A DNA stretch of 32,272 nucleotides, from positions 1 through 32,272 of the forward strand of contig JBGQGY010000028.1 of NCBI GenBank assembly GCA_041497675.1, given 5' to 3'. The stretch's first letter is position 1, and every line of letters begins with the position of its first letter. Below are positions 1 through 32,272 of this stretch, in pieces. A program made the translations under genes and the position numbers. The notes beneath the pieces were generated by a model that made no database searches, was not told the DNA's origin, and was given only the letters and a program-made list of their open reading frames with translations. Origin of the DNA: a bacterium (GTDB lineage: Bacteria; Sysuimicrobiota; Sysuimicrobiia; Sysuimicrobiales; Humicultoraceae).

Positions 1-966
1 GACCGGGTGATAGGGAGGGAACTCAGAAGGCACGCGCGGGCTGGCAAGTAGCGCGCTGCCGTTCTCCAGCAGGCGGTTGAGCAGGCCGTTGACGCTCTGG
101 TTGAACCAGAAGGCCTCGCCCACGCGGGAGAGCTCTCGGACGACGTCGAGATAGCGGAGATGGTCTGCCAGGCCAAAGCGGGCGATGGAGATGGCGAGCC
201 CCGGGAGCAGGACGCCGACCAGCCCGAGGGTGAAGCGCCATTGCCGTCTCAGCAGCGACCATAGGAGCACGAGACCGTACTGGGGTTTCACCAGACAACA
301 GGCGCCAAAACACATGCCCGCGAGCGTCGGCCGCCCGATCACAGAGAAGAGCACTGCGAGGGCGAGCAGGGCGTTGAGGAAGACCTGGATCTGGCCAATG
401 AAGTGTCCAACCAACAGGGGATAGAACGTCAGGCCCACGGCCAGGGAGAGGCCGATAGAGGCGGCCACCTGCGGGTGTGGAGCCGGTCGATCCGGGGTCA
501 GGCGACGGAGGCCGCGCTCCAGGATCAGCACGGAGGCCAGCACCGTCAGGCCTACGGCGATCCGGGACAGCTCGTCCAGCCGGCGTTTCAACGGCCCAAC
601 CAGTCGGGTCAGATCCGCCAGATTGATCATCGAGCGCGGGAAGAGATCAAAGAGCAATAGTGACGACGGGGGATATTGAAACTTGACGCGATCGACGAAG
701 AAGGTCGCGTAGAGATCGCTCCTGGGATCATCGAGTTTCTGTTGGTACGCCGCGAGCATCGGTCTCCACGAGTCAGTGCTACCGCGATCCTGGAGGCGAA
801 GAACTTGAGCCGGCGCGGTCGCCTTCAAGGCCCGCCGAATCGTTTCCGTCGTCGGGCCGGAGGCGAGGGTGAGGCCCAAGAAGATGGCTGCGCTCAAGAC
901 GAAGTTGATGGCCAGGGTCTTCACGAGCCACACGAGGACCCTATTCTGAGGCCGTGAGTTCGTCAC
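1..966 (-). CDS. Glycosyltransferase family 87 (DUF2029) membrane protein, 3'-partial (runs off the window edge)
   Basis: Absent from the ORF track because it has no stop in the window. Manual translation from GTG at 966 (AGGGG upstream) is open to base 1 and includes KFQYPPSSLLLF, FIGQIQVFLNALL, LVKPQYGL and FWFNQSVNGLLNRL, which are GT87/GT-C motifs, plus several hydrophobic segments. Confidence 0.75.
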   Translation of the reverse strand, partial: MTNSRPQNRVLVWLVKTLAINFVLSAAIFLGLTLASGPTTETIRRALKATAPAQVLRLQDRGSTDSWRPMLAAYQQKLDDPRSDLYATFFVDRVKFQYPPSSLLLFDLFPRSMINLADLTRLVGPLKRRLDELSRIAVGLTVLASVLILERGLRRLTPDRPAPHPQVAASIGLSLAVGLTFYPLLVGHFIGQIQVFLNALLALAVLFSVIGRPTLAGMCFGACCLVKPQYGLVLLWSLLRRQWRFTLGLVGVLLPGLAISIARFGLADHLRYLDVVRELSRVGEAFWFNQSVNGLLNRLLENGSALLASPRVPSEFPPYHPV

Positions 967-1028
967 TGGCTCGACCCCTGACGCTCTGGCGTAGGTTGGA
1001 CGGCCGTAGTAATGCTATGCGTGAAGGG

Positions 1029-3293
1029 TTAATCCCTGCCCGCCAGTTTGCGCGTGACCAGGTCCTGCACGATCTGTGGGTTCGCCCGGCCGCCGGTCTC
1101 CCGCATGACTTGCCCCACGAAAAACCCGACGGTCGCCGTCTTGCCAGCGTGGTGCGCTGCCGCCTTGTCCGGATGCTCCGCGATCACCCGTTCCACGATG
1201 GGGGCAATGGCCGTCGCATCGCTCACCTGAGTCAATCCCCGCTGTTCGACGATCCCGACGGGATCTTCGCCGGTTTCGAGTGCCGTTGCCAGCACGTCGC
1301 GGGCAGTGCGGGTGTTGATGGCGCCCTTCTGAAGTAGGTCCACCAACGCCGCCAGACGGGCCGGGGGCACCCGTGTGTTTCCTGCCCGAATGGCGGGCCC
1401 CAATTCATTGACGATCCACGTCGCAAGCGTGCCGGCGTCTCCGTGACGAGCGGCCTCGTCGAAGTACGCGGCGAGCGGTGCTTCGCGGGCGATCTGTTGC
1501 GCGGGTGTCAGGCCCGCGGCCTTCGCGGTCTTGACCGGCGTCGGTGCGGCCGGCTCGACGCGCTCGGGGCGGCCATCGACATTGGTTGTCTCGTCAGTGC
1601 GTGTCCACGAATCGCGCAGGGTGACAATGCGGTTGAAGATCGGGTGAGCCGGGCTCGAATCTACCGGATCGGGCCAGAAGTACCCCAACCGCTCGAACTG
1701 GTAGCGGGTATCTGGGGAATCCCCTGCGACGCTCGGTTCGACGAACCCTTCGACGATCGCGAGCGACCGGGGATTCAGGTGCTCGGTAAACTCCCCCTCG
1801 CCGGCCTCGGGATCGGGCGTGGTGAAGAGACGGTCGTACAGGCGTACTTCTGCAGGCACCGCGTGCGCGGCGGCCACCCAGTGAATCGTGCCTTTCACCG
1901 AGCCTCCGGCCGGCTGCCGGCCCAGCGTGTCGGCGTCGTAGGTGCATCGCAGCTCGACGATCTCGCCCGCGGCGTCTTTGACCACATCGTCGCAGCGAAT
2001 GACATAGGCGTGCCGCAGCCGCACGCGGCCGCCGGGCTGGAGCCGGTAGAACCCTTTCGGCGGGTGTTCGATGAAGTCATCGCGCTCGATGTAGAGTTCC
2101 CTCGAGAAGGGGATGGTGCGCGAGCCCGTCTTGGGTACGTCATGGGGCCAGTAGGGCGCGTCGAGGTGCTCGACCTGGCCGGGCGGGTAGTTGGTGAGGA
2201 CCACCGTCACCGGTCTGAGCACGGCAAGGACGCGGGGTGCCCGGTAGTTCAGGTCGTCACGGACGGCGGCGTCGAAGGTGGCGACGTCCACCCGGTTGTT
2301 GGCCCTCGCCACCCCAATGCGGTTGGTAAACTCGCGGATGGCCTCTGGGGTGATCCCACGCCGCCGCAGACCCGAGATCGTGGGCATGCGCGGGTCGTCC
2401 CACCCCTGGACGTATCCGCCCTCCACGAGCCGGATCAACTTGCGCTTCGACAACACCGTGTAGTCGAGGCTCAGCCGGGCGAACTCGTACTGGTAAGGGC
2501 GGGGCGACTGTGGCAGCCCGCACAGGCCGCGCAGGTTCTCCACGAGCCAGTCGTAGATGGCACGGTTGTTCTCGAACTCGAGGGTGCAAATGCTGTGCGA
2601 GATGCCCTCAATCGCGTCGGACAAGGGGTGGGCGAAGTCGTAGAGCGGGTAGATGCACCACGCTCGTCCGGCCCGGTAGTGGGGTGCGTGTACGATGCGG
2701 TAGAGCACCGGGTCGCGCAGCTTCATGTTGGGGTTCGCGAGGTCGATCTTCGCCCGCAGCACGTGCGCGCCGCCGGAAAACTCGCCGCGCCGCATGCGCT
2801 CGAAGAGATCGAGATTCTCACGCACCGTACGCTCGCGATGAGGACTGGGCCGGCCCCGCTCCGTGATGGTGCCGCGATAGGCGCTGATCTCCTCGTCGGA
2901 CAGGCTGTCGACGTAGGCCTTGCCATCCTTGATGAGCTGCAGCGCGAACTCGTGCAGCCGGTCGAAATAGTCGGAGGTGTAGAGTTCCCGCGCCCACTGG
3001 AATCCTAACCACAGGACGTCGCGCTTCATGTTCTCGACGTACTCGATCGATTCGGTCTCGGGGTTCGTGTCGTCGAATCGCAGATTGCACTCGCCGTCAT
3101 AGTCGAGCGCAAGGCCGAAGTTCAGACCGATGGACTTGGCGTGACCGATGTGCAGGTAGCCGTTGGGTTCCGGGGGAAAACGCGTGACGATCTTCGCATA
3201 GCGACGCTGCCGGAGATCGTCATCAATGATCTCCGTGATGAAGTTCGGGCTGACGCGCCGCTCGCGTGGTGCCAGGTCGAGATCGCGCTTCAT
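1029..3293 (-). CDS. glnS: Glutamine--tRNA ligase with C-terminal GatB/Yqey domain
   Basis: TRFPPEPNGYLHIGH (HIGH motif), LRFDDTNP, LSKRKL, CTLEFENNR, YQFERLGYF. C-terminal VGFFVGQVMRETGGRANPQ is GatB/Yqey-like. Start moved to ATG 3293, which has an AAGGAG RBS. Confidence 0.96.
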   Translation of the reverse strand: MKRDLDLAPRERRVSPNFITEIIDDDLRQRRYAKIVTRFPPEPNGYLHIGHAKSIGLNFGLALDYDGECNLRFDDTNPETESIEYVENMKRDVLWLGFQWARELYTSDYFDRLHEFALQLIKDGKAYVDSLSDEEISAYRGTITERGRPSPHRERTVRENLDLFERMRRGEFSGGAHVLRAKIDLANPNMKLRDPVLYRIVHAPHYRAGRAWCIYPLYDFAHPLSDAIEGISHSICTLEFENNRAIYDWLVENLRGLCGLPQSPRPYQYEFARLSLDYTVLSKRKLIRLVEGGYVQGWDDPRMPTISGLRRRGITPEAIREFTNRIGVARANNRVDVATFDAAVRDDLNYRAPRVLAVLRPVTVVLTNYPPGQVEHLDAPYWPHDVPKTGSRTIPFSRELYIERDDFIEHPPKGFYRLQPGGRVRLRHAYVIRCDDVVKDAAGEIVELRCTYDADTLGRQPAGGSVKGTIHWVAAAHAVPAEVRLYDRLFTTPDPEAGEGEFTEHLNPRSLAIVEGFVEPSVAGDSPDTRYQFERLGYFWPDPVDSSPAHPIFNRIVTLRDSWTRTDETTNVDGRPERVEPAAPTPVKTAKAAGLTPAQQIAREAPLAAYFDEAARHGDAGTLATWIVNELGPAIRAGNTRVPPARLAALVDLLQKGAINTRTARDVLATALETGEDPVGIVEQRGLTQVSDATAIAPIVERVIAEHPDKAAAHHAGKTATVGFFVGQVMRETGGRANPQIVQDLVTRKLAGRD

Positions 3294-3383
3294 CGCGCTC
3301 CTTTGGGCATTAGGATACACGGTCCGGTCTCGTGTGGAAATGGATCGCAGGACGTCGGCGCGCGCGTGTCTAAGCGAGCGGGT

Positions 3384-4361
3384 ATGGCGACTCACCACTT
3401 CCGGCCCGACCACTATCACGTCACGATTGGCTCCCACGACGCCGTGTTGCGGATTGCCGACGGCGACACCGTGGTGACCACCACCGTGGACGCCCGGGGC
3501 GGCGATGCCTCAGGACGCAACGTCACACCGGGAGGCAATCCTCAGACCGGGCCGTTTTTTGTCGAGGGCGCGGAACCCGGCGACACCCTCGCCGTACGCT
3601 TCGAGCGGCTCGTCCCAAACCGGGGCACCGGTTTTTCGAGGATCATCGTGGCGCCGAATGTCGTTGATCCATATCATGTTTCCGCGCTGCCGGCCGTGGG
3701 CGATGAGGTCGCCGAGTGGAGCATCGATCGGGACCGGGGCACGGTCACGCTGTTGAGCCCTGGGACCGCCCTGGGACGGCTGACGCTTCCCCTGGCACCG
3801 ATGCTCGGGTGTTTCGGGGTCGCGCCGCCGCTCGGCCAGGCCATCTCGACGGCCACGTCCGGCGAGCACGGCGGCAACATGGACTATCGGGGTTTCGCGA
3901 CCGGCGTCACCGTCTACGTTCCCGTCTTTGCGCGGGGCGCGCTGCTGCACGTGGGCGACGGGCACGCCGTGCAGGGCGATGGCGAGATCGTCGGCACCGG
4001 TGTCGAGACGTCGTTTGACGTGGAATTCACGGTCACGGTCGTGAAGCGCAAACGCATCCGCTGGCCACGAGGCGAGAGCCGGACGCACATTTTCACCGTC
4101 GGCAACGCGCGCCCGCTCGACCAGGCCGTGCAGCACGCGACGACCGAGATGCTTCGATGGTTGGGTGAGGACTACGGTCTGGACGCGCGGGCGGCCGGCA
4201 TCATGCTGGGACAGTGCGTCGAGTACGATCTTGGCAACGTCTACGATCCCGCGTACACGATGGTCTGCAAGGTGTCGAAGCACGTGTTGCAGGAGATAGC
4301 GCGCAATTCGCAAGAGGCCGACGCGTGTCGATCGACTCATGCGTCCCGGCCGAGCGCGTAG
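3384..4361 (+). CDS. Acetamidase/formamidase family protein
   Basis: NPQTGPFFVEGAEPGDTL, HGGNMD and GDGHAVQGDGEIVGTGVE motifs. Start set at ATG 3384 (MATHHF), outside glnS. Confidence 0.9.
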   Translation: MATHHFRPDHYHVTIGSHDAVLRIADGDTVVTTTVDARGGDASGRNVTPGGNPQTGPFFVEGAEPGDTLAVRFERLVPNRGTGFSRIIVAPNVVDPYHVSALPAVGDEVAEWSIDRDRGTVTLLSPGTALGRLTLPLAPMLGCFGVAPPLGQAISTATSGEHGGNMDYRGFATGVTVYVPVFARGALLHVGDGHAVQGDGEIVGTGVETSFDVEFTVTVVKRKRIRWPRGESRTHIFTVGNARPLDQAVQHATTEMLRWLGEDYGLDARAAGIMLGQCVEYDLGNVYDPAYTMVCKVSKHVLQEIARNSQEADACRSTHASRPSA

Positions 4362-6970
4362 GCGATCAGCCGGTCCAGCGGCAGCGTCTGCCCGTCATTC
4401 CACGCGGTCCTGATCGTCTGTTCGTCAACGGGTTGTTCGCCTGGGCGGTAGCGGCCCTCCGCCTTGTTGAGGACAGCCGCGAGATCGGTGCCGCTTTGCT
4501 TTTGCAGGGCGGCCGCTCCTCCGGCGAGCCGCGCGGCGCGCGGAACATCACCCTCGGTCAAGGCGAGGCTGGAGAGATCGTCGAAGAGGAGGGCCAGCCC
4601 CGTGACGTCCCGAGCTTCGCCGAAGAGGCTCAGACCTTCGCGGAAGGCGGCGCGGGCCACGTCGAAATCGCCGGTCTTCACCGTGACCACCCCGAGGATG
4701 TGGAGGGCCCAGCCCAGGCTGAACCGGTCGTCGATCCGCCGGAAGGTCGGCAGGCTGAGATCGAGGTGGTGGCGGGCGGCAGGGTAGTCGCCGGCGAAAT
4801 GCGCGAGACTTGCCAGCGCCCAGTGCACGCGCGCCATGCCCGCGTCATCGCGCGCCTGCGTGTACAGCGCCAGGCTCTCATCAAGCAGCGATTGCGCGGT
4901 GGCCACGTCGTCCTGCTTGAGGAAGAACACGAACGAGAGATTGTACAGCGCGCGTGCGATCGAGATTGGATCGCCGATCTCGCGCTGCATCGCCAGGCTC
5001 TCCTGATAGAAACTGCGCGCCGCGTCGAGATCGCCCTGCCAGTACGCGATGCCGCCCGCGGCCTCGAGCACCAGAGCCCGGACGCCCGGAGAGCCGCCGG
5101 GCATCTGCACGATGGCGGTGAGTTTGGCGCGGGCCTCCTGGAGGTGACCGCGCATCTGCCAGAAACGCCACAGCGCCGCACCCAGCAGCATCGCGGTTTC
5201 GGTGTCGCCCGTGTCCATTGCCCACGAGAGGGCGGCACGGACATTGTCGTGCTCGTCCTCGAAGCGGTCGAGCCACGTCATGCGGTCGCGGCCGGTCAGA
5301 TGGGGCTCAGCCTGCTGCGCGAAAGCGAGGAGCATCATCGCGTGACGCCGGCGGATCTCCTGGGCCTCGCCGCTTGTTTCAAGACACTCCCCAGCGAACT
5401 CGCGGATCGTCTCCAGCATCGCAAACCTCGGCTCGGCGTGGATCTCTTCCTGGCGCAGCAGGCTGTGATCCACCAGTCCGGCCAGCCCGTCGAACACATC
5501 GCGGCCGAGGTCGGCGGCCGGGCCGCACACGGTCTCCGCCGCGTCCAGCGAGGCGCCGCCGACAAACACGGAGAAGCGCGCAAGCAGCCGGCGACCGGCG
5601 TCATCGAGCAGATCGTAGCTCCAAGCGATCGCGCCCCGCAGCGTCTGCTGGCGGGCAGGCAGATCCCGCGACCCGGTCGTCAGCAGGCTGAGGCGGTGTT
5701 GCAGCCGCGCCAGCATGGCCTGGGGCGGCAGCAACTTGATCCGAGCGGCCGCCAGTTCGATCGCCAGTGGAAGCCCGTCGAGCCGCGTGGTGATCTCCGC
5801 GACCGCCGGCGCGTTGTCGTTTGTGACGACGAAGTCGGGTTTGACCGTGACCGCTCGTTGAATGAACAGCGCGACGGCCTCGTACTGCGACAGCGACTCT
5901 AACGACGGCAAATGACGGGGATCGGGGAGGCCCAAAGGCGGGACTCCAAACTCTTGCTCCCCATACACACGGAGGACGACCCGGCTGGTCACCAGGATCT
6001 TGAGACCGGGGCTGGACTTGAGCAGGTCGCCGACCAGCGCAGCCGCGGCGACGACCTGCTCGAAGTTGTCGAGGATCAACAGCATCCGCTTCCCGGCGAG
6101 GTACTCGCGCAGGCTTTCACGCGAGTCGTGACGCCCGGATTCCTTCAGCCCGAGAGTCTGGGCAATCGTCGACGCGACCAGCCCGGCGTCCGTGACCGGC
6201 GCCAGCGGGACGAAGTAGACGCCGTCTTGGAATTGCTCCAGCAGATTGGCGGCGAGTTCAAGCGACAGACGTGTCTTTCCCGTGCCCCCGGGGCCCGTAA
6301 GCGTGAGCAGCCGCGTCCCCCCGAAGAGCCGTTGCGCTTCGGCGAGCTCGCGCGCTCTGCCGACGAAACTGGTCAACTGGACCGGCAGGTTGTTTGGCAT
6401 CAGGTCGAGGCTGCGCGGCGGCGGGAACTCCGCCGGCAGGCCTTCGCCCGCGAGTTGGTAGATGTGCTCAGGTCGCTGGAGGTCTTTGAGCCTGTGCTCC
6501 CCCAGGTCGCGCAGCCCGGCGCCGGTGGGGAGCGCGTGCTGGATCAAGACCCGCGTCGACTGCGACAGAAGAATCTGCCCGCCCCAGGCGGCGGCGCAGA
6601 TCCGTGCGGCGCGGTGGACGTCGAGACCCACGTAGTCCCTGCCGACGGGTGTGGCCTCGCCCGTGTGCAGTCCCATGCGCACCCTCAAGACGACGCCTTC
6701 AGGCCAGCGCGCAGCGAGCAGCGCACGCTGCGCGGCGAGTGCTGCGGCCGTGGCGCGCGCGGCGCTTGCAAAGACGATGAAGAACGCGTCGCCTTCGGTG
6801 TTGACCTCGTGACCCTGTTCGGCGTCCACTGCCGCGCGCACCAGCCGCCGGTGCTGTTCGAGACAGGCATCGTAGCCGGTCCCCAGCTCCTGGAGGAGAC
6901 GCGTGGACCCCTCGATATCCGTAAACAGGAAGGTGACTGTGCCGGCCGGTAACACGCGCAACTCTTTCAC
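4337..6970 (-). CDS. Class III adenylate/guanylate cyclase - STAND (NB-ARC-like) ATPase - TPR protein
   Basis: Cyclase: TFLFTDIEGSTRL, EGDAFF, RMGLHTG, HRAAR. STAND: GPGGTGKT P-loop, LLILDNFE Walker B, GLPLA. C-terminal TPR-like helices. The start may instead be GTG 6955. Confidence 0.9.
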   Translation of the reverse strand: MKELRVLPAGTVTFLFTDIEGSTRLLQELGTGYDACLEQHRRLVRAAVDAEQGHEVNTEGDAFFIVFASAARATAAALAAQRALLAARWPEGVVLRVRMGLHTGEATPVGRDYVGLDVHRAARICAAAWGGQILLSQSTRVLIQHALPTGAGLRDLGEHRLKDLQRPEHIYQLAGEGLPAEFPPPRSLDLMPNNLPVQLTSFVGRARELAEAQRLFGGTRLLTLTGPGGTGKTRLSLELAANLLEQFQDGVYFVPLAPVTDAGLVASTIAQTLGLKESGRHDSRESLREYLAGKRMLLILDNFEQVVAAAALVGDLLKSSPGLKILVTSRVVLRVYGEQEFGVPPLGLPDPRHLPSLESLSQYEAVALFIQRAVTVKPDFVVTNDNAPAVAEITTRLDGLPLAIELAAARIKLLPPQAMLARLQHRLSLLTTGSRDLPARQQTLRGAIAWSYDLLDDAGRRLLARFSVFVGGASLDAAETVCGPAADLGRDVFDGLAGLVDHSLLRQEEIHAEPRFAMLETIREFAGECLETSGEAQEIRRRHAMMLLAFAQQAEPHLTGRDRMTWLDRFEDEHDNVRAALSWAMDTGDTETAMLLGAALWRFWQMRGHLQEARAKLTAIVQMPGGSPGVRALVLEAAGGIAYWQGDLDAARSFYQESLAMQREIGDPISIARALYNLSFVFFLKQDDVATAQSLLDESLALYTQARDDAGMARVHWALASLAHFAGDYPAARHHLDLSLPTFRRIDDRFSLGWALHILGVVTVKTGDFDVARAAFREGLSLFGEARDVTGLALLFDDLSSLALTEGDVPRAARLAGGAAALQKQSGTDLAAVLNKAEGRYRPGEQPVDEQTIRTAWNDGQTLPLDRLIAYALGRDA

Positions 6971-7029
6971 GACGCGTGGAGCAAACCCTCTCGCCGGGGC
7001 AGGCCGGGCCCCCTCCGGCTCGAAACATC

Positions 7030-7890
7030 ATGGGCATGGATGACCCGATCACCGTGCGCGTGGTGACCGACGCGGATGCCACGGCGGCGCGCGCGCTGGT
7101 CGCGGCGTGCAACCGACATGAGGGGCTGGATCTGGCGGTCAACCTCGGCCGCCCGGCGGTGGGCGAGCCGGCAAATCAGTTCGTCTGCCATGAGAGCCAC
7201 ACGCTGGTGGGCATCGCCACGCTGGAGCCTCATCAGGAGATCGAAGCCTGCGTGGCGGTTCACCCCGGCCACCGGCGCCGGGGTTTCGGCCGGCGGCTGC
7301 TCGACGCGATCAAGACGCAAACCCGCGAACGGGGAAAGCGATCGTGTCTGCTCGTCTGTGAGGAGGCCTCCGCGTCGGGACGCGGGTTTGTGACCACGGC
7401 GGGGGCGCGGTACCGAAACGCTGAGCACCGGATGCGCCTGCACACTGAACACACCGGCGTCCCGAGCATCCCCAGGACGGCCCTGCGGTTGGAGCGCGCG
7501 CAGCCGGTGCACCTCGAGGCGGTCGGTCGCATCCTGGCCGCCTCCTTCGGGTCAGATCCTGTCCACGAGCAGCAGCGTGTGGTCGGGGATCTCCGAAAGC
7601 CGACGCACCGGTACTTCGTGGCGACGCTTGGCGGCGAGCCTGTTGGGACCTTTGGGGTCGTGATTGCGGAGGGGCGTGTCTACATCATCGGGTTTGGGAT
7701 TCTGCCGGTGTTCCGTGGTCAGGGCCACGGCCGGACAATGCTGCGTGACGCGATCGAACTCTTGACACGGGAACGGTGGCGAGAGATCTATCTCGAGGTA
7801 GCGACTGAGAACGAACCGGCGGTCGCGCTCTATCGCTCCGCCGGCTTTGGTGTGACGTCGACGTACGGGTTTTACGAACTGGCGGTGTGA
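7030..7890 (+). CDS. Tandem (two-domain) GNAT acetyltransferase
   Basis: Two acetyl-CoA motif A copies (VHPGHRRRGFGRRLL; ILPVFRGQGHGRTML) and NEPAVALYRSAGF. Start uncertain (6976, 7030 or 7036). Confidence 0.85.
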   Translation: MGMDDPITVRVVTDADATAARALVAACNRHEGLDLAVNLGRPAVGEPANQFVCHESHTLVGIATLEPHQEIEACVAVHPGHRRRGFGRRLLDAIKTQTRERGKRSCLLVCEEASASGRGFVTTAGARYRNAEHRMRLHTEHTGVPSIPRTALRLERAQPVHLEAVGRILAASFGSDPVHEQQRVVGDLRKPTHRYFVATLGGEPVGTFGVVIAEGRVYIIGFGILPVFRGQGHGRTMLRDAIELLTRERWREIYLEVATENEPAVALYRSAGFGVTSTYGFYELAV

Positions 7891-9206
7891 CCGCCGAAGG
7901 CCTTGGCCAGATACTCCAACGCTTCGGCATCGGCCCCCGCGTCCTTGAGGACGACGCTCAATTCGGCGGCCGCGGCGGCGGCCTCGCTTTCAAGCCCCAG
8001 TCGCCCCAACGTGGAGGCGGCGTCACGCAGGAGGTGCACGGCGTCGGATCGGCGGCCCTGCGCGATCTGGACTCGCGCCAACGTGATCTGCGCCCAGGCC
8101 TCGCGCGCCTCATCGCCGACGCTCTGCGCGTCGCGTATCGCGCCGCGGGCCGCCCGGGCGGCATCCGTATGACGACCCGATGCCAACAATGCGAGCGCCA
8201 TCTCTTCCAATGTGGCGCTGCGCCCTCGTCGATCGCCCAACTGCTCGCGAATGCGCAGCGCCTGCTCAAACGCGGCCAGCGCGTCGCCCAAGCGTCCCTG
8301 TTCCCGGCGGACGACGCCCAGGTTGCTGAGCGTGCGGCTCATTTCTTTCAGATCTTCGGCGAGCGAGAGCGCGTCGTGTGCCTGAGCCAGGAAGTCCGCG
8401 GCGTTGTCGTGACGTCCTCGTGCGCGCTCGACCTGTCCCAGACCGGTGAGCGCGCGGCCGCGAAGACCCTGAAGACGGAGACGCGTTGCGAGCTGCAGCG
8501 CGCGCCGATAGGCGCGTTGGGAGCGGTCGAGATGGCCGAGATAGAATCGTGCCGCTCCGAGTGACAGGAGAGCGCGGACGTTTTCTTCGGTCCGCGCCGT
8601 CTTCGTGCGCCTCAGGATCTCGACGGCCTTTTCGAGGATCGGCAACGCGCGCGCGTAGTTACCCCGCCGCACTTCGATCAGACCCTTGAACGCGAGCGCT
8701 ATCCCCACGGCACTACCGAGGCGGTGCCGGCCCGCGGCGGCAACCGCTTCGTCCGCCCACTGGGCGGCTTCGTCGAGACGGTCCCCGGCAATCGAGGCGT
8801 GAGTCCGTACCAGGGCGGCCCGGACCATGATCTCCGCAGGCATGTCCGGCAGCAGTGCTTCAGCGGCGGCGGTAATTTGTACGGCTTCTGCCCCATGTGC
8901 ACTGAGGTCCATGTCGGAAGCAAGACGCAGGAGGTTCAATGCCGTCTCGCGTCTGAGTTCGGTGGGGTCCATCAGCAGGGAGGCCACCGACGTACCCAGA
9001 CGCCGGGAGAGCGCCACGACCGTCTCAACCGAGGGATACGATCGACCGCTTTCTAGAAGGCTGATGAAACTTTTCGTGAGGTCGGGTGCGGCGAGCCCCT
9101 CTTGGGTCAACCCCGCCCGTCCCCGAGCCAGCATGAGACGGCGCCCAAACTGCACGAGCCAGTCTGGCGCGGACTGGCGCGGGGTGTTTGGGGAGGGTTG
9201 AGGCAC
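7872..9206 (-). CDS. XRE-family HTH transcriptional regulator with TPR domain (RRNPP-like receptor architecture)
   Basis: N-terminal FGRRLMLARGRAGLTQEGLAAPDLTKSFISLLESGRSYPS (HTH_3) followed by TPRs such as RTLSNLGVVRREQGRLGDALAAFEQALRI. Start set at GTG 9206 because a promoter-like element lies just upstream; the ORF track extends to 9287. Confidence 0.88.
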   Translation of the reverse strand: MPQPSPNTPRQSAPDWLVQFGRRLMLARGRAGLTQEGLAAPDLTKSFISLLESGRSYPSVETVVALSRRLGTSVASLLMDPTELRRETALNLLRLASDMDLSAHGAEAVQITAAAEALLPDMPAEIMVRAALVRTHASIAGDRLDEAAQWADEAVAAAGRHRLGSAVGIALAFKGLIEVRRGNYARALPILEKAVEILRRTKTARTEENVRALLSLGAARFYLGHLDRSQRAYRRALQLATRLRLQGLRGRALTGLGQVERARGRHDNAADFLAQAHDALSLAEDLKEMSRTLSNLGVVRREQGRLGDALAAFEQALRIREQLGDRRGRSATLEEMALALLASGRHTDAARAARGAIRDAQSVGDEAREAWAQITLARVQIAQGRRSDAVHLLRDAASTLGRLGLESEAAAAAAELSVVLKDAGADAEALEYLAKAFGGHTASS

Positions 9207-9215
9207 AACAAACGT

Positions 9216-9245
9216 ATCGTACCACTCATCTGCCGGTCTGATCAA
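9216..9245 (-). promoter_or_regulatory. Putative sigma70 promoter of the HTH-TPR gene (near-leaderless)
   Basis: Minus strand: TTGATC-N18-TACGAT with an extended -10 TG; 9 nt from the -10 to GTG 9206, and no SD sequence. Confidence 0.55.
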
Positions 9246-9317
9246 GGTGAGCCAGCCCCCGCGCCTGACGGCCGGCAGCGGCCTCACCCTCCCCGGTTAC
9301 GTGTGCCGCGAGACTCG

Positions 9318-9446
9318 CTAGCCTCCGTCAGGCCCTTCGCCGGGCCCGCTGACCCTCAAGTCAACCTGAGACATCGGCATCGGAGCCAGTCCAATGAGCA
9401 CGAGCGCGGCAATCGCAGCGAGCGCGATCCGTAAGGCTTTCGCCAT
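9318..9446 (-). CDS. Small secreted propeptide (42 aa), candidate signalling-peptide precursor
   Basis: ATG 9446 to TAG 9318 encodes MAKALRIALAAIAALVLIGLAPMPMSQVDLRVSGPGEGPDGG. GGGAGG RBS just upstream; basic n-region, hydrophobic h-region and polar tail. Below the ORF-track size cutoff. Confidence 0.75.
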   Translation of the reverse strand: MAKALRIALAAIAALVLIGLAPMPMSQVDLRVSGPGEGPDGG

Positions 9447-9490
9447 GGTGATCCCTCCCGTGGGATTTTGAATTGGGGGCTCACACGGGA

Positions 9491-9528
9491 GTTTCAATGT
9501 CTACAATTGCTAATCCTCCGTGAGGATT
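9491..9528 (-). promoter_or_regulatory. Putative sigmaH-like promoter overlapped by a 7-bp palindrome, upstream of the small peptide
   Basis: Minus strand GGAGGATTA-N12-ATTGAAAC resembles the sigmaH consensus RNAGGAWWW-N11/12-RNNGAAT. Palindrome AATCCTC-cgt-GAGGATT at 9512-9528. Confidence 0.35.
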
Positions 9529-9595
9529 GTTGCAGGATGCCGTCCGGCAGCGGGTTAGCAGGGAAGCGGCGAAGCCGGGAGAAAGGAAGTGGCAC

Positions 9596-9916
9596 ATGCC
9601 CCGACGCTCGGCTGCGCCCGTCCGCGCGCGCCTACGCGCCCGGTTGACAGATCAACTGTGGCGCGCGATCTTGTGCCTTCGTACGCCGGAGGACTGCTAT
9701 CGCTTTTTTGAGGATGTGTGCACGATCGGCGAGATCCGTGCGATCGCCTCACGACTTGAAGTCGCGCGGCTGCTGGCCGCGGGGTTGACGTACGAGGAGA
9801 TCGCCCGCCGGACGGGCGCGAGTAGTGCCACGATCAGCCGGGTGCGGCGGTTCCTGGAGTATGGAGCGGACGGATACCGGGTCGTGCTCGACCGGCTGGC
9901 GCGCGGTCGCGGCTAA
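9596..9916 (+). CDS. yerC: TrpR-like repressor, YerC/YecD family (predicted HisR)
   Basis: CYRFFEDVCTIGEI...RLEVARLL...TYEEIARRTGASSATISRVRRFLEYGADGY matches YerC. ATG 9596 has an AAAGGA RBS. Confidence 0.9.
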   Translation: MPRRSAAPVRARLRARLTDQLWRAILCLRTPEDCYRFFEDVCTIGEIRAIASRLEVARLLAAGLTYEEIARRTGASSATISRVRRFLEYGADGYRVVLDRLARGRG

Positions 9917-10740
9917 CCCGCGAGCACGGTTGTGGGTTCCTCCGACCGTCTGGTCAGCGACAGCGTCATCAAGCTCGCGGGTAGCGGGAGCAGGCTGACA
10001 GCGCTGAGAACCGGGATGATCCCGTAGACCTGGGCGAGGGCGCTGGTTGGTCCTACGAGCAAGCCGCCGACGCCCATGCTGACGCCGAGCATCAGCCCGG
10101 CAGCCATCCCGGCGTGCGCGGGCATCAGCCCCTGGGCTTCGACCGTCAGCAGCGACGCTGAGCCAAACAGCACGGCGCCCCCCAGCGCGAGAAAGACCAT
10201 TGCCGCCGCCCCGTTCGTGTGAATGGCGCCCAGAAACAACGGGCTGGCGATGAGGAACGAGATGAACAGGATGGGGCGGCGACCATAGCGATCGGAGAGA
10301 TATCCGCCGACCATGCCGCCGATGGCACCGGCAAACAGCATGACGGTCAGTGCGGCGGCGCCGTGGGTCGCCGGCACCCCGCGGTGTTTGAACAGGAACG
10401 GCAGCAGCGCCAGCATCGCATAGGATAGCGTGGACCGCGACATAATGAGGACCATCAGACGGGCAAGCCCCCGGGCATTGCGGCGGAGGTCGTCCCGCAG
10501 GCGGACTCGACCGAGAGGGGAGCCGGGTGTGGGCCGCGTCCACGGGCGCAGCGCAGCCATGACCAACGCGAGGACGACGGCCGGCAGCGCCGTGACCATG
10601 ACCCACGGCAGACCGGCGCGCACCGCTACGGTGGCGGCGATCAAGGGGCTCAGCGCGTAGCCGGCCTGTCCTGCCATGATGTAGACGGCCATACGCGTCC
10701 CCTTGCGGGTGCCCGAGAGACCGTGCACGAGACTAGGCGG
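9913..10740 (-). pseudogene. 5'-truncated MFS transporter (Fsr-like), about 8 TM segments remaining
   Basis: GYLSDRYGRR (second-half motif A) and AGQAGYALSPL (TM5-like) are present, but TM1-4 are missing. The upstream frame runs through the his promoter. A 259-aa product could still start at ATG 10692. Confidence 0.6.
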
Positions 10741-10757
10741 CGGTGCCTGCCGGCGCC

Positions 10758-10787
10758 TTGACCGGCCGATGGTGAAAATGCTAAACT
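10758..10787 (+). promoter_or_regulatory. sigma70 promoter of the his operon
   Basis: TTGACC (10758-10763)-N18-TAAACT (10782-10787) with an extended -10 TG. Confidence 0.7.
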
Positions 10788-10792
10788 GGCGG

Positions 10793-10828
10793 GTGTTTAG
10801 CACTCTAATGCTTTAGCGTGATAAAGGA
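10793..10828. promoter_or_regulatory. Tandem HisR/TrpR-type operator
   Basis: Three overlapping imperfect 20-bp palindromes staggered by 8 bp: GTGTTTAGCACTCTAATGCT, CACTCTAATGCTTTAGCGTG, TGCTTTAGCGTGATAAAGGA. They lie between the -10 and the hisZ RBS. Confidence 0.65.
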
Positions 10829-10837
10829 GCATAGGCC

Positions 10838-12088
10838 GTGCGTGTCCGCAGTCCACGCTCCGCTCGATGGCGGCAGCTCCCTCCGGGGATGCGGGATCAC
10901 ACAACTGAAGACGTCGGCGCGCGCCGGCGGCTCGAAGCCCGGATCCACGACGTGTTCGCCCGATGGGGCTACGCGGAGGTCGCCACGCCCGCGCTGGAGT
11001 ACCTGGACACCTTTCTGCGCGCGGCCGGGCCGACGTTCGCCGATCGGTTGATGAAACTGATCGACAGCGGTGGTGAGGTCCTGGCGCTGCGCCCCGAGAT
11101 GACGGTGCCCATCGCGCGGCTGGCCGCCACGCGTTTGCTGCCGGCCGGCGTCACACCGCTTCGCGTGTCGTACATCGCCACCGTGTTCCGCAGCCAGGAG
11201 GCGGGGTCGGGTCGGCTGCGAGAGTTCATCCAGGCCGGTGCGGAACTGATCGGCGACGGCAGCGTGCACGCCGATATCGAAGTCATCGCCCTCGCGGGTG
11301 AGGCGTTGCAGACTGCGCACCCCCAGCAACCGACCATCAGCGTGAGCCACGCCGGTTTTCTCAGGGGTATTCTCTCGACGTTGCCCGACGAGGATGCCGA
11401 CACTGTCCGCGAGCTGCTGTACCGGCGGGCATTCGCCGATCTGGACCGCGTGGTGCCTGCGGGTGCCGTGCTCGAGGCGTTGCGGATGGTGCCGACGCTG
11501 CGCGGTCTCGACGCGCTTGAGCGCGCCGCGCCGCTCGCCGTCTCGGATGAGAGCCGGGCCGCGCTCGAGTTGCTCCGCGGCCTGCTCGACGGCGTGGGCG
11601 CCCACGATCCGGCGGTCCGCGTCGAGGTCGACCTGGGGTTGATCAGAGACTTCGACTACTATAGCGGCATCGTGTTTGAGGCACACGCGGGCGGGGTCGG
11701 ACAGCCGCTTCTCGGCGGAGGGCGGTACGATGGCCTGCTGGCGCGCTTCGGCCACGCCGCGCCGGCCACCGGATTCGCGCTGAGCGTTGAACGTCTGCTG
11801 GAGGCCGGAACGGTTCAAGAGACCGGGCGCGCCACGATCGTGATGCGATACACTCCGGGGGCGTACCGTCGCGCCGTACGCGCTGCCGGGATCCTGCGCG
11901 ACGCCGGGTTGGGGGTTGTCATCGTCCCAGTCGGTGCCCGCGACGGCGTTGATCAGCCTGCGTGCACGGTGATGATCGGGGCAGATGCGTTCCGCATTTC
12001 CGACAACGGTGAGCGGACGGCGGACCGTTCACACGAATTGGCCGATCGAGTGCGGAGCGCGCTGGAGGCGGATGGATGGACGTCTTGA
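10838..12088 (+). CDS. hisZ: ATP phosphoribosyltransferase regulatory subunit
   Basis: LPPGMRD, TPALEY, LRPEMTVPIAR, REFIQAGAELIG, YYSGIVFE, GGGRYDGL, ATGFAL. AAGGAG RBS before GTG. Confidence 0.95.
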   Translation: MRVRSPRSARWRQLPPGMRDHTTEDVGARRRLEARIHDVFARWGYAEVATPALEYLDTFLRAAGPTFADRLMKLIDSGGEVLALRPEMTVPIARLAATRLLPAGVTPLRVSYIATVFRSQEAGSGRLREFIQAGAELIGDGSVHADIEVIALAGEALQTAHPQQPTISVSHAGFLRGILSTLPDEDADTVRELLYRRAFADLDRVVPAGAVLEALRMVPTLRGLDALERAAPLAVSDESRAALELLRGLLDGVGAHDPAVRVEVDLGLIRDFDYYSGIVFEAHAGGVGQPLLGGGRYDGLLARFGHAAPATGFALSVERLLEAGTVQETGRATIVMRYTPGAYRRAVRAAGILRDAGLGVVIVPVGARDGVDQPACTVMIGADAFRISDNGERTADRSHELADRVRSALEADGWTS

Positions 12089-12726
12089 CCATCGCACTGC
12101 CCACCGGCCGGCTCTGGGACGACGCCGCCCAGATGCTGCGCCGGGCCGGCATCCCCCTGGCGCCCTCGTCCGGGAGCCGGCAGTTGCTCATTGATCTTCC
12201 CGGTGGCGTACGGGTGCTCGCGACTAAGCCGACGGATCTGCTGGCCTACGTCGAGCAAGGTGCCGCCGATGCCGGCGTCGTCGGCCGGGACATGATCCTC
12301 GAACAAAGCCGGGACGTGTACGAGTTGCTCGACCTGGGTTTCGGCGCCTGCCGGGCGGTCGCGGCGTTTCCCGAGGACCGCGCCGCGGCGCTCTGGCAGC
12401 CGGGCCGCCTGCTGCGCATTGCCACCAAGTATCCACGGTTGACCGCGCGCTACTTTGACGAGCAGGAACGGCCGGTCGAGATCGTCGTGCTCTACGGGTC
12501 GGTCGAACTCGCGCCGCTGGTCGGTCTGTCGGACGGGATCGTCGATCTGGTGATGAGCGGCCGCACGTTGCAGGCGAACCATCTGCGGGAGGTCGCGGAG
12601 ATCGCCACCTCGACCGCGCGGTTAGTGGTCAACCGGAGCAGCTTGAGCCGATCGCCCAGGGTCACGGAATTCGTCGACACGTTGCGTGCGATGGCCGTGC
12701 CGCGGGAGTCCGGGATCCGTGCCTGA
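12076..12726 (+). CDS. hisG: ATP phosphoribosyltransferase, short form
   Basis: IALPTGRL, IATKYP, LYGSVELAP, IVDLVMSGRTLQANHL. 216 aa with no regulatory domain. Confidence 0.96.
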   Translation: MDVLTIALPTGRLWDDAAQMLRRAGIPLAPSSGSRQLLIDLPGGVRVLATKPTDLLAYVEQGAADAGVVGRDMILEQSRDVYELLDLGFGACRAVAAFPEDRAAALWQPGRLLRIATKYPRLTARYFDEQERPVEIVVLYGSVELAPLVGLSDGIVDLVMSGRTLQANHLREVAEIATSTARLVVNRSSLSRSPRVTEFVDTLRAMAVPRESGIRA

Positions 12727-14044
12727 GACCCTGGTGGGCGTGACGCATTTGAGCGCGCTGCCGGCCGCCGAGCGGCGGCGCCGTCAGAGTCGCGCGTCGG
12801 CGGTCATCTTCGGGGAGGAGATGCGGACGTACGCCCGCGAGGTGCTCGACGCGGTGGCGCGCGACGGTGACGAGGCCGTAGCCAGGTACACGGTGCAGTG
12901 GGACGGTGTGGCGCTGTCGCCCGAGCAGTTTGCAGTGCGAGCGGACGAATTTGAGACCGCGCGCCGCACGATCGACCCCGAACTGGCGCGGGCGCTGGAA
13001 CAGATGATCGGGCGCGTCCGGCAGTTCAATGAATGGCTGCGCCCCCGGCCGGCGGCGCTGGCCGAGGTCGAACCCGGCATCTCGGTCGGGGTGCGATACA
13101 CGGGCAGCCGTTCGGCGGGTCTCTACGTGCCGTCGGGCAAGGGATCGTTCCCGTCGTCGTTTGTTATGCTAGCGACCCCGGCCGTCGCGGCCGGCGTCGA
13201 GATGATCGCAGCGGTGGTTCCCCCGCGCCCGGACGGGAGCATCGATGCCGCGATCTTGGTCGCCGCGGATCTGATCGGCGTGCGGCGGATCTTCCGGTGC
13301 AACGGCCCGGCCGGTGTTGCCGCGATGGCCGTCGGGACGGCGACAATCCCACGCACCGATCTGGTCGTCGGGCCCGGCAGTCCGGTGGTCGCCGCGGTGC
13401 AATTGGCGGCGGCGTCCTATGGCGCGAGACCGGTGGTGCTGTTGGGACCCAGCGAAGCCATCATCCTGGCCGACGACAGCGCCAATCCGTCTACGCTTGC
13501 CCTCGATCTGCTCAACGAAGCTGAGCATGGAGGCGACTCAGCGGCCATGCTGCTCGCCACCGACGAATCGACGGCACGGCGGGTCGCCGAGGTGGTCCCC
13601 GGCTTCCTCGATCGCTTACCGGAGCCGCGGCGCAGCTTTGCCCTGCAGGCGATCGTGGAATGGGGCGGTATTTTCGTCGCCGGTCTGGACGAAGCGATCG
13701 ACTGGATCAACGAGTATGCGCCTGAGCACCTGCAACTGGCGGTCCGCGATCCCATCGCGGTGTCGGCGCGGATCCGGCACGCGGGCGAGATCCTGCTCGG
13801 ACAGTTCACGCCATTTGCCGCCGCGAACTATGCGATCGGCGTGCCTCATGCCCTCCCGACCGGCGGATGGGCGGCCACGACCTCGGGCGTGAGCGTGCTG
13901 GCCTTCATGAAGACATCATTTGTTGCGAGGTTGACCGCCGCGGGCCTACGGGCGGTAGCACCGGTCGCCGTGACCCTGGGACGCTACGAGGGATTCCCGG
14001 CCCACGTCCAGGCGATCACCGAGCGACGCATGGATGACGCATGA
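12719..14044 (+). CDS. hisD: Histidinol dehydrogenase (divergent)
   Basis: GLYVP, GPG, GPSE, AEH, APEHL, HALPT and EGFPAH motifs, in the hisD position of the operon. GTG 12719 overlaps the end of hisG. Several signature residues are non-canonical. Confidence 0.85.
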   Translation: MPETLVGVTHLSALPAAERRRRQSRASAVIFGEEMRTYAREVLDAVARDGDEAVARYTVQWDGVALSPEQFAVRADEFETARRTIDPELARALEQMIGRVRQFNEWLRPRPAALAEVEPGISVGVRYTGSRSAGLYVPSGKGSFPSSFVMLATPAVAAGVEMIAAVVPPRPDGSIDAAILVAADLIGVRRIFRCNGPAGVAAMAVGTATIPRTDLVVGPGSPVVAAVQLAAASYGARPVVLLGPSEAIILADDSANPSTLALDLLNEAEHGGDSAAMLLATDESTARRVAEVVPGFLDRLPEPRRSFALQAIVEWGGIFVAGLDEAIDWINEYAPEHLQLAVRDPIAVSARIRHAGEILLGQFTPFAAANYAIGVPHALPTGGWAATTSGVSVLAFMKTSFVARLTAAGLRAVAPVAVTLGRYEGFPAHVQAITERRMDDA

Positions 14045-15138
14045 AGACCGCGGCCAACGGAGTCTTGTACATCCGTCCGGAGATCCGGGCCCTGCAGGCC
14101 TACCGGCTGCCGTCTGTTCCCGCCGCCCAGGGGCCGGCCGCCATCCGTCTCCATCAAAACGAGGCGCCGGAGGACTGGCCCGAGGACATCAAACGTGAGA
14201 TCGCCGGGAGGCTCGTAGCCACGCCGTGGCACCGCTACCCGTCCGCACGCGCGGACGAGGCGTGCGGCGCGATCGGGGCGATGCAGGGGACGCCGCCGTC
14301 AATGATCGCCGCGACCGCGGGATCCAACGAGGCCCTATGGGCGGCGTTCGCCGCGTGTGCCTCAGGCGGGACGGTGGTCATGCCATCGCCCACTTATTCG
14401 ATGGCCAAGACGCTGGCGATCGCGGCGGGCGCGAAGGTCGTGGACGTCCCGCTGGCGGACGGCTTTGCCCTCGACGCCACCGCGGTGCTGCGGGCCGCCC
14501 ATGCCTGTCGCGCCGAGGTCGTCTACCTGGCGTCCCCAAACAACCCAACCGGAAACGCGCTGAACCGAGACGCGGTCCTCGCGGTGGTGACAGGCGCCCC
14601 GGGTGCCGTGATGGTGGATGAGGCGTATTGGGAGTTCGCGAGCGCGTCGTTTCTCGACGTCCTGGACCGCTTTGGGCACCTGATCCTCGTGCGGACGTTC
14701 AGTAAGGCGATGGGCGGGGCCGGGCTGCGCATCGGATGGCTGACCGCACAGCCGTCGGTGATCGGAGAACTCGTGAAGGTCATCCCGCCGTACAGCCTGA
14801 ACGTGCTGGCGCAGGCGGCGGTCCCCGTGCTGGTGGCCCATCGTGATCTGGCGGCGTCACGCGTGAGGACGATCATCGCGGAACGCGAGCGGGTCGCGGG
14901 CGCGCTGCGCGCGTTCGGCATGACCGTCCATGCCAGCGAGACGAACTTCCTGCTGTTTGAACCGGGGCGGCCGCCGGCGGACGTCTGGCAGGCGCTTGCC
15001 GAGCGCGGTGTGCTTGTGCGCAACGTGTCAGGCGCGCCGCGTCTGCGTGCGTGCCTGCGTGTCTCGATTGGGGCGCCGGCGGACAACGACCGGCTCATCG
15101 CGGCGCTGGCGGCAGGCGCCGGCGAAGGTGCGCGGTGA
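14041..15138 (+). CDS. hisC: Histidinol-phosphate aminotransferase
   Basis: LHQNE, GSNEA, SPNNPTG, VDEAY, RTFSKAMGGAGLRIG (PLP lysine). ATGA overlap with hisD. Confidence 0.95.
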   Translation: MKTAANGVLYIRPEIRALQAYRLPSVPAAQGPAAIRLHQNEAPEDWPEDIKREIAGRLVATPWHRYPSARADEACGAIGAMQGTPPSMIAATAGSNEALWAAFAACASGGTVVMPSPTYSMAKTLAIAAGAKVVDVPLADGFALDATAVLRAAHACRAEVVYLASPNNPTGNALNRDAVLAVVTGAPGAVMVDEAYWEFASASFLDVLDRFGHLILVRTFSKAMGGAGLRIGWLTAQPSVIGELVKVIPPYSLNVLAQAAVPVLVAHRDLAASRVRTIIAERERVAGALRAFGMTVHASETNFLLFEPGRPPADVWQALAERGVLVRNVSGAPRLRACLRVSIGAPADNDRLIAALAAGAGEGAR

Positions 15139-15713
15139 GACACGCGCGGGTCCAGCGGACCACGGCGGAGACAAACGTCGACGTCAACCTCGAGCTGGAC
15201 GGCAGCGGTCAGGCCTCGATCGAGACCGGTGTTCCGTTCTTCGACCATCTGCTGGGTGCGCTGGGGCGTCACAGCGGGTTCGACCTGACCGTTCGCGCCG
15301 CCGGTGATCTGCACGTCGATGCCCACCATACGGTCGAGGACACCGGCATCGTGCTGGGTCAGGCGCTGCGCCAAGCGGTGGGCGAAGGCGACGGCATCGC
15401 ACGCTTTGCGTCGATCCATGTGCCCATGGACGATGCGCTGGTGTTGGTCGCCGTCGACATTTCAGGGCGCCCGTACGTCGACTGTGCGCTGACGTTTTCG
15501 ACCGGACAGATCGGAGCGTTTCAAACGGATCTCGTTGAGGAGGTCCTGCGCGCGGTGGCCATGCATGCCGCGATCACCCTTCACGTCAAACAGGTTAGGG
15601 GGCACAATAGTCATCACATCGCCGAGGCGGTCTTCAAAGGACTCGGCGTGACGCTGGGCCGGGCGACCCGCGTCGTCGGACGCGGAGTCCCGTCGACGAA
15701 GGGCGTACTGTGA
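15135..15713 (+). CDS. hisB: Imidazoleglycerol-phosphate dehydratase (monofunctional)
   Basis: RTTAET, FFDHLL, DAHHTVED, NSHHIAEAVFK, PSTKGVL. GTGA overlap with hisC. Confidence 0.96.
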   Translation: MRHARVQRTTAETNVDVNLELDGSGQASIETGVPFFDHLLGALGRHSGFDLTVRAAGDLHVDAHHTVEDTGIVLGQALRQAVGEGDGIARFASIHVPMDDALVLVAVDISGRPYVDCALTFSTGQIGAFQTDLVEEVLRAVAMHAAITLHVKQVRGHNSHHIAEAVFKGLGVTLGRATRVVGRGVPSTKGVL

Positions 15714-16336
15714 AGATCGCACTGGTCGACTACGGCGCCGGCAACCTACGGAGCGCCGCGCGGGCGCTCGCGGAGGCGGGCGCTTCGCCGCAGATCGTGA
15801 CCGGCGCGCAGGGGTTGCGGGGCGCCGTCGCCATCGTGGTGCCTGGAGTCGGCGCGTTTGCTCCCGCGATGCAGCGGCTCGGCGCCGCGGGATTGACGGG
15901 CGCGATCCGCGACGCCGCCCGCGGTGGCGTGCCGTTGATTGGTATCTGCCTCGGGATGCAGTTGCTCTACGAAGGCAGTGACGAGGGTGTCCCGACACCC
16001 GGGCTCGGGCTCCTGGCCGGTCGGGTGCGCCGCCTGCCGGGTACGGTCAAAGTTCCCCACATGGGATGGAACACGCTCGAGGTCCGCGTCGCGGATCCGC
16101 TGTTCGACGATCTTCCTGTCGAGCCGTACGTGTACTTTGTCCACTCATACGTCGTGGCGCCCGTTCAGGGCGCCACGGTCCTCGCCGAGACGTTCTATGG
16201 AACGAGGTTCCCGTCGGTCGTGCGCCGGGGGCACATATGGGGGCTCCAGTTTCATCCAGAAAAAAGCAGTCGAGTGGGTGCGCGGCTACTCCGCAATCTC
16301 GTCAGGGAAATCGCGGCGGCGCGCTTGCCCGCATGA
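15710..16336 (+). CDS. hisH: Imidazole glycerol phosphate synthase, glutaminase subunit
   Basis: DYGAGNL, PGVGAF, GICLGMQ, PHMGWN, YFVHSY, QFHPEKS. Confidence 0.96.
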   Translation: MKIALVDYGAGNLRSAARALAEAGASPQIVTGAQGLRGAVAIVVPGVGAFAPAMQRLGAAGLTGAIRDAARGGVPLIGICLGMQLLYEGSDEGVPTPGLGLLAGRVRRLPGTVKVPHMGWNTLEVRVADPLFDDLPVEPYVYFVHSYVVAPVQGATVLAETFYGTRFPSVVRRGHIWGLQFHPEKSSRVGARLLRNLVREIAAARLPA

Positions 16337-17061
16337 CGATCTATCCGGCCATCGATCTGTTGGAGGATCGAGCCGTGCGCCTGCGGCAGGGCGACCCGTC
16401 ACGTCTCACGCGGTTCGGCGATGATCCGGTCGCGGTGGCCAGTGGATGGGTCGACCAGGGCGCGGCGTGGCTCCACGTCGTGGACCTGGATGGCGCGCTG
16501 TCGGGTGTCCCGCGGCACCTCGCGCTCATCGAGCGCATCTGCCGGTCGGTCGCCGCGCCGGTGCAGGTCGGGGGCGGTCTGCGGACACTCTCGGACCTGG
16601 ATGCCGTTTTCGAGGCCGGGGCTGCGCGGGCAATTCTTGGAACCGCCGCGCTCGACGCGGCGGTGTTGGGCGCGGCCTTGGATCGGTTTGGCCAGCGGAT
16701 TGCGGTGGCGCTCGACGCGCGCGATGGGTTGGTCGCTATTCGGGGCTGGCGAGACACGGCGTCCCTGGCGGTGGTCGACGCGGCGGCGGCGCTGGCGGCC
16801 GCAGGAGCACCGCGCTTCATCTATACGAACGTCGCGCGTGATGGGATGCTGACCGGCCCCGATCTCGACGGGCTGGCATCACTGCGCGCGGCGGTGCGCG
16901 CGCCGGTCGTGCTGTCGGGGGGGATTGCGTCCGCCGCCGACGTGGTGGCGGCCGCGCGCGCCGGGGCCGAGGGCGTCGTGATCGGCCGCGCGCTCTATGA
17001 CGGCCGGCTCTCGTTACGTGAGGCGCTCAGGGCGGTGGAGGGGTACGCGGGTGCTCGCTAA
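16333..17061 (+). CDS. hisA: ProFAR isomerase
   Basis: [47 protein letters not shown] 16333 overlaps the hisH stop. Confidence 0.95.
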
Positions 17062-17839
17062 ACGGGTGATAGCCTGTCTCGATGTGCGCGAGGGGCGTGT
17101 CGTCAAGGGAAAGCAGTTTGTCGACTTGCGCGACGCCGGTGATCCCGTCGCGCTGGCCGCGCGTTACGATGCGGACGGCGCGGATGAGCTCGTCTATCTT
17201 GACATCACCGCGTCGATCGAGGCGCGCGGGACATTGCTGGCGGTGGTCAACCGGACGGCGGAGCAGGTCTTCATCCCCCTGACCGTGGGCGGCGGTGTGC
17301 GTACCGCCGACGACGTGCGAGAATTGCTGCTCGCCGGGGCCGACAAAGTGGCGATCAACACGGCCGCGGTCACCCGACCGGCGCTGGTGGCCGAGGCGGC
17401 CGATCGATTTGGGAGTCAGTGTATCGTCGTGGCCGTCGACGCGAAGCGTCGCGACGAACCCGGCCGTCCGTGGTATGAGGTGATGACGCATGCGGGCACG
17501 CAGCCGACGGGCCGCGATGCCGTCGAGTGGGCGGTCGAGGCCGAGCGGATGGGCGCCGGTGAGATCCTGCTGACGAGTGTCGATCGTGATGGGACGTCGG
17601 ACGGGTACGAGCTGACCTTGACGCGGCTGGTCGCGCAGGCGGTGCGGATTCCGGTCGTGGCGTCCGGTGGCGCCGGGCGCCCAGAGCACCTGGTCGATGT
17701 CCTGACGGCCGGGTGCGCCGATGCCGCACTGGCGGCCTCGATTTTCCATTTCGACCAGTATCCGATCCCGGTGGTGAAGGACGCGCTTGCCGCGTCAGGC
17801 ATCGCGGTGCGGATCGAGCGGAAGGGAGAGGGAGCATGA
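17051..17839 (+). CDS. hisF: Imidazole glycerol phosphate synthase, cyclase subunit
   Basis: [56 protein letters not shown]. Confidence 0.97.
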
Positions 17840-18465
17840 CGAGTCTCGCGGAGCAACGGCAGTCGACCGCGGTCGATTGGAGCGGTGGCCTGGTGCCGTG
17901 TGTCGTTCAAGACGCGCGGACGGGCGCGCTGCTCATGCTGGCATGGATGAATCAGGAGGCGTTTGAGCGGACACGCCAGACGGGTGAGGCCCACTTTTGG
18001 AGTCGGTCGCGGCAGGCGCTGTGGCGCAAAGGCGAAACCTCCGGTCACACCCTCCGCGTCGTCGGGACGCGTGTGGACTGCGACGGTGACGCGATCCTGC
18101 TGGAGGCCGTACCCAACGGCGCCGCGTGTCACACCGGCCAGCCCACGTGCTTCTACCGCTCGGCCGACGGCAACGGCACGGCGCAGGGACCGGTCCTCGC
18201 GCGTCTCGAGACGGTGATCGCCGACCGCGCCAAACGGCGGCCGGAGCGCTCGTACACAACGGCGCTGCTCTCAAGCGGCGTCGGGGCGATCGCGGCCAAG
18301 ATTGTGGAAGAGGCAGAGGAGGTCATCCAGGCTGCGCGGCACGAGTCAGACCAGCGGGTCGCGGAAGAGGCCGCCGATCTCGTCTTTCACCTGATGGTCC
18401 TCCTCGGGGCGCGCGGTGTCGGTTTGGCGGACGTCCTGAACGTGCTGCTCGCGCGGGAGGGGTAG
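17836..18465 (+). CDS. hisIE: Bifunctional phosphoribosyl-AMP cyclohydrolase / phosphoribosyl-ATP pyrophosphatase
   Basis: [32 protein letters not shown], then SYT...KIVEEAEE...[12 protein letters not shown] 17836. Confidence 0.96.
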
Positions 18466-18475
18466 ACACGGCGTC

Positions 18476-18504
18476 CGAGGCGGGCGCACCCTGCGCCCGC
18501 CTCG
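18476..18504. terminator. GC-rich hairpin between the convergent hisIE and BMP genes, probable bidirectional terminator
   Basis: CGAGGCGGGCGCA-ccc-TGCGCCCGCCTCG, a perfect 13-bp stem. No U-tract on either side. Confidence 0.6.
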
Positions 18505-18510
18505 CGGTCA

Positions 18511-19662
18511 TTAGGGCTCTTTTGGCCAGGGCCCCACGACGCCCGGCGCCGCCCACTCCATGCTGTTGAGGTCGCCGACGCTCATGCGCGTGCCGCCGGG
18601 GACCCGCGTCACGCCCTTGCGGTCCTTGATGGGCCCGGTGAAGGGATCAAACCCCATCTTCGCATTGGACATCTGCGCCATCCGTTTCATGACCAGGTCG
18701 TAGACGGATAGGCGGCCGAGGTCCGGCGTGCTGACCATCGCTGCCTGGAGTTTCCCTTTCCATTTTGGATTGACCGGCACGCCGAACTCACCACCGAGCT
18801 CGGCCGCACCCTCTGCGAGCAGCCACCAGTAGTCCACGTTCGAGAGATTCTCGGCGGTGTACTTCCCCGATTGGACCTTTGAGAGGAAGTCGATGTAGAT
18901 CTTCTCCCAGTGCACGAGTTGGCCGGAGACGACGTGATCCGGTGAGAACTTCTGCATCGGCGAGTAGTGGCTGAAGGCCGGCAGATCGTGTTTCCCCGCG
19001 ACCTGGACGACGGTGGGCGAATCCTCGGTAAAGGCGAGGACGTCGACGCCTTCGGCGATCAGCGCCTCGGTGGCCTCTTTTGCGGCCGCGGGCTTGAACC
19101 ACTCGAAGATCCACTTGACGTGGACGGTGGCCTTGGGATTGACGGCGCGGACGCCGAGCGCGTACGCGCTGATGTGGCGCTTGACTTCAGGGATCGGAAA
19201 CGCGCCGACGTAGCCCACCTTACCCGTCTTCGTCAGCGCGCCGGCCATCAGGCCGTTCAGGTAGTAGATCTGATAGAAGTCGGCCATGTACGTGGCCATG
19301 TTGGGCGCGCGCTTGAACCCTGAGGCGTGCGCGAAGATCTGGTTCGGGTATCGCTTCGCCGCGGCGAGCGTACCGTCCATGAAGCCAAAACTTGTCGTGA
19401 AGATGACCCGTGCGCCCTGTTGGACCAACTTGTCGATAAAGGGTTCGGCTTGGGCTTCGGGGACGCTTTCGACGTAGACGGTCTCGAGCCCGGGGAGCGC
19501 CTTCTGCGCGAGCTTCCGCGCCTGATCGTGGGCGTTGGTCCAGCCGTAGTCACCGATTGGGCCGACGTAGATGAAGCCGACCTTCAGTTTCTGCTGCGCA
19601 CCGCCTGGAACCGTCAACCCTGCGACCAGCACCAGCACAGCCGCAAGTATCAACCACCGCAT
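18511..19662 (-). CDS. BMP-family (purine nucleoside) ABC transporter substrate-binding protein
   Basis: KVGFIYVGPIGDYGWTNAHD, FTTSFGFMD, PIPEVKRHI. Signal peptide MRWLILAAVLVLVAG, with a GGAGGAGG RBS before ATG 19662. Confidence 0.92.
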   Translation of the reverse strand: MRWLILAAVLVLVAGLTVPGGAQQKLKVGFIYVGPIGDYGWTNAHDQARKLAQKALPGLETVYVESVPEAQAEPFIDKLVQQGARVIFTTSFGFMDGTLAAAKRYPNQIFAHASGFKRAPNMATYMADFYQIYYLNGLMAGALTKTGKVGYVGAFPIPEVKRHISAYALGVRAVNPKATVHVKWIFEWFKPAAAKEATEALIAEGVDVLAFTEDSPTVVQVAGKHDLPAFSHYSPMQKFSPDHVVSGQLVHWEKIYIDFLSKVQSGKYTAENLSNVDYWWLLAEGAAELGGEFGVPVNPKWKGKLQAAMVSTPDLGRLSVYDLVMKRMAQMSNAKMGFDPFTGPIKDRKGVTRVPGGTRMSVGDLNSMEWAAPGVVGPWPKEP

Positions 19663-19752
19663 AGAGTCCCTCCTCCGGAGTGTGTGTGCACCCTCCCCGC
19701 AAAGTCCATACGACCATCCAGCATCGGTCACCTTCAGAGGCGCCGTCGACGG

Positions 19753-20616
19753 TCATCGTGCCCCACTCGTGTACGGAATCCCCAACGCCTCGGGTGCACC
19801 CTGCCCGCGGCGGTTACGCGCGGTGACGGCCAGCACCAGGATGGTGAAGGCAAACGGCATCATCCGAAGCGCTTCCGGGGCGACCCAGGTCTGCAGGCGA
19901 AACGACAGATAGTACAGCGCGCCAAAGAAGAGCGCACCCCACACCGCTTTGAGAGGGTCCCACCCTGCGAAGATCGCGATGGCGATCGCGATCCAACCCA
20001 TCCCGCCGGTCATCCCCTCAGTCCATGACGGGCGGTAGGCGACGGAGAGAAATCCCCCGGCCACACCGGCGAGGATTCCGCCGAAGACGACGGCGACGTA
20101 TCGCACGCGCGTGACGTCAATGCCTAGCGCGTCGACGGCCGCTGGGGACTCCCCGGTCGAACGGAGAATCAGACCCGGCCGCGTGTGATAGAGCACGAAC
20201 CACATCGCGGCAGCCAGGAGCACGCCGAGGAATGTGAGTCCCGACACTTCCGGGACGGTGTTGAGCAGCGGGATGCCTTCGTACCCGCGGCCCAGCACGC
20301 CGGCCAGCCCCAACCCACACATCGCCAGCGCCAACCCCGAGACGTACTGGTTGGCGCGCAGCGTGATCGACACAAACGCGTGAATCAGGGCAGCCAAGCC
20401 GCCCACGATGCCGGCCATCGCCAGACCAAGGACCGGGTTGCCCGTCGTGTGCGCGACGGCAAACGCCAGAAAGGCGCCCAGGATCATCATGCCTTCGACG
20501 CCGAGGTTCACGACGCCAGACCGCTCGGCGTAGATCTCGCCCAGCGACGCCCACAGCAGCGGGGTGCCCACGGCCAACGCGCGCACGAGCGTCGTGAGGA
20601 TCAACTCGGGGATCAT
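19753..20616 (-). CDS. Nucleoside/sugar ABC transporter permease (BPD_transp_2)
   Basis: ERSGVVNLGVEGMM, GESPAAVDALGI, GMGWIAIAI. Confidence 0.92.
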   Translation of the reverse strand: MIPELILTTLVRALAVGTPLLWASLGEIYAERSGVVNLGVEGMMILGAFLAFAVAHTTGNPVLGLAMAGIVGGLAALIHAFVSITLRANQYVSGLALAMCGLGLAGVLGRGYEGIPLLNTVPEVSGLTFLGVLLAAAMWFVLYHTRPGLILRSTGESPAAVDALGIDVTRVRYVAVVFGGILAGVAGGFLSVAYRPSWTEGMTGGMGWIAIAIAIFAGWDPLKAVWGALFFGALYYLSFRLQTWVAPEALRMMPFAFTILVLAVTARNRRGQGAPEALGIPYTSGAR

Positions 20617-21689
20617 GGCTTTCGCAACCGGACCCGGTACTGCAACAGGCGCTCGCTGCCGATCAGAAAGAACAGGATCAGCCCGTTGAAGATGTCGGTG
20701 ACGCGGAACGGCATCTGGAGCGTCACCTTCATCACGTCGCCGCTGGTGAAGATCAGCCCGAGCAGCAGCGCGGTGAGGATAGATGCGAGCGGGCTGCCGC
20801 GGGCGAGCCAGGCGACGATGATCGCAGCGTAGCCGTACCCGAGCGAGATCTGTTCGGGTGCGAGCAGCTTGTGGTGGATGCCCGCGACCTCACCGACCCC
20901 GGCCAGCCCGGCCGCCCCCGCGGAGACCATCATCGCCGCCACGGTGGTTCTCAGCGGGTCGATCCCCGCGTAGCGCGCCGCGGTGGGATTCTGGCCCAGC
21001 ACGCGGATCTGGAATCCGAGCACCGTGCGCCCCAAGAAGAAGGCCAGACCGCCCGCCAGCACGAGGCCAACCCCCAGGGTGGCCCAGTGGATACGCGTGC
21101 CCGGAAACACTCCCAGCCACGCTGCCTGCGGCAGGCTGTCTGTGTAGGCGAAGCCGCGTGACTCCTGTCCCTTCCACGGGCCGTGGACGAGCCACTCCAC
21201 GGCGAAGATCGCGATGTAGTTCATCATGAGGGTCGAGATGACTTCGTTCACCTCGAGACGCAGCCGTAGGAGCGTGGGGAGCAGCCCCCAGGCCGCGCCC
21301 GCGACGCCCCCGGCCAGGAACATGACCGGAATGGCCAGCGGAGGCGGGAGGGGCAGGAAGAGGCCGACACCGGCTGCCGCCACGGCGCCGGCGAGCAATT
21401 GACCCTCGGCGCCGATGTTCCAGAACTGGGCCCGGAACGCGACCACCAGGCCGACGCCGCAGAGCAGCAGGGGGATGGCCTGTCGTACGATCTCGGGCGC
21501 GGTACGCGCGTCGCCCAGCGTCCCGAGGAACACGGTCGCGTAGGCTCGCGACGGGCTGATGCCAAACGCCCAGAAGATTCCCCCGGCGGAGAGAAACGCC
21601 GCCAAGATGGCACCCGCGGACACCGCCAGCGTCCATCCTGTGGTCGGCGCGGAGACCGGCTCGAACTGGAAGCGGCCGATCTGTCTCAT
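20613..21689 (-). CDS. Nucleoside/sugar ABC transporter permease (BPD_transp_2)
   Basis: FWNIGAEGQL, NEVISTLMMNY, NPTAARYAGI, GYGYAAIIVAWL. Confidence 0.92.
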   Translation of the reverse strand: MRQIGRFQFEPVSAPTTGWTLAVSAGAILAAFLSAGGIFWAFGISPSRAYATVFLGTLGDARTAPEIVRQAIPLLLCGVGLVVAFRAQFWNIGAEGQLLAGAVAAAGVGLFLPLPPPLAIPVMFLAGGVAGAAWGLLPTLLRLRLEVNEVISTLMMNYIAIFAVEWLVHGPWKGQESRGFAYTDSLPQAAWLGVFPGTRIHWATLGVGLVLAGGLAFFLGRTVLGFQIRVLGQNPTAARYAGIDPLRTTVAAMMVSAGAAGLAGVGEVAGIHHKLLAPEQISLGYGYAAIIVAWLARGSPLASILTALLLGLIFTSGDVMKVTLQMPFRVTDIFNGLILFFLIGSERLLQYRVRLRKP

Positions 21690-23281
21690 CCGCGCTGCCC
21701 CATCATCATCAACCCGATGCGCTCGCGCCCGGCATCGGCCGCCGCGTCGGCCGCCGCGACGACGCCGACGATCTCTCCGACGATCTCTCCAGAGAACAGC
21801 ACGACGACCCGATCCGACAACGCGAGGATCTCATCTAGATCTTCGGACACGAGCAGAATGGCGGTGCCCTGGATCCGCCGTCCCAAGAGTAATGTGTGGA
21901 TCTGTTCTGTGGCGCTCACGTCCAACCCGGCCGTCGGGTGCGCGGCCACGATGACGCCGGGGCGATCCGACAGCTCGCGGCTCAGGATCAGCTTCTGGAT
22001 GTTGCCGCCGGACAGCAAGCGCGCCGGCGTCGCCGGACCGGGCGTCGCGATGTCGTATTCGGCGATCATGCGGCGGGCGAACTCCGTGACGGCCTGCTGG
22101 TCGATCACCGGTCCGTGCGCGAAAGGCGGGTAGCGGTAGCGTTTGAGCACCAGATTCTCTGCGACGGACATCGCCGGCACGATCCCCATGCGCAGACGGT
22201 CTTCCGGGATGTGGGCGACACCGGCTTCGTAGACCGCTCTGGCCGATCGGTTGGTGATGTCCCGACCACGGACCAGCACCCGCCCCGCTGTCGCCGTCCG
22301 CAGACCGGTGAGCACTTCGACGAGCTCGCGCTGGCCATTGCCCGCGACCCCCGCGACGCCGACGATCTCACCTTGGCGGACCTCGAGGGAGATCCCGCGC
22401 AGCGCCGGTGGACCCCGGTCGCCGGCGACCTCGAGCCGGTCGACAACAAGCGCTTCGCCGTGCGGCACGTGTGCGTCCCGCTGGAGCTGGAACTCGACGT
22501 CGCGGCCAACCATTGTTCGGGCCAACGCCCGCTTGTCGGTGCCGGCGACGGGTTGGGTCGCGATGACGCGGCCCTTCCTCAAGATGGTGACCCGGTCGGC
22601 GATGGCGTTGACCTCATCGAGCTTGTGCGAGATGAAGATGACCGAGCAGCCGTCACGGCACATCCGGCGGATGACGTCGAAGAGCCCGGAGGCTTCCTGC
22701 GGTGTGAGGACGCTGGTGGGCTCGTCGAGGATCAAGATCTGCGCCCCGCGGATCAGCGCCTTCAGGATCTCCACGCGCTGCTGCTCGCTGGGCGAGAGCT
22801 CCCAGATGCGCGCGCGGGGATCGACGCCCAACCCGTATCGCTCGCCCACCTCGCGGATGTGACGCTCGGCGCGGCGCGCGGGAAAGACGACACCCGCCCC
22901 CGGCAGGCCCAGCACGATGTTCTCAGCGACGGTGTGGCGGCGCACCAACAGGAAATGCTGCGGGACCATGCCGATGCCCAGGGCCAGCGCGTCGCGCGGG
23001 GAACGGATGCGCACGAGTGTTCCACGGACCCAGATCTCGCCCGCATCAGGTTGATAGGTGCCGTACAGGATGCTCATGAGCGTGGTCTTGCCGGCGCCGT
23101 TTTCGCCCAGGAGCGCATGCACTTCGCCGGGTCGGACTTCGAGGGTCACGTGGTCATTGGCCACCACACCCGGAAACGTCTTGGTGATGTTGCGCAGGAC
23201 GAGCAGATGGTCAGGTGAGAATTGCGCGGGAGTCATGAGCGACGCGTCAAGCATTCGCTGGACCGCCGCGGTCACCTCCAC
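21686..23281 (-). CDS. Nucleoside/sugar ABC transporter ATP-binding protein (two NBDs)
   Basis: GENGAGKT, ILILDEPT, ISHKL; second domain GVAGNGQ, LSGGNIQK, SEDLDE. Exact start uncertain. Confidence 0.93.
   Translation of the reverse strand: MEVTAAVQRMLDASLMTPAQFSPDHLLVLRNITKTFPGVVANDHVTLEVRPGEVHALLGENGAGKTTLMSILYGTYQPDAGEIWVRGTLVRIRSPRDALALGIGMVPQHFLLVRRHTVAENIVLGLPGAGVVFPARRAERHIREVGERYGLGVDPRARIWELSPSEQQRVEILKALIRGAQILILDEPTSVLTPQEASGLFDVIRRMCRDGCSVIFISHKLDEVNAIADRVTILRKGRVIATQPVAGTDKRALARTMVGRDVEFQLQRDAHVPHGEALVVDRLEVAGDRGPPALRGISLEVRQGEIVGVAGVAGNGQRELVEVLTGLRTATAGRVLVRGRDITNRSARAVYEAGVAHIPEDRLRMGIVPAMSVAENLVLKRYRYPPFAHGPVIDQQAVTEFARRMIAEYDIATPGPATPARLLSGGNIQKLILSRELSDRPGVIVAAHPTAGLDVSATEQIHTLLLGRRIQGTAILLVSEDLDEILALSDRVVVLFSGEIVGEIVGVVAAADAAADAGRERIGLMMMGQRG
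21735..21790. repeat. Two adjacent perfect 12-bp tandem duplications inside the ABC ATPase gene
   Basis: TCGGCCGCCGCG x2 (21735-21758) and CCGACGATCTCT x2 (21765-21788). Confidence 0.9.
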
Positions 23282-23287
23282 GCGCGT

Positions 23288-23845
23288 CTAGGGTGGGGCG
23301 GGTGTCGCGATGAGGTCCGGTTGGAGGACGCCGATATACGGCAGGGTGCGATACTGCTCGCGGAAGTCTAGACCATACCCCACGAGAAACGCATCCGGTG
23401 CTTCGAAGCCACGGTAGCGGATCGGCAGATCGTCGACGATCCGGCGTGTGGTCTTGTCCAGCAGCGTGCAGATGGCCAGGTCGGCGGGATCCCGGGCGCG
23501 GAGCGTGCGCAGCAAATACGACATCGTCAGACCGGTGTCGATGATGTCTTCTACCAGCAGGACGTGCCGTCCGGTGAGATCCTCATCGAGGTCTTTGATC
23601 AGTCTGACGGCCCCGGACCGGCCTTTGCCACCGCGGTATGAGCTGATCGCCATGAAATCGATGGTGGTGGGGATGTCGAGAGCGCGCGTCAGGTCCGCGA
23701 GGAAATACAGCCCGCCCTTCAGGACGGTGACCAGCAGCAGATCGAGACCGAGATAGTCCCGCGTGACCTGCGCCGCAAGCTCACCGACGCGCAGGCGGAT
23801 CTGTTCCTCAGTGAGGAGTACCCGGTCGATCGGTCCCGCAGGCAT
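23288..23845 (-). CDS. hpt: Hypoxanthine phosphoribosyltransferase
   Basis: VLKGG, DFMAISSY, LLVEDIIDTGLT (PRPP-binding), LLDK, VGYGLD, YRTLPYI. Confidence 0.96.
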   Translation of the reverse strand: MPAGPIDRVLLTEEQIRLRVGELAAQVTRDYLGLDLLLVTVLKGGLYFLADLTRALDIPTTIDFMAISSYRGGKGRSGAVRLIKDLDEDLTGRHVLLVEDIIDTGLTMSYLLRTLRARDPADLAICTLLDKTTRRIVDDLPIRYRGFEAPDAFLVGYGLDFREQYRTLPYIGVLQPDLIATPAPP

Positions 23846-24189
23846 CAGCGGATTGAGGCGGGCTGTAGATCGTACTTGGCGAACAGGCTCCGGACATCCC
23901 TGCCGTAGAGGATCTTGACGCGCACGTGGGGGTAGAGTTCGCGCATTCGCCGCAGCTTACGGTTCTTGCGCGTGACCAGGCTCTGCTTGAGTGTGGTCAG
24001 CTCGAGGTACAGATCGAAATCCGGGAGGTAGAAGTCGGGGCTGAAGCTTTCGATGGTCCGGCCGGTGCCATCGTATTCGAGAGGGAACGACCGCGGCTCG
24101 TAGTCCCAACGGATACCGTAGAAGTCCAGGATCCGCGCGAACTCCGACTCGCTCTCGTGGGCGAACTGCGCGCCCTGCCCGTCGGTCAT
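23845..24189 (-). CDS. Small PD-(D/E)XK-like (restriction-endonuclease fold) protein of unknown function, 114 aa
   Basis: SESEFARILDFYGIRWDYEPRSFPL...FSPDFYLPDFDLYLELTT. ATG 24189; TGATG coupling to hpt. Confidence 0.75.
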   Translation of the reverse strand: MTDGQGAQFAHESESEFARILDFYGIRWDYEPRSFPLEYDGTGRTIESFSPDFYLPDFDLYLELTTLKQSLVTRKNRKLRRMRELYPHVRVKILYGRDVRSLFAKYDLQPASIR

Positions 24190-24196
24190 TACCGCG

Positions 24197-24226
24197 AGTA
24201 TAAGGAAGCCAGGCGTCGCGATGCAA
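24197..24226 (-). promoter_or_regulatory. sigma70 promoter giving a leaderless transcript of the nuclease-like/hpt/ABC operon
   Basis: TTGCAT-N18-TATACT, then 7 nt to ATG 24189; no SD sequence. Confidence 0.65.
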
Positions 24227-24274
24227 GCATGAACGCTACAGGTTGTGCCCGGCGCGCCACGGGACTCCCTGCCC

Positions 24275-24475
24275 CTAGGGTTCGCCCTTGAGCGCCGCGA
24301 TGACCACCGAGACGGCGGCCGACGTCTGGAGGACGGCCTGCGCCTCATGCACCGTGCCGCCCATGGCCAGCACCACCACGGCCAAACCGATTGCGGCGGA
24401 GACGGCTTTCTGAACAAAGGGCAGGTCGCTGAGGGATTTGTAGGCAGTCAGCAGTCCTTCACCAAATGGCCACAT
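24275..24475 (-). CDS. Hypothetical small membrane protein (66 aa)
   Basis: Two hydrophobic segments (AVSAAIGLAVVVLAMGG; SAAVSVVIAAL). Fills the intergenic gap; weak GGGTGA RBS. Confidence 0.5.
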   Translation of the reverse strand: MWPFGEGLLTAYKSLSDLPFVQKAVSAAIGLAVVVLAMGGTVHEAQAVLQTSAAVSVVIAALKGEP

Positions 24476-24617
24476 GAATCACCCGCGGGCAACCGTTGTG
24501 TGATGTGCATGCCCGCGGGGTGGAGAACGTAGACTTTGAGACCCTCAGGCCGGAAGTTCGTGTCATAATGAAGCCAGGAGCCGGTACGGTCGGCTAGGAG
24601 TTCGGGAGGAGTCGTCA

Positions 24618-25784
24618 ATGCCGGAGGCCGCCAGGGCCGACGAGCTGCAGCGTTACCTCAAGCAGCTCGAGAGCAATGATGTGACGGTCCGCAGCGACGC
24701 CGCCCATGCCCTCGGAAAGCTGGGGGACGAGGCGGCTGTGGCTGGGCTTGCGCGCGCGCTCCAGGACGCGGATGAGTATGTCCGTAAGAGCGCCGTCATG
24801 GCGCTCCGGCGGATCAGCGGCCCTGCGGCCGGTGAAGCCCTCCGTCAGGCGCTCTCCGACCGCAGCGAACAGGTGGTGTTGCAGGCCGTCAACGGGCTGC
24901 GCGACATCCGCGATAAGGGCGCGGTGGAGCCGCTGATCCGGGTGCTGGCGCGCCGCGAGCGATCTCTCCAACTCGCGGCGACCGAGGCCCTTATCCGCAT
25001 CGGCCCAGACGGCGTGGGGCCGCTCATGGCCGTCTTTGAGGACAAGGTCCTCCGGCGCAAGATCGGCACCCAGGTCATGAAGATCCTGGTCGAGATCGGC
25101 CCGCGGGCCATCGACGCGCTGCTGGCCGCTCTGCAGCAGGACAGCCAGGTCATCCAGGTGACCGGCATCTCGGTGCTGGGTCGGGTGGGCGATCACCGGA
25201 TCGTCCGGCCGCTGATCGACCTCTTCCTCCGCGATCCACGAATGCAGGAGGCGGTGGTGGCGACGCTGGCCCGGTTGGAGGAGCGCGGCGTCGTCGACGG
25301 CACGGAGGGCGGCGGCCACGTCGACCGCGAGATTTCTCCGCCCAAGATGGTGGTCGAGGCGCTGACGGGCCGCCCGCGCGCCGACATGGTTGAGCAGTTG
25401 CGTGCGGCGTTGGAAAACCCGATGCCGAAGGTCCGCCGGTTCGCGCTCCGGGTGTTGTTTGCGCTGTTTGGCGAAGGCGCGGCCGATCAACTCATCGCGT
25501 CGCTCGACGACGAGGACGTCGAGGTCAAACGGCTGGTGATCCGGATCCTCGGGAAGTTGCGGGACAAACGTGTCATCGATCCGCTTGTCGCGCTCGTCCA
25601 GAAAGAGGGCGGCGAGCACGTGGAAGAGGCCGTGTGGAACACGCTAAAGGTCTTGACCGACCTGCGTGAGTTCGAGCAGTTGCGGGCACGTGTGGCCAAG
25701 GAGCGCGCCGGCGCGAAACCCAGCGTGCGAAAAGTCCGCTCCGAGCGGGATCTCTCCCCCGACTGGTGGCGGGAACAGGACTGA
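24618..25784 (+). CDS. HEAT/PBS-lyase repeat protein
   Basis: Repeated units VRSDAAHALGKLGDEAAVAGL, VRKSAVMALRRI, VKRLVIRILGKLRDKRVIDPL. GGAGGAG RBS. Confidence 0.88.
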   Translation: MPEAARADELQRYLKQLESNDVTVRSDAAHALGKLGDEAAVAGLARALQDADEYVRKSAVMALRRISGPAAGEALRQALSDRSEQVVLQAVNGLRDIRDKGAVEPLIRVLARRERSLQLAATEALIRIGPDGVGPLMAVFEDKVLRRKIGTQVMKILVEIGPRAIDALLAALQQDSQVIQVTGISVLGRVGDHRIVRPLIDLFLRDPRMQEAVVATLARLEERGVVDGTEGGGHVDREISPPKMVVEALTGRPRADMVEQLRAALENPMPKVRRFALRVLFALFGEGAADQLIASLDDEDVEVKRLVIRILGKLRDKRVIDPLVALVQKEGGEHVEEAVWNTLKVLTDLREFEQLRARVAKERAGAKPSVRKVRSERDLSPDWWREQD

Positions 25785-25801
25785 GCCCCAGCAATCGACG
25801 C

Positions 25802-26563
25802 GTGAAAGTCCTCCTGACCAACGACGACGGGATCGCCTCGCCCGGGTTGCGCGCGCTGGCCGATGTGTTCCGCGCGTCCCACGAGACCGCGGTCGTCGCC
25901 CCGGAACACGAGCGCAGCGCGACGGGTCACGCTATCACATTGCACAAGCCGCTGCGCGCCCGGTCGGTGACGGGGTACCTGTCGGGGGTAGCGGCGTGGG
26001 CCACCAACGGGACGCCGGCGGACTGTGTGGTGCTGGCGGTGGGCGAGCTGCTGGCGTGGCGGCCCGAGGTCATCGTCGCGGGGATCAACGTTGGACCAAA
26101 CCTCGGGCTGGATCTGACGTATTCGGGGACGGTGTCCGGTGCGATGGAGGGTGCGATTCTCGGCATCCCTAGTCTGGCGGTCTCGGTCACGTCGTTTGTC
26201 GATGCCCACTTCGATCTGGCCGCGGTGTTCGCAGAACGCGTCGCGCGGCTCGTCGTGGAGCGGCACCTGCCGGGCGACTCGCTGCTCAATATCAACGTGC
26301 CGAACCTCCCGCGCGATCGGGTGAAGGGCGTCAAGATCACCCGCCAGAGCCAGCGGCGCTATCTGTCGAGGTTGGAGAAACGCGCCGATCCTCGGGGTCG
26401 CCCGTACTACTGGCTGACGGGGGAACGCGAACCGGTGGCCGATGCCGAGGGCAGCGATGGCTGGGCCGTCGCCAACGGATTCATCTCGGTGACGCCGATT
26501 CAGCTCAACATGACGGACGATCGCCTGCGGAACGACCTGGGGGGCTGGTCGCTGGCCCTCTAG
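25802..26563 (+). CDS. surE: 5'/3'-nucleotidase SurE
   Basis: LLTNDDG, VAPEHERSATGH, GTPADCV, GINVGPNLG, YSGTVSGAMEG, ISVTP. GTG 25802. Confidence 0.96.
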   Translation: MKVLLTNDDGIASPGLRALADVFRASHETAVVAPEHERSATGHAITLHKPLRARSVTGYLSGVAAWATNGTPADCVVLAVGELLAWRPEVIVAGINVGPNLGLDLTYSGTVSGAMEGAILGIPSLAVSVTSFVDAHFDLAAVFAERVARLVVERHLPGDSLLNINVPNLPRDRVKGVKITRQSQRRYLSRLEKRADPRGRPYYWLTGEREPVADAEGSDGWAVANGFISVTPIQLNMTDDRLRNDLGGWSLAL

Positions 26564-26656
26564 CGGGTTGTCGCGTGCGGGCAGGAGATCGTGGTCCCGC
26601 GCAGAAGTGCCACGGCTAACGTCAAACTCACGTTCGCACCTTTCGTCGGAGCAGCG

Positions 26657-27346
26657 ATGATTCTCTTTGATGACGTCGGCAAGCGCTATTCGCCCGGCGT
26701 CGTGGCCCTCCAAGGCGTCACGCTTCACATCGATCCCGGCGAGTTTGTCTTCCTCGTTGGTCCCACCGGCAGCGGCAAGTCCACCATCCTGAAACTCATC
26801 CAGCGCATCGAGTTGGCGTCCACCGGACGCGTGGTCGTTGACGGCGTGGATCTCAGCACGCTGGCCGCCGGTGCGGTGCCGCTCCACCGGCGGCGCCTGG
26901 GGGTCGTGTTCCAAGAGTTCAAGCTCTTGGCGGACCGAATGGTGTTCGAAAATGTCGCCTTCGCGCTCCGCGTGATCCGTGCCGATCCACTGGAGATCCC
27001 CGCGCGCGTGCAGTGGGCTCTGGAGATTGTCGGGTTGGCGGACCGCGGCCGCGACCTCCCCGCCAAGCTCTCGGGGGGCGAGCAGCAGCGTGTGGCGATC
27101 GCGCGAGCGATCGTCAATCGCCCGCTGGTGCTCCTCGCGGACGAGCCCACCGGAAATCTCGATCCGATCGCGGCGTGGGACATCATGCGCGTCCTCAGCT
27201 CGATCAACCTGCGCGGCACGACGGTACTTGTGACGACCCACAACCCCACGATCGTCGATGTGCTGCGTCAGCGGGTGATCGCCTTGGAAGGGGGGAGGAT
27301 CGTCCGGGATGAGTCTCGAGGCCTTTACACAGTCGCCGCGCGATAA
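26657..27346 (+). CDS. ftsE: Cell division ATP-binding protein FtsE
   Basis: GPTGSGKST, VVFQEFKLL, LSGGEQQRVAIARA, ADEPTGNLD. Directly upstream of ftsX. Confidence 0.93.
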   Translation: MILFDDVGKRYSPGVVALQGVTLHIDPGEFVFLVGPTGSGKSTILKLIQRIELASTGRVVVDGVDLSTLAAGAVPLHRRRLGVVFQEFKLLADRMVFENVAFALRVIRADPLEIPARVQWALEIVGLADRGRDLPAKLSGGEQQRVAIARAIVNRPLVLLADEPTGNLDPIAAWDIMRVLSSINLRGTTVLVTTHNPTIVDVLRQRVIALEGGRIVRDESRGLYTVAAR

Positions 27347-27371
27347 CCTGACGGCGGCGGAAGGGCAGGCG

Positions 27372-28277
27372 ATGCGCGGCGGCGAGGCGCGGGCGCTGCG
27401 CGCGGAATGGCGCGTCATCGTCGGCGACGCCCTGGCGGGGATGCGCCGCAACGCGTTGATGGCGGCGGCCGCGACGTCGACCATCGTCGTGGCGCTGGCC
27501 GTCGCGGGGTGCGGACTCCTCGTGTCCGCCAACTTGATCCACCTGGCCGGCATGTTGGAGGGGCAGGTCGAGGTCGTCGGTTTTCTCCGAGACGGACTCT
27601 CGGCGGCGCAGCAGCAAGACGCTTTGGCGCGGATTGCCGCGGCGCCCGGCGTGCGGTCGGCAAAGATCGTGGGCCGCTCGGCGGCGCTGGGGCGGTTGCA
27701 GCGGGCGTTTGGCGCGTCGGCGGCGATCGTCGACCTGCTGCCCGCAAACCCTCTGCCGGACTCCATTGAGGTCCACGTGACGGACGCGGCCCGGACGCGT
27801 GCGGTGGCGTCCGCCATCCAGCAGACCCCGGGCATCGAGGAAGTCGTTTTTGGCGCCCCGGTCGTCGACCGGCTGGTCGCGGCGACGCGGGCCGTGCGGC
27901 TCGCCGGTGGTGCGGCCGCGGTCCTGCTGGCCGCCGCGGCGCTCTTGATCATCGTCAACACGATCCGCCTGACGGTTGCCGCGCGCCGCCAGGAAATCGA
28001 GATCATGACGCTGGTCGGCGCGACCCGCGGGTTCATCCGTTGGCCCTTTTTGATCGAAGGCGCGCTGCAGGGCGCCGCCGCGGCGCTTGTCACCACTGTG
28101 CTGCTTGGCGCGGGGTATGTGTTCCTGGTGACACGTGTGTCAGCGTCGTTGCCGTTCCTGCCGCTGCTGCCGGCGGCCACGATCCTTCCAATTGCCCTCG
28201 CGGTGGTGTGGGCGCTCGGCATTGCCGTCGGCGTCTGCGGCAGTGAGATCGGTCTGCGCCGGTATCTGACCGCATGA
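27372..28277 (+). CDS. ftsX: Cell division permease FtsX
   Basis: NPLPDS, IIVNTIRLTVAARRQEIEIMTLVGATRGFIRWPFLIEG. Confidence 0.93.
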   Translation: MRGGEARALRAEWRVIVGDALAGMRRNALMAAAATSTIVVALAVAGCGLLVSANLIHLAGMLEGQVEVVGFLRDGLSAAQQQDALARIAAAPGVRSAKIVGRSAALGRLQRAFGASAAIVDLLPANPLPDSIEVHVTDAARTRAVASAIQQTPGIEEVVFGAPVVDRLVAATRAVRLAGGAAAVLLAAAALLIIVNTIRLTVAARRQEIEIMTLVGATRGFIRWPFLIEGALQGAAAALVTTVLLGAGYVFLVTRVSASLPFLPLLPAATILPIALAVVWALGIAVGVCGSEIGLRRYLTA

Positions 28278-28284
28278 TCCGCGC

Positions 28285-29445
28285 ATGATGATGCGCCGCA
28301 CCGCGCTCGGCCTGCTGCTGTTGCTGGCAGCCGCTGGTACAGCGGCCGTCGCCGGGACCGCGGTCGCGCAGCCGCCCCCCGAGCCCGCCGCCAGTCCCGC
28401 GCTCCCCGCCAAACAGGAGGAGCTGGCGCGTATCCAGCACCGGCTCGACGCGGAGCGCGAGCGGCTGGACAAGACCCGTCGTCGAGAGCGGGGACTCTCC
28501 AGCGACGTCCAGCGTCTCGACCGGCGGCTCGAAGCGACCGCGTCGCGGCTGACGCGTCTGTCAACGGAGCTCCAGCGAACACGGCTGGGGGCCGAAGCCG
28601 CCGCCGGGGCCCTGGCGCGCGCCGAGATGGCCTTGGCCCGCCGGCGCACCGTCCTAGCCGGCCGGTTGCGCGACGTGAACCGTTACGGCCGGGCGGGATA
28701 CCTCGACGTCGTGTTGGGCGCATCCTCGTTTCCGGAGTTTGTGACACGGGCGCGTCTGGTCACCGCGGTGGTACGGTCGGACGCACGGCTCATCCACTCA
28801 TACACCGAGGACCGCGACCGGGTCGCCGAACTGCGAGACGACCTGCAGACGCAGCAGCGGCGGCTGCAGACGCTCGTTGGCGAGACGCAGGAGCGCCGGC
28901 AGCAGCTCAGCGAGCAGGTCGGCGCCAAACGAGGGGCCCTCGACGCCATCGTCCGAGAGCGCGCCGCCGCCGAACAGGCGGTCAAAGACCTCGAGGAGGA
29001 TTCCGCCGAACTCGAAGCGTTGATCCAGCGGCTTCAAGTCGGGGTCGGACCCCGGGCCCGGTGGTCCATGTCGGCCGTCGCGTGGCCCCTGCGCGGTCCG
29101 ATCACCTCACGATTCGGGTTCCGCCGCCACCCGATCTTCAGACTGCGCCAGTTCCATCAGGGCGTCGACATCTCTGCTTCGATGGGGAGCCCGGTCCACG
29201 CGGCGTTTGGCGGGATGGTGTTGTATGCGGGATGGTTCGGCGGCTATGGCAAGTTGATCGTGATCGATCACGGCGACGGCTTCAGCACGCTCTACGGACA
29301 CCTCTCGGCCATCGACGTCGCCCCAGGCCAACAGGTCACGCGCGGCCAGATCGTCGCCCGTGTCGGCAGCACCGGGTACAGCACCGGCCCGCATCTGCAT
29401 TTTGAGATCCGGCAGCGGGGCAAACCGATCAATCCGCTCCCATGA
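28285..29445 (+). CDS. Coiled-coil + M23 peptidase domain protein (EnvC-like murein hydrolase/activator)
   Basis: Signal peptide, long coiled coil, HQGVD, YGHLS and STGPHLHFE, so the M23 zinc motifs are intact. Confidence 0.92.
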   Translation: MMMRRTALGLLLLLAAAGTAAVAGTAVAQPPPEPAASPALPAKQEELARIQHRLDAERERLDKTRRRERGLSSDVQRLDRRLEATASRLTRLSTELQRTRLGAEAAAGALARAEMALARRRTVLAGRLRDVNRYGRAGYLDVVLGASSFPEFVTRARLVTAVVRSDARLIHSYTEDRDRVAELRDDLQTQQRRLQTLVGETQERRQQLSEQVGAKRGALDAIVRERAAAEQAVKDLEEDSAELEALIQRLQVGVGPRARWSMSAVAWPLRGPITSRFGFRRHPIFRLRQFHQGVDISASMGSPVHAAFGGMVLYAGWFGGYGKLIVIDHGDGFSTLYGHLSAIDVAPGQQVTRGQIVARVGSTGYSTGPHLHFEIRQRGKPINPLP

Positions 29446-29508
29446 AACCTCCCCGTTGGTGGTAATCTACTTCTTGGCGATCCACAGTTCGTTGGGAGGC
29501 GATGTGTC

Positions 29509-30726
29509 GTGATGCGGAACCGGTTGACCACGCTGCTGCTGATCGGGGTGCTTGCCGCCGGTCTCTTCCTGGCCGGCTACGGGGCGGGACAGCACCGCGC
29601 GCTGGCGGGACCGGCTGACGACCAGGGGTTCGACCTACTGCGGCAGCTGCTCGTGCACGTCCGCAGGGACTTTCTGAATCCTGCACCTGAATCGCAGAAG
29701 CTCTTCGACGGCGCCGCCAAGGGCATGCTCGAGGCCTTGGGTGACCCATACACGCGGTACATGGCCCCCGGCGTGTACAAGGAGTTCTCGTCCAACACCC
29801 AGGGGTTCTTCTTCGGGATCGGGATCTACATCGACATTCGCGCGGAGCACCTGATCGTCGTGCAACCCATCGAAGGCACCCCGGCGCACAAGGCCGGGCT
29901 GCGCGCCGGAGACCGCATCCGTACCATCAACGGCGTGGCCACGGACGGCATGTCTCTCCAAGAAGCCGTGACACGTATCCGCGGGCCGGCCGGCACAAAG
30001 GTCACGCTCAAGGTCGCCCGGTCCGAGCAGACGTTTGATGTCGAGATCACGCGCGCACGCATCGAGGTCATCACCGTTCAGGGTCCGGGCGTCCTCGAGG
30101 AGGCGGTACGGAAGCAGTTGACCGCGGATCACCTGGGGTACGTTCACATCCTCACGTTCAACGAGCAGACTGCGAAGGAGTCACTGGCTGAGTTCGACCG
30201 GCAGGTGGCCGGGGGCGCGCGCGGGTTGATCATCGATTTGCGCAGCAACGGCGGCGGGTTGCTCGACATCTGCGTGCAAGTGGCGGACCGGCTGATCGAA
30301 TCGGGCAAGCCCATCCTGCACATTGTCGCGAGGGACGGCAGCCGGACCTCCGAACGGGCCAGGTCGGGCGCCAAGATCACCATTCCCATCGTGGTGCTCG
30401 TGAACGAGTACAGCGCCAGCGCGTCAGAGATCCTCACCGGTGCCCTCAAGGACTCGGCGGGGGCCCCGGTGGTCGGTCAGAAGACGTTTGGCAAGGGTGT
30501 GATTCAGTCGGTGTACTCGCTGCCGGGTGGAGGCGGGGCGGCGATTACGACCGCGAAGTATCTGACCCCCGCCGATCACGATATCCACGGCAAGGGCATC
30601 ACACCCGACGTCCCGGCCGGTGACAAGCTCGAAGGGAAGTCCGAGGCCGATATCAAGAAGATCGAAGCGGTACAACTCTCGCGTGCGATCGACGTGCTGA
30701 AGCAGCGCATTGCCCAGCGGCGGTGA
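29509..30726 (+). CDS. ctpA: S41 carboxyl-terminal processing protease (PDZ)
   Basis: LGDPYTRY, GIGIYI (PDZ), DLRSNGGG, SASASE, TFGKG. Confidence 0.93.
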   Translation: MMRNRLTTLLLIGVLAAGLFLAGYGAGQHRALAGPADDQGFDLLRQLLVHVRRDFLNPAPESQKLFDGAAKGMLEALGDPYTRYMAPGVYKEFSSNTQGFFFGIGIYIDIRAEHLIVVQPIEGTPAHKAGLRAGDRIRTINGVATDGMSLQEAVTRIRGPAGTKVTLKVARSEQTFDVEITRARIEVITVQGPGVLEEAVRKQLTADHLGYVHILTFNEQTAKESLAEFDRQVAGGARGLIIDLRSNGGGLLDICVQVADRLIESGKPILHIVARDGSRTSERARSGAKITIPIVVLVNEYSASASEILTGALKDSAGAPVVGQKTFGKGVIQSVYSLPGGGGAAITTAKYLTPADHDIHGKGITPDVPAGDKLEGKSEADIKKIEAVQLSRAIDVLKQRIAQRR

Positions 30727-30751
30727 ACGCGGGAAGAGCGCGAGGGGCCGT

Positions 30752-31663
30752 GTGAGTCGTCGGTCTCCGGGACGCCGCACCACGCGCGGCCACACGGTCG
30801 CGGCCTTCATCCTCGTCGTCGTGGTCGCGTTTGCGACCGGCTGGTGGCTGGCGCTGCAGCACCAGACTCTGTCGGGCGGCGCGCCGCCCGCTCGCGTACC
30901 GCAACGGATCACCCCGCCCGAGGCGGTGCGTACCCCGGCCTCGGCCCGCCCACGCGGCGCCGGCCCCTCTCCGGCGCCGGTGGCAAGCCCGATGAATCCA
31001 TCCGCGCCGCGTCTCGCCATCATCTTCGACGACGCAGGCGGCAGTCTCGCACACATAGAAGACATCATCGCGCTGGGCCGGCCGGTTGCCGTGGCCATAT
31101 TGCCGCACCTGGCATATTCTACCGAGGCCGCGCGGCGCGCCAGGGCCGCAGGGCTCGAGGTGCTCCTGCACCTGCCGGTGGAACCCGAGGATGATACCAA
31201 GGCGATGGGACCTGGGGGCGTCTTGACGGCAATGGACGACACCGAGATCCGCGCCGTGGTCCGCTCGGACTTGGAGTCCGTCCCAGGTGCCGTGGGTATC
31301 AATAACCACATGGGGTCGAAAGGGACGGCCGACTACCGTGTGATGCGGGTGATCCTCGATATCGTGCGTGGCGCAGGCCTCTTCTACGTGGACAGCGTCA
31401 CGACCCCGCGCACCATCGTGGCCCCTGTCGCCGAGGAGATCGGGGTGCGTACGGCGGCGCGCGCGGTGTTCCTGGACAACGAGAATGACGAGACCGCGAT
31501 CCGCCGCCAGGTGTTTCGCGCGATGACCGTGGCGCGGGAGCGCGGGAGCGCGATCGCGATCGGGCACGCGCAGCGGCTGACCCCGCGGGTCGTGATGGCC
31601 ATGCTCCCCGAGTTCGACCGGGCGGGCGTGGTGTTGGTGCCGGTGTCGACGTTGGTGAAGTGA
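30752..31663 (+). CDS. Divergent polysaccharide deacetylase (YibQ-like)
   Basis: N-terminal TM segment, Pro-rich linker, [39 protein letters not shown] 30752 with GAGGGG upstream. Confidence 0.9.
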
Positions 31664-31685
31664 GCGGGAGAGGAGCGGTGGCATC

Positions 31686-32272
31686 ATGAGCGCGCAGGCC
31701 ATGTTGATGGCTCCAAAGGAAGATCCGTGGGACTCGGCCCTCCGGCAATTCGATCGGGCTGCCGACCACTTGCCGATCAAGCGCGGTATCCGCGAATTCC
31801 TCGCGTACCCCAAGCGGGAATTGACCGTGCATTTCCCGGTCAAGATGGACGACGGCTCCGTCCGCATCTTCACCGGGTACCGCATCCATCACAGCACCGT
31901 CCTCGGTCCGACGAAGGGTGGCATCCGCTACCACCAAGACGTCACCCTCAATGAGATCCGCGCCCTCGCAATGCTGATGTCTTGGAAATGCGCCGTCGTA
32001 GGTCTGCCCTACGGGGGGGCCAAGGGCGGCGTCGTGGTCAACCCCAAAGAGCTCTCGCAAAACGAACTGGAGCACCTCACCCGGCGATACGCGACCGAGA
32101 TCTCGATCCTGATGAGCCCGGAAGGTGACATCCCGGCGCCCGACGTGGGGACGAACCCCCAGGTCATGGCCTGGATCATGGACACCTACAGCATGCACCG
32201 TGGGTATTCGACCCCATCGGTCGTGACCGGCAAGCCTGTGGCCATCGGCGGGTCGCAGGGGCGCGTGGAGGC
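31686..32272 (+). CDS. gdhA: Glu/Leu/Phe/Val dehydrogenase (glutamate dehydrogenase), 3'-partial
   Basis: Absent from the ORF track. Manual translation from ATG 31686 (GAGGAG RBS) gives [43 protein letters not shown]. Confidence 0.9.

Follow-up and report, generated by a model that had tools for sequence, protein, structure and literature searches.

A conserved small-peptide gene beside an HTH-TPR receptor in Candidatus Sysuimicrobiota: a candidate RRNPP-like signaling module

Within the 32,272-nucleotide stretch of bacterial DNA analyzed here (hereafter the window), the minus strand carries a 42-codon open reading frame (ORF) and, downstream of it in the same orientation, the gene for a putative receptor composed of a helix-turn-helix (HTH) domain and tetratricopeptide repeats (TPRs). 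The features of the locus, several of them putative, are listed in the order in which the minus strand is read.

9596..9916, plus strand: divergent YerC/YecD-family, TrpR-related gene (ATG at 9596, a reading of the frame)
9493..9517, minus strand: candidate promoter plus operator, a conserved block (AGGATTAGCAATTGTAGACATTGAA) on the 5' side of the peptide gene
9475..9484, minus strand: 5' arm GTGAGCCCCC of a putative long-range RNA helix, in the 5' untranslated region of the peptide gene
9453..9459, minus strand: Shine-Dalgarno sequence GGGAGGG, spaced 6 nt from the peptide ATG
9318..9446, minus strand: pre-peptide gene, 42 codons plus TAG (ATG 9446-9444, TAG 9320-9318)
9318..9350, minus strand: candidate mature-peptide region SGPGEGPDGG, the last 10 codons plus stop, proposed from the conservation and repetition of the tail
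9247..9260, minus strand: 3' arm GGGGGCTGGCTCAC of the putative helix, 58 nt past the peptide stop, with a 4-nt bulge
9216..9245, minus strand: putative promoter-like pair, TTGATC (9245-9240), 18 nt, TGG-TACGAT (9221-9216)
7872..9206, minus strand: receptor gene, 444 amino acids, GTG start at 9206
8982..9134, minus strand: XRE-type HTH, residues about 25-75, Pfam HTH_3, five short helices at model residues 15-78
7893..8966, minus strand: TPR superhelix, residues about 81-438, 18 helices forming nine helix pairs

An initial annotation of this DNA had placed the small ORF at 9446-9318, with a strong GGGAGG ribosome-binding site and a gap of about 110 nt to a 444-residue receptor. Coordinates and product were reproduced exactly, GGGAGGG was found at 9459-9453, 6 nt 5' of the ATG, and the spacer between the upstream peptide gene and the co-oriented receptor gene measures 111 nt. 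The description of the ORF as unannotated needs correction, as a public protein collection contains the exact 42-residue product, unnamed, from 8 contigs; neither Pfam nor NCBIfam returned a match for the peptide. The product opens with MAKALR (two K/R), continues with an h-region of 15 uncharged residues without Pro (IALAAIAALVLIGLA), and closes with 21 residues that end in SGPGEGPDGG. This n/h/c layout, like that of a signal peptide, recurs in all 25 of the aligned peptides: 1-3 K/R are followed by an uncharged, Pro-free run (median, 16 residues; range, 15-22; 20-22 in 6 of the 25), by a Pro directly after the run in 21 peptides, and by a net acidic remainder of 15-27 residues. With its median of 16 residues, such a run would make a short membrane anchor. 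In the window peptide, Pro follows the GLA of the h-region and would thus block signal peptidase I at that bond, so that a Sec-type signal peptide is a proposal from the layout, with no clear cleavage site in this peptide.

GGAGG-type sites precede nearly all homologous peptide genes. Among 12 non-independent pairs of peptide genes, differences by codon position number 104/62/192, with the third position dominant, and by hand reading 7 of the 8 strain differences listed within the ORF are synonymous. Judged by its sequence, the small ORF is a real, conserved gene, and the ribosome sites, codon-position differences, and synonymous strain changes together indicate that it is translated. Short contigs of one sequencing run, whose RNA-Seq label is only a guess, cover parts of both genes and carry no weight as to transcription.

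Homologues of the window receptor were collected at 67 distinct loci, and the DNA upstream of each was scanned by fixed rules for a closed ORF with a K/R n-region, a hydrophobic 12-mer, and a short tail; 41 loci yielded a candidate. At 40 of the 67, this was a family-like peptide gene, co-oriented and 30-220 nt upstream. The antisense control gave 2 of 67, and random segments drawn from the host genome gave 36 of 3000 (1.2%). By clade, the gene is present at 24 of 33 loci of the window-type plus L014-type clade, at 16 of 18 loci of the L022-type clade, whose receptors are about 26% identical to that of the window, and at 0 of 16 in a third receptor clade. The remaining 27 of the 67 homologues have no such gene; nine of these are close homologues, seven of which (L006, L009, L010, L033, L035, L036, and L067) keep the YerC/YecD neighbor. 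A profile built from 16 rule-found peptides and searched against 77,034 six-frame ORF segments of the 4-Mb host genome gave only three matches at E<=1.6e-7 (next best, E 0.21), all three directly upstream of receptor paralogues (C28, C51, and C7), and nine further peptides outside the profile's input set were found in other genomes. A small ORF beside receptor homologues, for which the initial annotation had suggested a search, is therefore conserved down to 26% receptor identity. A search of a viral contig collection gave 23 pattern matches and no relatives. Look-alike HTH_3+TPR_12 clusters were observed in Chloroflexota, Actinomycetota, and Dormibacterota, which suggests that the phenomenon may be broader.

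The C-terminal tail is where this family is most constant among close variants and where its paralogues diverge. Among seven natural 42-residue variants, all six substitutions lie between residues 7 and 31, the last 11 residues being untouched, and orthologous peptides carry indels in their spacers while retaining their tails. The tails are acidic and Gly/Pro-rich, most of them ending in GG, and those of host-genome paralogues differ (SGPGEGPDGG, TDIDAPGGG, and AGDGNIEVI twice). Conservation of the tail among close variants and its difference between paralogues answer to the tail-receptor comparison proposed at the outset, and divergence of paralogue tails within one genome is the pattern expected of specificity pairs. 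In the L022-type clade, the tail unit stands in tandem, from 2 to at least 5 copies (AGHGDGELLNGGGW three to four times, SAGHGDGGV at least five times, AGHGDGEVLGGA three times), and the L016 peptide has its unit twice; tandem units in a sister clade lend independent support to a short processed peptide. These patterns point to the tail as the functional unit of the pre-peptide, and the SGPGEGPDGG region may be the mature peptide. Prediction of a complex between receptor residues 80-444 and peptide residues 13-42, both supplied as alignments, scored 0.28 against a mark of 0.32, a result that weighs on neither side.

The receptor frame is open from GTG 9287 (471 amino acids), and GTG 9206 is the start conserved in 21 homologues, whose N termini read M-[AP]-[QK]-P-S. 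The protein is soluble by hydropathy (top 19-residue mean, 1.05; no hydrophobic segment). As the initial annotation had it, this is a protein of XRE HTH and TPRs only: Pfam gives HTH_3 (E 1.6e-6; 28.4 bits against a cutoff of 23; residues 52-102 of the 471-residue frame), TPR_12 (8.8e-25), and TPR_MalT (1.7e-14), with no domain beyond the HTH and TPR families and no NTPase domain (NB-ARC/AAA), and no NCBIfam model exceeds its cutoff. Its size and TPR domain fit the 250-500-residue range of RRNPP receptors, and its N-terminal HTH matches the NprR, PlcR, Rgg, PrgX, and AimR branches of RRNPP(A). The AlphaFold2 model has a mean pLDDT of 92.5 and a pTM of 0.80. In the fold comparison with RRNPP receptors that had been suggested, Rap proteins, NprR, PlcR, and AimR do match (VIA-align Z: RapI, 28.1; Rap phi105, 24.9; NprR, 23.8; RapH, 23.0; PlcR, 19.1; AimR, 17.7), but the generic eukaryotic TPR proteins LGN (31.6) and Pins (30.5) score higher, and MalT domain III reaches 22.6. 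Rap proteins rank 31-38 among the Foldseek matches of the model, and by sequence RapJ gives E 5.6e-10 versus 8e-75 for consensus TPR proteins. Given that LGN, Pins, and consensus TPR proteins outscore the RRNPP receptors, kinship with the RRNPP family is not established by fold or sequence. The fold lists do not contain Rgg, ComR, or PrgX, an absence that carries no weight.

Several elements around the two genes may bear on their expression. By eye, a block like AGGATTAGCAATTGTAGACATTGAA stands at the same place in window-type loci, some of which show another AGCAATTA box roughly 30 nt farther upstream; across the 4-Mb genome, the motif ATTGTA[AG]ACAT has just two sites, one at the C28 peptide gene and one at that of C51. 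GAGCCCCCAA was tried as a genome-wide motif and rejected, with four of its six sites lying within unrelated ORFs. The two arms of the putative long-range helix keep at least 9 of 10 pairs in 21 of 23 loci, with compensatory changes at at least four positions (anchored pair count). Whole-window duplex energies did not discriminate the helix from shuffles and non-cognate partners in this G+C-rich sequence; it is absent from the window's minimum-energy fold (z -1.13), which has the 3' arm paired locally (repeat I2) and contains two local hairpins, one of them over the peptide's ribosome site. The promoter-like pair ends 9 nt 5' of the receptor GTG with no Shine-Dalgarno sequence after it, so that the receptor mRNA is probably leaderless; CTTG... 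and TGGTAnnnT elements lie, by eye, at equal distance in homologous loci, the peptide-less ones included. Across 9100-9700, a consensus promoter scan did not flag the 9216..9245 pair and had its sole promoter-like match on the plus strand, a terminator scan found none, and Rfam gave no match at E<=1.

The divergent gene belongs to the YerC/YecD family (Pfam Trp_repressor, 2.7e-27; NCBIfam TIGR02531, 126 bits against a cutoff of 42.2). It is the conserved neighbor of window-type orthologues, adjoins the receptor in 17 loci whether or not the peptide gene is present, and is a possible target of the receptor. Neighbors otherwise differ at the three host loci, which carry GNAT plus YerC/YecD, a subtilase, and HpaB plus homoserine dehydrogenase, respectively; the subtilase by the C51 paralogue was considered as a conserved partner and dismissed, being present at that locus only. 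A separate STAND gene (cyclase, NB-ARC, and TPR) lies nearby in the window at 4337-6970.

The host is a member of Candidatus Sysuimicrobiota (CSP1-3), an uncultured lineage widespread in soil, groundwater, and hot springs, in agreement with the earlier expectation of a non-Firmicute. BamA is encoded in this lineage, as is LpxC, which was found in 25 of the 26 genomes searched; the lineage is therefore probably diderm, with an outer membrane, which had not been foreseen in the first reading. In a diderm host, a Sec-exported peptide would reach the periplasm first, a point on which this host would differ from all RRNPP hosts described. The host genome has two signal peptidase I genes. As to the Opp importer that the initial annotation had proposed looking for, oligopeptide-type binding proteins are abundant, with 116 matches to SBP_bac_5 (Opp/Dpp-type).

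In total, we consider it somewhat more probable than not that the locus is a chromosomal RRNPP-like peptide-receptor module of NprR-like architecture, outside Bacillota, where RRNPP-like refers to architecture and gene pairing, as ranks by fold and sequence favor generic TPR proteins. We posit that the 42-residue pre-peptide would be made from its own promoter and strong ribosome site and inserted N-in into the Sec pathway by its short signal sequence. Signal peptidase, other proteases, or both would then free a short, acidic, Gly/Pro-rich C-terminal peptide from within SGPGEGPDGG, which at sufficient concentration would re-enter the cell, probably via one of the many oligopeptide-type ABC importers. 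There it would bind the cytoplasmic regulator on the concave side of its TPR superhelix and alter operator binding by the regulator's HTH. Likely operators would be the peptide promoter's conserved AGCAATTGTA boxes, in which case the system would be autoregulatory, and perhaps also sites that govern the divergent YerC/YecD-type gene. We infer each of these steps: export and cleavage, which peptide is the mature one, its re-import and binding, and which genes are regulated. The quorum-sensing-like module first proposed thus gains from the gene pair, its conservation, the tail, and the non-Firmicute host, and loses from the 27 peptide-less homologues, from a fold no closer to Rap or NprR than to generic TPR proteins, and from the probable outer membrane of that host.

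Could the exported peptide instead be the end product? The HTH-TPR protein would then control expression of a metal-binding, envelope-active, or antimicrobial peptide while sensing something else, with neither re-import nor contact between the two. Tails rich in Asp, Glu, and Gly, and in the L022-type clade His-rich and tandem, would suit ion binding; the TPR fold is generic; a probably diderm host would have the peptide delivered to the periplasm; and 27 of the 67 receptor loci do without it. We nonetheless find this account unlikely, given that the peptide-receptor tie is tight and ancient, spanning receptor clades about 26% identical, at a ratio of one peptide gene to one receptor and with no further neighbor conserved, that paralogue tails diverge as specificity pairs would, and that a tail present in single copy, at 9-10 residues, would make a very short structural or antimicrobial peptide. 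Less probable still is a micro-protein that stays tethered to the membrane as an uncleaved anchor, or acts in the periplasm on another sensor, with the receptor merely co-expressed. The Pro after GLA, which counts against cleavage there, and the uncharged runs of 20-22 residues would be in keeping with such an anchor, but the median 16-residue run followed by Pro agrees more with a signal peptide than with a membrane span, a cytoplasmic N terminus of only about six residues leaves a cytoplasmic TPR protein nothing to hold, and tandem repeats point to the release of units.

Repeated core-like units, which some precursors contain, also bring to mind a multi-core RiPP (ribosomally made, post-translationally modified) precursor with the HTH-TPR protein as cluster regulator, as does a weak, sub-threshold match to the NCBIfam RiPP-pathway TPR model HaaT (45 bits against a cutoff of 1125). 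However, neither a modifying enzyme nor a dedicated exporter recurs beside the pair, the neighbors change from one host locus to another, and the N terminus looks like a Sec-type signal and not like a leader, so that we attach very little probability to this idea. Finally, high-GC DNA is rich in Ala/Leu-rich ORFs, and the scan's background rate of 1.2% in random segments has to be borne in mind, but a chance ORF, or an upstream ORF that regulates by being translated rather than through its product, is scarcely credible: layout and tail motif are kept across receptors only 26% identical, genome-wide specificity is reciprocal in three of three cases, third-position differences are in excess, and the receptor seems to be transcribed from a promoter of its own.

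In the literature consulted, RRNPP-type signaling is attributed to Bacillota and the mobile elements that they carry, and a large survey covered only Firmicutes and viruses (PMC10075063). The word quorum is absent from two CSP1-3 genome papers searched for it, and a literature search found no paper joining RRNPP and Armatimonadota. A receptor-propeptide family that is conserved and has diversified in another phylum, a probably diderm one, would extend the range over which this form of communication is known. The fuller claim, held as one, would be that cytoplasmic-receptor peptide pheromone signaling is native to the uncultured, LPS-diderm phylum Ca. Sysuimicrobiota, that genomes carry several paralogous receptor-peptide pairs and multi-copy pheromone precursors, and that a covarying 5'-3' helix closes the peptide mRNA while the receptor mRNA is leaderless; for all of this to hold jointly is, in our estimate, a little short of an even chance. 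Were it true, this signaling mode would either predate monoderm Bacillota or have arisen independently of them. Is the RRNPP family older than Bacillota? The Sysuimicrobiota family offers a test. Should its receptors and the RRNPPA proteins have a common ancestor, the receptors would supply the missing outgroup of the RRNPPA family, whose lack a structural phylogeny of RRNPPA names as an open point (PMC12700828). There is also a concrete handle on an uncultured lineage, in the form of synthetic peptides of 9-14 residues and a small set of receptors.

How does the pair compare with known systems? RRNPP_detector defines a TPR receptor of 250-500 residues with an adjacent propeptide of 10-100 residues at a gap of -60 to 400 bp and tests the propeptide's secretion signal by SignalP or PrediSi (PMC10075063); the window pair, with its 444-residue TPR receptor, 42-residue product, and 111-nt gap, fits the gene-pair definition. 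MalT and other STAND proteins resemble the receptor in the TPR_MalT and MalT domain III matches given above but have an NTPase domain before the TPRs, which the window receptor lacks. AimR-AimP and PlcR-PapR resemble the proposed module in joining an HTH-TPR receptor to an adjacent small gene whose secreted propeptide yields the signal from its C-terminal residues, and the PlcR match, over model residues 17-299, takes in the HTH. Gly-Gly or Gly-Ala is a common ending of arbitrium peptides, and the GG of window-family tails resembles it, which is only a lead. In both of these systems, however, the peptide gene lies downstream, on phages or in Bacillota, and PlcR has five TPRs versus nine here.

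In Rgg-SHP systems, the peptide gene can stand upstream of the receptor gene, as in the window. By contrast, Rgg has five TPR-like repeats. SHP genes are usually divergent, and SHP peptides leave via a dedicated exporter rather than Sec (PMC7564271). The Rap-Phr family supplies the best RRNPP structure match, RapI, over 350 aligned residues. Phage Rap-Phr propeptides with several pheromone copies are described in PMC11343458, and Rap receptors without a propeptide gene in PMC9765709, so that both the multi-copy propeptides of the L022-type clade and the peptide-less receptors have counterparts there. Rap, unlike the window receptor, lacks an HTH and acts on protein partners, phr lies downstream, and the repeats here reach at least five copies. 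NprR-NprX, from the Bacillus cereus group, differs in that NprX lies downstream, whereas the window peptide gene is upstream with its own conserved promoter block; the window receptor mRNA is probably leaderless; the receptor shares no detectable sequence kinship with NprR beyond generic TPR; the host is uncultured and probably an LPS-diderm; and the window-family tails are acidic, Gly/Pro-rich, and mostly GG-ending. Yet the architecture resembles that of NprR-NprX: a receptor of about equal size with an N-terminal XRE-type HTH and nine TPRs (338 residues aligned at an rmsd of 6.5), next to a propeptide of about 40 codons with an N-terminal export signal, a putative one in the window, and an active part near the C terminus, where the mature peptide of NprX lies and where the candidate peptide of the window would lie as well.

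On the minus strand of the window, the two genes lie as the initial annotation had described them: a small ORF runs from ATG 9446 to TAG 9320-9318 (42 codons; product MAKALRIALAAIAALVLIGLAPMPMSQVDLRVSGPGEGPDGG), carries a strong ribosome site (GGGAGGG at 9459-9453, six bases 5' of the ATG) and stands upstream of the receptor gene, with an intergenic gap of 111 nt. The receptor frame, which ends at 7872, is open already from GTG 9287 (471 aa), and the proposed length of 444 aa is upheld by an N-terminus, M-[AP]-[QK]-P-S, that is conserved in 21 homologues and corresponds to GTG 9206. The receptor consists of HTH and TPRs alone, again as claimed (Pfam HTH_3 1.6e-6, TPR_12 8.8e-25, TPR_MalT 1.7e-14), and has no hydrophobic segment (maximum 19-residue hydropathy mean of 1.05 versus 2.31 in the peptide); no Pfam family matched the 42-aa peptide. 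The description of the small ORF as unannotated needs amending: the peptide is nameless, but its exact product already stands in the public protein collection, from 8 contigs, so gene callers have detected it. In total, the observation of a gene pair is borne out, and its interpretation as peptide signalling is supported in part.

Receptor homologues were taken from 41 related genomes together with the host's own paralogues, from a species-representative genome collection (58 loci) and from 20 hand-picked places among roughly 150 listed (full-length matches at about 25-38% identity). After 19 duplicate pairs were merged and L047, L062 and L097 were excluded (less than 250 nt of upstream DNA), 67 distinct loci remained. 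A rule-based scan, which called for a closed same-strand ORF ending upstream, a 12-residue window with a hydropathy of at least 2.3, a start 2-14 codons ahead of that window, K/R in the interval, and a further 6-65 residues after the window, returned a candidate peptide ORF at 41/67 loci. Two of these candidates (L061 and L075, both in a peptide-less clade) are not family-like: they encode another small protein, one that has two hydrophobic segments (...KRRFPISPLAGG...); at L094, the rule overlooked the true peptide gene, whose four repeats make the tail too long. The initial annotation had suggested looking for an adjacent signal-peptide ORF at each homologue, and a family-like peptide gene is present at 40 of the 67 distinct loci, or at 38/65 without the unpublished genomes G019 (L013) and G010 (L017), which alone carry no claim here; both stretches are also public as L038 and L056. 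As controls, the scan gave a candidate in 2/67 antisense-strand regions and in 36 of 3000 random host-genome segments, 6 of the 36 with a Shine-Dalgarno-like site.

Of 77,034 six-frame ORF segments in the host genome, a profile built from 16 peptides matched 3 (E<=1.6e-7), on the contigs C28 (the window), C51 and C7, and all three lie directly upstream of an HTH-TPR paralogue; the next-best match (E 0.21) is an ordinary signal peptide. In other genomes, the profile found nine more distinct peptides, none used in its building. Differences at codon positions 1/2/3 of the peptide gene number 104/62/192 (12 related, non-independent pairs), and of the 8 peptide-ORF differences among those listed for close-strain contigs (24 further differences lie outside the listing), 7 are synonymous by hand reading. 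From these sequence comparisons, we conclude that the small ORF codes for a conserved protein and is linked to the receptor gene.

All 25 aligned peptides open with 1-3 Lys/Arg among the first residues, followed by an uncharged, Pro-free run (median of 16 residues, range 15-22), with Pro immediately behind it in 21/25, and by 15-27 further residues, among which acidic ones outnumber basic ones; the C-terminal motif is [AS]-[DG]-[PG]-x-x-P-x-G-G, and 20 of the 25 end in GG. This layout predicts a Sec signal peptide plus a very short exported part; in the window peptide, a Pro behind the GLA bond makes the position of any cleavage site uncertain. Among seven natural variants of the 42-aa peptide, six substitutions occur (residues 7, 8, 13, 23, 25 and 31); the last 11 residues carry no change. 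Among orthologues, the spacer varies by substitutions and indels while the tail is kept (e.g., L001 versus L003, L043 versus L053, and L011/L012/L049). Paralogue tails differ, both in the host (SGPGEGPDGG, TDIDAPGGG and AGDGNIEVI) and in one Fervidifonticultor genome (ADTDGPDGG and ADPDWPGGG). The tail thus behaves as the functional part of the peptide, and the most telling evidence for this is its repetition in the L022-type clade, whose receptors are about 26% identical to that of the window.

Tandem tail units in peptides of the L022-type clade
AGDG[NS]IE[VI]I, two copies, L022 and L088
GGHGDIEALGGWA, two copies, L090
AGHGDGE[VI]LGGA, three copies, L091
AGHGDGELLNGG(G)W, three or four copies, L094-L096
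SAGHGDGGV, at least five copies, at a contig end, L097

In the nearer clade, L016 carries APELPGEN twice. Repeats of 8-14 residues that follow a single signal peptide fit the expectation for a precursor processed to multiple copies of a short peptide; several pheromones per propeptide are known in phage Rap-Phr systems (PMC11343458).

The DNA around the pair holds the following elements.

9517-9493, minus strand: conserved block 5' of the peptide genes, AGGATTAGCAATTGTAGACATTGAA in the window, assigned partly by eye
9484-9475, minus strand: 5' arm of a predicted RNA helix, between the block and the ribosome site, generally GGAGCCCCC(AA), GTGAGCCCCC in the window
9260-9247, minus strand: 3' arm of that helix, the reverse complement of the 5' arm, GGGGGCTGGCTCAC in the window
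9216-9245, minus strand: promoter-like pair before the receptor, TTGATC 9245-9240, 18 nt, TGG-TACGAT 9221-9216 (TGGTACGAT), conserved, by eye

We read the conserved block as a promoter plus candidate operator. A second AGCAATTA box stands about 30 nt farther upstream at some loci, some show dyad symmetry within the block (e.g., AATAGCAAT-T-ATTGCTATT at L048), and the 12-mer ATTGTA[AG]ACAT occurs twice in the host genome, only at the C28 and C51 peptide genes. The 3' arm lies 14-90 nt behind the peptide stop across loci, and with the 5' ten-mer anchored by alignment, at least 9 of 10 positions form Watson-Crick or G-U pairs in 21/23 loci (among L003-L060), against a random expectation of 0-27 of 300 per locus in those 21. 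Compensatory changes occur at four or more helix positions (e.g., A:T in 15 loci versus G:C in 6; G:C in 17 versus T:A in 2; C:G in 18 versus T:A in 2), and because pair types change on both sides, the arms are predicted to form a covarying long-range RNA helix that encloses the peptide's ribosome site and coding region. Its role might be in processing, stability or translation control. In the window, the long-range helix is bulged, and the minimum-energy fold replaces it with a pair of local hairpins, of which one covers the ribosome site.

Two further elements lie nearby. An 11-nt inverted repeat (9455-9465 and 9481-9491, 10/11 complementary), seen in L001 and L002 and not evident in L003, would block access to the peptide's Shine-Dalgarno site once transcribed. 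A conserved G-rich box, 20-35 nt past the peptide stop (GGGGGAGGG in most loci; GGGGAGGG at 9285-9300, minus strand, in the window), pairs locally with the 3' arm region in the window.

The receptor's promoter-like pair stands directly behind the 3' arm and ends 9 nt 5' of the receptor GTG, with no Shine-Dalgarno site between the two; CTTG... and TGGTAnnnT elements, identified by eye, also precede receptor homologues, peptide-less ones included. The receptor is probably transcribed from a promoter of its own into a leaderless mRNA. In that case, the peptide, with its strong ribosome site, would either have a structurally closed mRNA to itself or occupy the 5' part of a longer transcript.

A family-like peptide gene is absent at 27/67 loci: 16 form one well-supported clade from other families of the order (34-47% identity), 9 are close relatives (53-68% identity, mostly Fervidifonticultor) and the last two, L102 and L104, belong to the L022-type clade. 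The genomes of the close peptide-less receptors also carry other, peptide-linked paralogues. At seven of the nine close relatives (L006, L009, L010, L033, L035, L036 and L067), the receptor stands head to head with the same YerC/YecD-type gene as in the window, and the intergenic DNA holds no peptide ORF; these receptors may be orphans. A quick maximum-likelihood tree was built from 53 full-length receptors (rows with an incomplete receptor gene left out; L047 and L062 entered as peptide-less though their upstream DNA is too short to judge). On it, the pattern of peptide presence and absence requires five or more changes, of which well-supported branches force four, and peptide-linked receptors fall on both sides of the midpoint root. 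Some receptors may plausibly have lost the peptide gene; Rap and AimR receptors that lack a propeptide gene are a topic of PMC9765709.

The two other peptide-linked host paralogues have neighbors of their own. At the C7 locus (L108), an L022-type receptor with a repeated-unit peptide (5049-6335, plus strand) converges on a second HTH/TPR gene (6581-7852, minus strand), which is without a peptide gene of its own, with just 98 nt upstream of it; convergent receptor pairs of this kind recur in many related genomes. On C51 (L109), a Peptidase_S8 subtilase gene (3061-4305, minus strand) lies directly upstream of the pair on the same strand and is a candidate for either a processing protease or a target; no such neighbor was found at the remaining receptor loci examined.

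An AlphaFold2 model of the receptor (alignment of 21 homologues; mean pLDDT 92.5, pTM 0.80) places five short helices in the HTH (residues 15-78) and 18 helices, as nine TPR-like pairs, at residues 81-438. The model was compared with about 48,000 representative solved chains.

Best fold matches to the receptor model
LGN, Z 31.6
Pins, Z 30.5
RapI, Z 28.1 (350 residues aligned, rmsd 4.2)
O-GlcNAc transferase TPR, Z 25.3
Rap of phage phi105 with its peptide, Z 24.9
NprR with NprX, Z 23.8
RapH, Z 23.0
MalT domain III, Z 22.6
PlcR with PapR, HTH included, Z 19.1
AimR, Z 17.7

Foldseek likewise put LGN at rank 1, with Rap proteins at ranks 31-38, and a receptor sequence profile matched designed consensus TPR proteins (8e-75), RapJ (5.6e-10) and RapF (1e-8); no NCBIfam model reached its cut-off. 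The modeled fold is fully compatible with a nine-TPR-type receptor of the RRNPP group, the known Bacillota peptide quorum-sensing receptors, whose nine-TPR and five-TPR classes are set out in PMC12700828. Taken alone, this predicted fold is not specific to RRNPP versus other peptide-binding TPR superhelices.

The window is ordinary chromosome (63-71% G+C) with a GlxRS-type tRNA synthetase, a GNAT gene, the his operon, an ABC transporter and M23 and S41 peptidases, and no phage or plasmid genes were seen within it. The synthetase at 1029-3437 (minus strand) is a class I Glu/Gln-tRNA synthetase with a C-terminal GatB/YqeY domain fused. Two genes away from the module, 4337-6970 (minus strand) encodes an 877-aa STAND-type signalling protein with an adenylate/guanylate cyclase domain, an NB-ARC-type NTPase and TPRs; the host genome has many long TPR proteins of this kind.

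The host genome (3.97 Mb, 272 contigs, 98.6% complete, 3.6% contamination) belongs, as suspected, to a non-Firmicute. We place it in the phylum Candidatus Sysuimicrobiota, formerly CSP1-3, because it shares its family with the related genome G007, whose receptor locus L007 is identical to L034 (Candidatus Fervidifonticultor sextus); other relatives include Armatimonadetes bacterium CSP1-3, Bacillati bacterium ANGP1 and similar genomes. Omp85/BamA and LpxC are encoded on one host contig (G000:C8:43169-44068 and C8:48641-49441), and LpxC is present in 25/26 related genomes searched (24/25 without G010), the sole exception being 72% complete. Since BamA and LpxC are encoded, this lineage, which is classified within Bacillati, is probably an LPS-bearing diderm. 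Two signal peptidase I genes are also present in the genome. An Opp-type importer had been named as something to look for, and SBP_bac_5, the Opp/Dpp-type binding-protein family, has 116 matches, an unusually large expansion of peptide-uptake binding proteins for a 4-Mb genome.

How would such a pair work? The best-supported reading, and the one toward which we lean, is an RRNPP-like module in which an exported, cut and re-imported peptide is bound by the adjacent HTH-TPR regulator. Starting from the linkage, conservation, layout, tail behavior and receptor architecture observed here, we infer the steps of export, cleavage, uptake, binding and target choice: the pre-peptide would be exported and cut to a short, acidic, Gly/Pro-rich peptide, which an oligopeptide importer would bring back into the cell for binding by the TPR domain, and the peptide-bound regulator would alter transcription at the boxed peptide promoter and perhaps also at the divergent YerC/YecD gene.

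The main rival holds that the peptide is itself the exported product (e.g., ion-binding) and that the regulator merely controls it. The Asp/Gly/His-rich tail repeats and the probable outer membrane of the host would suit such a cargo, but the one-to-one, paralogue-specific pairing of peptide and receptor across deep divergence and the lack of any other conserved neighbor of the pair speak against it, and we consider it unlikely. A tethered or periplasmic micro-protein seems less probable still, and a multi-core modified-peptide precursor would surprise us considerably; that the small ORF is a chance or purely regulatory ORF is barely credible. The RRNPP-like module remains our preferred reading.

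In sizes, adjacency and gap, the pair falls within the operational definition of RRNPP_detector (PMC10075063). Membership in RRNPP by common descent is not established, because LGN and Pins outscore RRNPP receptors in fold and consensus TPR proteins outscore RapJ and RapF in sequence. The survey in PMC10075063 is restricted to Firmicutes and viruses, and the relevant passages of PMC12700828 and PMC9765709 treat Bacillota/Firmicutes only. In main texts, we found no description of RRNPP outside Bacillota and their elements, and the word "quorum" is absent from those of two CSP1-3 genome papers; among the papers listed, none paired RRNPP with Armatimonadota or with the other phylum and cell-envelope terms. 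A language-model atlas holds look-alike HTH_3+TPR_12 clusters in Chloroflexota, Actinomycetota and Dormibacterota, a lead that the HTH-TPR/peptide phenomenon is wider. Among known systems, NprR-NprX is alike in architecture and sizes, and Rap-Phr is alike in its repeated propeptides. In contrast to the RRNPP systems described, the peptide gene here comes first and is co-oriented with the receptor, a conserved RNA helix is predicted, the receptor is probably leaderless, the acidic tails mostly end in GG and, above all, the host belongs to an uncultured, probably LPS-diderm phylum.
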